Source: an uncultured bacterium
Lineage (GTDB): Bacteria; Krumholzibacteriota; Krumholzibacteriia; JACNKJ01
Length of the DNA: 64,000 nucleotides
Direction of reading: 5' to 3'
Assembly: GCA_963695095.1 (NCBI GenBank)
Contig: CAVOFT010000001.1
Span: 32,001 to 96,000 of the forward strand
The stretch's first letter is position 1. Every line of letters starts with the position of its first letter. The notes beneath the pieces were generated by a model. The model was not told the origin of the DNA. It worked only from the letters and a program-made list of their open reading frames with translations, and searched no databases. A program made the position numbers and the translations under genes. Shown piece by piece: positions 1 through 64,000 of this stretch.

Positions 1-1
1 C

Positions 2-145
2 GGCGAATCCATGCTCGCCGGCCCGCACGAGATCGCCTGGGACGGGCGGGACTCGACCGGAACGGCGCTGGCCAGCGGCATCTACCTCTGCACGCTGCGC
101 ACGGCCGAGGAGACCCTCACCCGCAAGATGCTGATGCTCCGCTGA
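2..145 (+). CDS. 3' end of a secreted protein with FlgD-Ig/T9SS-type C-terminal domain (truncated by window edge)
   Basis: Manual translation [47 protein letters not shown]; same WDGRD..G..L.SG.Y pattern as three other C-termini in the window. Confidence 0.85.
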
Positions 146-163
146 GCCGCCGCGCGCGGCGCC

Positions 164-942
164 CTAGGACCGGTCGCCGCTGATCAGGCCCTTGAGCAGG
201 TTGCCGCCGAGACCCGCTACGCCTCGCGACTCGCCGCGGCCGCCGCCGGGCGCCAGGCTGCTGGCCTTGATGATGCGGTCGGCCAGGCGGCTGAAGGGCA
301 GGGTCTGCAGGTAGACCTTGCCCGGGCCCTTGAGCAGGGCGAAGAAGAGGCCCTCGCCGCCGAAGAGCACGTTCTTGAAGCCCCCGATGAACTGGATGTC
401 GTAGTCCACGCTCTCCTGGAAGGCGACCAGGCAGCCCGTGTCCACGCGCAGGGTCTCGCCCACGCTGAGCTGGCGCTCGAGCACGGTGCCCCCCGCGTGC
501 ACGAAGGCGAGGCCGTCGCCCTGCAAGTCGCTGCAGGATGAAGCCCTCGCCGCCGAAGAGCCCCGCGCCCAGGCGCTTGCTGAAGGCGATGGAGATGTCG
601 ATGCCGTAGGCGCTGCACAGGTAGCCGTCGCGCTGGCAGAGCCAGGTGCCGGTCTGGCCCAGGTCGAGGGCGATGATCTTGCCCGGGATAGGGCGCCGCA
701 AAGGCGGCGTCGCGCCGCTGGCGACCCTTGTTCTCGAAGGTGGTGATGAAGAAGCTCTCGCCCACGATGGCGCGCTTGAGGCCCTTGAGCATGCCGCCCT
801 CGGTGGAGGTGTCCATGCTGAGGTCGTCTTCGAGGTAGAGCATCGCCCCCGCCTCGGCATGCACGGCCTCGCCGGGGTCGAGGGTCACGATGAGGGCCTG
901 CATGTCGTCGCCCTTGATGGTGTAGTCGATGACGTGAGCCAT
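164..942 (-). CDS. AIM24/TIGR00266 family protein, split by two apparent +1 frameshifts (near 684 and 525)
   Basis: [31 protein letters not shown] / [20 protein letters not shown] / [31 protein letters not shown] lie in three successive frames; 779 nt minus 2 = 259 codons. Confidence 0.85.
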
Positions 943-968
943 GGTCTCTCCTTGATGCGGCGCGCGGA

Positions 969-2138
969 CTAGCGGAAGGCCTGCTCGCCGGTGATGGTCT
1001 GGCCGAGGATGAGGGTGTGCACTTCGTGGGTGCCCTCGTAGGTGATCACGCTCTCCAGGTTGCACAGGTGCCGGCCCGCCTGGTATTCGAGGCTGATGCC
1101 GCTGGCGCCCAGGATCTGCCGGCACTGGCGGGCCACGGCCAGGGCCAGCGCGCAGTTGTCGCGCTTGGCAAGACTGATCATGGCCGGCGAGATCTGGCCC
1201 GCGTCCTTGAGCTGGGCCAGGCGCTCCACGAGCAGGCGGCCCTTGATGACGCCGGCCAGCATGTCGGCGAGCTGGGCCTGGATGAGCTGCCGCGTCGCGA
1301 TCGGCCGGCCGAAGGTGACGCGCGCCGCCGCGAAGGCGGCGGCCTCCTCGAGGCAGGCCATCGCCGCCCCCAGCGTGCCCCAGGCGATGCCGTAGCGCGC
1401 CTGGTTGAGGCAGGAGAGCGGCGCGCCCAGGCCCTCGGCATCCGGCAGGCGCGCGCTGTCCGGCACGCGCACCTCGTCCAGGTTCAGCTCCGAGGTGTCA
1501 CTGGCGCGCAGGCTCATCTTGCCGCGCATCTGGGATGCCGAGAAGCCGGGCGTCCCCTTCTCCACCAGAAAGCCGCGCACGCCATCCTCGGCCTGCGCCC
1601 AGACCACGGCCACATCGGCCAGGCTGCCGTTGGTGATCCACATCTTGTTGCCATGCAGCACCCAGCCGTCACCCTCGCGGCGAGCACGCGTGCGCATGGC
1701 GCCGGGATCCGAGCCGCCGTCGGGCTCGGTGAGGCCGAAGCAGCCGATGGCGCTGCCCGCGGCCAGCGCGGGCAGCCAGCGCGCCTTCTGCGCCTCGGAG
1801 CCATAGCGGTGGATGGGGTACATCACCAGGCCGCTCTGCACGGAGGCGAAGCTGCGCAGGCCGCTGTCGCCGGCCTCGAGCTCGAGCATCATCAGGCCGT
1901 AGGCGCGGTTGCCCAGGCCAGGCAGCCCGAAGCCCGTGAGCGTGGCGCCGAAGAGGCCCAGCGCGCCCATGGCGGGAATGAGATCGCGCGGGAACTCGCC
2001 CTTCTCCCAGAGCTCGGCCAGGCGCGGCCGCGCTTCCTTCTGCACGAAGCTGCGTACGGTCTGGCGGATGAGGCGCTCCTCGTCGCTGAGCGTCGCATCG
2101 AGCTGGTAGAGATCGAGCCAGGCGCTGTCGGCGGACAT
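969..2138 (-). CDS. gcdH: acyl-CoA dehydrogenase, glutaryl-CoA dehydrogenase-like
   Basis: [57 protein letters not shown]. Confidence 0.85.
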
Positions 2139-2233
2139 GGGGCCTCCCGGGTGGCGGATCGCTCCATATTAAGCAGACGGCGGGGGCCACCGCCAGGGGC
2201 CCGCGGCTGTAGGCGCTCGCCGGCGCGCTGCCG

Positions 2234-3130
2234 TCAGGCGAACAGCTCGCCCTGGTCGCGCGGGGTCCTGGGTGGGGATGCCGGCGGCAGCGGCGGCGGG
2301 GCCGGCTCGCCGAGGGCGGCGAGCAGCTCGCGGGCGGAAGCGGGCCCGTGACCCGCATAGTGGTTGTTGAAGTAGCCGTAGATCTCCTGCAGGCGCCCGC
2401 GCAGCGTCTCGATCCACTCCGCCCAGCGGCGGATCTCCTCGCCGCGCTCCACGCGCACGCGGTCGAAGACGTTCAGGCTGCGATCGCCGATCCAGCGCAG
2501 GTAGGCGAAGTCCGTCGTGATCGGCCGCTCGGGCGGGTTCAAGGGGCCCACGCCCGCTGCCCAGGCCACGCCCCGCTCGGCCAGCAGCGCCAGGGTCTCC
2601 TCGCCGTACCAGCCGGGGTGCCGGAACTCAACGGCATAGCGGGCGCTCTCCGGCAGGGCCTCCAGGAAGCGCGCCAGGACCGGCAGGCGCTCGGGTTCGA
2701 AGCGGGGCGGAAATTGCAGGAGCAGGGGACCGCGCTTGTCGCCCAGCAGGCCCATGCGCTCGATGAAGGCCTGGGCCAGCTCATCGCGCTCCAGGCCGCC
2801 GGCCTGGTGGGTGATCTCGCGCGGGAACTTCGCGCTGAAGACGAAGCCGGGCGGGCTGCGCAGGGCCCAGTTCTCGACGACCCTGGCCCGGGGCAGGGCG
2901 TAGAAGGTGGCGTCGATCTCCACGGTGCGGAAGACGCGGCCATAGTGGGCGAGGTAGTCGGCGGCCGGCGTGCCGGGCGGGTAGAAGACCCCCTGCCAGT
3001 CCTTGTAGCTCCAGCCGCTGGTGCCCACGAAGAGCCGGGCGGCGGGGGCAGCCGGCGGCCGCAGCGCGCGCAGGGCCTCCTCTTCGTCCTGGAAGGGCTC
3101 GTCTCGCCAATCGCCGCGCTCACTGGACAT
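2234..3130 (-). CDS. DUF72 (YecE-like) protein
   Basis: GTSGWSY..W.GVFYP, VEIDATFY, FSAKFP, LLQFPP, VEFRH, YFNNHYAG; start set at ATG 3130, 6 nt after a TATGCT -10. Confidence 0.9.
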   Translation of the reverse strand: MSSERGDWRDEPFQDEEEALRALRPPAAPAARLFVGTSGWSYKDWQGVFYPPGTPAADYLAHYGRVFRTVEIDATFYALPRARVVENWALRSPPGFVFSAKFPREITHQAGGLERDELAQAFIERMGLLGDKRGPLLLQFPPRFEPERLPVLARFLEALPESARYAVEFRHPGWYGEETLALLAERGVAWAAGVGPLNPPERPITTDFAYLRWIGDRSLNVFDRVRVERGEEIRRWAEWIETLRGRLQEIYGYFNNHYAGHGPASARELLAALGEPAPPPLPPASPPRTPRDQGELFA

Positions 3131-3239
3131 GGGAGGAGCATAGCGGGCGGCCGCGCCGCGGGACAAGGGCTCCCCTTTGCCTTGCGCCAGGGGGCCCCCA
3201 CCTCTAAGATCTGCGAATCGCCCGAGCCGGAGGTCCTCC

Positions 3240-3827
3240 ATGCGGCTGCCCGCCATCGCAGCCCTGCTTGTCCTGTGCGCCGGCGCAGCCAGGGCAGATG
3301 TCATCGTGGAGACCGGCAGCGGCCAGGAATTCCGCACACGGATCACGCAGCGCGGCCCGGGCGGCGGCCAGACGGTGGAACTGCGCGCGACGGGCACGGC
3401 CCTGCACAAGAAACGCTGGCGCAAGCTCTACGCCGCCTGCTTCTACATCCGAGCGGATGTCCGGCCGGGCGAGGACCCCTTCGCCAGCTTCATCAGCGGC
3501 GATTACGACAAGCTGCTCGTCCTGCGCATCCTGCGCGCCATGGAGGCGGAGCGCCTGGCCCGTGCTTGCGGCGATCGCATGCGCGAGCTCCTGCCGAAAG
3601 CGCAGGAGCCGGCCTTGGCCGCCTTCTTGGCTCTCTTCGCGGGCTCCCTGGTCGCCGGCCAGGAACTGAGCTTCAGCGCGGCCCCGGCGCAGGGGCTCGA
3701 GGTCTATCGCGATGGCCGCCTCCTGGGCGGCGTGGCGGAAGAGACACTGATTGCGGCTTTCTGGGCCGCATGGTTCGGCGAGCATCCCATCGACGAGGAT
3801 CTGAAGCAGGGGCTCGCCGGCTTCTAG
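3240..3827 (+). CDS. secreted chalcone-isomerase-fold protein
   Basis: Signal peptide (ARA), K.YAAC.Y motif, C-terminal AFWAAWFGEHPIDEDLKQGLAG; GGAGG RBS. Confidence 0.75.
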   Translation: MRLPAIAALLVLCAGAARADVIVETGSGQEFRTRITQRGPGGGQTVELRATGTALHKKRWRKLYAACFYIRADVRPGEDPFASFISGDYDKLLVLRILRAMEAERLARACGDRMRELLPKAQEPALAAFLALFAGSLVAGQELSFSAAPAQGLEVYRDGRLLGGVAEETLIAAFWAAWFGEHPIDEDLKQGLAGF

Positions 3828-3883
3828 GCGGCGGCCGGTCGCGGCGGGCCCCGGTCGCGCCGGGGTCGAACAACGGACACAGG

Positions 3884-5317
3884 ATGTCGAACGCGCAGCG
3901 GGTCACCCGGAACATTCTCGCCGTGCTCGGCAGCGAGCTGCTGGCGCGCCTCGTCGGCCTGGTGCTCACCCTCTACGTGGCCCGCGGCCTGGGCGTGGAT
4001 CGCCTGGGCCAGCTCGCCTTCCTGATCAGCTTCATGACCCTGGCCTCGGTGCTCGCCGACCTCGGCATCAGCCGCATGGTGACGCGCAACCTGGCCCGGG
4101 ATCGCCAAGCCGCCGCCCTCCTCGCGCCGGCGGCCTTCCGCGCCAAGCTGGTTCTGGTCCTGGTCATGGCGACGATCCTGGCCCTGGCCTCGCCCTTCCT
4201 GGGCAAGGGCCCCGAACTGGCGCGCTTCTTCCTGGTCTTCCTGGGCTGGCTGGTCCTGGACGGCCTCAATGCCACCCTGCGCGCGCTCTTCGCCGCCCGC
4301 GAGGAACTGGCCACGGTGGCCCTGCTGCGCGCCGTCGAAAAGTTGCTCCTCATCGCCCTCTTCGGGCTGCTCTTCGCCTTCCCCCTGGGCGAGCGGCGCT
4401 TCCTCGGCCTCTTGATCCTCTTTCCCGCCGCCTCCGGAGGGTCCCTCTTGCTGGCGCTCGCCCTCATCCGTCGGCGCGGCATTCGCCTATTCGCCGGCGG
4501 CGGTCCGGGCTGGCGCCGCATCCTCGCCCTGAGCTGGCCCTTCGCCGGCAGCGTGATCATGGCCAACATCACCCTGCACTCGGACCGCGTGCTGCTCAGC
4601 TACATCAAGGACGACACGGCCACCGGCCTCTACGATGCCGCCAACCGCATCTTCTTCACCCTCTTCGCCCTGCAGGCCATGATGGCCGACGTCTTCTTCC
4701 CCACGCTGACGCGCCTCTTCACGGAGGACCGCGCCCGCTATGCGCGCTTCGCCGAGCGCGCAGCGCGCCTGCTCTTCGGCCTCGCCCTGCCCCTGGCCGC
4801 GGGCACCTTGCTGCTGGCCGGACCTGGCCTGCGCCTGGTCTTCGGCGAGGACTTCGCCGGCGCGACCACGAGCCTGCAGTTGCTGGCGCCCGCCCTCGTT
4901 CTGCGCGCCGGGCACGCGCTCTGGGGCAGCCTCCTCCTTGCGGGGGACCGCGAGCGGCACTTCCTTGCCGCCCTGGGGGCCGGGGCCGGCCTCAACGTGC
5001 TGCTCAACCTGACCCTGATTCCGCGCTGGAGCCTGGACGGAGCCGCCCTCGCCACCTTGCTCAGCGAGGTCCTCGTGCTGGCCCTGATGGCCCACTGGGC
5101 GCGGCCGCTGGCGCGCTTGCCCTGGCGCCTGCCCTTCCTCCGCGCGCTGGGCGCCGCCGCGGGCATGGCCCTCCTGCTCGCGCTGCTGCCCGTGCGCAAC
5201 CTGGCCCTGGGGCTGCCCCTCGGTCTGGCCGCCTACGGCCTGTTCTTCACCCTGCTGCGCGGCTGGCGCCGCGAGGATCTCGAGCTACTGAGGCGGACGG
5301 AAGCGAGGGCGAGCTGA
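3884..5317 (+). CDS. Wzx-type polysaccharide flippase (MOP family)
   Basis: Many TM segments; RVTRN..YVARGLG..ADLG, SDRVLLS, GLYDAA, LNLTLIPRW..GAALAT. Confidence 0.9.
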   Translation: MSNAQRVTRNILAVLGSELLARLVGLVLTLYVARGLGVDRLGQLAFLISFMTLASVLADLGISRMVTRNLARDRQAAALLAPAAFRAKLVLVLVMATILALASPFLGKGPELARFFLVFLGWLVLDGLNATLRALFAAREELATVALLRAVEKLLLIALFGLLFAFPLGERRFLGLLILFPAASGGSLLLALALIRRRGIRLFAGGGPGWRRILALSWPFAGSVIMANITLHSDRVLLSYIKDDTATGLYDAANRIFFTLFALQAMMADVFFPTLTRLFTEDRARYARFAERAARLLFGLALPLAAGTLLLAGPGLRLVFGEDFAGATTSLQLLAPALVLRAGHALWGSLLLAGDRERHFLAALGAGAGLNVLLNLTLIPRWSLDGAALATLLSEVLVLALMAHWARPLARLPWRLPFLRALGAAAGMALLLALLPVRNLALGLPLGLAAYGLFFTLLRGWRREDLELLRRTEARAS

Positions 5318-6537
5318 TGCGCATCTGCATCCACGGGTCTTACGGAACGGGCAACCGGGGGGACAGTGTCATTCTCTCCCAGCTCCTGCTGCTCCTGGCC
5401 GAGGAGCTGCCGGGCGCCGAGGTCACCCTGCTCTGCCGGGACGAGCAGCGCGTCGCGCTCTATCTCCAGAGCGCGCATCCGCAGCTCGACCTGCGCGTGA
5501 CACCCCTGCATGCCTCCTTTCGCCGCCGCCCCCTGGGCGTGCTGAAGGCCTGCCTGCGCTGCGATCTCTTCATCCTGGGCGGCGGCGGCCTGCTGTGGGG
5601 CGGCGCGCCCGGTAACCTCGCCTACTGGCTGACGCGCGCGCGGCTCGCCCGCCTGGCCGGCGCCCGGCTGGTCTTCTACCTGCCGGGCATCTACGCCGTC
5701 CGCGGCCGGGCGGCTCATCGCTTGCTGGGCCGCATGGCCCGCGCCGCCGATTTTCTCTCCGCCCGCGATCTGGAAGGCGTCGAGCAACTGTGCAGCTGTG
5801 GCGTGCCGAGCGCGCAGATCCACCTGGGCGCCGATCCGGCCTTCCTCCTGCCGCCGCCGGCCCCGGCGGCGATCGCCGATTTGCTGGACGCCTTGGAGCT
5901 GCGCGGGCGGCGCCTGGTCGGTCTCTCGGCACGGGACTGGCGGCAGCGTCTCTCGGCGGGGATCTTCGCCAACTTCGTACGCAGCCTGCTGGAAGATGAG
6001 AGCATCACCCTGCTCTTCTTCGTGATGAAGACCGGCGGCCGCCTGGGTGAGACCGACACCGATGACATCACCGTGGTTCGCCGCCTGCTCGGCACCCTGC
6101 CCGCGGCCATGCAGCAGCGCGTCGTCATCGTGGACGACCGCTACGACAACGACGAGATGATCGCCCTCATGGCCGCCTGCCACTATCTCGTGGCGATGCG
6201 CCTGCACGCGCTCATCTTCGCGAGCATCGCCGGCACGCCTTTCGGCGCCCTCGCCTACGACGACAAGATCCGCGCCTACATGGCCATGCTGGGCCGCCAG
6301 GAACTGCTCCTGGGCATGGACGAAGTGGCGGATCCCGAACGCCTGCAGACCATCACGACCCTGCTGTCCGCCGAGCGGGACCGCTGGCCCGCGGGTCCGG
6401 TGCCGGAGATCAGCCTCGCCGCCGCCAGCCTCGCCGCCCGGGCCGACACCGTGCATCGGGCCTTCGCCGAGGCCCTGCGCGCCTGGTACCCCGAGGCCGC
6501 CGCGGCGGGCCGAGCCGGAGGTCGCCGCCAGCCGTGA
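5317..6537 (+). CDS. polysaccharide pyruvyl transferase (CsaB/WcaK family)
   Basis: GSYGTGNRGD, GGGGLL, SARD, ADPAF, MRLHALIFA, YDDKI; overlaps flippase stop (TGATG). Confidence 0.9.
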   Translation: MRICIHGSYGTGNRGDSVILSQLLLLLAEELPGAEVTLLCRDEQRVALYLQSAHPQLDLRVTPLHASFRRRPLGVLKACLRCDLFILGGGGLLWGGAPGNLAYWLTRARLARLAGARLVFYLPGIYAVRGRAAHRLLGRMARAADFLSARDLEGVEQLCSCGVPSAQIHLGADPAFLLPPPAPAAIADLLDALELRGRRLVGLSARDWRQRLSAGIFANFVRSLLEDESITLLFFVMKTGGRLGETDTDDITVVRRLLGTLPAAMQQRVVIVDDRYDNDEMIALMAACHYLVAMRLHALIFASIAGTPFGALAYDDKIRAYMAMLGRQELLLGMDEVADPERLQTITTLLSAERDRWPAGPVPEISLAAASLAARADTVHRAFAEALRAWYPEAAAAGRAGGRRQP

Positions 6538-7676
6538 GCCGGGACCTCGTCTACTTCTCCCCCATTCCCTGGCATGGGCTCTACCAGCGCCCCCAGCACA
6601 TGGCGCGGGCGTTGGCGGCGGGGCGCCGCGTGCTCTTCGTCGAGCCGCGCACCCTGCATGCACCGCCCCCGCCGGCCGATGGCCTCGGCGGCGACGCACC
6701 GCAACTCGCCTTCCTCGCGCTCCCGGTCTTGCCCATCAACGCGCGGCAGCCGCTGCTGCGCGCCGCGGCGCGAGCGGGCGCGCAGTTCGCCCTCCTGCGC
6801 GACGGCCTCGCGCGCCGCCAGGGCCTGCTGCTGCGCGGCAAGCTCGCGTCCCTGGGTTTCGCCTCGCCCACCCTGCTCTTCGGCCACCCCGAGTTCGCCG
6901 CCCTGCGCGAGATCCTGCCCGGCGCGCCGCTGGCCTACGATCACATGGACGATGTGCTCGCCTTCGGCCGACCCAGCGCGGCGCGGCGGCGGGAGTTCGG
7001 CGCCCTCGTCCGGGAGGCCACGCTGCTCAGCGCCACGGCCCAGCGCCTGGCCGAGCAGCTGCGCGCACTGGGCGGGCGGGAACCGCTGCTCGTGGGCAAC
7101 GGCGTCGAGTTCGCGCGCTTCGCCCTGCCGGCGCCGCCGCCCGCGCCCCCGGCGCTGGCCGCCCTGCCGCATCCGCGCTGCCTCTACGTGGGCAGCGTGG
7201 CCGAGTGGTTCGACTTCGATCTCCTGCATGCGGTGGCCCGCGCCCTGCCGGCGGCGAGCTTTCCCGTGATCGGCCCGCTGCGACCCGCCCTCGCGGCGCG
7301 CCTGCGCGAGGCGCCGCCCAACTGCGTCTACCTGGGCGCGCGGCCCTATGCCGAGCTGCCCGCCTGGCTCCTCAACGCCGATGTGGGCCTGATCCCCTTC
7401 CAGCGCACGCAGCTCACGGCCGGTGTCGATCCCGTGAAGCTCTACGAGTACCTGGCGGCCGGCCTGCCCGTGGTCGCCACGCCCTTCTCCGCCGAGCTGG
7501 CGGCAGCGGCGGCGGCCGGGGGCGTCAGCTTGGCCGCGGACCCGGGGGCCTTTGCCGCCGCCCTCAGCGCCCAGCTTGCCGATCCGCCGGCTGCGGAGCG
7601 CCTGCGTGCCCTCGCCGAACCCCGGCGCTGGGAGCGGGCGCTGGCGCCCCTGGTCAACGCGCTGGAGGCAATCTAG
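6534..7676 (+). CDS. GT4 glycosyltransferase (TuaH-like)
   Basis: QRPQH, YDHMDD, NGVE, DVGLIPF, DPVKLYEYLAAGLPVV. Confidence 0.88.
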   Translation: MSRDLVYFSPIPWHGLYQRPQHMARALAAGRRVLFVEPRTLHAPPPPADGLGGDAPQLAFLALPVLPINARQPLLRAAARAGAQFALLRDGLARRQGLLLRGKLASLGFASPTLLFGHPEFAALREILPGAPLAYDHMDDVLAFGRPSAARRREFGALVREATLLSATAQRLAEQLRALGGREPLLVGNGVEFARFALPAPPPAPPALAALPHPRCLYVGSVAEWFDFDLLHAVARALPAASFPVIGPLRPALAARLREAPPNCVYLGARPYAELPAWLLNADVGLIPFQRTQLTAGVDPVKLYEYLAAGLPVVATPFSAELAAAAAAGGVSLAADPGAFAAALSAQLADPPAAERLRALAEPRRWERALAPLVNALEAI

Positions 7677-7749
7677 CCCGGACTGCCGCGAAATCGCCTC
7701 CCCCCGTGTCGGAGCCCGACAGCCGGACCACGACGAGGGTGGAGGACCC

Positions 7750-8358
7750 ATGAAGGCCATCGCAATGGACAAACTGGACTGGCAGCGGCTCGGCGAAAGC
7801 CCCGCGGGGGTGGATGCGCTCCGGCAGCGCTTCCCCGGCCTGATGCGCGAGACCCGGGACTCCCTCTACGCTACCCTCCACCGCATCGTCAGGAACGACG
7901 AGGACGCCGAGGATCTCCTGCAGGACACCTACCTGCGGGCCCTCTCCCGCCTGGACAGCTATCGCGGCGAGGGCTGCCCCGAGGCCTGGCTGCGCCGCAT
8001 CGCGGTGCGCCTGGCCCTGAACCACCTGCGGGGGCGCAAGCTGCGGCGCATGCTGCCCTGGCCCCTGCCGCGCGCCGATGGCGGCGCGCCGGTGGAGACC
8101 GCCGCCGGGGCCGAACGGCGGCCGGGCCCCGACGCCCAGGCACGCGACAGTCAGCGCCGCCGGCGCCTGGAGGGCCTGCTGGCCCAGCACCCGGCCAAGG
8201 CGCAGGCGGCCTTCGCGCTGCGCCACCTGGAAGACAGACCCTACACGGAGATCGCCGCGCTGATCGGGGCCAGTGAAGCCACGGCGCGCAGCCTGGTCTC
8301 CCGCACCGTCTCCCGCCTCGAGCGGGAGATTCGCGAGCGAGGTTGGAGCGATGACTGA
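7750..8358 (+). CDS. ECF RNA polymerase sigma factor
   Basis: DAEDLLQDTYL, WLRRIAVRLALNHLR, YTEIAALIG; GGAGG RBS before ATG 7750. Confidence 0.9.
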   Translation: MKAIAMDKLDWQRLGESPAGVDALRQRFPGLMRETRDSLYATLHRIVRNDEDAEDLLQDTYLRALSRLDSYRGEGCPEAWLRRIAVRLALNHLRGRKLRRMLPWPLPRADGGAPVETAAGAERRPGPDAQARDSQRRRRLEGLLAQHPAKAQAAFALRHLEDRPYTEIAALIGASEATARSLVSRTVSRLEREIRERGWSDD

Positions 8359-8782
8359 ACACGATCGACTGCGCAAACTGCTGGAGCCGGAGGCGCCGCG
8401 CCTGAGCAGCGCCGCGGCCTTCCGCCTCGAATCCCGTGTGGAGTCGGCCCTGGCCGGCGCCGCGCCGCGGCGGGCGCCCCGCTGGTCCTTTGTGGCCGTG
8501 CCCGCTCTTCTGGCCCTGCTCGCCCTCGTCTGGCTGCGGCCCTGGCAGGGTGAAGCCCCTGCCCCCACGGCAGGAGGATATGTCCTCCTGAGCGAGGAGG
8601 AGTACTTGAGCGCGCTCGCCGAGTACGAGGCGAGCGGCGGGAATCTGGACTCGGTTCTCACGACCGCGGACAGCACTGACGACGCCGTCACGTTCGACCA
8701 TAGCAACTGGAGCGATGAGGACTGGAGGCTCTTCCAGAGCGAACTGGAGAACTTTCAACTGACTGACATTGGAGGCATGTGA
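8351..8782 (+). CDS. single-TM protein, putative anti-sigma factor
   Basis: Overlaps sigma stop; short N-terminus, one TM helix, acidic C-terminus; function inferred from position. Confidence 0.6.
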   Translation: MTEHDRLRKLLEPEAPRLSSAAAFRLESRVESALAGAAPRRAPRWSFVAVPALLALLALVWLRPWQGEAPAPTAGGYVLLSEEEYLSALAEYEASGGNLDSVLTTADSTDDAVTFDHSNWSDEDWRLFQSELENFQLTDIGGM

Positions 8783-9384
8783 TGAAACGAAGCACTCTCA
8801 GCCTGACCCTGGCTGCACTCCTGCTGGCCGTGGCGGCCACGGCCATGGCGCAACCGGCTCCCTGCCGCGCCGACGAGCGCCCCTGGCGCGGCAAGCAGAA
8901 CCCCCGCGAGATGACAGAGGCCTTCCGCCTCTACAAGATGACCGAGTACCTCGAGCTCTCCGAAGAGCAGACGGCCAAGCTCTTCCCGCGCATGGCGGCC
9001 GTCCGCAAGGCGCAGCAGGAGGGCATGGACAAGGTGCGCGAGAAGATGAAGGAGCTGCGCCAGCTCGTGAAGAAGGAGGACTGGGCCAAGGGCGCCAAGC
9101 TGGCGGAGGAAATCCATGCGATGCGCGGCGAGCAGATGCGCAAGCACCACGAGGCGATGGGCGATCTCATGAAGCTGCTCACCGTCGAGCAGCGCGCCAA
9201 GTTCGCTCTCTTCGACCAGCGCTTCCAGGGCCACTTGCAGCGCGTGGGCGAGCGAATGCACGCCCGGCACCCGGGGGCCAGGGACATGCGCGGCATGCGC
9301 GACGGCATGGGCCCGCACGGCCGCACTTCCCTCGGCGATGACATGGACGACGATGGGGACGACGGCCCCGATGACGACGACTAG
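8782..9384 (+). CDS. periplasmic Spy/CpxP-like (LTXXQ) protein
   Basis: Signal peptide (AMA-Q), LELSEEQ and LLTVEQ motifs, Met/His-rich helices, acidic tail. Confidence 0.75.
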   Translation: MKRSTLSLTLAALLLAVAATAMAQPAPCRADERPWRGKQNPREMTEAFRLYKMTEYLELSEEQTAKLFPRMAAVRKAQQEGMDKVREKMKELRQLVKKEDWAKGAKLAEEIHAMRGEQMRKHHEAMGDLMKLLTVEQRAKFALFDQRFQGHLQRVGERMHARHPGARDMRGMRDGMGPHGRTSLGDDMDDDGDDGPDDDD

Positions 9385-9410
9385 ATGCTCTTTCCGGCTG
9401 ATTTCCCCCG

Positions 9411-9440
9411 CCCCCTCCCGTCCGCGGGAGGGGGTTTTTT
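9411..9440 (+). terminator. intrinsic terminator
   Basis: CCCCCTCCCG-TCCG-CGGGAGGGGG followed by TTTTTT. Confidence 0.9.
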
Positions 9441-9530
9441 CGCCTGCTGCCGCGGGTCCGCGCTGGACTCGCCTGGCCCGCAGCGGCGCCGCTGTGCTAG
9501 GCTCCCCGCCTGTCCACCGCGGAGGGCCGC

Positions 9531-9886
9531 ATGCGCTTCTTCAGCCCGCCCGATCCCTTTCGCCGCGCGGCCATGGGGGAAAGCACCTTTCACCCCCTGG
9601 GCCGGCTCGGCCCGGCCTATGTCGTCGCCGAAGAATCCCTGCGGCGGCGCCTGGCCACGGCCGCGCGCCTGCACTGGCTGGGCAACCTGGCCTGTCTCGG
9701 CTTCTTCCTTATCTGGCTGGCCAGCTATCGCGGCCCTGATCCGCTCATGTATGTCGCCCCGCCCCTGCTCGCCTTCGCCCTTGTCTGGCTGACCTACCGC
9801 CTGCGCCTGCGTGGGCTGCTGCGCGATGTCCCCCTGGCCTCCGATCGCCGGCAGGCCGGCGACGCACCCCCTCCCGGAGAGCGCCC

Positions 9887-9890
<4 letters not shown>
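9531..9890 (+). CDS. small two-TM hypothetical protein
   Basis: GGAGG RBS, upstream TAGGCT -10, two hydrophobic segments, GTGA overlap with the ATPase. Confidence 0.65.
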
Positions 9891-10816
<926 letters not shown>

Positions 10817-10818
10817 CC

Positions 10819-12054
10819 GTGGGCGCGCTCTGGAACCACATCCGCAAGGACCTCATTCGCCACCGCCGCGAGCCGCTCACCTTTCTCATCTGGCTGGGCA
10901 TTCCGCTCCTCATCGGCGCCCTCTTCACCCTGCTCTTCGGCAGCGACGAGGGCCCGCAGCCCTCGGCCCGCCTGCTCGTCGTCGACGAGGACCAGAGCCT
11001 CGTCAGCGGCCTGCTCGTGCGCGCCCTCAGCGAGGAGAACACCCGTGGTTTCATTCGCGCCGAGACGATCGTGGCCGAGGAGGGCCGCCGCTTGATGGCC
11101 GACGGCAAGGCCAGCGCCATGCTCACCCTGCCCAAGGGATTTTCCGCCGCCATCCTGCGCGAAGAGCCGCTGACCCTTCCCCTGCTCATCAATCCGGCCG
11201 AGCGCATTCGGCCCCTCCTCGTCAGGGAAGCGCTCGGCGTCCTCGTCGACGGCCACTTCTACCTGCACCGGCTGGTGGGCGAGGACCTGCGCTGGCTCGC
11301 CGGCCTGGAGCGGCCGCCCACGGACCTCGAGATCGCCGCCTTCAGCGGCCGCCTGCGCGCCCACTACGCGCGCCTGCAGGGCTCGATCAGTCCCCTCCTG
11401 ATCAGGGTGGCGAGCGAGCCGCCGCCCGCCGGCGGCCCGCCCGCCCCCGTGCAGTCCACGGCCCTGCTCTTCGTGCCCGGCCTCATCTTCATGGCCCTGC
11501 TCTTCATGGCCCAGGGCCTGGCCCGCGAATTCTGGGAAGAGGAGGGCCAGCACACCCTGCACCGCGCACTGATCACCCCCGGCGGCGCCTGGCCCTTCCT
11601 GCTCGGCAAGCTCCTGACGGCCTGGCTGCTCATGCTGGCGGTCGGCGCCATCTCCCTGTTGCTGGCCCTTCTCGTCTACGATCTGCCCCTGCGCGTCTTC
11701 CCGCCCGGCCTGCTCTGGTCGAGCATCGCCGGCGCCGGGCTGATGGCGGCCTTCACCCTGCTCTCCCTGGCCATGCCCAGCGCGCGGGCGGCGAACATGG
11801 TGGGGGTGGCCCTCGTCTTTCCGCTGATGATGCTCGGCGGCAGCTTCTTCCCCTTCGAGGCGATGCCGCCCTGGATGGTGCTCATCGGCAGCCTGACGCC
11901 CAACGGCTGGGCCCTGCAGGGCCTCAAGGCCATCCTCGAGGGTTCGTTCGCGCCGGCGGCGCTGGCCGGCGGCCTCCTCGCCATGCTCGCCGTCACGGCC
12001 GGGCTCACCCTGCTCAACACCCGGCGCCTGCGCGCCCGCTTCGGAAAGAGCTGA
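10819..12054 (+). CDS. ABC-2 exporter permease
   Basis: N-terminal TM, large soluble loop, further TMs, LGGSFFPFE.MP.W, TPNGWA. Confidence 0.9.
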   Translation: MGALWNHIRKDLIRHRREPLTFLIWLGIPLLIGALFTLLFGSDEGPQPSARLLVVDEDQSLVSGLLVRALSEENTRGFIRAETIVAEEGRRLMADGKASAMLTLPKGFSAAILREEPLTLPLLINPAERIRPLLVREALGVLVDGHFYLHRLVGEDLRWLAGLERPPTDLEIAAFSGRLRAHYARLQGSISPLLIRVASEPPPAGGPPAPVQSTALLFVPGLIFMALLFMAQGLAREFWEEEGQHTLHRALITPGGAWPFLLGKLLTAWLLMLAVGAISLLLALLVYDLPLRVFPPGLLWSSIAGAGLMAAFTLLSLAMPSARAANMVGVALVFPLMMLGGSFFPFEAMPPWMVLIGSLTPNGWALQGLKAILEGSFAPAALAGGLLAMLAVTAGLTLLNTRRLRARFGKS

Positions 12055-12056
12055 GC

Positions 12057-13197
12057 ATGCTGCGCCAGGCGCTCTACGTCGCTCGCAAGGATCTCAAGTT
12101 CCTCTTCCGCGCCCGGGAGACCTGGCTCTGGGCCTTCCTCATGCCCATCGTCTTCTTCTACTTCATCGGCACAGTCATGGGCGGCGGCAGCGGCGGCGGC
12201 AGCGGCAAGAGTCGCCTGGCCGTCTGGCGCGAGGCCGATGCCGGCCACCTGGCCGATCAGCTGGAGCTGCGCCTCATCGAGCAGGACTTCCTGATCCTGC
12301 ACCCGGCCGACGCCGACAGCTTCGCGGCCCTGCCGAGCCGCCTGCGCTTGCCCGCGGCCTTCAGCGATTCGCTGCTGGCCGGACGGCCGGTAACCCTGCT
12401 CCACGGCGACGACGGCGACGCCGAGGCGCGCGCCTATCGCCGCCTGCGCGTCTCGCGCGCGGCCTACGGCCTGCTCGCGGACCTCATCGTGACGGGCGAG
12501 GCCGGCGCCGCGCCCGACAGCGCCGGGCTCGCCGCCCTGGCCGCCATGCCGCGGGCGCTCAGCGTGCAGGTGGAGTCGGCCGGTGAGCGGATCGTGCCTC
12601 CCAGCGGCTTCGAGCAGGCGGTGCCGGGCATCATGGTGATGTTCACCGTGCTCATCCTCGGCACCAGCGGCGCCATCCTGCTCGTCATCGAGAGGCGGCA
12701 GGGCCTGCTGAGGCGACTGGCCTACGCGCCGCTTTCGCGCGGCAGCGTCGTGCTCGGCAAGTGGCTGGGCAAGCTGGCCCTCGGCCTCATCCAGATCGCC
12801 TTCGCCATCGCTGGCCGGCACCCTGCTCTTCAAGGTGCACTGGGGCGGGCAGCTGCCCGCCGTGCTCCTGCTCATGCTGAGCTACGCGGCCTTGATGGCC
12901 TCCCTCGGCATGCTGCTGGGCAGCAAGAGCCGCAGCGAGGGCCAGGCAGCCGTGCTGGGCGTCCTCTCCGCCAATCTGCTCGGCGCCCTGGGCGGCTGCT
13001 GGTGGCCCATCGAGATCACGCCGCCCTTCATGCAGAAGCTCGCGCTCTGCCTGCCCACCGGCTGGGCGATGGACGCCCTGCACAAGCTGATCAGCTTCGG
13101 CCGCGGACCGGAGAGCGTGCTGCCCCACATCGTGGGCATGGGCCTGCTCGCCACCCTGCTGCTGGCGCTCGCCGCACGCGTCTTCCGCTACGACTAG
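12057..13197 (+). CDS. ABC-2 exporter permease with one apparent +1 frameshift near 12809
   Basis: ERRQGLLRRL..GKWLG in frame 1 continues as LAGTLLFKVHWG..LGGCWWPIE..PTGWAM in the 12835-13197 frame; 1141 nt = 3n+1. Confidence 0.85.
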
Positions 13198-13937
13198 CCT
13201 GCCCCGCGCAGGAAGCCCGTGAGCACGGCTAGGGTCTCCTCGCTTCCCGTCCCCGCGAGGAAGCCGTAGTGGTCTGGCGATTCCAGGCAGGCATAGCGGG
13301 CACCCGGCAGCAGGGCCGCGGTCCGGCGCTGGAGCCCGGGCGGCGTCGAGCGATCCCCCTCGCCCGCCACCACGAGGCTCGCGAACCGTGGAACGGCGGC
13401 GAAGCGCACGCGGCTGGCGCCGCTGGAATCGAGCCAGGGCAGGGCGACGCTGCGGATCAAGCGCCGGCGCTCGGTCACGAGCTGGGCGTGGACGCGGCGG
13501 CGCAGGGTCTCGTCCTGGCGGTTCATGAAGAGGGTGGCATGGCGCGCTGCCGGCGGCTGCGCCCTGCCGCCGCCGAGCATCAGCGGCAGGAAGAACGCCG
13601 CGTTCGCAGCGCTGATCGCGCTCGATCCCGCCGGCGGAGCCGCGCCGAGCAGGGCCAGCTTGCGCAGCCAGGGGCACGCGGCGAGGCGCGCGGCAGCGAG
13701 CAGGCAGATCAGGCCGCCCAGCGAATGGCCGACGAGCGCCAGCTCCTCGCCGCCGGCTCCCACGGCCGCGGCCTCCGCACAGACGAAGTCCACATGCTCC
13801 GCCAGGCCGGCGCGACTCGTTCCCCGCCCCGGCAGCTCCAGCCCGCGCGCGGCCAGCCCCGCGCCGCGCAGGCTTTCCACCAGCTGCCCGGTGTGCCAGG
13901 ACGTGCAGAACATCCCATGCAGGACGAGGACGCGCAT
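13194..13937 (-). CDS. alpha/beta hydrolase
   Basis: LHG, LPGRG, GHSLGG nucleophile elbow, GEGD, DH. Confidence 0.85.
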   Translation of the reverse strand: MRVLVLHGMFCTSWHTGQLVESLRGAGLAARGLELPGRGTSRAGLAEHVDFVCAEAAAVGAGGEELALVGHSLGGLICLLAAARLAACPWLRKLALLGAAPPAGSSAISAANAAFFLPLMLGGGRAQPPAARHATLFMNRQDETLRRRVHAQLVTERRRLIRSVALPWLDSSGASRVRFAAVPRFASLVVAGEGDRSTPPGLQRRTAALLPGARYACLESPDHYGFLAGTGSEETLAVLTGFLRGAG

Positions 13938-13968
13938 CAGTATCGCCCCGCTTCGGAGCGAGGGCGGT

Positions 13969-15312
13969 TCATATCTCGGCGCTGGCAGCGCTTGGCGCGG
14001 GAGCGGCGGTAGCCGGCAGCTCGACATCGGGCAAGTCCGTCTCGACGTGGCGCAGGGAGCGATTGAGATAGGCCAGCGCGGAGATCAGCGAGGTGAAGAG
14101 CCCCGACAGCAAGAACATGAGACCGATGCCGCGGCCGGGCCCCGTGCCCAGCAGGTGGCCCAGCTTGCCGGCCAGCGCACCGCCCTCGAGGAGCAAGGGC
14201 ACGAAGAGACGGTCGGCCAGCGGCCCCGAGATCAGGTAGGCCAGCGGCGCCGCCGCCATCGCCACCATGCCCCGCGTCGCGAAGACGCGGCCCTGGAGTC
14301 CCGCCGGCACCTTGCGCTGCCAGATCACCTGGCTCGATCCATTGACGATGGGCGCGCAGAACATGACGAGGAAGAAGCCCGCCGTGACCAGGGCCGTGCT
14401 GGGCCTCAGGCCCACGAGCGCGACCCCCAGGCCGAGCAGGATGAGGAAGCCGAGGACGCCGTGGATCTTGCGCCGCGGCCCGCCCCAGATGCTGAGCAGG
14501 AGGCTGCCGGCCAGCATGCCCAGGCCGGCCACGGAAAGCGTGCCGCCCAGGCGCGCCGCATCCGTGAAGCTGAGCAGCATGGGCACGGCCAGAGCGTTGA
14601 CCATGCCGAGCAGGAAGTTGAGGGCGGCGAAGAGCAGCAGCATGTCGCGCAGGCCGCGGCGCTCGGCGATGGCCGCCCACCCGGCGCGCGCTTCGCGCCA
14701 GAATCCAGGGCGGGCGCTGCCGGCCGCATCGGCGGCCGGTCGGGGAATGCGCACGGCAAGCAGGCTGGCCATGGCAACCAGGAAGCTGGCCAGGTCGATG
14801 AGCAGCACGCCGGTGACGCCGATCGCCAGCATCAACACGCCGGCCAGGAGCGGCGCCAGGATGCTCGCCGCCGCCTGGGCCATCTGGGCCAGTCCGCTGG
14901 CGCGGGCGTAGTGCGCGCGCGGCACGAGCAGGGTCACCGAGGCCTGCCAGGCCGGACCCTGGAAGGCGCCCAGGCTGGCGCCGAGCGCGCTGGCGACGAG
15001 AATGTGCCAGAGCGCCAGCGCCCCGCGCCAGTAGAGCAGGGCCAGCGCCGCCGTGCCCAGGGCGGCGCCGAGATCGCTGAGGATCATCACGCGGCGGCGA
15101 TCCCAGCGGTCCACCAGCACACCGGCCAGCGGCGAGACGAGCACCGCCGGCAAGGTGGCAGCGAGCGCGATCATCGCGAACTGGGTGGCCGAGCCGGTCT
15201 TCTGGTAGACCCAGACGCCGAGCGCGAAGCCGCTGAGGCCCGATCCCAGCATGGACAGGGCCTGCCCCGCCCAGATGACGAAGAAGCCGCGCATCCCGGA
15301 CTGGCGCAGCAT
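13969..15312 (-). CDS. MFS transporter (MefA/EntS-like, MFS_3)
   Basis: WAGQALS.LGS, GVLVDRWDRRRVMI, VP..LQGRVF; about 12 TMs. Confidence 0.9.
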   Translation of the reverse strand: MLRQSGMRGFFVIWAGQALSMLGSGLSGFALGVWVYQKTGSATQFAMIALAATLPAVLVSPLAGVLVDRWDRRRVMILSDLGAALGTAALALLYWRGALALWHILVASALGASLGAFQGPAWQASVTLLVPRAHYARASGLAQMAQAAASILAPLLAGVLMLAIGVTGVLLIDLASFLVAMASLLAVRIPRPAADAAGSARPGFWREARAGWAAIAERRGLRDMLLLFAALNFLLGMVNALAVPMLLSFTDAARLGGTLSVAGLGMLAGSLLLSIWGGPRRKIHGVLGFLILLGLGVALVGLRPSTALVTAGFFLVMFCAPIVNGSSQVIWQRKVPAGLQGRVFATRGMVAMAAAPLAYLISGPLADRLFVPLLLEGGALAGKLGHLLGTGPGRGIGLMFLLSGLFTSLISALAYLNRSLRHVETDLPDVELPATAAPAPSAASAEI

Positions 15313-17367
15313 CTAGCGCAGCCAGATGCCGCTGAGCTCGAAGCGGCGCGCGGACTCGGGCTCCCAGAGAAAGAGGCTCAGCTCACGGATGGATGTGGTG
15401 TCCAGCACCTCATGCGGAATGGGAATGCGCAGATCGCGCAGCTCCCCGGGCGCGCAATGGATTTCCCAGGTCCAGCTGCTGGGATTGAGGATGCCGTCGC
15501 CCAGCTTGAGGTTGAGGCGCACGGGTTCGCCCTCGACGAGCCGCACGCGCACGCGCAGCTCGCGATAGGCGCTCCAGTCGGCGGGGGAGGCCAGGCGCCA
15601 GAGCTTGTGCTTGCCGGCATCGAGCGTGAAGGCGTAGAGGCCGTCGCCGGCAACGTCGCGTCCCGCCTTGCTGTTGCGCGCGCCGTGCCAGCCCTTGCCC
15701 GGCTGCTCCAGGTTGGTGACGGCGCGCTCGCTGCCGCTCCGCTCGGCGCCGAGGGCGGCCAGCGTCTGGAGCGCGCTCGCGGCCCTGGTCGCGTCGCCGG
15801 CCAGGGCCCAGCCCGCGGCCTGGCGCCAGGCGAGCAGGAAGCGCGGATCGCGTTCCCACTCCAGGCCTCCCCGCACGGGGAGACCCGCAAGCACCTGCCG
15901 CGCCAGCGGGTCCTGGGAGCCGCGCAGCAGGACGGCGTAGTCCACGTCGTCGAAGCCGTCGCGCAGCATCTTGAGACGGATGGAGGGCAGCGGTCCCTCG
16001 GGCCCGGGATAATAGAGGCTGCCGTTGCCGTTCTGGCGCGGGTAGACCATGGGGTCCCGCCAGGGATCGACGGTCCAGTAGTTGACGCACCAGAAGAGGA
16101 AGCCGCCGTAGCCGGCCGTCCAGACCGCCAGCGGCGATACGCGCGCCTCGATGCCGTCGACGTCCAGATGCAGGGCCGGCACGTCGCTGCCCGCATTGCC
16201 CGCGGTGTAGACCCAGAGATCGCCCGGCTGCCGTCGCTCGTCCTTGCTACGACGGCCGATCTCACGGGCGTGCATCTGCGCATCGCCGAGGCGGGGGCAC
16301 CAGATATCGACGTCCGGGTAGCCGTCGGCGGGCAGCATCGTGATGAGGTTCTTCAGATCGGGGGCCGCCCGGTGCACCATGCCCGTCAGCTCGGCCACCT
16401 CGGCGTAGCTCTCGTCGACGAGGTAGGTGTAGAAGCGGTCCAGCCAGCCCTTCTCGCGCAGATGATCGGCAAGGGCCCGCCAGTGCCCCTCGCTGTAGGC
16501 ATTCAGCTTGCGCGGGCCCTCGAGACCGAAGTGGGTCTGCCCGCGGGCCATCGCCCACTCGATCTTGGCATCCCAGGCGCTGAAGTCGGCGCGACGGAGC
16601 TGGCCGTCGTCACCGAGGGCGAGCTCGGGGCGGGTATGGACCTCATCGCCCCCCACATGCGTGGGCATGATCCGGTGCGCGAGCATGTCCTCGTGGTAGC
16701 GGCGGATCATGGCTTCCGCCGCGCTCGTGCCCCGCTCGAGCTTGTGCTGCTCGTAGAGATAGCGCACGCGCAGGAGGAAGGAGCTGGGCAGGCTGGGCGC
16801 GAGGGGCAGCTCGAAGTCCCAGATCTCGACCGCCAAGGGCAGGGTTTCGGCCCAGCCGGAGGCGCTGAGCTCGATGCTGCCCTGCCAGCGGCCGGCCTTG
16901 GCCGTGCGCGGCGCCTGGAGTTCGATCCAGATCGGCTGGGCGCGCCCCGCGGGCAGATCCACGCTGGCGGCCGCGAGCAGGGGATCCGGCCACTCGCCGA
17001 CGCGCAGAGTGCCGTAGTAGGGCTTCTTCGTGGTGACATAGCCGACGAAGTCGCAGCGAAGCGTGCCCGGCGCCCAGCGTTCGCCGGAGGCGTGCGTGAA
17101 CTCGCCACTCGCCACCCTCAGTCCCCTGAGCCCGCCGGCCGGGGCCAGCACGAGGAGCTGGATGGCCTCGCTCTCGCCGCGGGCGGCCGAGATCACAGGC
17201 TCGCTCTCATATTGCACGAGGAAACTCGGCAGGGGTGCGGCCGGCAGGGGCTTGGCCAGCGGACTCAGGAACCAGTGCGCGGGCTCGGCCGCCCGGGCCG
17301 GGCTCAGCGCGGCAGCGATCAGGCAGAGCGTAAGGGTCGACAGCGGCAGCGGACTCCGCATCGTCAT
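15313..17367 (-). CDS. secreted DUF4091 / GH123-like glycoside hydrolase
   Basis: Signal peptide, ARGESE..Q, WPDPL, QPIW, DE pair, GFLFW..NYW, GNGSLYYPG..PSIRL..RDG.DD. Confidence 0.75.
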   Translation of the reverse strand: MTMRSPLPLSTLTLCLIAAALSPARAAEPAHWFLSPLAKPLPAAPLPSFLVQYESEPVISAARGESEAIQLLVLAPAGGLRGLRVASGEFTHASGERWAPGTLRCDFVGYVTTKKPYYGTLRVGEWPDPLLAAASVDLPAGRAQPIWIELQAPRTAKAGRWQGSIELSASGWAETLPLAVEIWDFELPLAPSLPSSFLLRVRYLYEQHKLERGTSAAEAMIRRYHEDMLAHRIMPTHVGGDEVHTRPELALGDDGQLRRADFSAWDAKIEWAMARGQTHFGLEGPRKLNAYSEGHWRALADHLREKGWLDRFYTYLVDESYAEVAELTGMVHRAAPDLKNLITMLPADGYPDVDIWCPRLGDAQMHAREIGRRSKDERRQPGDLWVYTAGNAGSDVPALHLDVDGIEARVSPLAVWTAGYGGFLFWCVNYWTVDPWRDPMVYPRQNGNGSLYYPGPEGPLPSIRLKMLRDGFDDVDYAVLLRGSQDPLARQVLAGLPVRGGLEWERDPRFLLAWRQAAGWALAGDATRAASALQTLAALGAERSGSERAVTNLEQPGKGWHGARNSKAGRDVAGDGLYAFTLDAGKHKLWRLASPADWSAYRELRVRVRLVEGEPVRLNLKLGDGILNPSSWTWEIHCAPGELRDLRIPIPHEVLDTTSIRELSLFLWEPESARRFELSGIWLR

Positions 17368-17413
17368 GCGTGCTTCCTCTCTTGGCCAGCGGGGGCCCGC
17401 CGGTCGCTTCCCG

Positions 17414-17443
17414 TTGGCGCCGCGGCGCGAACGTTGCTATACT
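17414..17443 (+). promoter_or_regulatory. sigma70-type promoter with extended -10
   Basis: TTGGCG-N18-TATACT with TG-n before the -10; no protein gene downstream on this strand. Confidence 0.65.
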
Positions 17444-17449
17444 TCTTCT

Positions 17450-17624
17450 GTCTCGAGTCCGGCGACGCTATCGGGAAATCCAACCCCGCTCCAAGCGCCT
17501 GTGGACGCTCGCAGTCAGCCGGCCCGAGATCTGGATCCTACCAGCGGGTCCACTTACCAGTGGAGAGAAATCCATCGTGACGCTGGAGGGTTTGCGAGGG
17601 GCCTCACTTGGCCCCTCTCTTTTT
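17450..17624 (+). ncRNA. putative structured ncRNA, 6S RNA-like
   Basis: Own promoter and terminator; TCCGGCG-ACG pairs with CGT-GA-CGCTGGA, CCCGCT with AGCGGG; central bubble with 3' hairpin TCCACT-TACC-AGTGGA. Confidence 0.55.
17596..17624 (+). terminator. intrinsic terminator
   Basis: GAGGGGCC-TCACTT-GGCCCCTC then TCTTTTT. Confidence 0.85.
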
Positions 17625-17653
17625 GATTGCCCTGCCGTGCCGGCCGTCGGCGG

Positions 17654-19127
17654 TCAGGCGCCGGCAAGCGCGGCCAGAGAAGCCCGCGCCTTGTGTCGGG
17701 CCTCCTCCCACTCCGCCTCCGGGTCGCTGTCGTAGACCACGGCGCCGCCTGCTCCCACCAGGGCTTGCCCGCCAACGATCTGGATCCCCCGGATGACGAT
17801 GCTCAGGTCGAGGCTGCCGTCGAAGCCGAGATAGCCCTGACAGCCTGAATACCAGCCGCGCACGCAGGGCTCGAGCCCTTCGAGGATCTGCAGCGCGGCG
17901 ATCTTCGGCGCGCCGGTCATCGAGCCGCCGGGAAAGGCGCTGGCGAGGAGATCGCAGCGGTCCTGCCCCGGCGCCAGCTCGCCCTCGATCGTGGAGACCA
18001 TCTGGAAGACGGCCGGGTGCGTTTCGATCGCGCAGAGCTCGCTCACATGCACCGAGCCCGGGATGCAGACGCGGTGCAGGTCGTTGCGCAGGAGATCCAC
18101 GATCATGATGTTCTCGGCGCGGTCCTTGGCGCTCGCGGCCAGCTCCGCGCGGAGCAGGGCATCCTCGGCATCATCCCGCCCCCGCGGGCGGGTGCCCTTG
18201 ATCGGCCGCGCCTCGACCCGGCCGCTCGGGCGTGACACGCAGGAAGCGCTCGGGGCTGGCGCCGACAAGAACGCCTTCGGGGTGGCGAAAGAAGCTGGCA
18301 TAGGGCGCGGGGTTCATCGCGCGCAGGCGGCGGTAGAGGGCCACCGGGTCCCCCGCGAAGGGCGCGGCGAAGCGGGTGGTGAGGCAGAGCTCGTAGGCCT
18401 CGCCGTCGAGGATGGCCTCCCGGCAGCGGGCCACCGCGGCCAGGTAGGCCCGATGCTCGAGCGAGGCGATGGGCTCCCGATCGACAGCTGCGGGCTCCGC
18501 GGCCGCTGCCCGGGCCGGCGGGTCCCCGTGCGGCGCTGCCTGCACCTCGAGCAAGGCTTGCACTTCCTCCGCAAGCAGGGCGGCGCGGGCGCGAGATTCG
18601 CGCCGAGCCGCGGCCTCACTTGGCCCGCGCGCGGTGGCGAGGGCGTAGGCCTCGCCGCTCTCGCGGTCCACCGCCAGCAGCCGCTCGTGGAAGTAGAGCG
18701 CGATGTCCGGCAAGCCGAGATCGTCCTCCGCAAGCGGATGCAGGGGCAGGAGCCGCCGGCCGAGTTCATGGGCGAAGAGTCCCAGCGCTCCGCCATGAAT
18801 GGGCAGCGCCGGATCGCTGTCGACGCGGGGAAAGGCGGCGAGGGTGCGGCGCAGGGCGGCGAGAGGTGGCTCGCGCCACGCGTGACTCACGCCGCGGCTG
18901 TGCCAGTGAAAGCGATTGGCGCCGGCCCGACTCACGAAGCGGGCCGTCGGGTGGCTGGCGAGCAGGGACCAGCGGCCGGGCGGCCCTGCGCTCTCGAGCA
19001 GGGTCAGGGCGCCGCCGCCCGCGCGCTCCATCAGATGGCCGAGAGCGGCCGGATCCAGGCGGCGATCCAGGCGCAGGCTGGCCGCGGTAGCACGATCGGT
19101 TGCGGGCGCAGGTGGGCGGGGAATCAT
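17654..19127 (-). CDS. pabB: chorismate-binding enzyme, aminodeoxychorismate synthase component I (PabB/TrpE family); one apparent +1 frameshift near 18229
   Basis: LLES, GEAYE, NPAPY, SPERFL / RPIKGT, KDRAENIMIVDLLRNDL, FPGGSMTGAPK, GAGGAVV.DS; 1474 nt = 3n+1. Confidence 0.8.
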
Positions 19128-19174
19128 GACCTGGGTCTATCACCTTTGCCGAGATCGAGGCCAGAGGCAGGGAG

Positions 19175-19203
19175 AAAAGGGGGCGGGTCCGGGACCCGCC
19201 CCC
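19175..19203 (-). terminator. intrinsic terminator (minus strand)
   Basis: 11-bp stem GGGGGCGGGTC/GACCCGCCCCC followed by TTTTCT on the minus strand. Confidence 0.8.
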
Positions 19204-19269
19204 CTGCGTCGCTCTCTCTCGTCTCGATACTACCCAGCAGGAGGGAATCGCACCGGGTTCGGGAATCGC

Positions 19270-19368
19270 CTAGATGGCATGCTCGATGAGCCAGAAGAGG
19301 ATCGTGAAGACCGAAGCGACCAAACTGAAGATTGCTCGCAGGAGGCCGCCAACGAATCCAAGTACCAT
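19270..19368 (-). CDS. 32-aa hydrophobic small protein MVLGFVGGLLRAIFSLVASVFTILFWLIEHAI
   Basis: GGAGG-N7-ATG, single TM-like peptide, terminator downstream. Confidence 0.6.
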   Translation of the reverse strand: MVLGFVGGLLRAIFSLVASVFTILFWLIEHAI

Positions 19369-19507
19369 CTTCCGTCCTCCGGATGTGGGCTCTACGGGTC
19401 GGACAGGATTGAGTTCCCCAGGGTTGCGGCTCGAGGCGAGTTTTACCGGATTTACAAGTGTGCCGCCGACGATTGCATAAATGATGATCTTCCCTGCGAC
19501 CGCTCGC

Positions 19508-20299
19508 TCATTCGTTGGGCGGCGGCCCCTCGCCCAGGCGGGCCAGGCCGCTCCGGAAGGCCTGCTGGACAGCGGCCGCATCCGGGCGCAGTTCCTCGCC
19601 CTGCACTCGGGCGAGGCCGGCCAGGGCCTCGTGGTCGCCCTGGGCGGCGAAGAAGGCCTGGGCCTCCTGGATGAGGAGATTTCGGGACGGATAGGCGGGA
19701 AATTCGAGGGCCCGGCGGTAGGCGGGCCCGGCCTCGCTCGGCCGGCCCAGGTCCCGAAGGCAGCGGGCCTGGAGATGGTGCCATTCGGCGTAACGGCTCA
19801 GGCCGGGGCGGGCCTCGCCGAGATGCTCCAGGGCACGGGCGCTGCGACCGTCGAGCAGGGCCACCATGGCGGCGAGATACTGCAGCCCCTCGTCGTCGGG
19901 GCTCTGCCGGAGGGCGGGTTCCAGCGCCTCCCAGGCCCGCGCGCCCTGGCGCGCGCCCAGCAGGCTCAGGGTGCGGGCGACCGCTTCCCCGTTGGCTCGC
20001 CGCGGGTGGTTGTAGGCCATCCAGAAGACGATCATGCCGACCAGCCCGAGGACTGATGCCATGCGCACCGACACCAGCCAGAGCAGGAAGGCCGCCCCGA
20101 GCAGGATGAAGAAGAGGCAGCCCCAGGGCGTCCGCCCGCTGGGGACGAGCAGGCCGATCGGCCAGCTCTCCGGCGGTCCGGCCTCGGTGAGCGTCAGCGG
20201 CACGCCATCTGGCCCGCCGCTGACGGGTGGCATCGCGGCCAGGGGTCGGCGCAGGAGGCCGGGGGCAATCGGGCGGGCGCGGGGCGCGCGGCCTGCCAC
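19508..20299 (-). CDS. membrane-anchored TPR-like protein (start uncertain)
   Basis: Two TMs then helical repeats (AR.L..LGR..EA...YRRALE); abuts upstream gene. Confidence 0.65.
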   Translation of the reverse strand: MAGRAPRARPIAPGLLRRPLAAMPPVSGGPDGVPLTLTEAGPPESWPIGLLVPSGRTPWGCLFFILLGAAFLLWLVSVRMASVLGLVGMIVFWMAYNHPRRANGEAVARTLSLLGARQGARAWEALEPALRQSPDDEGLQYLAAMVALLDGRSARALEHLGEARPGLSRYAEWHHLQARCLRDLGRPSEAGPAYRRALEFPAYPSRNLLIQEAQAFFAAQGDHEALAGLARVQGEELRPDAAAVQQAFRSGLARLGEGPPPNE

Positions 20300-20301
20300 C
20301 G

Positions 20302-20706
20302 CTACCAGTCCAGGGGCAGCAGGCGGGGAACGCGGCCGCGGACAAGGAAGGTGAGGAGCAGGGTGAGGCCGGCCAGTCCGTACCAGACAGAGCGCGGGGC
20401 CTGGAAAACCCCCGCCAGCTGGCGGCCGGAGAGCGCCCGGGGCAATTCGAGGCGGAGCGAGAAATCCACGCCGGCCATGGCGAGCAGGGCGACGGCGGTG
20501 GCGACGGCCAGAGGCAGCGCGATATAGAGGGCGAGTCGCCAGTAATCGTTCAAACGCGAGAGGGGTCGGGCCGGCGCCGGCGCCGGGTAGCGGGCGAGCA
20601 GAGCGGCGCGCCAGGCGCTCGGGTGAGCGGAGGCCACGGCCGGCGCGCCGGCGTAGAGGCGCTCGTCGGCCAGGTGTTCACGCAGGTTGCGCAGATCCTC
20701 AGGCAT
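20302..20706 (-). CDS. two-TM protein, putative anti-sigma factor
   Basis: Overlaps sigma 3' end, GGAG RBS, two TMs; role inferred from position. Confidence 0.6.
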   Translation of the reverse strand: MPEDLRNLREHLADERLYAGAPAVASAHPSAWRAALLARYPAPAPARPLSRLNDYWRLALYIALPLAVATAVALLAMAGVDFSLRLELPRALSGRQLAGVFQAPRSVWYGLAGLTLLLTFLVRGRVPRLLPLDW

Positions 20707-21250
20707 CGCACTCCAGCTCCCCGCGCAGTCGATGAAGGGCGCGATGGATGCGGGTCTTCACCGAGCCCAGCGGCATCTCCAGTCTATCGGCCACCTCGTT
20801 CAGCTTCAAGTCCTCAAGGTAGCGCAGGGCGAGGATCTCCCGGTCGCGGGGGTCGAGCAGGGCAAGGGCCCGGGCCACCTGGGCCGCGCTCTCGCGGCGG
20901 GCGAGCAGGCGCTCCGGATCGAACTCCGCGGCTGCCGGCAGGGCCGCGGCGGCCTCCAGCGGCGCCTCGCGGCCGGCCAGGCGCTTCTGCTTTTCGAGGT
21001 GGCGCAGCGCCTCCCGGTAGGTGATGCGGTAGAGCCAGGTGGAGAGCCGGCTCTCGCCTCGAAAGCGCGGAAGGGCGCCCAGCGCGCGGTCGAAAACGCG
21101 ATAGAGCACGGCGTCCTCCTCGGCCCGCAAGCGGCGGAGCTGGGCGCGCACGGTGGGCTCCCAGTCGTCGAGAAAGCGGCTGGCCCGCCGGCGGTCCAGG
21201 GGTAGATAGTGGGCAGCCAGCTCGCGGGCCTCGAGTTGTCCGTCGCTCAC
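20699..21250 (-). CDS. ECF sigma factor (SigW/SigE-like)
   Basis: FRGESRLSTWLYRI, REILALRY..L...EVA..L.MPLGSVKTRIHRA; GTG 21250 preferred because ATG 21298 lies inside a promoter spacer. Confidence 0.85.
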   Translation of the reverse strand: MSDGQLEARELAAHYLPLDRRRASRFLDDWEPTVRAQLRRLRAEEDAVLYRVFDRALGALPRFRGESRLSTWLYRITYREALRHLEKQKRLAGREAPLEAAAALPAAAEFDPERLLARRESAAQVARALALLDPRDREILALRYLEDLKLNEVADRLEMPLGSVKTRIHRALHRLRGELECDA

Positions 21251-21284
21251 GGCGGCCGCCCCTTCGGAATCCTCATCTGTGGGG

Positions 21285-21360
21285 TTGGACCGGCCCATGG
21301 CAAGAGAGTTTCACCCCAGCGGGCCGGCGGCGAAACCCTTTTTCCGGGGGTCGGGTCAAA
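21285..21360. promoter_or_regulatory. pair of divergent ECF-type promoters
   Basis: Minus: TGAAAC-N16-GGTCCAA; plus: CGAAAC-N17-GGTCAAA. Confidence 0.6.
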
Positions 21361-21389
21361 GCGGGCGGACCAACGAGGAGCACCCCACC

Positions 21390-21860
21390 ATGCACATCGC
21401 GGAGGCAATCATGCAGAGCCTGTTCGGTTTCGCGTTCCTTGCCAGTACGGACGAGATCATCATCCCCATCCTGGCGATCGGCATGTCCCTGTCCATCCCC
21501 ATCATCGTCATCATCGTGGACTACTTCCAGAAGCGCACCAAGGCGCGCATCATCGAGAAGGCGATCGAGAAGGGCGTGCCCATCGAGAACCTGGCCGTGG
21601 ACGAGCCCCGCCGCAACCGCATGCCCTATCGCAGCGGCATGGTGATGGTGGCCGTCGGCATCGGCCTCGCGATCTTCGGCTTCGCCATCGGCGCCGCCAT
21701 GCGGCAGGGTGGCGAAGCGGATTACTACATCCCGCGGGCCGTCTTTGGCGGCAGCGGCGCCCTTGTGCTTCTGATCGGTGTCGCCCTGCTCGTCAACGAC
21801 AAGATGAACTACCAGCGCTTCTTCAACGGCAACGGCAAGGGCGAGCGGAAGGACGACTAG
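21390..21860 (+). CDS. DUF6249-like membrane protein
   Basis: GAGGAG RBS; TM, IEKAIEKG.P, then G..MVAVGIG.. and L.IGVALL TMs; divergent from an ECF sigma. Confidence 0.7.
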   Translation: MHIAEAIMQSLFGFAFLASTDEIIIPILAIGMSLSIPIIVIIVDYFQKRTKARIIEKAIEKGVPIENLAVDEPRRNRMPYRSGMVMVAVGIGLAIFGFAIGAAMRQGGEADYYIPRAVFGGSGALVLLIGVALLVNDKMNYQRFFNGNGKGERKDD

Positions 21861-21905
21861 TCAACGGCTCACGGCTGGTCTCGATGTGCTCGTTCGCTGA
21901 GCGCT

Positions 21906-22880
21906 TCAGCGGGCGGGTACGAATTTTTGAATGCGCGCGTTGAGCGCGTCGGCGACGAAGATGGCGCCGTCGGGTGCGACCGCCACGCTGAAGGGCAGGC
22001 TGAACTCCCCCGCCAGATTCCCCCAGTGTCCCCAGGCACCGAGGTAGACGCCCCCGCGGTCGAAGATCTGGACCCGGTTGTTGCCCTCGGCGACGAAGAG
22101 CTGGTCTTCACCGTCGAAGGCGAGTCCTTGCGGGAAGTTGAACTCGCCCTCGCCGGCACCCACGCCGCCGAAGGTGAAGCGGCAGTCCCCAGTCGCACTG
22201 AACACCTGCACGCGGTGATTGCCGCAGTCGGCCGCGTAGACGTCTCCCAGCGAAGACACCGCCACGCCGGTGACGCGGTTGAACTGCCCCACTGCAGCGC
22301 CGCTGTCGCCCCAGGCGCGCACGAAACCGCCGATGGGATCGAACTGCTGGATGCGGTGGTTGTAGGTGTCGGCCACGTAGACCTTGTTGTCCCCGGTGAC
22401 GACGATGCCTTCCGGCGCCGCGAACTCGCCCTCGCCCGTGCCGCGGCTGCCCCACTTCGCCTGGAAGACACCCTCGGGCGAGAAGCGCTGCACGCGGTGG
22501 TTCCAGGTCTCGGTGACGAACACCGCACCGGTGGGCCCGATCGAGATACCCACGGGGCCACTCAGCTGACCGTCGCCGACGCCCGGACTCCCCCACTTGG
22601 CGACGAAGTTGCCGTTCGCATCGAACTTCTGTATCCGCCCGTTGCCCCAGTCCGCCACGTACACGAAGCCATCGGCGTCGACAGCCACGCCCGCTCCTGT
22701 CGGTCCGTTGAAGAAGACGAACTGTCCATCCGCCGAGCCCGGACTGCCCCAGGCGATAACAAACTCGTAGGGCGGGGCCGGCGGCACCGGGTCGGGTTCA
22801 TCGGGGCTCGAGTCGGCGCAGCCCAGCTGCGCGAGCAGCAGGGCGGCCAGCGTGATCAGCCCATCGCCGACTCCCCTCAC
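21906..22880 (-). CDS. NHL-repeat beta-propeller lipoprotein
   Basis: Lipobox-like QLGC; six G.G.GQF..P.G.AV..G.VYVAD..N.RIQ.F repeats. Confidence 0.9.
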   Translation of the reverse strand: MRGVGDGLITLAALLLAQLGCADSSPDEPDPVPPAPPYEFVIAWGSPGSADGQFVFFNGPTGAGVAVDADGFVYVADWGNGRIQKFDANGNFVAKWGSPGVGDGQLSGPVGISIGPTGAVFVTETWNHRVQRFSPEGVFQAKWGSRGTGEGEFAAPEGIVVTGDNKVYVADTYNHRIQQFDPIGGFVRAWGDSGAAVGQFNRVTGVAVSSLGDVYAADCGNHRVQVFSATGDCRFTFGGVGAGEGEFNFPQGLAFDGEDQLFVAEGNNRVQIFDRGGVYLGAWGHWGNLAGEFSLPFSVAVAPDGAIFVADALNARIQKFVPAR

Positions 22881-22910
22881 ACCCTACCCTCCCCTGCGGC
22901 GGTGACGGCT

Positions 22911-23403
22911 CTACTTCGCGTCCGTCGCGAAGGAGAAGTGCATCTGGACGATCACCCAGCGCCCCTCGCGCTTCGCGAGCACACCCGTCCAGCGCGCGTT
23001 CTCCCAGTTGGCGGGCCTGCCCTGCCAGGTGTTGTAGTCGTCCAGGCGCGCATGATACCAGGCCGTATCGCCCGCGGGCGACAGGCTGATGTACAGGTCC
23101 CTCAGCGCGAAGCCGACCGCCTTGAAATCCTCGTGCATGAAGAAGCCTTCGGTGAGCTCGCTGAAGGCGGCGAAGCCGGCGATGTTGCCCCGGTCGCTGG
23201 GGCTGAAGTAGAAAAGCGATTCGTCCTGCGCGAAGCACTGGTAGAGTCGCGCCTTGTCCTTGGTCACTGCCCAGCCGATGCTGTCTTCGATGACCTGCTT
23301 GATCCGGGCCGTCTCGGCTTCGATATTCACGGCTGGTTTCACGGTGGCGCAGCCTCCCAGTCCCCAGCAGGATGAATCCCGCCAGGACCGCTCTCCAGTG
23401 CAT
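22911..23403 (-). CDS. SnoaL/NTF2-like lipoprotein with one apparent +1 frameshift near 23363
   Basis: MHWRAVLAGFILLG joins LGGCATVKP if one G is removed; RWTGVL.K.EGRW.IVQMHFS; 493 nt = 3n+1. Confidence 0.8.
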
Positions 23404-23458
23404 TCCTCTCCCCATCCCATACCCCCTTGATGTTTCCATCCACGCCAATGCCGCTGCC

Positions 23459-24505
23459 TCAATCGCCGACAGGGGCGGGCTCGCCGCCCGGCGCCAGAAT
23501 CCTGTCGATGGCCGCATCGAGCTGCTGCGGGAAATCCTCCGGGTACCAGTGCCCCATGTTGGGCGTGATGACAAGCTCGCCGTCGAGCCCCAGCCCCTGC
23601 CAGCGCTCCGCCAAGCTGCGCTGCGCGTCGAGCCGGTTATCCAGCTCGCTCGTCAGCAGCGTACCGCGGAGGCCGCGCTTCGCCGCAGCGGCGATCTCCT
23701 CGTCCGTGATCGAGGTCGGCACCTCGGGGCAGAGCGCCACGAAGCCGCAGGCGGGCAGGATACCATGGAAGGCGGCCAGCAGCGAGGCGTAGCCACCCGA
23801 GGAGAACCCGCCAACGAGCAGGTGGTCGGCGTCGATCCGGTAGCTGGCGACCGCCTGCGCATAGGCGGACTCCAGGTCCCGGCGGGTCTGCGCCTCATCG
23901 TGCCAGTGGAAGCCCCGCATGTTGGCGACCTGCGAGGACTGCACGTAGAGGATGATGTGATCCGCCTGCAGCGCCGGCGACGTCCAGTTCGGCTTGAAGG
24001 CCGCCAGGTCCTCGCCTCCGCCGTGCAGCGCCACGAACAGGGGATAGGCCCGGGCCGCGTCGTAGTCGGCGGGCAGGACCACCTCCATCTTCATCGTGGC
24101 CTGGCTCTGCGCCTCCTCGAGGCGCGCGAGGTTCTGCTGCCAGAAGTCCGCGAAGCGCTCGTGCGCCTTGAGTGGGGCCAGCATCTCGTCCTCGAAATCC
24201 CAGCGGCCATAGAAGACCCCCCGCCGGAGCCCATCTTCGAGCGCCTCGATGCCTCCTCCGGGATCCCCGGCCAGTCCGCGCAGGATCGCCAGGTTGTAGG
24301 TGTTCGCCAGGATGTGGTCGGGATAGCGGTCGAGAGCGCGCTCCAGCAGCGCGGCGCCCTCCGCGTACTTCTGCTGCTGGTAGAGCTCGCCGAGGTAGGC
24401 GCGCATTTCCTGGTAGCTGCCCTGCTCGCGCGGGTCTTGCGCGAGGGCGGCGAGGGGCAACAGGATGGCGATCAGGATCGTGAGCACGTTGAGGCGGCGA
24501 TTCAT
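23459..24505 (-). CDS. secreted TPR plus alpha/beta hydrolase (esterase-like)
   Basis: Signal peptide, YNLA TPR-like helix, LHGGG, GFSSGG, D and GH; GGAG RBS. Confidence 0.8.
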   Translation of the reverse strand: MNRRLNVLTILIAILLPLAALAQDPREQGSYQEMRAYLGELYQQQKYAEGAALLERALDRYPDHILANTYNLAILRGLAGDPGGGIEALEDGLRRGVFYGRWDFEDEMLAPLKAHERFADFWQQNLARLEEAQSQATMKMEVVLPADYDAARAYPLFVALHGGGEDLAAFKPNWTSPALQADHIILYVQSSQVANMRGFHWHDEAQTRRDLESAYAQAVASYRIDADHLLVGGFSSGGYASLLAAFHGILPACGFVALCPEVPTSITDEEIAAAAKRGLRGTLLTSELDNRLDAQRSLAERWQGLGLDGELVITPNMGHWYPEDFPQQLDAAIDRILAPGGEPAPVGD

Positions 24506-24691
24506 GGCGACTCCTCCGAGTTTGGCCTTGTTTGGCCTCGTGGACGATCGCGCATTGCAGGTCCGCGGGCAAGCCCAAGCCGGATCGCTTCGGCGCGTCC
24601 GGCGTTGTGATCGGGGTCCGCTATCCCTTATGATGGTGGGGTATCTCATTCGCGCCCTGCGCGCCGGGGCGCTCGACCCGGAGGCGACACC

Positions 24692-26260
24692 ATGGCCGCT
24701 GCCATCCGCGCGGGCATCCTGCTGCTAGCACTCGGAGCGGCCTGGCCCGCACTGGCCGACGACTTCGCGGCCCCCTGCGAGATCTCCGCTGACGGTCGCC
24801 AGCGCGCCGAGGCGGCGGAGTGGATCGGCACCGAGCAGACGGGGTCGCGCTCGCGCGATGTGCCCTACGCCGGCACCCCGGACTGGCAGAACAGCCTGCG
24901 CATGCAGGTGGGCGGCCTGCAGGTGGCCGACGTGAACGGCGACGGGCTCATGGATGTCGTCGTGGGCTGCTACCAGTCGAACAGCTACCCGCCATATCCC
25001 GACTGGTACAACATGATCTACTTCAACATCGGTGGCGAACTGGAGGCGGAGCCCTCCTGGATCTCCGCCGACGAGGTCTCGACGGGCGACATCCAGGTGG
25101 CCCGGATCAACGCGGACGCCTACCCGGACGTCTTCGCCGCCAACGGCGGCGCCGCCATGTCGGCCTCGGTCATCTACTGGGGCGGCCCGAGCGGGCCCGC
25201 GACCACGCCGGGCTGGTACAGCGCCGAGCCGGGCGCGGCCTGGAACAACTACGCCCTGCCCTTCGACATCGACCACGACGGCGACATGGATGTCATCACG
25301 GCCAACCAGGGCAACTCGCCCGAATCGCCCTCGCGGCCGATGTACGCCTTCATCAACGCGGCCGGCGTGCTGCCGACCGTCCCCGGCTGGCAGTCGGCCG
25401 AGTGGATGCTCTCGAACTTCCTGGCCGTGGCCGACCTGGACGGCGACGGCTGGGAGGACCTCGCCGTGTCCAAGTGGGCGAACTACGCGAGCGGGATCTA
25501 CCCCAATGCCGGCGGCATGCTGGCCACGGTGCCCAGCTGGACCACGGGCGACACCGATACGGACAAGGGCGTGGCCTGGGCCGACGTGGACGGCAACGGC
25601 TGGCCCGACCTCGCGCTCGGCCACGATCCCACGCAGCTTTGGAGCAACACGAACGGCACGCTGACACTGACCTGGACCTCGGCGGCCAGCTACTTCGGCC
25701 ACAGCGACCTCCTCTTCTGCGACGTTGACCGCGACGGGGACCCGGATCTGGTCGAGGACCACTTCTCCAACGGGCAGGTGCACATCTACCTGAACCGGGA
25801 GGGCCAGCTCGATGCCGCCCCCACCTGGACCTACGATTCGCCTTCGGTGGGCACGGCCATCGCTCTTGGCGACATCAACGGCGACCAGTGGCCGGACCTC
25901 GTCGTGGGCAACTCGGGCGAACCCTGCGTGAAGGTGTTCTACGCGCAACCGACGACGGCGGTCGGCGCCGCCCCGGCGGGCTTCGCGCGCCTCTTGCCCT
26001 GCCGGCCCAATCCCTTCAATCCCGCCACGGCGATTGTCTTCGAGCTGGAGCTGGACGCGCCGCGCGTCGAGCTGGCCATCTTCGACACCGCGGGACGGCG
26101 AGTCGCCGGCCTGCTCGATGGGCCGGCGAGCGCGGGTCGCCACGAGCTGCGCTGGGACGGCCGCGATGACGCAGGCCGGGCCCTGGAATCCGGCGTCTAT
26201 CTCTGCCGCCTGCGCGCGGGACGACAGGTCGAGGCGCGGAAGCTGACCTTGCTGAAGTAA
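24692..26260 (+). CDS. secreted FG-GAP/VCBS repeat protein with FlgD-Ig/T9SS-type C-terminal domain
   Basis: Seven D.NGDG..D-type loops; PNPFNP..WDGRD..SGVYL..RKLTLLK. Confidence 0.9.
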   Translation: MAAAIRAGILLLALGAAWPALADDFAAPCEISADGRQRAEAAEWIGTEQTGSRSRDVPYAGTPDWQNSLRMQVGGLQVADVNGDGLMDVVVGCYQSNSYPPYPDWYNMIYFNIGGELEAEPSWISADEVSTGDIQVARINADAYPDVFAANGGAAMSASVIYWGGPSGPATTPGWYSAEPGAAWNNYALPFDIDHDGDMDVITANQGNSPESPSRPMYAFINAAGVLPTVPGWQSAEWMLSNFLAVADLDGDGWEDLAVSKWANYASGIYPNAGGMLATVPSWTTGDTDTDKGVAWADVDGNGWPDLALGHDPTQLWSNTNGTLTLTWTSAASYFGHSDLLFCDVDRDGDPDLVEDHFSNGQVHIYLNREGQLDAAPTWTYDSPSVGTAIALGDINGDQWPDLVVGNSGEPCVKVFYAQPTTAVGAAPAGFARLLPCRPNPFNPATAIVFELELDAPRVELAIFDTAGRRVAGLLDGPASAGRHELRWDGRDDAGRALESGVYLCRLRAGRQVEARKLTLLK

Positions 26261-26323
26261 TCGGGGAGGCCGGTTCGCCGAGAGCCGGGAATGGACTGAT
26301 CATGTGACGGGGAGGTGCAGGGC

Positions 26324-27952
26324 ATGGATAGGGGCAGGACATTCGGCATCCGATTCGATTGGCGGCGCTTGATCGCGCTGGCCGCAATGGCGGCTCTGCT
26401 GGGGCTGGACTGCAGCAGCGACAGCGGTACCAGTGCGGGCGATGGCGACGGGCTCATCGGACCCGCCGGCGGCACGGTGGCTGGCAGCGGCGGCGCATCG
26501 GTCGTGATTCCCGCGGGAGCGCTCGCCGTCGAGACCGCAATCAGCGCTGCGGGCCTGGCCGATATTGCCGCCCTGCCCGAGAGCGCGCTGCCCTTCCTGC
26601 CCTTCCTGGGCGGAGCGCAGTTCGGACCCGAGGGCACGGAGTTCGCGCTGCCCGTGACCATCAGCTTCCCCCTCGATCCCCCGCTGCCGCCGGGCACAGC
26701 GGTGAACCTGCTCGTCTGGGACAGCGTCGCGAGCGCCTGGGTGGACGAGGGCTTCGCCGCCACGCTCGCCGCCGACGGCGCCTCCCTCAGCGCCCAGGTC
26801 ACGCACTTCTCCCTCTTTGGCTGCGTGGGCGACGTCTTCGACGCCTTCCACGCCGCCTTCGGCGACGGCTCCACGGCGGATGCCGCCTTCGCGAGCTACG
26901 TGAGCTGGTTCAAGGCCAACGTGACGGATGTGGGGCGCAAGGGTCTCTATCGCGAGGACTGCCACGAGGTGAAGGGGTTGCGCATCGGCCTGGCCTACGA
27001 CGTGGCCTATCTCCCCGACGGCCCGCACTATCAGGGCATTCCCTACATCATGGAAGGCGAGGTGACCGAGCTGCAGGTGACCTTTCATCTGGACTTCGAG
27101 CGGGTGCTGGCCGGCGTGGAGGACTTCAACTACGCCCTCGAGGTGTTCGTCTTCCTCGAGTGCTGCGCGGCCGAGGTGGAGGTGAGCGCCGAGCCGGCCA
27201 GCATCGGCACCGGCGAGACGAGCCAGATCAGCGCCCGGGTGATGTGCGACACGGATGCCATGGCCGGCCAGGTGGTCGACTTTGAGGCCCTGGGCGGTCT
27301 GGGCGAACTCAACCCCGCCGCCGCTACCGTGAATGCCGCCGGCACTGCCAGCAGCACCTTCACCGCGGGGGACGACGAGGGCACCGAGTCCGTGCGCGCC
27401 TCGCTGACGACTTGCGGCGGCGCGGAGACGCCCGACGGCGCCGCGCAGATCGAGATCGGCGGCGACTGGACGGCGGACCTGGACATCGCCTGGGTCCAGG
27501 ACATCGGCGATCCTCCGCTGCTCCAGTTCGCCGACGACATGAGCATGCACCTGAACCTCACGATCGCGGAGGGCGTGATCTCCGGCACGGGCACCGGCAC
27601 GCACGGCATCTCCGTGAGCACGGACGGCGACTGCTGGCAGAGCTCGCTGTCCGCTCCCGGCTTCAGCGTGGTGGTGACGGGCGCCGTGGTCGGCGGGACC
27701 CTGGAATTCGCGGCCATCGCCTACAGCATCCCGCTCGATCTCGTCATCACCTGCCAGCAGGGTGACGATCAGATCGATTATCCCTTCCCGATCTACGGCT
27801 TGCTGGAGTCGGCGCTGATCGCGCAGTACATCTCCGTGGAGCTGCCCTGGGAGAACGGCGCCACGGACTCGGGCTCGGGCAGCGACCCGGCGGGCGGCGA
27901 CATCCCGCTCACCTGGAGCTGGACCTGCACCCTGTCGGGGCCCTCGCGCTGA
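26324..27952 (+). CDS. secreted or lipoprotein with ZU5-like and Big_1 Ig-like domains (start uncertain)
   Basis: IGPAGGTV..V.IPAGAL, FGPEGTEF..PVTI, VTHFS; A.VNAAG.A.STFTAG. Confidence 0.65.
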   Translation: MDRGRTFGIRFDWRRLIALAAMAALLGLDCSSDSGTSAGDGDGLIGPAGGTVAGSGGASVVIPAGALAVETAISAAGLADIAALPESALPFLPFLGGAQFGPEGTEFALPVTISFPLDPPLPPGTAVNLLVWDSVASAWVDEGFAATLAADGASLSAQVTHFSLFGCVGDVFDAFHAAFGDGSTADAAFASYVSWFKANVTDVGRKGLYREDCHEVKGLRIGLAYDVAYLPDGPHYQGIPYIMEGEVTELQVTFHLDFERVLAGVEDFNYALEVFVFLECCAAEVEVSAEPASIGTGETSQISARVMCDTDAMAGQVVDFEALGGLGELNPAAATVNAAGTASSTFTAGDDEGTESVRASLTTCGGAETPDGAAQIEIGGDWTADLDIAWVQDIGDPPLLQFADDMSMHLNLTIAEGVISGTGTGTHGISVSTDGDCWQSSLSAPGFSVVVTGAVVGGTLEFAAIAYSIPLDLVITCQQGDDQIDYPFPIYGLLESALIAQYISVELPWENGATDSGSGSDPAGGDIPLTWSWTCTLSGPSR

Positions 27953-28025
27953 GCGCGGCTCCTGGAGTGCGGTGAAGGCGCTCTGCCGCTCGCACCGGCA
28001 GGCGGCCGGGGAGATCGGGGAGCGG

Positions 28026-29402
28026 CTAGGGGCCCTCGAGCCAGCGGCCGGCCTCGGTGTCGGCACCGCCCTCGACTCCCTGGGCTCCGGCGGCCGCAGC
28101 CTCCAGGTCTTCCAGGCGCAGGCCCTTGAGCGCTGCTTGATCCGCCGCGGGGTAGCACCACATGTGCATGGGATAGGTGTTGCGCAGGGCGCGGATGCTG
28201 GGGCTCGCGTCGTCGATCTCGACGATGCCGCCGTCGCGGCTGCGGATGAGGATGCCGCTGGAGCCCAGGCGGCTCGGGTCGTAGCGCTGGTAGAAGATGT
28301 CCGTGGCGTCCTCGAAGAGGAAGCGGTAGCCCACCTCATCACCGTACTTGGCCGCCATCAGGGCATGGGCGCCCTCGCGCAGGGCGCGGAACTCGGGCGT
28401 TTCCGCCTGCTCGTAGAAGATGCGCACCTTGTAGAGATCGCGCTCCATGATCCGCCGGCAGAGATCCGAGAGCAGCGGATCGGGCTCGCTCATCCACTGC
28501 TTCATGAGCACGGTCATCTCGGCGTCGTCGAGGGAGAGATAGTCGGCCAGGGCCATCTCCTCATCGCCGAGCAGGATGCGAATGAAGGGGTGCTCCGCCG
28601 GCGCGTGGGCGAGGCCACCGCGGCGGGCCAGCTCGCGGGCGCGGCGGATGAGCGCCTTCAGCATGGCCTCGGCGCACCAGACCGTCTTGTGGAAGTAGAC
28701 CTGTCGGTACATGTGGTAGCGCGCCAGCAGGTAGGCCTCCGTGGGATGAAAGCCCTTCACGCCGACGAGCACGGTGTCGAGATCCTCGTCGCGATGCACC
28801 TCGAGGCCGAGGATCAGCCGCTCCAGATCGAAGACGCCGTACTTGACGCCCGTCATCGTGCTGTCGCGCAGGAGATAGTCGAGGCGGTCGGCGTCCACCT
28901 GGCCGGCGATCACGCGGCCGAGGAAGCGCTTCGGGTAGCGGTGCTCGAAGATGGCGGCCACCTGCGCGGGCAAGGCCGGATCGTGGGCCGCGAGCAGGCG
29001 GTTCACGGCCGTCGCCGGGTCCATGATGATGCGCCGCGTCCAGTCCTCGTGGCTGACGCCGAGCACCATCTCGGAGACGTGGCTGAAGGGGCCGTGCCCG
29101 GTGTCGTGCAGCAGCGCCGTCACCCGGGTGGCAAGGCGCTCCTCGGGCGTGATCTCGGCGGTCTTGGCGAGCTGGTCGAGGATGCGTCCGGTCAGGTGCA
29201 TGACGCCGATGCTGTGGGCGAAGCGGCTGTGCTCGGCGCCCTGGTAGACCAGGTTGGTCAGCCCGAGCTGGCGGATGCGGCGCAGGCGCTGGAACTCGGG
29301 CGTCTGCACGAGCGCCCAGATCAGGCGGTCGGCGGGATCGCCGGTGTCCAGGCTGATGATCCCGTGGATGGTGTCCCTGAGGAAGATCTCGCGTCCGGCC
29401 AT
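28026..29402 (-). CDS. HD-domain phosphohydrolase (SAMHD1/YdhJ-like dNTPase family)
   Basis: RD.IHG, FQRLRRIRQLG, HSRFAHSIG, LLHDTGHGPFSH, DADRLDYL.RD, MYRQVYFHK. Confidence 0.92.
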   Translation of the reverse strand: MAGREIFLRDTIHGIISLDTGDPADRLIWALVQTPEFQRLRRIRQLGLTNLVYQGAEHSRFAHSIGVMHLTGRILDQLAKTAEITPEERLATRVTALLHDTGHGPFSHVSEMVLGVSHEDWTRRIIMDPATAVNRLLAAHDPALPAQVAAIFEHRYPKRFLGRVIAGQVDADRLDYLLRDSTMTGVKYGVFDLERLILGLEVHRDEDLDTVLVGVKGFHPTEAYLLARYHMYRQVYFHKTVWCAEAMLKALIRRARELARRGGLAHAPAEHPFIRILLGDEEMALADYLSLDDAEMTVLMKQWMSEPDPLLSDLCRRIMERDLYKVRIFYEQAETPEFRALREGAHALMAAKYGDEVGYRFLFEDATDIFYQRYDPSRLGSSGILIRSRDGGIVEIDDASPSIRALRNTYPMHMWCYPAADQAALKGLRLEDLEAAAAGAQGVEGGADTEAGRWLEGP

Positions 29403-29408
29403 GGGGCG

Positions 29409-29488
29409 AACTTAGGGATGCGCCTCGATCGCGTCAATGGGGCCGGAGCGGGGCCCGGCTTGACGGGAATTCCGAAATTCGTTAAAAT
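29409..29488. promoter_or_regulatory. divergent sigma70 promoters, both predicted leaderless
   Basis: Minus TTGACG-N17-TAAGTT-N6-ATG; plus TTGACG-N17-TAAAAT-N7-ATG; imperfect palindrome GAATT-CCGA-AATTC in the plus spacer. Confidence 0.75.
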
Positions 29489-29495
29489 CAACGAC

Positions 29496-31403
29496 ATGAA
29501 CAACAATTCGGGCCCTGCACTCCTGGAATTCCGCCCCGGCGTGCGCGAGGCCTACCCGGACGTCTACAGCCCGGAGGCCCTGGCCGCCCTCGAGGCCCTG
29601 GCCGCTGCCGGCTTCGAGGCGGAGCGGCGACAGCTCATGGCCGAGCGCCTCGCTCGGCGGGCGGAGCGCGCCCGGCGGCGCGAGCCGATCGGCTTCCTGG
29701 ACCCGACCGCCCGGATCCCCGGTACGGCCCTCAGCGTGGCCCAGGCCCGCGCCGGCGACTTCGCGGGCGGCGAGATCCCCGCCGACCTGGCCCGCCAGTG
29801 GATCCAGGGCACCGGCCCCGGCGCGCGGCCGCGCGCGACCGTGGCCCAGGGCATCCGCAACGTGGCCTACGCCCTGCTCTCGGGCGCCGACGGCTGGATG
29901 TTCGACGGCGAGGACGCCCTCGGCCAGCTCGGCACCATGTCGCTCGACAACCAGCGCAACCTGCGCCTGGCTCTCGCGCGCGACACGCTCTTCATGCACA
30001 GCGCCGAGGTCGTGGCGGCCGAGATGAACGCCTGGGCCGAGGCCTTCTTCGGCCGGCCCATCGTCACGAACTGGGAGCGGCAACTCGACTTCACCACGGT
30101 GATCTTCCGCGCCCGCGGCCTGCACCTGGACGACCGCCACCTTCGCCTCGCCGACGGCAGCGGCTTCTCGGCCTCGATCGTCGACGCCGCGCTCTACATT
30201 GCCGCCAATCACAAGCGCCTGCGCGCGGCGGGCGCCTCGCTCGTGCTCTACCTGCCCAAGATCCAGACGGCCGCCGAGGCTGCGCTCTGGCACCGCCTGC
30301 TCGCGGCGCTCGAGGCCGCGCTCGGCCTGCCGGAAAGCTCGATCCGCACCTATGTGCTCGTCGAGCAGCTCGAGGCCAGCTTCCAGCTCATGGAGATCCG
30401 GGCGGCGCTGGCGCCGCGCTTCGTCGGCTTCAACACCGGCCGCTGGGACTACATCAACAGCGTGGCCGACGCCCTGGCCTGGGACGAGGGCTTTCTCGAT
30501 CCGAACATCGACGCGATCACGATGACCTACGGCTACATGCGCAACTACGAGGACCGCGTGCGCCGGGCCGTGAACACGCCCGACCGCGCCGGGCGCTACG
30601 CCCTCTGGCAGGGCGGCATGGAGCCGAACATCCCGGTGGGCTCGCCCGCCGGGGTCGAGGCCGGCATGGCGCGCGCCATGGCCGGCGCCGAGCGCGAGCA
30701 GGCGGCCGGCGCGAGCGGCAAATGGGTGGCGCACTGGAAGATGGTCCACATCGTGCGGCCGGTCTGGGAGCGGGCGGGCGCCGACAACCAGCTCGGCCGC
30801 CCCTTCCCGCCGCTCGGCTACGGCGCGGCGGATGCGGCGGCGCTCACGCGCCTGGACCCGGCCCCGCGCACGCTGCGCGGCGCCCGGGACCTGATCAGCG
30901 TCGCCCTGCAGTACGGCAATGCCTTCGGCCAGGGCTTCCAGGCCGCCGCGCTCAAGCCCGCCGACTTCTTCGGCAACGACGACGTGCTCTACCTGATGGA
31001 GGACATGGCCACGGGCGAGATCCGCGTGAGCATCCTCTGGGAGTGGCTGCACAAGGGAGCGACCTTCACGGAGCCGGACCCGGCGGCCGGCGTGGCGGCG
31101 GGGGATCCCTTCACCCCCGCGCTCTTCGCCCGCTTGCTCGAGGAGGAGTACGCCAAGCTGCTGGCCGCCGACAATCGCGACGTGCACGCGGTCTCCAAGA
31201 CCACGACCCTGCCCATCGCCAAGCAGATCGTCTTCCGCGCGGTGAGCGATCCGCGCAAGGCGCCCTGGTGCATCGATCTGCTGAACTTGAATCTCGACAA
31301 CGAGGATCTCGCCGAGGCCACGGCGCGCATTGCGCGCTACCTGGACACCCTCGGCCGCGAGGGAGCGCGCCTGACCGCCACTCCCAGCTTCACCGCACTC
31401 TGA
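29496..31403 (+). CDS. aceB: malate synthase
   Basis: ITGP-like [48 protein letters not shown]. Confidence 0.88.
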
Positions 31404-31426
31404 GACCCCAAGACCGAGGATACGAC

Positions 31427-33686
31427 ATGCAGGACTTCGACGCTCACGTCGCCGAGATCGCGGCCTGGTTCGCCTCGCCCCGCTTCGCGGGCATCACCCG
31501 TCTCTACGATGCCTGCGACGTCGCCGAGCAGCGCGGAACGATTCCGCACGACTACACCGTCGCCCGCCTCGCGGCGGAGGCCTTCTTCGCGCGCCTGCGC
31601 GAGCTCTTCGGCCGGCGGCAGGCCATCACCACCTTCGGCCCCTACTCGCCGGGCCAGGCGGTGGCGATGAAGCGCCTGGGCATCGAGGCCATCTACCTGG
31701 GCGGCTGGGCCACTTCGGCCAAGGGTTCCCACGATGAGGATCCCGGGGCGGACCTCGCCAGCTATCCCCTCGGCCGCGTGCCGGACGAGGCGGCGCCCAT
31801 CGTGCGCGCCCTGCTCGCCGCCGACAGGAACCAGCGCTTCGCCTGGGCGCGCCTGACGCCCGCAGCAGCGCACGGCGGCAGCGCAGGTGGATTTCCGACC
31901 CTTCATCATCGCCGACGCCGACACCGGCCACGGCGGCGACGCCCACGTGCGCAACCTGATCCGCCGCTTCGTGGAGGTCGGCGTGCCCGGCTACCACATC
32001 GAGGACCAGAAGCCGGGGGTCAAGAAGTGCGGACACCAGGGCGGCAAGGTGCTCTCGCCCACGGACGAGCAGCTCAAGCGGCTGAACGCCGCGCGCTTCC
32101 AGCTGGACATCATGGACGTGCCCGGCCTCATCGTCGCGCGCACGGACGCCGAGGCCGCGACCTTCCTCGACGGACGCGGCGATGAGCGCGACCAGCCCTT
32201 CATCCTCGGCGCCACGCGGCGGGACCTGCCCAGCTACAAGGCCGGCTACGTGGCCCTGCTCCACCGTCTGGCCGCCGCCGGCCTCGCCGAAGTGCGCGGC
32301 CACCTGCTCTTCGCGGTCTCCGCCGGCGAGCTGGCCGCGGCCGCGGCCTGGCTCGAGCGGGCCGGCCTGGGCCTCCTCGTCGACGAAGCCGCGGCGGCCC
32401 ATCGCGCCGACGCGAGTGGCGGCCTCGATGCGCTGCTCGACGCCCTGGACACGCGCTACGCCGAGCTCTGGCAGGCGCAGGCCGGCCTGAAGACCTACGG
32501 CCACGCCGTGGCGGACGTGATCGCCTTCCGCGCGAGCGAGGGCGAGAGCTTCGCGTGGAGCAGCGAGGAGTGGCTGGCCTTCGCCGGCCGGGCCTCGCAT
32601 TACGAGGCCCGCGAGCGGGCCCGCGAGCTGGGCATCCAGGTCATCTGGGACTGCGAGCTGCCCAAGACGCCCGAGGGCTACTACCCGATCGAGGCCGGCA
32701 TCGAGTTCGCCATCGCCCGTTCGCTGGCGGCGGCGCCCTTCGCCGATCTGCTCTGGATGGAGACGAAGACCGCCGACCTCGCCGATGCCCGCCACTTCGC
32801 CGAGGCCATTCACGCCGTGTTCCCCGACAAGCTGCTCGCCTACAACCTGTCGCCCTCCTTCAACTGGGACACGACCGGCATGAGCGACGAGCAGATGCGC
32901 CGCTTCCCCGAAGAGCTCGGCAAGCTGGGCTACGTGTTCAACTTCATCACCTATGGCGGTCACCAGATCGACGGCCTCGCCGCCGAGGAGTTCGCCCAGG
33001 CCCTGCGGCAGGACGGCATGCTGGCCCTGGCTCGCCTGCAGCGGCGCTTCCGCCTCGTCGAGTCGCCCTATCGCACGCCCCAGACCCTGGTCGGCGGCCC
33101 GCGCCTGGACGGCGCGCTGATGGCCTCGACGGGACGGACGGCCAACACCAAGGCGATGGGCAAGGGTTCCACGCAGTTCCAGCACCTCGTGCAAACAGAG
33201 GTGCCCACCAAGCTGCTCATGGAGTGGCTCCAGCTTTGGGCTGCGCACAACAAGTTGCCGCACCCTTTGCGCGTGGAGCTCAAGCCCTCCAGCGCGGGGG
33301 CCGAGCTGCTGGAGCTGGCCATCGTGGATGCCGGCGGCGAGAAGATGGCCAACGTGGTCTTCGCGAGCATTCGCGACCGCCGCGAACGCAGCCTGCTATC
33401 GATCCGCGACCAGAACACCTACACCGAGGCGCTGCGCCAGAAGCGCTTGATGACCCTGACGCACCTCTACCTCATCCACCGCTATCAGGCCGTGTCGCTG
33501 CACTACGTGAGTCCCACCGAGGACAACCACTACCAGACGCAGAAGATGCTGGCGCAGGGCCTCTTCACGGACGTGCACAGCGAGATCGGCCACATCATCG
33601 TGGCCGAGGTGAATGCGCCGCGCGTGGAGGCGCTGCTGGCGGCCGACCAGAATGCACTGCGGGCTCTGATCGAGAAGCGCGCCTAG
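31427..33686 (+). CDS. aceA: isocitrate lyase, long ICL2-type; one apparent +1 frameshift near 31860
   Basis: YLGGW, PDLA-like [46 protein letters not shown]-terminal [24 protein letters not shown]; 2260 nt = 3n+1. Confidence 0.92.
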
Positions 33687-34132
33687 TCGAACCAGAAGCG
33701 CAGGCCGAGCCCCGCGTTCAGGCTGAAGTCGGTGTCGGGCGCCAGGTCCATGATCGGCACCAGCTCGAAGAAGAAGTCGAAGCGGTTGCGATCGAAGGCA
33801 TAGGCGATGCCGATCGGGAAGCGGGCGCCGATCAGCTCGTCATTGTCGATCAGCTTCACCCGCGCGCCGATGCCCAGGTAGGTGGGCAGACCCTCGCCGT
33901 CCACCTCGATCCAATCGTAGCGGTGAAAGAGGATGTCGCCGTGCAGGTGCAGGGCGTCCTCGCCCTCGAAGGACCAGGCGGCGGCCAGGTCGATGGCCTT
34001 GCTGCGCCCCGTCCAGTGCTTGAGGCTGAGACCCGTGGGCTCGCCGATGATGAGGCCGAGCCCGGTGTCGCCGGCGGCGGCGGGTAGCGCGGCGGCGAGC
34101 AGGGCACAGGCGAGGATGAGACGGCGAAGCAT
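33683..34132 (-). CDS. small outer-membrane beta-barrel (DUF3996-like)
   Basis: Signal peptide, [27 protein letters not shown]-terminal GLRFWF. Confidence 0.75.
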
Positions 34133-34264
34133 GGCTTACCTCCGGGTCGGGTGGGCAGGCAGACAAGATAGCGAAGGCGGGCCGCCCTGACCAGGGTTCT
34201 CGAATCCCACACTCGCGGCGCATTGCCGCTTGAGGCGCCAGGCCCGCGGCCCTATCGTGGGGCC

Positions 34265-35950
34265 ATGACGCCCAAGCTGCTGCTCGCTCGCGAAGTCGTC
34301 CTCTGCGGCCCCGCCGGTCCGCTCGTCTTCGGCGGGCGCGCGCCCATCGTCACGCAGACGATGGCCGTGGCGGCCACCGAGCGCACCGAGGCAGTCTACG
34401 CGGAGATCTGCGAGCTGGCCGCGGCCGGCGCCGAGCTGGTGCGCGTGACCGTGCAGAGCCCGCGCATCGCCGAGAGCCTGGCGCCCCTGCGCGCGAAGCT
34501 GGACGCGGCGGGGGTCAAGGTGCCCCTGGTCGCCGACATCCACTTCAGCCCCGAGGCGGCGCTGCGCGCGGCGGATTTCGTCGAAAAAGTGCGCATCAAC
34601 CCGGGCAACTTCGCTGACAGCCGGCAGCCGCGCAGTTCGCCCTACACGGACGCCGAATACGCTACCGAACTGGCCAGAATCGCGGAGCGATTCTTGCCCC
34701 TTGTCGACGCCTGCCGCCGCCAGCGCCGCGTGCTGCGCATCGGCAGCAACCACGGCTCGCTTTCCCAGCGCATCCTCTCGCGCTACGGCGATACGCCGCT
34801 GGGCATGGTGGAGGCCGCGCTCGAGTACGTGCGCCTGGCCGAGGGCGCGGGCTATTCCGAGCTGGTGATTTCGATGAAGGCCAGCCACGTGGGCGTCATG
34901 GTGGAGGCCTACCGCCTGCTCGCGCTCGCCATGTTGCGCCGAGCCGAGGCGGGCGAGGGCGAGGTCTACCCCGTGCACCTGGGCGTCACCGAGGCGGGCG
35001 AGGGCGAGGACGCGCGCTTGAAGAGCTACATCGGCATGGGCGCCTTGCTCGAACTGGGCATCGGCGACACCGTGCGCGTTTCGCTCACCGAGAACGCGAT
35101 CCAGGAGCTGCCGGCGACCCGCGTGCTGGCCGGACGCTACTCGGATCGACGCACCCAGGCGGACCCCTGGACGGCGGCCGACCTCGCCGCCGAGTATGCC
35201 GAGCGCGAGAGCGACCCCGCGACCGGCGCGCTGCCGCGCGACGAGACCCTGGCCGGCCTGGATCCCGAAGCCCGGGCGCTGCACTTTCCCGTCACCCTGG
35301 TGCCGCAGCACTGGCAGCCCTCGATCCAGGAGCTGCTCGACCTCAAGTGGAAGCCCCTGCCGCCGGATCACGTGCGCATCGACGAGCTGGGGCGCCTGGG
35401 GCTCGTGATCGTGCCCCGCGGCATCAGCGCGCGTCTGGCCGAGCAGCGCCTCGAGGTGGAAGTCCGCGAGCGCACGCTGCTGGAGCTGGCCATCAGCGCG
35501 GGGGTCCCCCTCCTCGAGGGGCGCGCGCGCCGGGTGGCCGTGGAGGCCTCGACAGCGGAAGAAGCCGTGCGGGGCGTCGAGCTGGGCTACGCGCTCCTGC
35601 AGACCACGCGCCTGCGCATGAGCCGCGCGGACTTCATCAGTTGCCCCTCCTGCGGACGCACCCACTTCGACCTGCAAGCCGCCACCCGCCGCATCCGCGC
35701 GCGCTTCGGCCACCTGGAGGGCGTCAAGATCGCCATCATGGGCTGCGTGGTGAACGGCCCCGGCGAGATGGCCGACGCCGATTTCGGCTACGTGGGCGCC
35801 GCTCCGGGCCGCGTGGACCTCTACCTCGGCCGCGAGTGCCTGGAGCGCGGCATTCCCGAAGCCCAGGCCGTCGATCGCCTGCAGGCCCTGCTCGCCCTGC
35901 ACGGCGTCTGGCGCGAGTCGCCGGCTGCCGACCCGGAAGAGGGGCGATGA
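34265..35950 (+). CDS. ispG: (E)-4-hydroxy-3-methylbut-2-enyl-diphosphate synthase, long form
   Basis: PLVADIHF, VRINPGN, RIG.NHGSL, HLGVTEAG, GIGDT.RVSLT, CPSCGR, MGCVVNGPGE; TTGAGG-N17-TATCGT-N6-ATG upstream. Confidence 0.95.
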   Translation: MTPKLLLAREVVLCGPAGPLVFGGRAPIVTQTMAVAATERTEAVYAEICELAAAGAELVRVTVQSPRIAESLAPLRAKLDAAGVKVPLVADIHFSPEAALRAADFVEKVRINPGNFADSRQPRSSPYTDAEYATELARIAERFLPLVDACRRQRRVLRIGSNHGSLSQRILSRYGDTPLGMVEAALEYVRLAEGAGYSELVISMKASHVGVMVEAYRLLALAMLRRAEAGEGEVYPVHLGVTEAGEGEDARLKSYIGMGALLELGIGDTVRVSLTENAIQELPATRVLAGRYSDRRTQADPWTAADLAAEYAERESDPATGALPRDETLAGLDPEARALHFPVTLVPQHWQPSIQELLDLKWKPLPPDHVRIDELGRLGLVIVPRGISARLAEQRLEVEVRERTLLELAISAGVPLLEGRARRVAVEASTAEEAVRGVELGYALLQTTRLRMSRADFISCPSCGRTHFDLQAATRRIRARFGHLEGVKIAIMGCVVNGPGEMADADFGYVGAAPGRVDLYLGRECLERGIPEAQAVDRLQALLALHGVWRESPAADPEEGR

Positions 35951-36744
35951 GCGCGCTCGTCGTCGTGCTGCTCTGCCTGCCGATCGCCGTGCTGGCCTCG
36001 ATGGTGGGCATCGGCGGCGGCGTCTTCGTCGTGCCGCTCTGGCTGGCGGCCGGCTTCAGCTTCGTGGCCGCCAGCAGCGCTTCGCTGGTGATGACCACGG
36101 CCCTGGGCGCTTCGGCCGCCGTCGTCTACCTGCGCAAGGGCTTGGTCGAGCCGGCGCTCGTCTTCACCATCGGTCCGGCGGCCTGGCTGGTCAGCTTCGC
36201 CTCCGGCTTTCTCTCGGGGCATCTCGATGAACGGCTCTTGCGCGGCGCCTTCGCCTGCGTGCTGCTGGGCCTGTCCCTCTTGCTCTTCAAGCAGCCGCAG
36301 GCCAGGGGACAGGCGCCGGCAGCGACAGGCGGGCGCTGGTCGCTGCGCCGCGAGCGCGAGGGCGAGGTCTACTTCATCCCGCTCGTCGGCGCCGCCGGCG
36401 CTGGCGCCTTGGCCGGCCTCCTCGCTGGTCTCTTCGGCATCGGCGGCGGCGTGCTGATCGTGCCCATCCTCACCCTCGCCTTCCGCATTCCCATCCATAT
36501 CGCAGTGGCCTCGTCGTCCCTGTTGCTCGCCCTCACCTCGGTGTTCGGCGCGAGCGGGCACGCCCTGGCCGGCCACATCGACTGGCTGCCTGCACTGGCC
36601 GCGGCGGCCACGGCTGTGCTGGGCGCCCAGCTCGGCGCCCGCCTCACTTCGCGCCTGAAGCCGCACCACCTGCGGCGACTGCTCGCACTGGTGCTGTTCG
36701 CGGTGGCGCTCTGGATCGGAATCGGAGTGCTCAGGCAGGGCTAG
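35947..36744 (+). CDS. TauE/SafE (TSUP) family permease
   Basis: Two GIGGG..VP motifs, about 8 TMs; ATGA overlap with ispG. Confidence 0.9.
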   Translation: MSALVVVLLCLPIAVLASMVGIGGGVFVVPLWLAAGFSFVAASSASLVMTTALGASAAVVYLRKGLVEPALVFTIGPAAWLVSFASGFLSGHLDERLLRGAFACVLLGLSLLLFKQPQARGQAPAATGGRWSLRREREGEVYFIPLVGAAGAGALAGLLAGLFGIGGGVLIVPILTLAFRIPIHIAVASSSLLLALTSVFGASGHALAGHIDWLPALAAAATAVLGAQLGARLTSRLKPHHLRRLLALVLFAVALWIGIGVLRQG

Positions 36745-37043
36745 GTTCCGGACCGCGGCGGCCAGAGCCTCCCGCCGAGCAGTTGGCCCGCCACGGCGAA
36801 GACCAGCGTCAGCGCCACGAACCACAGCGAGAGACCTAGCAGGCGCCTGAGCACGAAGGCGAAGGGAATGGGGGCATGGATGGAGAGGATCCAGCTCCAG
36901 CTTCGCTTGCGCGCGTGGACGCGCCAGCCCCCGGCAGGCAAGTTGAGCGCGAAGGCGCTGAGGGCGAGCAGCCCGGCGCGAAGCATCAGCGGCAGCGAGC
37001 CCGGCGAGTGGATGGCCTGGGGCAGCGCGGCAAGGGCGCTCAC
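36741..37043 (-). CDS. small membrane hypothetical protein
   Basis: NLP.G.WR...K.S..W...IH.PIP..GQLLGG; GTGA overlap with selD stop. Confidence 0.65.
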   Translation of the reverse strand: MSALAALPQAIHSPGSLPLMLRAGLLALSAFALNLPAGGWRVHARKRSWSWILSIHAPIPFAFVLRRLLGLSLWFVALTLVFAVAGQLLGGRLWPPRSGT

Positions 37044-38134
37044 GCCAGCACCAGGGTCCCCGGCTGGCCGGACTCGACGCTGCCGATGAGCACCGCCTCG
37101 GCCACGCCTCCCGCCTGCAGCGCCGCGAGCAGGGCCTCGGCTTCGGCCTCCGCCACGGCGATGAGCAGGCCGCCGCTGGTCTGCGCGTCGCAGGCCAGCC
37201 ACAGCTGCGCCTCGCTCACCCCGGCGCCGCGCTTCAGGTGCGGCTCCACCGCCTTGCGGTTCGCGCGGCTGCCGCCGCAGAGCAGATCCTTCGCGATCAT
37301 CGCCAGGGCCTGCGGGTAGGCGGGCAGGGCCGCCGCTGACAGGTGGAAGCAGAGGCCCGCGCCGCGGGCCATCTCGAGCGCGTGGCCGGCCAGACCGTAG
37401 CCCGTGACGTCGGTGAGCGCGTGCACGCCGCGGGTGGCCGGCTCGCCGCGATCGGCGGCGCCGTCGGCGACGAAGGCGTCCAGCACTTCGGCTGCGCGCT
37501 TGTTGAGCCGCATCATGCCCGCCACGGCAGGGGCGACATCGTCATCGCCGAGCTCGCCCTTGCCGCGGCCGGCGAAGAGCGTGGCCGTGCCCAGGGGCTT
37601 GGTGAGGATGAGCCGGTCGCCGACCCGCGCGCCGGCGTTGGTGAGCACGCGGCGGGGGTGCACCAGGCCGGTCACGGCCAGGCCGTACTTCAGCTCGGCA
37701 TCCTTGATCGTGTGCCCGCCGGCCAGCGCCGCGCCCGCCTCGCGGATGGCCTCGTAGCCGCCCTCGAGGATGCGGGCCAGCTCGGCCTTGGGCAGCTGCG
37801 TCGGCGGGAAGCAGCAGATGTTCAGGGCGGTCACGGGCCGGCCGCCCATGGCATAGACGTCGCTCAGCGAATTGGCGGCGGCGATGCGGCCGAAGGTGAA
37901 GGGGTCCTCGACGATGGGCGTGATGAAGTCCAGGGTCTGCACGAGGGCCAGCTCGGGCGAGAGACGATAGACCCCGGCATCGTCCGAGGTGTCGAGGCCC
38001 ACGAGCAGGTTCTCGACACGCTCGGCCCGGATGTGGCCGATGATCTCGCGCAGGTCCTCCGGACCCATCTTGGCGCTTCAGCCGCCGGCCGAAGCGAAGT
38101 CCGTGAGGCTGCAGCGCAGCCCCTCGTCGCTCAC
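37040..38134 (-). CDS. selD: selenophosphate synthetase with selenocysteine (in-frame TGA, codon 19, 38078-38080)
   Basis: GTG with GGGAG RBS gives MSDEGLRCSLTDFASAGG-U-SAKMGP; DDAGVY, DFITP, ANSLSDVYAMGG, GGHT, TDVTGYGL.GH, QTSGGLL. Confidence 0.93.
38047..38077 (-). promoter_or_regulatory. candidate bacterial SECIS hairpin
   Basis: After UGA: GCGC..GGUCC-GGA-GGACC..GCGC, G-containing apical loop about 17 nt downstream. Confidence 0.6.
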
Positions 38135-38166
38135 GGGCGCTCCCTTCTCGTGGCCTGTTACACCGC

Positions 38167-38230
38167 AAGATACCGCAGCCGCCGGGCCTGTCAATCGAGG
38201 CATTGACAGGCCGCCGGGGCGGCTTTTCTT
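38167..38230. promoter_or_regulatory. back-to-back promoters in an 11-bp inverted repeat
   Basis: GGCCTGTCAAT-N6-ATTGACAGGCC; minus TTGACA-N16-TATCTT (selD), plus TTGACA-N16-TTTCTT (rex, weaker). Confidence 0.6.
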
Positions 38231-38279
38231 GTATTCAGGATTCGGCGCTCCTCTATGGGGCCGGCGGAGGCGGGCGAGC

Positions 38280-38936
38280 ATGAGCATCCGGCAGGACAAG
38301 ATCCCCGCAGCCACGCTGCAGCGCCTGCCGGTCTACCTCTACCGCCTGCAGACGCTGCAGGCGGACGGTGTGGGCCGGGTGAGCAGCCGGACGCTGGCGG
38401 CCCAGTTGCGCATCAACTCCTCGCGCCTGAGGCAGGACTTCCACCACTTCGGCGGCTTCAGCCGCCCGGGCCAGGCCTACGAGGTGGCGCATCTCGTCGA
38501 GCGCCTGCGGGAGATCCTCGCCCTCGGCCAGGCGGTGGACTACGTGATCGCCGGCGCCGGCTACCTGGGCCAGGCGATCGCCGCCTATCCGCGCTTCGAG
38601 GAGGACGGCTTTCGCCTGGCCGGCATCTTCGACATCAATCCCAAGCTCATCGGCCTGCGCTTCCGCGGCGTGGCCGTGCAGGATCTCGAACTGCTGCCCG
38701 CGCTGGTGGGGCGACTCGGCGTCAAGCTCGGCGTGATCACGACCTCCCCCGAGGCGGCCCAGAGCGTCGCCGAGCGGATGGTGGCGGCCGGCATCACCGG
38801 CATCTGGAACTTCGCGCCGGTGGGCCTGCAGGTCCCCGAGGGCGTCACGCTGCAGGACGAGTTCCTCTCGGCCGGGCTGATGGCCCTGCACTACCGCATG
38901 CAGGAGGGCGAGCGCGGACCCGAGCGCCGGCGCTGA
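38280..38936 (+). CDS. rex: redox-sensing transcriptional repressor
   Basis: IP.AT..RLP.Y, SS..LA, R.DF..FG.F, GAG.LG.A, FD.NP..IG, IWNFAP. Confidence 0.9.
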   Translation: MSIRQDKIPAATLQRLPVYLYRLQTLQADGVGRVSSRTLAAQLRINSSRLRQDFHHFGGFSRPGQAYEVAHLVERLREILALGQAVDYVIAGAGYLGQAIAAYPRFEEDGFRLAGIFDINPKLIGLRFRGVAVQDLELLPALVGRLGVKLGVITTSPEAAQSVAERMVAAGITGIWNFAPVGLQVPEGVTLQDEFLSAGLMALHYRMQEGERGPERRR

Positions 38937-38941
38937 GCGCG

Positions 38942-38969
38942 AAAAACCCCGGGGCGATCGCCCCGGGGT
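38942..38969 (-). terminator. intrinsic terminator with U-tract on minus strand (may also stop rex)
   Basis: ACCCCGGGGCG-AT-CGCCCCGGGGT with AAAAA on the plus-strand left side. Confidence 0.8.
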
Positions 38970-39059
38970 CCGCCTTGCTACCCTTTGTGTATCCTGGCCA
39001 CGGGAGGAGCGGAATCCGTTCCGCCTTCTAGCCTCCGCCCTGCGACGTGCTTCCCACGC
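38942..39059 (-). ncRNA. putative ~118-nt small RNA, GGA-rich
   Basis: TTGCCG-N17-TATACT (39093-39065, extended TG-n) upstream, terminator downstream, no convincing ORF, six GGA motifs. Confidence 0.6.
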
Positions 39060-39451
39060 AGACCAGTATAGCAGGCCCCTGCCGGCGCGGCAAGCCTTCC
39101 GATCGCGTATCGTGATGATGTGCAACGGGTTAGATTCCCAATTCGCCCTCGAAATGCCCCATCGGGGCCCATGGGGGCGAGGGCTTCGCCGGGGCGATCT
39201 GGGAGATCACGCCCACTTGCCCCTAGCGGGTCGCGCCGGGTGGAGCCGCTGCGGGAGGTGGCGGTTAAGCCGCTATTTGGCAATGGCTTGGGTGACTCAT
39301 TCGGCAGGGTCCGCGTGTCCTGCAACTCTGCGTCCGCTTCGATGTCCGCCTTGCGATTGAGACCCCATGGCCCGATAGTGCATAATCACGGCAGGTCGGA
39401 GCTCCTCTAGCAGCATCCTCCAGCTCGCCAGTGCCACGGGAGTGCGCATCG

Positions 39452-39943
39452 ATGTCCATTCGCGCGGGTTCAAGCACGGTTGCCCTCGCCGCCCTGGCGC
39501 TGTGGTTGGCGCTGTGGCCTGCAGCCGATGCGATCACCGGCGCCTCGAACACCGTGCTGGACCTGTCGTCCCCCGGCGCCGCCCCGACCGCCCATTGCGC
39601 CGACGCCCCGGACGAGCTTTCGGATTGCGCCAGCGCCCCCTCGTGCAGCCGGATGCTCGCAGCGAATCAGGGCGCCAAGGCCTGCGGCGACACGCGCTCC
39701 CGCTGTGCCACGGACCCGATCCCCGACAGCGAAGGCGATCTCGCTTGCGCGGGCACGAACGCTGCCCGCTGCGGCCAGTGCCAGTGCATCGGCGGCCTCG
39801 TGCTCTTCGCCGCCTCGCCGCCCCAGTTCAGCCCCGACCTCGAGCTGGTCGGCACGCTGAGCGCCGCCCGCTTCGACGAGGCGTCACGCTGCCCACGCCC
39901 GCTGCTCCGCCCGCCGATGGCAAATCTGTCGAACACCGCCTGA
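39452..39943 (+). CDS. Cys-rich exported protein with CxxC and C-terminal RPP motif (DUF2946/CruR/CutF-like leader candidate)
   Basis: GGGAG RBS, signal peptide ending ADA, 10 Cys including CGQCQC, ends PRPLLRPPMANLSNTA; TTGAGA-N18-CATAAT at 39357-39386. Confidence 0.65.
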   Translation: MSIRAGSSTVALAALALWLALWPAADAITGASNTVLDLSSPGAAPTAHCADAPDELSDCASAPSCSRMLAANQGAKACGDTRSRCATDPIPDSEGDLACAGTNAARCGQCQCIGGLVLFAASPPQFSPDLELVGTLSAARFDEASRCPRPLLRPPMANLSNTA

Positions 39944-39996
39944 AGCGCGTGCCCTGCACGCACCACCAACACCATTGCATCGGGAGATCGATCCAC

Positions 39997-40491
39997 ATGA
40001 ATCGGAAACGCATGATTGCGCTCGCGACGGCCCTCGCCGTCATGGTCTTCGCCGCGGCCCTCGCCGTGGCCGATGAGAAGCCCGCCCCGCCGGCGCCCGC
40101 CGCCGGCTGCAGCCCTGGCTGCACCGCCACTTGCACCGGGGCCGCGAAGACGGCCGCCGTGCCGGCGGCCGCGGCACCGGCAAGTTCCGGAAGCGAGGAG
40201 GCCACGCTCAAGGCTCACATGGAAGCCTGTGTCAAGGCCTGCGCCGCAGCCTGCAAGACCGGCGACGCCAAGGCTCACATGGAGGCCTGTGCCAAGGCCT
40301 GCGCCGAAGCCTGCAAGACCGGCGACACCAAGGCTCACATGGAGGCCTGTGCCAAGGCCTGCGCCGAAGCCTGCAAGACCGGCGATGCCAAGGCCCATGC
40401 CGCAGCTTGCGCCAAGGCCTGCGCCGCGGCCTGCAAGCCCGCCAAGCTCAGCCCGAAGGATCGGGGGGCCGGCTTGACGCCGAAGCGCTAG
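39997..40491 (+). CDS. exported Cys-rich repeat protein, putative metal-binding helical bundle
   Basis: GGGAG RBS, Sec-type signal peptide (AVA-D), four KAH(M/A)(E/A)AC(V/A)KACA(A/E)ACK repeats, 15 Cys. Confidence 0.8.
   Translation: MNRKRMIALATALAVMVFAAALAVADEKPAPPAPAAGCSPGCTATCTGAAKTAAVPAAAAPASSGSEEATLKAHMEACVKACAAACKTGDAKAHMEACAKACAEACKTGDTKAHMEACAKACAEACKTGDAKAHAAACAKACAAACKPAKLSPKDRGAGLTPKR
40209..40440 (+). repeat. 60-nt coding tandem repeat, about 3.8 copies
   Basis: aaggctcacatggaggcctgtgccaaggcctgcgccgaagcctgcaagaccggcgac recurs at exactly 60-nt period. Confidence 0.95.
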
Positions 40492-40513
40492 CCGGCGAGC
40501 TTGCTGCGAAGTC

Positions 40514-40549
40514 GAGGCGCCCGCGGGCTTCACCCGCGGGCGTCTTCTT
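40514..40549 (+). terminator. intrinsic terminator
   Basis: GGCGCCCGCGGG-CTTCA-CCCGCGGGCGTC then TTCTT. Confidence 0.75.
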
Positions 40550-40619
40550 GCCCTCGAGCGCCATTGAGCCGGCAGCGGGATCGCAAGTGCGGCGCCCCGC
40601 CGGCTGTCCGCGCGGATCG

Positions 40620-43085
40620 TCAGCGCGCCAGCACCAGCTTGCGGACCTGGCGCTCGCTGCCGGCGCGCAGCTCGCAGAAGTAGACGCCGCTGGGCAACTC
40701 GCGGCCGTCCGCCGCGCGGCCGTCCCAACTCAGTGCGTGCTCGCCCGCAGCGCGCTCGCCGTCAACGAGTACCCGCAGCAGGCGGCCGGCGGTGTCATGC
40801 ACGGCCAGGCGCACGTGCGCCACCGCCGGCAGGCGGTATTCGAGGCGCGTCGTCGGGTTGAAGGGATTCGGGTAGTTCGGCGCGAGGGTGAGAGCGCTTG
40901 CCGGCAGCTCGGGCACCCCGACGAAGACGCCGAACTCGGCGATCATCCAGTCGCTGAAGGCGGTCTGCTCGCCCACCGTGAGCCAGTTCGCCGCCTGGTC
41001 CACGGCGATCGGGTGCTTGGGCCCTTCCCAGGCCGCACCTCCCCAGCGCCAAAGCCCCAGGCTGTCCTCGTCGGCGCCGTTCAGCTCGTCGTCGAGGTAA
41101 CTCAGCGTGAGGTCGAAGAGCGCGCCCTCGCCCGTAGCGTCGATCGTGTAGTAGCGCTGCAGGCCGCCCGGCGCCAAGGGGTGTTGCTCGCCGGGATGCA
41201 CGAGCATGTCGATCGCGCTGAGCGTGCCCACTTCCGCCAGGTTGACCTTCGCCTTCACGCGGCCGCCGAAGAGGTATTCGCCGGCGCCGCCGATGGCACG
41301 CTGATGCCGGGTGCCCGTGTACTCGAAGGCGCCGATGTCCACGCACCAGCCGCCATTGGCGGGCACCGCGGTGGCCGGGCTGCCGGTCTCGATGCAGGGC
41401 GAGTCGTAGAGCAGGGTAAAATCGCGGGCCGCGGCGTCCGTGAAGCGCGGATCCCCGAGCTGCTCGTACTGCGAGGTGATGAGCGCGTTCGTGTTGCCGA
41501 TCGCGTTCCCGTGGAAAGCGTTGTAGCCGATGGCGAAGGCGATCGCCGCGTGAGCGCCGATGCCGTCACTGCCCGCGACGTCGTGGTCGCAGACGATGTT
41601 GTTCTCCACGTAGGAGGCCGCGCTCGTGCCCAGATAGATTCCGCTGCCGGCGCCTCCCTCGATGGGATCGAGGGTATTCGCGTTGCCGACGACGGTGTTG
41701 TTGCGCAGCGACGTGCGGTAGCCGCCGCCGGTGTAGATGCCCCCACCGTAGCCGACGTCCTCGGTGCTGGCGACGTTCCCCCAGACCACGTTGCGCTCGA
41801 TCGTATTGGTCGACTCGTAGGTAATGCCGCCACCGTACCCGATGCCGTGTACGCAGGCGGTGTTGCCGATGATGGCATTCTCCCGGAAGTCCGTGTTGCT
41901 GTCCGCGAGAAAGGCGCCGCCACCCGAGCCAGTGTGGCCGGCGCTGGTCGACGTCGAGGCCCGATTGTCTTCGATCCAGTTGCCGCGGATGACGGCACCG
42001 CTGCCCGTGCAGATACCGCCGCCGCTGCCGTTGCCGCGCACCGAGGACACGTTCCCCGTGATGCTGCAATCGAGGATCTGCACGCCGGTACCGTTGACCA
42101 GATTGATGCCCCCGCCGCTGCCCTGGCCGCCGCTGGCCTCCGCGGCGACGTTGTCCGTGATCGTGCAGTTCTGCACAACGGCGGTACTGGCATAGCAGTA
42201 GAGGCCGCCCCCGTTGCCGCCCACGCCCGAACTCAGGGTCGAGGCGGTGTTGCCCGCAATCTCGCACTCGCGGAGTTCGCCGCTGCCGCCGTAGTAGGCG
42301 ACGCCCCCGCCGCCGCCGACACGGGCCGTGGAGCCGCGGTTGCCGACGATCGCGCAGTCGTGGATCTCGGCATAGCCGCTGCTAGCAACGTACACGCCGC
42401 CACCGTAGGCGTACCAGGCGCTGGAGCCGGTATTGTTGTCGATCCGGCAGTGGCGGATCTCGGCCGCCGTGCCCGCGCCACGCACGCTGATGCCGCCGCC
42501 GTTGCCGTTGAAGGTGTGGCCGGCCAGGTTGCCAGTGATCCGGCAGCGCTCCACGATGGGATCGGCGCCGCCGTTCACGTCCAGCCCGCCACCGTAGCCG
42601 TAGTTGGGATCGCCCTCGCTGGTGCCGTCGCCGCCGGTGAGTGTCAGGCCGCGCACGATCGTCACCGAGCTCACCGCGGCGCCGCTGATCGTCATCACGC
42701 GGCAGGTGGCGTCGGCCTGCACGATGCACTGGCTCGAGTCCGGCAGCGCCGCGTCCCAGCTCGCATGCGTGCCGTCGTCCGAGCCGAGGCAGCGATCGCT
42801 GCTCAGGACGACGGCCTCGCCGACCGGGTAGAGGCCGTACTTGACCAGGATGGTGTCGCCGGCCGCCGAGGCGGCGATGGCCGCCGCGAGCGTTTGCTTG
42901 GCCGTGGCCCAGGCGAGGCCGTCGCCGCTGTTGTCCGGCTGCGCAGCGTCGGCGAACCAGGTGGCCGCGCGGGCTTCAGCCCCGCCCCCGGGGGCCGGCC
43001 CGAGCGCCAGTACAGTGGCCAGGAGTGCCGCGGCATGGACCTGCCAGGCTGTGATCCCGAGCGGAGAACGACGATGGAAGCCCAT
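40620..43085 (-). CDS. secreted right-handed beta-helix (GGG/GGA..N repeat) protein with FlgD-Ig/T9SS-type C-terminal domain
   Basis: DG..WATA, repeated GGG(I/V)..C.I.GN.A, DP.F..SPCI..DIGAFE, NYPNPFNP..WDGR..SGVYF. Confidence 0.9.
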   Translation of the reverse strand: MGFHRRSPLGITAWQVHAAALLATVLALGPAPGGGAEARAATWFADAAQPDNSGDGLAWATAKQTLAAAIAASAAGDTILVKYGLYPVGEAVVLSSDRCLGSDDGTHASWDAALPDSSQCIVQADATCRVMTISGAAVSSVTIVRGLTLTGGDGTSEGDPNYGYGGGLDVNGGADPIVERCRITGNLAGHTFNGNGGGISVRGAGTAAEIRHCRIDNNTGSSAWYAYGGGVYVASSGYAEIHDCAIVGNRGSTARVGGGGGVAYYGGSGELRECEIAGNTASTLSSGVGGNGGGLYCYASTAVVQNCTITDNVAAEASGGQGSGGGINLVNGTGVQILDCSITGNVSSVRGNGSGGGICTGSGAVIRGNWIEDNRASTSTSAGHTGSGGGAFLADSNTDFRENAIIGNTACVHGIGYGGGITYESTNTIERNVVWGNVASTEDVGYGGGIYTGGGYRTSLRNNTVVGNANTLDPIEGGAGSGIYLGTSAASYVENNIVCDHDVAGSDGIGAHAAIAFAIGYNAFHGNAIGNTNALITSQYEQLGDPRFTDAAARDFTLLYDSPCIETGSPATAVPANGGWCVDIGAFEYTGTRHQRAIGGAGEYLFGGRVKAKVNLAEVGTLSAIDMLVHPGEQHPLAPGGLQRYYTIDATGEGALFDLTLSYLDDELNGADEDSLGLWRWGGAAWEGPKHPIAVDQAANWLTVGEQTAFSDWMIAEFGVFVGVPELPASALTLAPNYPNPFNPTTRLEYRLPAVAHVRLAVHDTAGRLLRVLVDGERAAGEHALSWDGRAADGRELPSGVYFCELRAGSERQVRKLVLAR

Positions 43086-43784
43086 GATCCCGTCCCTTCC
43101 CAAGCCGGTTGCGAGGGCCGGCCGGCAACGCAGCTCAGCGCCGGCAGTGCCCGCGGACAAGGAGCCAGGGAGTAGGAACCTCGGGTGGCGGCGCCGTCAC
43201 AGCCAGTGGCGGCGAAATCGCGCCCTGGAGGGTGCGGGCGCCAGCCGATCAGGGCCGTTCGGGCGGCTGTTCGTCCAGGCGGAGGATGTGCGCCCGCGCC
43301 TACCTGTTGATCAGCCAATCGTAGCGCTTGGCGAAGCGCGTGAGTCCGTTCACGAAGGGTCGGGCCAGTCCGCGGGGCTGCAAGACCAGCACTGCCGCAT
43401 GGAACGTGCCCGCGCGGAGCGCTTGATCGGAGACCCGGCTTCATCGCGGGAGGCGATGCGCACGTTCATCAGGGTATGGGCCGCGCCACGAACGATGTGC
43501 TTCTCCATGGCGCGGGCGCGGGCGAAGTCGCGGCTGGTGGCGTGGGTCCGGTGCATCTCGAGCGGATTGCCGTGGCTGGCTTCCTGGAAGATCTCGTGGA
43601 GTGGGCAAACCACGATGACGTGCGCAAGGCGCTCCCGGGTGCGCCGAATGACCGCGTGGACTTCCCTCGGCTTCAAGTGCTCGCGGGGCCGCAGCTCGGC
43701 GAGTTGCTACCCGAGGATCTAGTCGCGGCAGGCAGCGCTGGTGCCATGTGGCTGCGCCGCGCGCCGGCGCCGGCGGCGCCAGTT

Positions 43785-44648
43785 CTAGAGCATGAAGCCC
43801 AATGAAAACTGCGTCAACACGTAGAAGCCGTCCACGCCCGGGCGAATGCCGGCTTCGACCCGCCCCCCCAGGTGGCGCCGGGCCCCTTCCACCCCGATGC
43901 GGCCGCCGTACTTGCTCTCGGTGAACCCGGAGAGCTCAGGATCCTTGTACTCCAGGCTGCCCGCGACCAGCACGTCGGCGTAAACCGTGCGCCAGAGCCC
44001 CTCGTTGTAGTAGACCCGGGTCTTCGCCAAACCGAGGTAGAAGCCGCTCATCGTGTGATTGGTGAAGGTGAGGTCGCGCAGGTTCGGGTCGACGGCGGTG
44101 CCGTCCGCATCGAGGATCGTGTCGTCGTCCTTGCCCAGGTCCGCCGGCATCCCCGATTCCAGACCCAGCACACCGGCGCGAATGCCGTAGAGCTGGTGCT
44201 CTGAGGCCAGCCAGGAGTACTTCGTCGAGTGCGTGGTGATCGTCTCCTGTCCGGTATAGCGGTCCCGGCCGCTGGTCGTCGAGTCGTACCGCTGAGTGGT
44301 GTTCCCGAACTTCCCGGTCCTGACGATCAGGTTGATCTGCGCGCCAGCCTCCCAGGAGGTGAAGGGTTTGAGTTCAGGTGTGGCCGGCATCAGGTAGTAG
44401 TCTTCGTATTCGGTGGCGTTGCCGTTCGTGAAGTACGAGCTGCTGTAGCGGCCTTGCAGGAGCAGTCGCTTGTTCGGAAAGAAGGAAGCCTCCGCCCCGG
44501 CGCCCCAGTTGAGTTGATTGAACTTGTTCATCTCGATGTAGGCGATCTGCGCGCGCACATTGAGACCTACCCAGCTCTCGCGCGCCGAGGCCTGGGCTGC
44601 CAGGCCGAGCGTGAGCGTCAAGACCGCCGCAGTGAACAGACGTGCCAC
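43785..44648 (-). CDS. exported hypothetical protein, probable outer-membrane beta-barrel
   Basis: GGAGG-N4-GTG, signal peptide (ASA), alternating strands, ends QFSLGFML. Confidence 0.7.
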   Translation of the reverse strand: MARLFTAAVLTLTLGLAAQASARESWVGLNVRAQIAYIEMNKFNQLNWGAGAEASFFPNKRLLLQGRYSSSYFTNGNATEYEDYYLMPATPELKPFTSWEAGAQINLIVRTGKFGNTTQRYDSTTSGRDRYTGQETITTHSTKYSWLASEHQLYGIRAGVLGLESGMPADLGKDDDTILDADGTAVDPNLRDLTFTNHTMSGFYLGLAKTRVYYNEGLWRTVYADVLVAGSLEYKDPELSGFTESKYGGRIGVEGARRHLGGRVEAGIRPGVDGFYVLTQFSLGFML

Positions 44649-44964
44649 GGAACCTCCAAGTGCGGATTCCCCGGTTCGAGCATCGGTGAGATGGAGGGCG
44701 ACGGAGCGGCGGCGAGGCCCGGTCGGGCCACCGCCATCGTTGCGCTCAGCGCGCGAAACTCAGTGGCCCCCCGGTTTGGCCCTGCGATCGAGACCCAGCG
44801 TACCGGTGCCACCAGGCAGAGTCAATCATCGCAATTATAGATCTCTGGATCGCGGAACCTAGAGGTCAAGAGGTCCAGAGTTCCTGGTGCCGGAGCCATG
44901 CCCCGCCTGCAGGGTGCGGTAGCCGCTGCGGGGTGCGGCGCAGGTCGGGGCCGTTCGGCGGGCT

Positions 44965-45090
44965 CTTTCGATGGAACGCAGGCCGCCCAGCCGTCCCAGG
45001 CGGGGTTCCGGGTCAGGCGCAGCGGGGAGCTGCTGACCCGATTCACCTGGTAGACCTCGAAACTGCCGTCGCGCAGCTCGCTGGCGACCG
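44965..45090 (-). pseudogene. remnant of a TolB/PD40-repeat C-terminus
   Basis: SELRDGSFEVYQVNRVSSSPLRLTRNPAWDGWA resembles S.RDGN.EIY..RLT..PA.D..P; no start or upstream repeats. Confidence 0.45.
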
Positions 45091-45141
45091 ATCCGCAGGC
45101 GACTTGCATCGGCCACCTGCGACTGTCAACGGGCGCGCGCC

Positions 45142-46506
45142 CTAGGACTTCCGCGCGAAGAGGAAGAGGGTCTTGACCGGCTGCGACTTGCCGCCGACTT
45201 CCAGCAGCGGATAGGCCAGGAAGTTGATCGGGCCGGAGGCCGGACCCGGATCGAGGACGAGGTCGCGGCCGCGAGTGAACTCGAAGCGGTTGGCCGGGTG
45301 ATGGCCGAAGAAGTAGGCGCTCAGCCCGCTGAACTTGTCGGCCTCGCTGATGTCCACTGGCCACCACTTGCCCTCGGCGTAGAACTCGGCCCAGCAGTGG
45401 TAGCCGTCGGTGCCGCCTTCGTCGCGCTCGGACGGGATCGACGCGCCGATCGCGAAGCGGGCCGGGATGCCGATTGTCCGGGCAAGGCCGATGAAGTAGG
45501 CGTGATAGTCCGTGCAGTTGCCGTACTTGGTGCTGCAGGCGAAGACGGCGTCGCCCTTGCCCCAGCCTTCGCCGAACTTCATGTAGCGCATCTGATCCAT
45601 CACGTGGTCATAGAGGGCGCGGGCCCGCGCCAGATCGCCCTGCTGGCCGGCGACCGCCGCTTCGGCGATCGCCTTGATCCCATCGTCGGCCGGCACCATC
45701 GTCTCCGGCCGCAGTGACCTGGACGCTGTTTCCGGGTCGCCGGCGTAGGCGCCCTTCTCCTGGCGGACCACCTCGTAGACGATCTCGATCGTCTGGCCGC
45801 TGTCGGCCGGCGTCAGCTCCAGGAAGAGCACCCGGTTGCCATGGGCGCTGTCCGTGAGGGTCTTCCGCACGCCCGGCGCGCGCACCGACTTGACGGTCAC
45901 CTGCTGAAAGTCGTCCGTGGCGGCCAGTGGAATCCAGCAGCGGGCGTCCTCCGCGATCGCCGGCAGGGTCGCCTGGTAACGAAACTCGAAGGCATCCTCG
46001 CCGGTCAGCACGCCCAGCAGATCATCGGCGGCATCGTCGACGGCAGCGCGCACCCAGTAGCCTTCATCGGTCTGCTGCCAGAGGTAGTAGGGCCGGCCGT
46101 TGAGCTTGTGGACCGTCGTCTCCGTCACGGCCATCGCGCCGGGATCGCCTGTCATGAAGAAGTCGATGTCATAGAACTGGCCGTCGGCGCTCGCCATGTC
46201 CACGCAGGCGAAGTGCTGCCGCGGCGCCAGCGTGGCCAGGTACTCGACGTGGACGCGCACCAGGCGGAGCTCGAGCTCTTCCCCGGCGAAGGGAACACGG
46301 AAGAACCCCTCGCCCCGGACGACCTCCGCGGCGATGTGCTTCTCGATGCCCGCTCGGATGTCGTCGGTGACGATCGGCGGGGCCTCCGACGCCTGCTCGC
46401 CCGCGGTGGCCGACCTGGGCGTGAATGCCGACAGCCCGATCGCCAGCGAGAGGAGGAGGGCGCCGGCCGCTGCGAGCGCTCGGAAGAGGATTCGCGGATT
46501 GAGCAT
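45142..46506 (-). CDS. exported transglutaminase-like protein with extra N-terminal domain
   Basis: GNCTDYH, GYHCWAEF, W.PVD catalytic triad motifs; signal peptide. Confidence 0.88.
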   Translation of the reverse strand: MLNPRILFRALAAAGALLLSLAIGLSAFTPRSATAGEQASEAPPIVTDDIRAGIEKHIAAEVVRGEGFFRVPFAGEELELRLVRVHVEYLATLAPRQHFACVDMASADGQFYDIDFFMTGDPGAMAVTETTVHKLNGRPYYLWQQTDEGYWVRAAVDDAADDLLGVLTGEDAFEFRYQATLPAIAEDARCWIPLAATDDFQQVTVKSVRAPGVRKTLTDSAHGNRVLFLELTPADSGQTIEIVYEVVRQEKGAYAGDPETASRSLRPETMVPADDGIKAIAEAAVAGQQGDLARARALYDHVMDQMRYMKFGEGWGKGDAVFACSTKYGNCTDYHAYFIGLARTIGIPARFAIGASIPSERDEGGTDGYHCWAEFYAEGKWWPVDISEADKFSGLSAYFFGHHPANRFEFTRGRDLVLDPGPASGPINFLAYPLLEVGGKSQPVKTLFLFARKS

Positions 46507-46599
46507 GTTCACCCCTGCCTGGCGATGGTGTAGATGGAGTGGAAGCGGCAACCAGCCTGGTTGCCGCTTCCGGCTGGTGGCTCTGGACCCGAGGGCGAA

Positions 46600-47184
46600 C
46601 TAGTGCCCCGGATGGTCCTTGGGCTTCGCGGGCGCGGCCTCCCCTGTGGCAACAGGCGGCAGCACCACGGTATCGATGACGTGGATCACGCCGTTGGTCG
46701 CGGCGATGTCGGTCTTGAGCAGCTTGGCACCGTTGACCATGACGCTCTTGCCCTCGACCTTGATGTCGAGTTCCTGGCCATTGGCCGTCTTGACCTTCAT
46801 CGTCTTCACATCGGCCGCCATCACCTTCCCGGGCACGACGTGGTAGCTGAGGATGCCGGCGAGCATGCCCTTGTTCTCGGGCTTGAGCAGCTCGTCCAGG
46901 GTGCCGGCCGGCAGCTTCGCGAAGGCCTCATCCGTGGGCGCGAAGACGGTGAAGGGGCCCTTGCCCTGCAGCGTCTCCATCAGGCCGGCGGCCTTGATTG
47001 CGGCGACCAGGGTCTTGAAGTTTCCCGCTCCGGATGCGACGGCAACGATGTCGCCCGCCTTCGCCGGGTGCTCGGCCTTCGCCGGATGCTCGGTCGTCGT
47101 CGGATGCTCCTGTGCCAGCGCCAGGTAGGGCAGGGCGGCCAGGATCAGCAGGCCGCTGAGCGCGGCAGTCCGCATGGATTTCAC
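46600..47184 (-). CDS. fasciclin (FAS1) domain protein
   Basis: [34 protein letters not shown] with GTG; EHP repeats. Confidence 0.92.
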
Positions 47185-47272
47185 GGTTTCTCCTATCGAT
47201 CGGGCTTGGGGATTCGCAGGTGGCTGGGCCAGGCCGGCCGGCACGCTCGAGTGCGGGCGTCTGCTTAGTCTT

Positions 47273-47307
47273 GGGAACAAGCTAGTGTTCCCGGAGGGAT
47301 GCCGCAA
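47273..47307 (-). promoter_or_regulatory. promoter with palindrome over the -10
   Basis: TTGCGG-N17-TAGCTT; GGGAACA-N6-TGTTCCC at 47273-47292. Confidence 0.55.
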
Positions 47308-47386
47308 TCGTTCGGCAGGGTTCGCTCACCCTCGAGACTGGGCCCGCACGCCCCCGGTCCGCGGACGGAGGCAGGGGATTCCTCGA

Positions 47387-48394
47387 TCAGCCGATGCCGG
47401 CTGTAAGCAGCACCGCAGCCCCGCGCAGGGCGCCCGCGGCGAGATCGGCAAGCGCCTCGTTGGCCTCCGCGAGCGGATAGCTCCTCACGTCCGGTCGCAG
47501 GGGGATGGCCGCCGCCAGCTCGAGCAGCTCGCGGGCATCCGCGGCGGTGAAGTTGGCCACCGTGCGCAGCACGCGCTCGCCGTAGAGCAGGCGATAGGGC
47601 AGCTCCGCGATCGGACTCATGTGGATGCCGGCCAGGGTCTGCACGCCACCCGGCCGCAGCAGGGCAAGCGCCGGCGCCACCGTGCCGCCCGCGGGGGTGA
47701 AGTTGACCAGCCCGTCCAGGGGCCAGGGCGGCGTCTCCTCCAGCGTCCCGGCCCACTCGGCGCCGAGTTCGAGCGCGTGGCGCCGGTGCGCCTCGCGCCG
47801 GCTGATCACCGCCACGCGCATCTCTAGGTGCCGCGCCACCTGGATCGTCAGATGCGCAGACGCTCCGAAGCCGAGCAACCCGAGCCTTCCGCCCGGCTCC
47901 ACGCCGGAGAGCCGCAGTGCGCGATAGCCGATGATGCCGGCGCAAAGCAGCGGCGCGGCGTGCAGGTCGTCCAGTGCATCCGGCAGCGCGTGGCAGGCCA
48001 CGGCCGGCACGACGAGCTGCTCGGCGAAACCGCCGTTGATATGAAAGCCCGTGAAACGCACCGCCTCGCAGAGGTTCTCCCGCCCGGCCAGACAGGCTTC
48101 GCAGCGCCCGCAGCTCGCGGCCAGCCAGCCCACGCCCACGCGTGTGCCCGGCGCGGGGCCGTCCACGCCGGCGCCCAGGGCCAGCACCCGGCCCACCACC
48201 TGGTGCCCCGGCACGATGGGCAGGCGCGGCGGCGTCAGATCCCCCTCGACGATGTGCAGGTCCGTGTGGCAGACCCCGCAGGCGCTCACCGCCAGCGACA
48301 GCTCGCCCGGCCCCGGCGCCCGCGCCTCCCGCTCTTCAAAGCGCAGCGGCGCACCGCCGATGGGCCCTTGGCGATGGAGTACGATCGCTCTCAC
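47387..48394 (-). CDS. zinc-binding alcohol dehydrogenase family protein
   Basis: CGVCHTDLH, GHQVVG, CGRCEAC..ENLC, LLCAG.IGYR, GFGASAH. Confidence 0.92.
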   Translation of the reverse strand: MRAIVLHRQGPIGGAPLRFEEREARAPGPGELSLAVSACGVCHTDLHIVEGDLTPPRLPIVPGHQVVGRVLALGAGVDGPAPGTRVGVGWLAASCGRCEACLAGRENLCEAVRFTGFHINGGFAEQLVVPAVACHALPDALDDLHAAPLLCAGIIGYRALRLSGVEPGGRLGLLGFGASAHLTIQVARHLEMRVAVISRREAHRRHALELGAEWAGTLEETPPWPLDGLVNFTPAGGTVAPALALLRPGGVQTLAGIHMSPIAELPYRLLYGERVLRTVANFTAADARELLELAAAIPLRPDVRSYPLAEANEALADLAAGALRGAAVLLTAGIG

Positions 48395-48409
48395 GCGAAA
48401 CCTCCCTGC

Positions 48410-48500
48410 TTGCGAGTGCGGGTTTCGCTCGCGCGACTCTGAGCCGCAGGCGAAGCGGAGCGCGGCGAAACCTGCACGAGCAACCCGAAGCGGAGCGCGA
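48410..48500. repeat. REP-like intergenic inverted repeat
   Basis: TTGCGAGTGCGGGTTTCGC ... GCGAAACCTGCACGAGCAA arms, plus direct repeat CGAAGCGGAGCGCG twice. Confidence 0.55.
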
Positions 48501-48506
48501 GGAAAC

Positions 48507-49046
48507 CTACTTGAGCAGTTTGAAGGGCTCGAAGGTCATGAAGTCCGCGTGGTGGACGATCAGCCCCTCGATCGTGCGCTGGCCGGCGTCGCCCTCTTTC
48601 GCGTGCATGGCGATCATGTGGCAGACCCCCACCGGCAGGTCGAAGCGCATGGCCAGGCCGACGCCGCTGAAGGGGTGGCGCAGCAGCGAGCCGTAGTTGC
48701 TCTGCACCACCTTGCCCGCGGCATCCTTCTCGTACTCCAGCAGCTTGCCGACATCGATGAGAATGGCCCCGCTGATCAGCTCGTCCATATTGATCGGCAG
48801 CATGTCGCCGTAGAACTCGCGCATGATGCGCGCGCTCTCCCGGCAGACGTGCACCACGCTGCGCTTGTGCGCCATGAAGCTGACGGCCTTCTTCGTGAGC
48901 AGGGTGAAAGGGATCGTCTCCAGATCCTCCGCGCCGAGCGGACTCTGGGCGATGGCGTACTCCCAGACCGCGGCGGTCTGCTCGCGGAGGTCGGCGTTCT
49001 CGATCCAGTCCAGCTCGGGCCAGAGCTTCTTCACGGTCGCGTTCAT
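48507..49046 (-). CDS. HD-fold metal-dependent phosphohydrolase-like protein
   Basis: H..SV, AILIDVGKLLEY, RH..SG, H.IA.H, IVHHAD; GGAGG RBS. Confidence 0.8.
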   Translation of the reverse strand: MNATVKKLWPELDWIENADLREQTAAVWEYAIAQSPLGAEDLETIPFTLLTKKAVSFMAHKRSVVHVCRESARIMREFYGDMLPINMDELISGAILIDVGKLLEYEKDAAGKVVQSNYGSLLRHPFSGVGLAMRFDLPVGVCHMIAMHAKEGDAGQRTIEGLIVHHADFMTFEPFKLLK

Positions 49047-49828
49047 CGTGCCTCCGGTGATTGGTGGTTGAGACTCCCGTCGTCCGGGGCCGCTGGCGCG
49101 TCGCCGCGGGCCGCCTCGACGTCGAAACGCAGAACATGCTTGCCGATCCCGGCCGTGAGCTGCGTCAGGCGGCCCTCCGCGTCGAAGCGGAACTCGCCCT
49201 TGGCGCGCCGCTTGCGCTCGGCGGCACCCTGCGTGACGGTGTCGAGCCGATAGCGGTAGGTCCAGGACTCGCCGCCCTCCGTCGCGGGCTCGTCCTGGGC
49301 GCCGCGCTCGCTGGGCTCGCCCAGCAGCTCCGCCAGACGCGCCCTGTCCGGCAGCTGCGCGGCCAGTTGCTCGCGCGCCAGGCGCGCCCGCGCCGAACGC
49401 TCGCTGCGGTCCACGTCGGCGCTGCCGAGGGCGGCCAGCAGCTCGCGCAGGCTCTCCTCGGGATAGAGCTGCGTGAACTGGGTCGGGAATTCGATGCGCG
49501 CCAGCCGATCCTCGGCGAAGCCGAGCCGGTAGACCAGGGGCGCCGTTCCGTCGGCCGGCTCCTTGAAGAAGGCGTAGACCCGCCACTCGAGGCCATCGCC
49601 CTGCTCGTAGCGGCTGGGCGCCACTTCCATGAGGCCCTCGACATCGCCACCGTCCAGCAGGGGATGCAGGCAGACGAGCGCGTAGCTGCTGTCGCTCGCG
49701 AAGGCGAAGTGGGCGCTGAAATCATTGAGCTGGTGCTTGAATTTGAGGAGCCGCCAGTAGACGCAGCCGCTGCCGGTCACCACGCCGACCGCCAGGAGAA
49801 CCAGAAGTGTCCGGCGTAGCAGGATCAT
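49043..49828 (-). CDS. hypothetical lipoprotein
   Basis: Hydrophobic leader ending GSGC; ATGA overlap with downstream gene. Confidence 0.7.
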   Translation of the reverse strand: MILLRRTLLVLLAVGVVTGSGCVYWRLLKFKHQLNDFSAHFAFASDSSYALVCLHPLLDGGDVEGLMEVAPSRYEQGDGLEWRVYAFFKEPADGTAPLVYRLGFAEDRLARIEFPTQFTQLYPEESLRELLAALGSADVDRSERSARARLAREQLAAQLPDRARLAELLGEPSERGAQDEPATEGGESWTYRYRLDTVTQGAAERKRRAKGEFRFDAEGRLTQLTAGIGKHVLRFDVEAARGDAPAAPDDGSLNHQSPEAR

Positions 49829-50043
49829 GGGCTTGCTCCGGCCCCCAAGCTAGCAGAGGCCGCCAGCCCTGTCCAGGCAACCCAATTTCCGTCTGTCGAA
49901 ACGAACGGGAGCCGCCCGCTTCTTCCCGGTCCGGCCGCGTTTCTTCTCAAGCCGCCCGCCATTGCTGTCGATTATTGCATTGTTGTCGATCGATCCGCTT
50001 CAAGCTGCCCCGGGCACGGATGGATAGGGGAGGCCTGGCAGGG

Positions 50044-52209
50044 ATGCCACGCAAGGTCAATGAAACGACGAGCGGCAGGGAGTTGGCCCGCGACATCCTG
50101 CTGCGCATCGCCGAGAGCACGGCCGGCTTGACGGGAGAGGCTTTCTTCGAAGGCCTCACCCGTCAGCTGGCCAGCGTGCTCGGGGTGCGCTACGCGCTCC
50201 TCACCGAGCAGCCTCCCGCCGACCCCGCGCACCTGCGCACCCTCTCCTTCTGGAGCGGCGACACCTGGCTGCCGAGCTCCAGCTACCGGAAGGCGTTCAG
50301 CCCCTGCGCCAAGGTGATGGCCGAGGGGCGCTTCTTCTGCCCCACCGGCGCGCAGGCACGCTTTCCGCAGGACAAGGAACTCGCGAAGCTCAAGGTGGAC
50401 GCCTACTTCGGCCTCCGCTTGGCAGGGAGCGACGGGCGCACGCTCGGCCACCTCTGCGTGATGGACGAAGTGCCCCTGGAGGACGAGCGCTGGCTCGCCT
50501 CGATCCTCGAGGTCTTCGCTGCCCGCGCCGCCGCCGAGATCGAGCGCATGCAGGCCGATCAGGCCATGCGCGAGAGCGAGGAGCGCTTCCGCCACCTGGC
50601 GGAGAACCTGCCCGGCATCGTCTTCTCCTACTTCCAGGATGCAGACAAGCACCGCCACCTGCACTACCTTGGCCCCGGCGCCCGCGCCCTGCTGGGCAGC
50701 GAGCTCTTCGAGCGTGCCCTGGCCAATCCTGACGAGATCTTCACGGCCATCCATCCCGAGGACGTCCCGCCCCTGCTCGAGGCCTCCGACCTCGCCGCGA
50801 CGGAGGGCCGGGCCTTCCACGGCGAGTTCCGCATCCTACTCGATGGCGAGCAGCGCTGGATGGAGGCCTTCGCTCAGGCCGCGCCCCTGGACGATGGCCG
50901 CCGACTGTGGACGGGCACCGTCTTCGACATCAGCGAGCGCAAGGAAGCCGAGGCCCAGCTCAAGGAGTATTCACGGGCCCTGGAGGAGAGCAATCTCGCC
51001 CTTCAAGATGTGAGCGAACGGGCCCATGCCGCCACCCGCGCCAAGACCGAGTTCCTGGCCAACATGAGCCATGAGATCCGCACACCGATGACGGCCATCC
51101 TCGGCTACGCGGATATCCTCGGCGAGCGGATCGCGGACCCCGAGGACCGCGAGGCCCTCGGCATCATTCGCGAGCACGGGCGCTATCTGCTGCAGATCAT
51201 CAACGACATTCTCGACCTGTCGACGATCGAGGCGGGCCGGCTCGAGCTCAGCTTCCGCCGCGTGTCGGTCTTCCAGCTCCTCCACCATGTGCAGGAGCTG
51301 ATGCGGGTGCGCGCCCACGAGAAGGGCCTTTCGCTCACCGTGGAATACCCGGAGCGGATGCCGGCCGTGGTGCGCACGGACCCGGTGCGCCTGCGCCAGA
51401 TCCTGATCAACCTGCTCAGCAACGCGATCAAGTTCACCGAGCGCGGCGGGGTGCGCATTCGCGCGGACTACCACCACCACCCCGGCCTGCCCGTGCTCGA
51501 AATCGAGATCCGCGACACGGGCGTCGGCATGAGCGAGGCCAAGCAGGCCGCGCTCTTCGAGCCCTTCACGCAGCTGGACGGCACGGCGCGCCGGCGCTTC
51601 GGCGGCGCCGGGCTCGGGCTGTCGATCAGCCGCCGCCTGGCCGAGATGCTCGGCGGCACGATCAGCGTCGAGAGCCAGGAGGGCAAGGGCAGCAGCTTCC
51701 GCATCGTCGTGGCCACCGGCCTCATGGACGACCTGCGCATGATCAGCGCCGAAGAGGGCCTGGCCTTCCTCAAGGCGCCCGAAGAGCCCCTGATGGGCCC
51801 CGAGCGTTTGAACCTGCGCATCCTGCTGGCCGAGGACAACCGCACCAACCAGCGCCTCGTGCGCCACGTACTCGAAAAGCTGGGCGCCTGGGTGGGCGTG
51901 GTGGAGAACGGCCGCGAGGCCGTGGACACGGCCCTGGCCGCCCGCGAGCGGGAAGAGCCCTACGATGTCATCCTCATGGACATCCAGATGCCGGGGATGG
52001 ACGGCCACGCGGCGGCCCGCGAGCTGCGCCGGCGCGGCTACGAGGGCCCGATCATCGCGCTGACGGCCCACGCCATGGAGCGCGACCGGGAGGCCGCGCT
52101 CGATGCTGGCTGCGACGACCACTGCACGAAGCCCATCGATCGCCACCAGCTCGTGGCCGCGATCCTGGGCCAGCTCGCCCGCCGCGGCGCGCCGGTCCCG
52201 CCCGGCTAG
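50044..52209 (+). CDS. cytoplasmic hybrid histidine kinase (GAF-PAS-HisKA-HATPase-REC)
   Basis: FLANMSHEIRTP, NAIKFT, DTGVG, GAGLGL, LAEDN, MDIQMP, KP; no TM seen. Confidence 0.95.
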   Translation: MPRKVNETTSGRELARDILLRIAESTAGLTGEAFFEGLTRQLASVLGVRYALLTEQPPADPAHLRTLSFWSGDTWLPSSSYRKAFSPCAKVMAEGRFFCPTGAQARFPQDKELAKLKVDAYFGLRLAGSDGRTLGHLCVMDEVPLEDERWLASILEVFAARAAAEIERMQADQAMRESEERFRHLAENLPGIVFSYFQDADKHRHLHYLGPGARALLGSELFERALANPDEIFTAIHPEDVPPLLEASDLAATEGRAFHGEFRILLDGEQRWMEAFAQAAPLDDGRRLWTGTVFDISERKEAEAQLKEYSRALEESNLALQDVSERAHAATRAKTEFLANMSHEIRTPMTAILGYADILGERIADPEDREALGIIREHGRYLLQIINDILDLSTIEAGRLELSFRRVSVFQLLHHVQELMRVRAHEKGLSLTVEYPERMPAVVRTDPVRLRQILINLLSNAIKFTERGGVRIRADYHHHPGLPVLEIEIRDTGVGMSEAKQAALFEPFTQLDGTARRRFGGAGLGLSISRRLAEMLGGTISVESQEGKGSSFRIVVATGLMDDLRMISAEEGLAFLKAPEEPLMGPERLNLRILLAEDNRTNQRLVRHVLEKLGAWVGVVENGREAVDTALAAREREEPYDVILMDIQMPGMDGHAAARELRRRGYEGPIIALTAHAMERDREAALDAGCDDHCTKPIDRHQLVAAILGQLARRGAPVPPG

Positions 52210-52237
52210 AGCCGCCCGAGCCCCGGGCCGCCGGCGC

Positions 52238-54649
52238 CTAGCGCGCCAGCACCAGCTTTCGCTCCCAGCTCCCCGCCGCGCTGTGCAAGCGGGCCAGATA
52301 GAGCCCGCTGGCCAGGGCATGGCCGGCCTCGTCGCGGCCGTCCCAGATGAAGCTCCGCTCCCCGGCGGGCAGGAGCCCCGCATGGAGCATGCGGAGCCGG
52401 CGGCCCTGCAGGTCGTAGATGGCCAGCTGGGCCTGGCCGCTCGCCGCCAGGCTGAGGCGCAGGGTGGTCTGCGGATTGAAGGGGTTGGGATAGGCGTCCA
52501 GACGCCCGGCCGCTGCCAGGGGGCCCCCGAGGGCGGGCAGCTCGATGAGGCGCAGCATGCGCTCCTGGCCCAGGACGTCCCGCTCCAGCAGGCGATAGCT
52601 GAGCGCGCCCGCCGGCGCCTCGCCGTCGAGCAGGCTGAACAGGGGCCCGCCGGTCAGCGGCACGGGCGTCAAGCGGCGCCAGGCGCCTTGCCCCTCCCGC
52701 CGCTCGAGCAGGAAGCCGGCGCTCGCGTCCTCCCAGGCCACTTCCCAGCGCAACCAGACGCCGTCATCCCCGCGCTCGGCGCGGAACCAGGCGAGGAAGA
52801 CGGGGATGGCCTCGTCGCCGAGGATGGCCACGCCGTTGCGGTCGTCGGCGACGAAGACGTGCGGCCCCGACACGGTCGCGTCCAGGGCCCGGCCGCCGGT
52901 GTCGTAGTAGCCCGCCTCGGTCGGCTGATAGGGATTGCTGACATCGATGACGCGCAGGCCGTCGCCATAGTCGGAGACGTAGGCGTAGGGTCCGGAGATG
53001 TGCACCTTGCGCGCCGAGTCCACGGTGTCGTAGAAGCCGATCTCGACGGGACTCGCTGGATTGCTGATGTCCACGATGCGCAGGCCCCGCGTGTAGGCCG
53101 CCACGTAGGCGTAGTTGCCGTTCACGTCCACGCCCCAGGCCGCATCGACCAGCAGCAGGCTGCCCAGTTCCACCGGAGCGTCCGGATTGCTGATGTCGAC
53201 GACGCGCAGGCCCTGCGGGCCGTCGGCCACGCAGGCCAGGTTGCCTTCCACGGCGACATCGTAGGCGTAGCCGGGCGTGTTGAGCGTGCCGCGGCGGACG
53301 GGCGCGCTGGGGTCGCTCACGTCCACGATGATGAGTCCGGCTTCCGAGGCCGCCACGCAGGCCATGTCCCCGGCGAGCGCAATGGCCCGAGTGCCGGCGC
53401 CGCTCAGGGAGAGGTTGGCCAGCAAGGTCGGATTCGCGCGATCGCTCACGCTCACCACCTTGAAGCCCGGCGTATAATCGGCCAGGTAGGCCAGGTCGCC
53501 ATTGATCGCCACGTCGTAGGCGTAACCGGGGGTGTCCAGACGCGCGACGCGCTCGGGCGCCAGCGAATTGCCGACGTCGAGCACCACCAGGCCCAGGCGA
53601 TTGGCGGCCACGTAGACGAAGGAGCCGTCGGTGGCCACCCCCTGGCAGTAGTCGCCGGACTCCAGCGTGCTCACGGTCACCGGATCCAGCGGATCGGCCA
53701 GGTCCATGGCGACGAGGCCGCCGCCCCAGTCGGCCACCCAGGCGTGGCCGCCACCGACGGCGACGCCGTAGGCCGCCACCGGCGTGTTCTCGATGCTCAT
53801 CAGCGTGGGCAGCGCCGGGTTGCTCACGTTGATCACGACGAGGCCGTCGGCGTCGTCGGCCACGTAGGCCAGGCTGTCCACGACCTCCACTTCCCAGGCG
53901 AAGCTGAGGGTGTCGTAGAAGCCGACCTCGTAGGGAGCCGTGGGATCCGCCACGCTGAGGATGCGCAGGCCCGCATTCTGGTCGGCGATGTAGGCGAGCG
54001 TGTCCACGACTTCCACGCGGAAGGCGCCGCCGGGCGTATCATAGAAGCCGATCTCCGTCGGGTGCGCGGGATCGCTGATGTTGATGATGCGCAGGCCGGC
54101 GCTCCAGTCGGCGACATAGGCCAGCGTGTCCACCGCGCAGACGCCGTGGGCGCGATCCGGCGTGTTGTAGCTGCCGAGGGTGACGGGGTGCGCGGGGTCG
54201 CTGACATCGACGATGCGCAGGCCGTCGAAGTACTCGGCGAGCAGGACCAGCGTGTCGCGCACGGCGACATCGTAGGTGTACTGCGCGGTCTTGGAGTGGC
54301 CCACCTCGACGGGCTGCGTGGGATCGGAGACATCGATGATGCGCAGGCCGTCGGTCCAGGCGCTCGTGTAGACGTAGTCGCCGGCCTGATCCATGCCGAT
54401 CGTGGGCCCCGGCACGGCCACCTGGCCCAGCGCGACGGGATTCGCCGGGTCGCTCACGTCGGCGATAGAGATGGAGCCCCCGTTGCCGTAGAAGACCAGC
54501 CCCGCGTCCCAGTTGGCGCCATAGCAGGGACCGTCCGGCCAGCGCGAGAGCAGCAGCAGGTTCTGGCTGTCGCCGGTGTCGCGATCCTGGGCCGCAGCCG
54601 AAAGGGGCAGACTGACGAGCAGGGCAAGGACAAGGGTGCTGCGCTTCAA
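52238..54649 (-). CDS. secreted LVIVD-repeat protein with FlgD-Ig/T9SS-type C-terminal domain
   Basis: GAGG-N6-TTG start, about 13 AYVAD..GLRI.D.S.P..P.E.G.Y.T repeats, PVFL..F.A..WLRW, YPNPFNP. Confidence 0.9.
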   Translation of the reverse strand: MKRSTLVLALLVSLPLSAAAQDRDTGDSQNLLLLSRWPDGPCYGANWDAGLVFYGNGGSISIADVSDPANPVALGQVAVPGPTIGMDQAGDYVYTSAWTDGLRIIDVSDPTQPVEVGHSKTAQYTYDVAVRDTLVLLAEYFDGLRIVDVSDPAHPVTLGSYNTPDRAHGVCAVDTLAYVADWSAGLRIINISDPAHPTEIGFYDTPGGAFRVEVVDTLAYIADQNAGLRILSVADPTAPYEVGFYDTLSFAWEVEVVDSLAYVADDADGLVVINVSNPALPTLMSIENTPVAAYGVAVGGGHAWVADWGGGLVAMDLADPLDPVTVSTLESGDYCQGVATDGSFVYVAANRLGLVVLDVGNSLAPERVARLDTPGYAYDVAINGDLAYLADYTPGFKVVSVSDRANPTLLANLSLSGAGTRAIALAGDMACVAASEAGLIIVDVSDPSAPVRRGTLNTPGYAYDVAVEGNLACVADGPQGLRVVDISNPDAPVELGSLLLVDAAWGVDVNGNYAYVAAYTRGLRIVDISNPASPVEIGFYDTVDSARKVHISGPYAYVSDYGDGLRVIDVSNPYQPTEAGYYDTGGRALDATVSGPHVFVADDRNGVAILGDEAIPVFLAWFRAERGDDGVWLRWEVAWEDASAGFLLERREGQGAWRRLTPVPLTGGPLFSLLDGEAPAGALSYRLLERDVLGQERMLRLIELPALGGPLAAAGRLDAYPNPFNPQTTLRLSLAASGQAQLAIYDLQGRRLRMLHAGLLPAGERSFIWDGRDEAGHALASGLYLARLHSAAGSWERKLVLAR

Positions 54650-55000
54650 GATGTACCTCTTCGCGTTCGGGCCGAGCATCCGGCCGAAGCTGCAAGAGAC
54701 ATGCCCTGGCCGCGCCGGTGACCGGTTCCGGATGGAGCCGGGGACGCGGGGGAAGGATGCACCGCGCCACGCCCGGTTGACCCGCGCGGGACCCCTCTCG
54801 CCTTGCGCGGCAGCGGCGGGAGGATGGCGGAACCTAATAGCGTCACATCGATCGTGCAATCCCGACCCGCGGGCGGCCCGGGCGGGGGAAGGCGATTTCC
54901 CTGTCTGTTCATCCAGTGCTTTGCTAGCCTGCCACTGAGTAATCACTGTTTCGCCCGGCGCCGGGCTGCCGGGCGGCGGCCTCCGGGAGGATAGTGTAGC

Positions 55001-56554
55001 ATGTCCACGCAGCGCCTGCATCGAACCCCGCGTTTCGGTATTCCGATTCTCTGGCTGGCCCTCGCCCTTGCCGGCTGCGCCCAGCGTTCGCAGGGCCCGC
55101 CGCTTGCCGAGGGGCCGCCGCTCTTCGCCCGTGTCGAGGAATTCCGCCTGGACAACGGCATGCTCTGGCTCCTGCTGCCCCGACAGGACGTGCCCAGCAT
55201 CGCCGCGCGCATCCTCGTCAAGGTGGGCAACGTGGACAACCCGCCGGGGGACTCGGGCCTCGCCCACATGTTCGAGCACATGGCCTTCAAGGGCACGGAC
55301 GCAATGGGCGCCATTGATGCTGCCGCGGAGGCCGCGGTGCTCGACACCATCGGCGCGACCGGCGACAAGCTGCGCGATGCGATGAAAGCTGCCGCCCCCG
55401 ACACGGCCTTGATCGAAACCCTGCAGGCCAAGCTGGCGGAACTCGAGTCCCGGGCGGCCGCCTACGCCGAGCCCATGGCCCTCTTTCAGCTCTACGACCG
55501 CTTCGCCTACGACTACAACGCCCGCACGGGCCAGGACTTCACAGTCTACGAGGCCCTCGTGCCTGCCAACGCGCTCGAGGCCTGGATGCTCATCGAGAGC
55601 GAGCGCCTGCAGCACACCGTCTTTCGGGAGTTCTACGCCGAACTCGGCGTCGTCAAGGACGAGCGCCGCATGCGGCGCGACGACAGCCCGGAAGGCATGG
55701 CCTGGGAGTTGATGCAGACCCTCGCCTATGGGGACCACCCCTATCACAACCCCACCATCGGCTGGGAAGAGGACCTGAGCGCGCTTTCCCCCAATCTGGC
55801 GCGAGCCTTCTACGCCACCTACTACGTGCCCGGCAACATGGTGGCGGCCTTGGTCGGGGACTTCGATCCGGTCCAGGCCCGCCAGCTCATCGTCGACTAC
55901 TTCGGCGACTTGGCGCCGGGGCCCTCTCCGCCCGGTATCCCGATGCAGGTCGAGCCGCCGGTCAGGCAGCAGCGAGACGTGCACCGCCAGGGTGACGAGC
56001 GGGAGCTGCTGATGGCCTTTCCCGGCCTGCCGGCCGACTCGCCGCAGCTTCCGGCGGCCCAGATGCTCGCCGAGCTGCTGGCCCGCGACCGCACCTCGCG
56101 CCTGACGCGGCGGCTCGACATCGAGGCCGGCATCGCCCGCGATGTCAGCGCCTACCCCGACGCCGGCTTCAAGCGGGCGCCGGGGCTCTTCGTCATTGGC
56201 GTTGAGATCATGCCCGACCGCAGCAACGAAGAGGCGGAGGCGCTGATCTGGGAGGAACTCCAGCGCCTGCAGGAGCAGCCGGTGGCGCCTGCCAAGCTGC
56301 TCGAGATCTCCTCTGCCGAGCGCAAGATCTTCGTGTCTGGTCTGCAACGCAACGCGTTCCTTGCCGATCGCCTCATTCGCATGCAGGCAGGTTGCGGAGA
56401 CTGGCGCGAGATCTACCGCCGGGTGGCCGCCTACGCGGCGGTCACGCCGGAGGCCGTCCGCAGTCTGGCCCAAAGTCTCTTCGTCCCCGAGCGGGCTACC
56501 ATCGTCTACCTCGAGCCCGAGTCCGCGGAGGGCGGGCAAGGAGGTCAGCCATGA
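55001..56554 (+). CDS. M16 family zinc peptidase, catalytic subunit (lipoprotein)
   Basis: LAGC lipobox, LDNG, GLAHMFEHMAFKGT, NA.T, E..VV..E, HPY, YY.PGN. Confidence 0.92.
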   Translation: MSTQRLHRTPRFGIPILWLALALAGCAQRSQGPPLAEGPPLFARVEEFRLDNGMLWLLLPRQDVPSIAARILVKVGNVDNPPGDSGLAHMFEHMAFKGTDAMGAIDAAAEAAVLDTIGATGDKLRDAMKAAAPDTALIETLQAKLAELESRAAAYAEPMALFQLYDRFAYDYNARTGQDFTVYEALVPANALEAWMLIESERLQHTVFREFYAELGVVKDERRMRRDDSPEGMAWELMQTLAYGDHPYHNPTIGWEEDLSALSPNLARAFYATYYVPGNMVAALVGDFDPVQARQLIVDYFGDLAPGPSPPGIPMQVEPPVRQQRDVHRQGDERELLMAFPGLPADSPQLPAAQMLAELLARDRTSRLTRRLDIEAGIARDVSAYPDAGFKRAPGLFVIGVEIMPDRSNEEAEALIWEELQRLQEQPVAPAKLLEISSAERKIFVSGLQRNAFLADRLIRMQAGCGDWREIYRRVAAYAAVTPEAVRSLAQSLFVPERATIVYLEPESAEGGQGGQP

Positions 56555-57975
56555 AGGCACTGAGGCTCGCCTTGCTGCTGCTCGCGCTGAACGCCGTCGC
56601 GCTGACGGCCACCGAGACGCCGCGCCATATCGATGCCCTGGAACTCGGCGAACTGGCCATCGCCGTGCCCGAGCCGGCGACCTTCACGCTGGCCAACGGC
56701 ATCCGCGTCTACCTGTTCGAGAACCACGAGCTGCCGCTGGTCGCCCTGACGGCTCAGGTGCCCATGGAGGTCCGCTTCCTGCCCTTGGCCGAGGGCATGG
56801 CCTTTCAAGCCATGAGTAGCCTGTGGCGGGAAGGCGGCGCGGGCGATCTGTCGCCCGCTGCCGTCGACGAGCAGGTCGCGGCTCTCGGCCTGCAATTGGA
56901 CGCCGGGGCCGGCGGTGGCCGCGGGCTGGTAGATATCCTCATGATGAAGGAAGACCTGGCCGCGGGCTCGCTCTTGTGGCGGGATCTCTTCCTCCGCCCC
57001 GCCTTCGACGCCGAGCGCCTCGAGCGGACGCAGGCGCAGATCATCAAGGACCTGCAGGGTATCAACGACAATCCCGCGTGGCTGATCGAGCGCTGGTTCA
57101 ACCGCTTGCTGGCGGGTCCCGATACGCCTGGCTGGCACGTGACCACGCGCGCTGACGTCGAGGCCGTGACCCGCGAGGCGATCCTCGCCCTGTACGGGAA
57201 TTTCGTGCGCCCCGAAGCCACGGTGATCGGCATCGCGGGGGACATCGATCTCCGCGAGGCCCGCAAGCGGATGCAGGCCCTGTTCGGCGACTGGGCCCCC
57301 CCCGCCGCCGCCGCACTGCCCGCGCCCGTGGCCTGGGAGCGCTGCCCCCAGCCCGGGGTCTATCTGCTGCCAGGCGATTTCAGCCAGTGCCATGTGCGCC
57401 TCGGCCGCCCGATCGACGACCTCACCGAGCGCGACGCGGACTATCCCCTCTCCCGCCTGCTCGACTACGGTGTGGGCTACAACCGCGTCTACATGCGAAC
57501 GCGCCGCGAAGGGCTCTCTTACGGTACGGCCACCCGCCTGACGGCCGATGCCGTCTGGGCGCAGTTCTATGGCTTCGGGAGCACGGCTCCCGATCAGGTC
57601 GTCGACTTGATCCGGGCCATCCGCGAGGAGGTGGCGGCGATCGAGGCCCGCCCCCTGGATGCCGACGAGCTGGCCGGTTCGCGCACTTTCTTGATCGGCA
57701 GGGAACTGCGCTCGTTCGAAACGCTCTCGGGGATCGTGAATCGGCGCTTGGGCGACCTGCTCACCGGTCGCGGCGAGGACTACGCCGAGCGCATGATCGC
57801 CGGCCTCCAGGCTGCCGACGAGGCGAGCCTGGCGGCGGCCGCTGCCCGCTGGATGGACTTCGGCCCCGCGCCAGTATTGCTTGTGGTCGGCGCACCGGAG
57901 GGCGGCGCCGCCGCACTCGAAGGCCTGGGCCTCGGGCCGGTCACCGTGCTCGAGCCCGTGCGTTTCGGGGAGTAG
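56551..57975 (+). CDS. M16 family peptidase, non-catalytic subunit
   Basis: LANG..VYL.E.HELP, no HxxEH, R..RREGLSY pair; ATGA overlap. Confidence 0.88.
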   Translation: MKALRLALLLLALNAVALTATETPRHIDALELGELAIAVPEPATFTLANGIRVYLFENHELPLVALTAQVPMEVRFLPLAEGMAFQAMSSLWREGGAGDLSPAAVDEQVAALGLQLDAGAGGGRGLVDILMMKEDLAAGSLLWRDLFLRPAFDAERLERTQAQIIKDLQGINDNPAWLIERWFNRLLAGPDTPGWHVTTRADVEAVTREAILALYGNFVRPEATVIGIAGDIDLREARKRMQALFGDWAPPAAAALPAPVAWERCPQPGVYLLPGDFSQCHVRLGRPIDDLTERDADYPLSRLLDYGVGYNRVYMRTRREGLSYGTATRLTADAVWAQFYGFGSTAPDQVVDLIRAIREEVAAIEARPLDADELAGSRTFLIGRELRSFETLSGIVNRRLGDLLTGRGEDYAERMIAGLQAADEASLAAAAARWMDFGPAPVLLVVGAPEGGAAALEGLGLGPVTVLEPVRFGE

Positions 57976-58137
57976 GAGCGGGCGGCGGCGCTCACGCCAG
58001 CACTGCGGCCTTGCTCTTCTGCCCGCCAGCGCGTAGACTGAATTACCCTCCCGCGCCCGGCGGCCCGGCTGCCTGGCGCTTTCCTTTGCCCTCCCCCGCT
58101 GCCCTCCCCGCTGCGGCCGCGCCGCTCCGTGACGCGC

Positions 58138-61100
58138 ATGGCCTTCGTGCATCTGAACGTCCACAGCGCCTACTCGCTGCTGGCCGGCACCATGAAGCCC
58201 GAGGCGATCCCCGCCCTGGCGCGGCGCCGCGGCTTTGCCGCGCTGGCCCTCACCGACACCGACGGCCTCTACGCCGCCGTGCCCTTCCAGCAGGCCTGCG
58301 CGCGCGAGGGCCTGCACAGCGTGATCGGCGCCGAGCTGACGCGCCCCCGCCAGCGGCGCGAGGCGGCGCTGGCGCCGCCCATGTTGCCCGCCTTCGCCGA
58401 ATCCTCGGCAGCGGACCCCACCGCTGACGACGAGGCGGACTCCCCGCGCGAACTCGGCGGCTTCGCCCGCGAGCGGCCGGCCGGGCCGGGAGATCCGCGC
58501 CACCGCGCCACGCTGCTCGCCCGCAATGAGGCCGGCTATCGCCTGCTCGGCGAGCTGCTCAGCGCGCGGCACCGCGACCCCGCCTTCGAGTTGGAAGCTA
58601 CTCTCGCCGCCGCGCTCGACTCCGGCGAGCTGTATCTGCTCTGCGCGGGCGAGAGCCTCCTGCGCGCCCTCGCCCCCTGCGAGCAGGCGCTTGCGTCCCG
58701 GCGCGGGCCCCGCCTCTTCGTGGAGCTGCGCGCGGGCCGGGGCGCCTCGGCGCAGCTCGGCCTGCAGGCGCGCCTGCAGCTCGCGGCGGTGCTTGGCCTG
58801 CCGGCCGTGATCACGGCGGGCGTCTTCGTCGCCGATCCCGAGGACCACGAGCTCCACCGCCTGCTCTCGGCCATGCGCATGAACTGCCCCGAGCGCAGCC
58901 TGCCCCTGGATGCCGCCGCCCCCGCCACGGCCTGGCTCATGGACGAGCCCGCGCTGCGCGCCGCGCTCGGCCTCGCCCCCGGGGGCGAGTCGCAGCGCGC
59001 GGCGGCCGGGCACGAACCCGCCCCCGGGGGCGGGTCGGGCGGCGGCGTCCCCACGGGCGCGCGCGGCCTCGCCGACCCGCGCCTGGAGCGCGCGCTGGCC
59101 GCCAGCGCCGAGATCGCGGCGGACTGCCAGCTGCGCATCCCCCTCGGCCGGCCGCGCCCGCCCCGCTTCAACTTGCCGCCCGGCCCCGACGGTCGGCCCA
59201 GCCACCCCGACGCCTTCCTCTACCGCCTCGCCCACGAGGGCCTGCGCGAGCGCCTGGGCCTGGCCCCCGGCGACAGCGACCCGCGCGCCCGCCGCACGCT
59301 GGCCGCCCTGCGCCGCGAGCTGCACGTGATCCGCCGCCGCGAGGTCTCGGCCTACTTCCTCATCGCCTGGGACCTGGTGCGCTACGGACGCAGTCGCGGC
59401 CTGGCGAGCCTGGGCCGCGGCAGCGCGGCCGGCAGCCTGGTCTCCTTCGCCCTCGGCATCACGCACGTGAACCCGCTGGTGGGCGGCCTCTACTTCGAGC
59501 GCTTCCTCAACCTCGAGCGCGCGGGACTGCCCGACTTCGACATCGACTTCGGCTCGGCGGCCCGCTACGAGATTCTCGACTACGCCTTCCGCCGCTACGG
59601 CCGCGAGCGAACGGCGATGATCGGCACCTACCAGACCTTCCGCCCCCGCGGCGCCTTCCGCCGCCTGGTGGCCGCCCTCGACCTGGACGAGACCCTCTGG
59701 GACGCGCGCATCAAGCTGCTGCCGCACTGGGGCAGCTGCGCCACGCTGCGCCGGCAGCTCGCCGAGCACCCGAAGAGCCGCCATCTCGACCTCACCCAGG
59801 GTGACTGGCCGCGCCTGCTCGCCCTCGCCGCGCGCCTGGACGAACTGCCCCAGCACCTGGGCACCCACCCCTGCGGCATCGTCATCGCGCCGGGGCCCAT
59901 CGCGCACTTCGTGCCGCTGCAGATGGGCGCGCAGGGCCTGGCCATCACGCAGTGGGACATGCACAGCGTCGAGGCGGCGGGGCTGATCAAGATGGACATC
60001 CTCGGCCAGCGCGGCCTGGCCGTGATCGACGCCACCAGCGCCCGCGTGCGCGAGAACTTCGGCCGCGCGCCGCGCCTGGCCGGCGACCCGCCGACGGGGC
60101 CACTGCCGCGGCGGGCCGCGGCGGCGCGCGGCGCGCGCGCCGCCAAGGGCGAGGCGGCGGATGCGGTGAACCCCTTCACCGACCCGGCCACGCGCGCCCT
60201 GCTCGCGCGGGGAGGCAGCGAGGGCTGCTTCTACATCGAGAGCCCGATCATGATGCAGATCCTCCGCCAGGCGCGCTGCGAGGACTTCGAGACGCTGACG
60301 GCGCTGTCGTCGATCATCCGCCCGGGCGTGAGCAACTACGGCGGCAAGCGCGACTACCTCATGCGCCACCGCGGCGAGGAGCCCGTGCGCGTGCTGCACC
60401 CGCTGCTCGAGCCGCTGCTGCGCGACACGCACGGCTGCCTCATCTACCAGGAGCAGGTGATGCGCGTCCTCCAGGTGATGGGCGGCATGACGCTCGGCGA
60501 GGCCGACTGCTTTCGCAAGATCATGTCGGGCAAGGGCGGCGGCGACGCCAAGGCCTTCGAGGAGCGCTTCCTCGACGGCGCGCTGGCGCGCTTGGAAGCT
60601 GCGGGCGAGACGCCGGAAGAGGCCGGGCGCATCGCGCGCGAGCTGGGCCGGCAGGTGGCCAGCTTCGCCGGCTACGCCTTCTGCAAGGCGCACAGCGCCA
60701 GCTTCGCGCGCGAGAGCTTCGAGAGCGCCTACTGGAAGGCGCACTACCCGGCCGAGTTCATGGCCTCGGTGATCGAGGAGCGCGGCGGCTACTACAGCAC
60801 GGCCGAGTACGTCGAGGAATCGAGACGGCTCGGCCTGCGGCTCTTGCCGCCCCACGTGAACGCCGGCACGCTGCGCAGTCTCGGCTTCTCGAACGGCGCG
60901 CCGGCCCGCGATCCCGCGGGCGACGCCGGGCTGCCGCCACGCGCGCCGCGGGACCCGGCCGTGCCGCGCGGGCGCCTGCGCATCGGGCTCTCCTTCGTGC
61001 AGGGCGTGCGCGAGGCGGCTTTGCGCTGGCTGGCCGAGGAGAGCGCGCGGCGGACCTTCGTGGCGCTGCGCGAGCTGGTGGACCGCGCCCGCGCTGCGGG

Positions 61101-61817
61101 TGGCAGCGAGGGCCCGCGCCGCTACGAGCTGGCGCGGCTGGCGCGCGTGGGCGCGCTCGACGGTCTGGCGATCGGCGGCGCACCCGCCCCCGGGGGCGGG
61201 TCGGCGCGGAGGGAGCCCGCCGCCGAGCGGCCCGAGCTGCTCGCGGCGCTGGCCGCGCTCTGGCCCGAGGCCACGGCGGCCAAGGCCAACGCCGAGGCCT
61301 TCGCGCCCTTTGCCTGGCCCACGCAGCCGATCGGACCGGCCGCGGCGGCGAGATCCGCGGCGGGGCCAGACGCGGGCACCGAGGCGCTGCTGCGCGCCCG
61401 CGGCGCACCTGGAGCTGGCGGGACTCGGCTTCACGCCCTCGCTGCACCCGCTGCTGCTCTCGCCGGCCTTCGCGGGGTCCGGCAATGGCCGCCTCACGGC
61501 CGCGCGCGCTCGCCGCGCGCGGGGCAGCGCTCGCCTCGCGCGAGCGCGTGGATCTGGGCCGCGTGGAGCTGCACGGCGTCAAGGTGGCCGGCAAGACGAC
61601 GCGCACGGAAAAGGACCAGCGCCTGATGGCCTTCGTCACCTTCTCCGACGAGACGGGGATCTTCGAGACCGTGCTCTACCCCGAAGACTTCGCGCGCCTC
61701 GCCCGCCGCCTGCGCGGGCTGGGGCCCTTTCGCATCAGCGGCCTCGCCAAGGCCGAACTCGGCGAGCTTCTGATCGAAGTGAAGGACATCCAGCCGCTGG
61801 GGGCCGACAGAGGCTGA
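58138..61817 (+). CDS. dnaE: DNA polymerase III alpha subunit family (DnaE, probably accessory DnaE2-like); two apparent +1 frameshifts near 61398 and 61500
   Basis: HLNVHS.YSLL, ALTD, GRGSAAGS, PDFDIDF, HPCG, KMDILG, YQEQ, FCKAHS; LE..LGF..HP and M.F.T.SDETG OB motifs in shifted frames; 3680 nt = 3n+2. Confidence 0.9.
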
Positions 61818-62039
61818 GGATTGCATCGGCAATCCTGGCCGGCAGCGTGGCACAAGGCTGCCTGCAAAAAAGCGCGAGCCCTCTCCCGCTCTTGGCGAGA
61901 AAGGGCTCGTTCGCCAGCTTGAACTGCACGATACTTCGACTTGCCGCTATGCCTGCCGACCTTGCGGGCAACGGTGGAAGGGGCGCGATCAATCTTCACG
62001 GCAATCGCCCTAAATGACAGGCCAGTTGCTAGGTCTCTA

Positions 62040-62098
62040 GCGAACTGCTGATCGAGGTCAACGACATCCGGCCGCTGGCACCCGCTCCGGCCATGTGA
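62040..62098 (+). repeat. diverged duplicate of the dnaE 3' end
   Basis: 62040-62078 matches 61762-61800 at 33 of 39 nt; ELLIEVNDIRPL versus ELLIEVKDIQPL. Confidence 0.85.
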
Positions 62099-62166
62099 AG
62101 GGCCGGAGCGGGTACCAGCAGCCGGTGTGGCTTCTAACAGCGGCTAGCCGCGTTCCCGTGCGCTCG

Positions 62167-62493
62167 TCAGAGTTCGCTGGCCTGGTTGAGCGTCCCGATG
62201 AGCAGGATCGTGCTGCAGCCGAGGAGGGCGATGCTCACGGCCAGGCCGATCTTCTTCTTCGTATTGTAAGAGCTCTTGGCGTCCGAGTAGGCGACCTGCT
62301 GCTCCAAGGACGCTTCCGCATCCGGTGGCTGCACCTTGTCGCCATAGGCCTTGAACTGGTCCTTGTAGTACTCCTTCCACTCGATGGGGCCCGCGCCATC
62401 GCCGGGTTCGGCAACCGTCGGCGTGTACCCGGCACAGCCGGCAATCACCATGAGTCCCAGAATCACGAGAGCGAGCAAGATCAGTCTATGCAC
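62167..62493 (-). CDS. small lipoprotein with C-terminal TM
   Basis: GGGAGG RBS with GTG 62493, IAGC lipobox, C-terminal hydrophobic helix. Confidence 0.7.
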   Translation of the reverse strand: MHRLILLALVILGLMVIAGCAGYTPTVAEPGDGAGPIEWKEYYKDQFKAYGDKVQPPDAEASLEQQVAYSDAKSSYNTKKKIGLAVSIALLGCSTILLIGTLNQASEL

Positions 62494-62509
62494 GTCGACC
62501 TCCCATCGG

Positions 62510-63760
62510 TCAGAGAGCCAGAGGCGGTTCAACTGACGCCGGCTGCGTCGTGAGCCGCGCGATCTTCTTCTTGAGCTTGCGAATCATCCAGTGGACTTCG
62601 ATCTGGTCAGTGGACAGATACACGGCGAGAAAGGAGGACGAGGAAGTTCACGAAGAAGCACGCGGATCGCCGAAGGTGAGCAGCGAGAAGACGACCATCA
62701 GAGGGCCCACGATGAAGCAGGGCGAGAAGTAATCCCAGCGCCGGTCCGAAGCGACGAAGAGCAGACCCTGCCACCACGCCGATCAGGAACTCCAGGGTGA
62801 AGGCACAGGGCCTCCATCGGTTCGCGAGCGTCGTGCCGAATCCAGGAGGCGATGGCCTCTGCCGAGACGAAGACCCCCGCCATGTCGCCGACCACGGTCG
62901 TCAGGACATCCCGCCCGGCATGATCGGTGCCGCCGATCAGGACGATCTTCTCGTGCAGCAGCGACTGCGGCGCCGGCGACGGCGGGCAGCGAAAGAATGG
63001 AGGCCGAGTCGTCGGTGCGGGTTACCGCCCCGGTGAGATTGAGGAAGTGGCCCGAGAAGCGGATACGCCAGGGGACCAAGGGATCCGCGGGATTCATGAT
63101 GAAACCACCAGGGCCGGGTGCGATGCTTTTCCAGTCCGAAAGCCGCGATGGCGGCGCCCAGCAGGGTCGGCAGGGTTGATATCGAGGCCTCGTAGCGCTG
63201 CGGCACCGCGCGCACATAGCCGCCCGTGCTCCGAATCGCAGGGGTCGCCCACACCAGCTGTCGATTCGCCGCCAGGGCGTCGAAGGCGGACCAGTTGGGA
63301 TTCCTCGCGCGCCGCTCCAGCCGCTCCATCTGCGGATTGCGCACGAGGATGATCGGTAGATCGCCGGCGCGCCCGGCAAGGAGATCGTAGAGCCGGGCCC
63401 GCGCGGTAGCTCGGTCTGGGGGATTCGCCCGGTGCCGGTGGAGGAGAACATCGAGAATCTCCCCCGCGGCCCGTGTTCGATACTGCGCTGCGTGATGCGC
63501 ATCAGCGCATCGGCATCGAGGGGCGCCTGGCCGCCGAAGAGGGCTGGGTCGTAGTAGTTGTCGTGATCGCGACGACCATGATCGGCGCGTCGAACTGCGG
63601 CCGATCGGCGTTGGCCATCCGATCGAGCCACCACGCCTCGCCGACATCCAGCAGGTGAAAGGCGCGCGCGCCGAACACGAGAAGCGTCACGCAGAAGGAG
63701 GCGAGGATCAGCCGTTCCCAGGTCTCGATGACGTCCGGCGTCGTCCTCAGCGTCCTGGAC
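62510..63760 (-). pseudogene. CHASE2-domain membrane protein broken by many frameshifts
   Basis: Fragments in different frames: PIMVVAIT/D.DNY.PALFGGQAPLD, EKIVLIGGTDHAGRDVLTTVVGDMAGVFVSAEAIAS, then TM fragments LEFLIGVVAG, FIVGPLMVVFSLL; ends approximate. Confidence 0.6.
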
Positions 63761-64000
63761 GCCCAGCAGGACGAACGGGAGGGCGATGGGAGCCGGTCAC
63801 GAGAGGTAGGTCCGGTCAGCCAGCGCCTAAGACGGCGGCCAGTTCCCGGGGCATGGGGTCGCCTTCGGCCTGCTTCAGGTAGGCCGCGCGCCGGCTGTCG
63901 GCCTCCTGGGCGGTGAGCAGCGCGAAACGTCCGCAGAGATAGCGCTCGCCGTTCGCGTCCAGCAGACACCACTCGGCCGGTCCCGGCACGCGGTCGGTGA

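Follow-up and report, generated by a model that had tools for sequence, protein, structure and literature searches.

A candidate ribosome-pausing leader in front of a cysteine-rich repeat protein in an uncultured bacterium of the Krumholzibacteriota

How might a small gene with an export-signal-like start, a cysteine motif and a proline-rich end be related to the gene that follows it, which encodes a cysteine-rich repeat protein? This question is raised by a locus within a 64,000-nt stretch of DNA from an uncultured bacterium of the Krumholzibacteriota (the window; contig CAVOFT010000001.1, positions 32,001 to 96,000). A sequence-only reading of the window had taken the two genes to be a self-contained unit, in which gene 1, as a DUF2946-type leader, would stall the ribosome and free gene 2's Shine-Dalgarno (SD) sequence. 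Both genes with their motifs, the bases that could pair and the inner hairpin all lie where that reading had placed them (Table 1). The explanation that we favor, and to which we give about an even chance of being correct, is that gene 1 is a pause-controlled leader that gates a new periplasmic thiol-rich metal(loid) binder, encoded by gene 2. The module covers about 1.2 kb, with promoter-like and terminator-like sites of its own. None of 50 shuffled sequences yielded a sigma-70-like site comparable to that at 39357-39386, and both of its hexamers are retained in a locus of the same genus (L002). With regard to the proposed self-contained unit, the promoter-like site was recovered, with 10 of 12 matches, and a strong hairpin with TTCTTG behind it follows gene 2; a strict terminator scan gave no call at this hairpin (40514-40546). 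A search of Rfam gave no matches at E ≤ 1 within 39000-40700.

Table 1. Positions in the window of the features of the two-gene module
Feature	Position	Strand	Basis or remark
Sigma-70-like promoter site, TTGAGA-18 nt-CATAAT	39357..39386	+	10/12 matches
GGGAG, likely SD of gene 1	39438..39442	+	ATG 9 nt downstream; read from sequence
Gene 1, 163-aa leader-like ORF of an unnamed family	39452..39943	+	ORF and family comparison
Export-signal-like N-terminus, residues 1-27, ...LALWLALWPAADA	39452..39532	+	Judged by inspection
C107-G-Q-C110-Q-C112, then hydrophobic IGGLVLFAA	39770..39787	+	C107 and C110 invariant in 25 sequences
PRPLLRPP, candidate arrest motif	39893..39916	+	P150, P154 and P155 invariant in 38 sequences
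Tail MANLSNTA (8 codons) and TGA stop	39917..39943	+	Tail sequence not conserved
Hairpin GCGUGC-CCU-GCACGC, 3 nt past the stop codon	39947..39961	+	Pair probability 0.98-1.0
C/A-rich, G-poor linker ACCACCAACACCAUUGCAUC	39962..39981	+	Relatives with similar C/A-rich linkers
GGGAG, SD of gene 2	39982..39986	+	ATG 10 nt downstream
Gene 2, 164-aa predicted exported Cys-rich helical repeat protein	39997..40491	+	Signal-peptide-like N-terminus
60-nt tandem repeat, 4.0 copies, 89% matches	40200..40441	+	Encodes four predicted Cys-bearing helices
Terminator-like GC-rich hairpin (40514-40546), then UUCUUG	40514..40549	+	Fold of 40492-40560, -38.4 kcal/mol

The gene pair, the conservation of which had been proposed as a check, was kept in all of the 23 distinct loci, with the leader in each case followed on the same strand by a gene for a Cys-rich protein having a signal peptide, and this supports a leader role for gene 1. 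The distance between the genes was 50-76 nt in the 18 loci measured and 53 nt in the window. The genes flanking the pair varied by locus, and no metal-homeostasis gene was a conserved neighbor across the loci inspected, which makes the ligand of the proposed leader a guess. As for individual loci, three same-strand genes stand immediately upstream of the pair in L010: arsR, one for a low-molecular-weight phosphatase (arsenate-reductase-like) and one for a methyltransferase. The window and L011 have a gene for a Rex-type redox repressor upstream of the pair, a neighbor that is not conserved in the other loci, and in the window a gene of the AIR-synthase type (possibly selD) lies 1.4 kb upstream. 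A public metatranscriptome run contained a 151-nt contig matching 39915-40065 at 94% identity and another contig matching 40207-40357; these stem from a relative, make up small shares, may be DNA carry-over, and have ends and strand that are not readable.

Gene 1 has no Pfam or NCBIfam family, and its own family is small, with 28 representatives among 1.84 billion proteins and occurrence in 18-19 of the 208 genomes of the phylum, one hit having stop codons; none of 41 members (25 + 16) gave any Pfam match. The protein of the window has a hydrophobic N-terminus, and its CGQCQC and PRPLLRPP-MANLSNTA-stop are just as the sequence-only reading described them. Its N-terminus ends in AADA, and by inspection the family pattern is basic and hydrophobic, ending in A-x-D-A, with W18, W22, P23 and D26 being invariant in 25 sequences. 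Family-wide, only the N-terminal W..WP..D, the CxxC, G115 and an S-R-x-x-x-P-x-x-x-P-P pattern were invariant or nearly so, the remainder being highly variable and the part between the signal and CxxC ranging from 47 to 130 residues. Such conserved regions (N-terminus, CxxC, spacer and PP) within an otherwise variable protein fit a leader peptide. An AlphaFold2 model built with 38 sequences gave an N-terminal helix only (residues 4-33, pLDDT 77-95), residues 49-119 having pLDDT below 50; since CruR is also described as poorly structured (PMC9426467), this lends support to the leader reading. A protein-language-model search returned unnamed clusters as nearest, with CzcI, DUF6660 and DUF6769 as the nearest named ones at 0.92, a proximity that serves as a lead only. 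Fewer than 150 residues are found in 15 of the 38 members; the window protein, with 163, exceeds the usual length of a leader, and as it also carries 10 Cys it could have a function of its own.

The cysteine and proline motifs keep a rigid spacing in the family. All 38 members have the Cys pair at the same place, seven of them as a CxC-type variant or one residue off. The last Pro stands 45 residues beyond the second Cys in 29 members and 44 in two, and the stretch from CxxC to PP, with 41 intervening residues, is gap-free across 25 aligned sequences, the hydrophobic stretch behind CxxC also keeping a fixed distance to PP. The PP lies 2-9 residues from the C-terminus in every one of the 38 members, behind which the tail has a length of eight residues in 25, four in 11, nine in one and two in one. 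The candidate arrest motif follows the pattern P-x-[LVIE]-[RP]-P-P and reads PPVPPP in most members (22 of 38), otherwise PLLRPP (seven), PPLRPP, PLVRPP or PPVRPP (two each) and PLIRPP, PLVPPP or PPEHPP (one each). Where conservation of CxxC and of the RxPP spacing had been proposed as a check, the CxxC, the spacer and the C-terminal PP held. Among relatives the codons of the PP motif vary at synonymous sites while the residues are kept constant, which argues for selection on the peptide. A role for the rare CCU codon in the motif was considered and rejected, as CCT accounted for 14 of 87 motif prolines against 21 of 190 prolines elsewhere in the leaders, which is no more than a slight enrichment in loci that are related to each other.

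The assignment of gene 1 to the DUF2946 type found no support. The DUF2946 model (PF11162, cut-off 23.7 bits) gave no match to gene 1 at E ≤ 10 and none at E ≤ 1 in the 25 + 16 family members or anywhere in the genome of the window, while recovering true members in six of 201 genomes of the phylum. Using hhalign, the 38-sequence family profile compared with a shallow five-sequence DUF2946 profile from the same class gave a probability of 0.27% and E = 0.23, with merely 14 columns aligned, around the CxxC. RAPP, which is invariant in the five true DUF2946 members of the same class, occurred in none of the 38 members of the gene 1 family. As RAPP-bearing DUF2946 genes exist in the same class, and in one genome (G131) beside the gene 1 family, the two are separate families, and this lack of detectable kinship counts against the leader reading.

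We analyzed the RNA between the genes in 18 intergenic regions by per-locus hairpin scans and group-wise alignments, a single MAFFT and RNAalifold alignment of all 18 having given no pairs because the hairpins were misaligned. The inner hairpin stood up well, both in the window, where its pairs dominate the ensemble, and in the relatives, in which a hairpin was found at this post-stop position in 18 of 18 loci, with differing stem sequences that covary in group A, and ending 16-23 nt upstream of the gene 2 SD in 17 of 18. In three loci of the same genus GGGAGATCGATC at this SD is invariant. Against the leader reading, common descent could account for the constant spacing of PP and hairpin through a stop codon gained within a longer tail. 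Selenocysteine recoding by a SECIS-like hairpin was also considered and rejected: three of 19 leaders end in TAG yet keep the hairpin, and the frame leading to the following stop shows no conservation.

The helix that was proposed to hide the SD in the window could not be recovered in the same way. The bases needed are present, namely CCGATG-g-CAA (39914-39923) and TTGCATCGG (39975-39983), as well as CTCC (39905-39908) and GGAG (39983-39986). The long-range pairing as proposed has -15.8 kcal/mol, compared with a minimum free energy of -26.3, and an ensemble pair probability of 0.01-0.02, and the 111-nt fold of 39895-40005 (-26.3 kcal/mol against a shuffle mean of -29.1, z = +0.96) was matched or exceeded in stability by 162 of 200 shuffles. 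The duplex between SD and leader in the window was likewise at chance level, being matched by shuffles in 186 of 300 cases and by recodings in 218 of 400. The suggestion that a ribosome paused at RPP frees the SD also found no support in silico, as masking a 30-nt stalled-ribosome footprint at PP changed the unpaired probability of the window SD from 0.45 to 0.41; such masking raised this probability by at least 0.3 in only one of the 18 loci. A duplex at chance level and masking without effect both count against SD coupling in the window. Among the relatives, the SD-leader duplex outperformed dinucleotide shuffles at the 5% level or better in seven of 18 loci and synonymous recoding in five of 18, all of the 5' arms falling between about -30 and +20 nt relative to the PP codons, and this pairing above chance near the PP codons supports the leader reading. 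With RNAalifold, the short-tail group showed an 11-bp helix between the tail and stop region and the SD, with two compensatory pairs, and in another group a helix joined the proline codons with the SD. For the group of the window the inner hairpin was the only common structure.

Gene 2 agreed well with its description as an unusual Cys-repeat protein. It has four 20-aa repeats of the type KAHMEACAKACAEACKTGD, and the mature protein contains 15 Cys with 10 CxxxC and no CxxC motifs. Its orthologues contain 10-21% Cys (17 measured), all 17 having 4-12 CxxxC and no CxxC, and differ in length between species from 87 to 269 residues, with freely varying repeat number. Helices were predicted at residues 66-86, 91-106, 111-126 and 131-146 (pLDDT 64-75, with a mean of 57 for the whole model), each having Cys at i, i+4 and i+8. 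No named relative was found: gene 2 and 16 orthologues gave no Pfam family above cut-off, and gene 2 gave no NCBIfam match; an hmmsearch against PDB sequences gave as its best match an unrelated Tim10 protein (E = 0.042); and a Foldseek search with the low-confidence model gave nothing at E ≤ 0.001, the top row, 3u8v (a small metal-binding protein), having E = 1.6 and carrying no weight. A language-model search showed low recognition, with a best score of 0.82, and a word search scored none of 8000 candidates, the query itself included, and is uninformative owing to the low-complexity sequence. The product of gene 2 is probably a periplasmic thiolate-rich metal(loid) binder.

Starting from the observed anatomy, its conservation and the SD pairing of some relatives, we infer the following account of export and pausing, of the ligand, of which way control runs and, for the window, of the coupling step. 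Gene 1 would be a cis-acting leader of the CutF/CruR design that is translated during export of its N-terminus. With the ribosome at the C-terminal proline motif, the CxxC and its short hydrophobic stretch would stand at a fixed position 45 residues back on the nascent chain, which is roughly what the chain would require to pass through the ribosomal tunnel and arrive at the translocon. The fate of the cysteines outside, whether they bind a thiophilic metal or metalloid or fail to form disulfides, would then set the length of the pause at the prolines, and the length of the pause would set the output of gene 2. The likeliest coupling would be through leader codons: these would pair with the SD of gene 2 unless the paused ribosome covers them.

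The poor performance of SD masking in silico is one reason to weigh a variant in which leader and pause are the same and the output is transcriptional, the paused ribosome blocking Rho from a C-rich, G-poor loading site made up of the 3' end of the leader and the linker, with the hairpin pausing RNA polymerase, so that ribosome pausing would decide read-through into gene 2. CruR is described as operating in this manner (PMC9426467), and C exceeds G in a stretch that includes the C/A-rich linker behind the hairpin, with a maximum of +22% near 39933 in the window; around PP, all 18 loci have an excess of +8 to +26%. The C excess is, however, partly due to the proline codons, the G-poor linker extends over just some 20 nt, and several relatives have clear SD-sequestering helices above chance; we consider this variant rather improbable. 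Somewhat less improbable, though still unlikely in our judgment, is that gene 1 is not a regulator at all but an exported or membrane-associated partner of gene 2, such as an anchor, chaperone or redox partner, with its proline-rich C-terminus as a binding motif and the intergenic hairpin as an element of mRNA stability or processing. The strict co-occurrence of both genes would be accounted for, as would a gene 1 product that is Cys-rich like that of gene 2 and exceeds the 150-residue limit used for CutF-like proteins (PMC9973294), a hairpin 16-23 nt before the SD that could be the site of a 5' stabilizer, and a window RNA having no significant SD switch. Such a partner is harder to reconcile with a predicted fold confined to the N-terminal helix, with a middle hypervariable in length and sequence against a gap-free spacer joining two short motifs, with the invariably near-terminal PP, and with the above-chance anti-SD pairing of relatives that is centered on the PP codons.

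It could also be that the nascent leader responds to the envelope's thiol-redox or secretion state instead of metal, in which case disulfide formation or translocation would pull the chain and end the pause, and a reducing or jammed envelope would prolong it. Disulfides and translocon pulling are invoked in the CutF model as described (10.1101/2025.02.05.636593), the hydrophobic stretch keeps its distance from PP, the pair has no metal genes linked to it, and the Rex-type gene lies upstream in the window and L011. That neighbor is not conserved in other loci, however, the genes upstream in L010 include arsR and the arsenate-reductase-like phosphatase, and gene 2 with its CxxxC arrays resembles a thiolate metal binder, a better fit to a metal signal; we give this possibility little probability. 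The metal-sensing, pause-controlled leader remains the reading that we prefer. A wider proposal, which we consider possible though somewhat doubtful, is that of a 'sense-and-sponge' two-gene module. Here an exported nascent-chain thiol sensor, independent of DUF2946 in origin, would have converged on a ruler of CxxC, about 41-45 residues and a proline arrest motif, the proline codons would double as anti-Shine-Dalgarno sequence in many lineages, and the sensor would gate new, rapidly expanding periplasmic CxxxC helical repeats that soak up thiophilic metals or metalloids (Cu(I), Ag, Cd, As(III)) in bacteria of anaerobic sediments.

If our preferred reading is true, the CutF/CruR principle, by which a nascent exported chain senses conditions outside the cytoplasm, reaches an uncultured phylum and extends to a family having no detectable DUF2946 kinship, which would argue for the layout of Cys motif, fixed spacer and proline arrest as a general solution, perhaps reached by convergence. 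A first functional handle would also be gained on the unannotated, exported family of gene 2, in which Cys, arranged in CxxxC arrays, makes up 10-21%, and which may represent a new type of metal(loid) buffer in the periplasm. Being only about 1.2 kb, with promoter-like and terminator-like sites of its own and found in varied genomic contexts, the module can be tested intact in a laboratory host. A literature search found nothing on this two-gene module, nor anything joining Krumholzibacteria with copper.

Comparing the module with known systems, we found the product of gene 2 to share with copper storage proteins its four predicted helices, one face of which would be thiol-lined owing to Cys at i, i+4 and i+8. 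Csp1 is exported, as the gene 2 product is predicted to be. The two differ in that the signal of gene 2 is of the Sec type and has no twin arginine, unlike that of Csp1. Csp1 and Csp3 are Cys-lined four-helix bundles (PMC9484137), whereas gene 2 gave no Pfam match and matched nothing in the PDB, whether by sequence or by fold, its helices are far shorter (about 16-21 residues), and its repeat number varies freely. With regard to gene 1, SecM-secA of Escherichia coli, as recounted in 10.1101/2025.02.05.636593, also has an exported leader with a C-terminal arrest that is modulated at the translocon, and there the paused ribosome opens an SD-hiding structure, which here is a proposal only. The SecM arrest sequence is different, SecM as described has no cysteine sensor, and the gene that it controls encodes the secretion motor.

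CruR (Bp2923 of Bordetella pertussis), as reported in PMC9426467, has in common with gene 1 an export signal, a CXXC, a rigid spacer, a C-terminal arrest-type motif ending in PP, a poorly structured protein and a stretch of C over G at the 3' end. In CruR/DUF2946 the CXXC and the arrest motif are separated by 45 intervening residues (± 1-2) in more than 2000 proteins, compared with 41 here; the motif is RAPP instead of xRPP or PPVPPP; the intergenic region has 162 nt instead of 53; and a TonB-dependent transporter is the target there and not here. For both CruR and CutF, a protein that is undetectable or quickly degraded has been reported. In its published descriptions, CutF of Rhodobacter capsulatus (cutFOG) has CxxxC in place of the CxxC found here and a multicopper oxidase as its target in place of the Cys-rich repeat protein, shows no detectable sequence kinship to gene 1, and differs also in that the conserved hairpin here excludes the SD and ends 16-23 nt before it. 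By the filters described for CutF-like proteins (PMC9973294), gene 1 has the C-terminal PP and a suitable intergenic region of 53 nt, while its 163 residues are too many. The likeness to CutF lies in the Sec-type N-terminus, the periplasmic Cys motif, the proline repeat a few residues before the stop, the short intergenic region with a stem-loop, an exported and plausibly metal-related downstream product, and the proposed logic of a pause unmasking the SD of the next gene; the functional element of CutF is a motif of the PPP type, and such motifs are known as strong stallers (10.1101/2025.02.05.636593). Gene 1 has the look of a new version, unrelated in sequence, of the copper-sensing ribosome-pausing leaders.

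The arrangement described in the sequence-only reading is real, and all of the base strings that it quoted are present where it placed them. Gene 1, the candidate leader, begins with MSIRAGSSTVALAALALWLALWPAADA and encodes ten Cys residues, C107-G-Q-C110-Q-C112 among them, and gene 2 starts with a signal-peptide-like segment, MNRKRMIALATALAVMVFAAALAVA/DEKP, followed by a body in which a 20-residue unit of the type KAHMEACAKACAEACKTGD occurs four times. The pair had been taken to possess its own promoter and terminator. A sigma-70-like site was indeed found, with both hexamers retained in L002, a locus of the same genus, but the terminator-like hairpin, although seen in the fold prediction, received no call in a strict terminator scan.

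Features of the two-gene unit and its surroundings (window coordinates)
Feature	Position	Strand	Remarks
TauE/SafE-type exporter gene	35950-36744	+	upstream of pair
AIR-synthase-family gene	37040-38068	-	upstream of pair; may be selenophosphate synthetase
Rex-type redox repressor gene	38301-38936	+	upstream of pair
Sigma-70-like site TTGAGA-18-CATAAT	39357-39386	+	0 such sites in 50 shuffles
GGGAG		+	9 nt 5′ of gene 1 ATG; sequence reading
Gene 1 (P0001)	39452-39943	+	163 aa; stop after PRPLLRPP-MANLSNTA
Gene 2 (P0002)	39997-40491	+	164 aa; 53 nt downstream of gene 1
60-nt tandem repeat, 4.0 copies	40200-40441	+	encodes gene 2 repeats
Very stable hairpin, then TTCTTG	40514-40549	+	fold prediction
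846-aa right-handed beta-helix protein, C-terminal FlgD_ig	40620-43160	-	converges on pair

The gene pair is kept in relatives. In 23/23 distinct loci (the window, 18 others and four distant ones, of which L017, running beyond its contig end, and L036, with masked bases, were partly readable), the next gene downstream of the leader on that strand is an ORF of 85-269 aa whose product opens with a signal-peptide-like segment and continues in a repetitive body rich in Cys and in Ala/Lys. The mature forms of 17 gene 2 orthologues contain 10-21% Cys, with 4-12 CxxxC and 0 CxxC motifs, and none scored above a family cut-off in Pfam. Tandem-repeat number and unit differ between species, with lengths of 87-269 aa (window 40200-40441; orthologues L016, L029, L031 and L035), and the near-identical DNA of the middle copies in the window suggests that this array was recently expanded or contracted.

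The neighbours of the pair are unrelated between loci, with the window synteny common to L011 only, where AIR-synthase-family and Rex-type genes also lie upstream. In L008, L009 and L011 the pair is flanked by proteins with a C-terminal domain similar to the FlgD_ig domain encoded next to the window pair. At L010, genes for an ArsR-type regulator, a low-molecular-weight phosphatase (arsenate-reductase-like) and a SAM methyltransferase (L010:601-2446, +) stand on the same strand directly upstream of the leader (L010:2482-3186), a possible hint that the ligand in that organism may be arsenic or another thiophilic metalloid.

Gene 1 had no match in Pfam or NCBIfam. A word-indexed search gave 25 clusters, and an exhaustive HMMER comparison with 1.84 billion representatives gave 28 (E <= 0.001), none of them a longer or fused form; the named relatives are labelled Candidatus Krumholzibacteria or Krumholzibacteriia. 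Within the phylum, 19/208 genomes contained the family, the match in genome G003 containing stop codons and being doubtful. Conserved in the alignments are W18, W22, P23 and D26 near the N-terminus, C99, C107, C110 and G115 in the middle, and R146, P150, P154 and P155 at the C-terminal Pro motif and just before it, this motif being the candidate site of arrest. The length from signal to CxxC is variable (47-130 residues), and the stretch from CxxC to the Pro motif is gap-free across 25 aligned sequences. The second Cys lies 45 residues from the last Pro in 29/38 members and 44 in 2/38, with the remaining 7/38 having a Cys pair at the equivalent place, outside the search pattern. The motif reads PPVPPP in 22/38 members, PLLRPP in 7/38 and other variants in 9/38, and is followed by eight residues in 25/38, four in 11/38, nine in 1/38 and two in 1/38. 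Across relatives its residues are constant and its codons vary. Where it is of the PPxPPP type, the middle Pro of the final PPP is encoded by CCT in 11 of 15 loci (19 loci compared), thereby yielding an anti-SD core, CCUCC (SD, Shine-Dalgarno sequence). This codon is rare in four window genes (3/61 Pro codons) and in mild excess over the whole motif, at 14/87 vs 21/190 in the rest of the leaders.

The inner hairpin at 39947-39961 was confirmed, with pair probabilities of 0.98-1.0, and a hairpin occurs shortly 3′ of the leader stop codon in 18/18 loci, with differing stems (GCGUGC/GCACGC, GCGGGC/GCCCGC, GGCGCGUCC/GGAUGCGCC and others). It was better than shuffles at <= 5% in 10/18 loci, and 6/60 shuffles equalled the window hairpin; in group A, a subset of related loci, double changes affect 3/9 of its stem pairs and 4/22 predicted pairs overall. 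The hairpin lies 23-37 nt from the end of the Pro motif codons (typically 27-33 nt, in 15/18 loci), -1 to 17 nt from the leader stop codon, with longer gaps for short-tailed leaders, and 16-40 nt from the SD of gene 2 (typically 16-23 nt, in 17/18). The stop codon shifts by 12-15 nt between lineages, with the distances from hairpin to Pro codons and SD kept. That regular distance to the Pro motif may reflect mere descent from a longer tail, and the hairpin could serve as a pause hairpin, as a 5′ stabiliser after processing or as a nucleation element. Rfam gave no match at E <= 1 for 39000-40700. A 151-nt sediment metatranscriptome contig (X2) matches window 39915-40065 at 94% identity, reaching from the last part of gene 1 across the intergenic region into the first part of gene 2, and has a single change in the hairpin, located in the loop (39955 T>C).

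A specific helix between 39914-39923 and 39975-39983 had been proposed to hide the SD of gene 2, and for the window this could not be upheld. That pairing reached -15.8 kcal/mol vs an MFE of -26.3, with pair probabilities of 0.01-0.02, and the fold of 39895-40005 was within the shuffle range (z = +0.96; 162/200 shuffles at least as stable). The favoured predicted partner of the GGG in the SD is CCC at 39898-39900 (0.68), in Arg-Pro codons upstream of RPP. The SD-leader duplex in the window was no better than chance (186/300 shuffles and 218/400 recodings as good), and RNAalifold of the window's group of four found nothing common beyond the inner hairpin. Among relatives the proposal fared better, with an SD-hiding helix being clear in predicted folds from part of the family: a short-tail group can form 11 bp between the SD and the tail plus stop codon, with two compensatory pairs, another group can pair its PPV codons, CCG-CCG-GU, with the SD CCGGAGG, and L002 has GGAUCGGCUCCC paired with GGGAGAUCGAUCC. 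The duplex was in the best 5% for 7/18 loci against dinucleotide shuffles and for 5/18 against synonymous recoding, where about one locus per test is expected by chance and the loci, being related, are not independent.

Folds of ~140 nt gave an SD unpaired probability of <= 0.01 in 11/18 loci (0.36 in the window). When a stalled ribosome was simulated in the 18 loci by forbidding pairing over a 30-nt footprint at the Pro motif, this probability gained at least 0.3 in only 1/18, the mean rising from 0.15 to 0.23 while the value for the window changed from 0.45 to 0.41. At equilibrium a GC-rich RNA can always fold with some other partner, so such masking neither proves nor disproves the model.

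Comparative anatomy gives good support to the general idea of a CutF/CruR-like leader preceding an unusual Cys-rich protein, but none to the window helix or to the DUF2946 membership attached to this idea. We see about an even chance that gene 1 is a pause-controlled cis-acting leader, in which case pausing at the Pro motif would unmask the SD of gene 2 as the candidate coupling step. The 3′ end of the leader has an excess of C over G (+22% at 39933), which leaves room for a pause that acts through CruR-type Rho attenuation, but of these two outputs SD unmasking is ranked as the more likely. Gene 1 might otherwise be an ordinary partner protein of gene 2, which we regard as unlikely; AlphaFold2, run with 38 sequences, predicted its N-terminal helix alone, with pLDDT < 50 for residues 49-119.

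CutF of Rhodobacter and CruR of Bordetella both belong to DUF2946 and combine an export signal with a Cys motif and, at the C-terminus, an arrest motif of the PPP or RAPP kind (PMC9973294; 10.1101/2025.02.05.636593; PMC9426467). In the model put forward for CutF, the pause opens a stem-loop that covers the cutO SD (PMC9973294; 10.1101/2025.02.05.636593), and for CruR pausing blocks Rho, with 45 intervening residues kept in > 2000 proteins (PMC9426467). The DUF2946 model of Pfam matched none of 41 gene 1 members scanned and nothing in the whole genome of the window, and hhalign of the family against five true DUF2946 proteins of the same class gave a probability of 0.27%; these five have an invariant C-terminal RAPP, which the gene 1 family lacks. 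The DUF2946 genes of the class (L018-L023; genomes G170, G180, G131, G190 and G042) encode an N-terminal hydrophobic stretch, CxxC and RAPP 2-11 residues from the end (L018 continues past its contig), and G131 was matched by both searches, with DUF2946 at L020 and the gene 1 family at L029. Gene 2 had no match to Csp copper storage proteins by sequence or fold and resembles them in principle only, through four predicted helices (pLDDT 64-75) and Cys at i, i+4 and i+8. The gene 1 family is like CutF and CruR in having the same layout and a rigid spacer too, of 41 intervening residues vs the 45 given for CruR; new here are the lineage, the PPVPPP/xRPP leader family and the target protein family.
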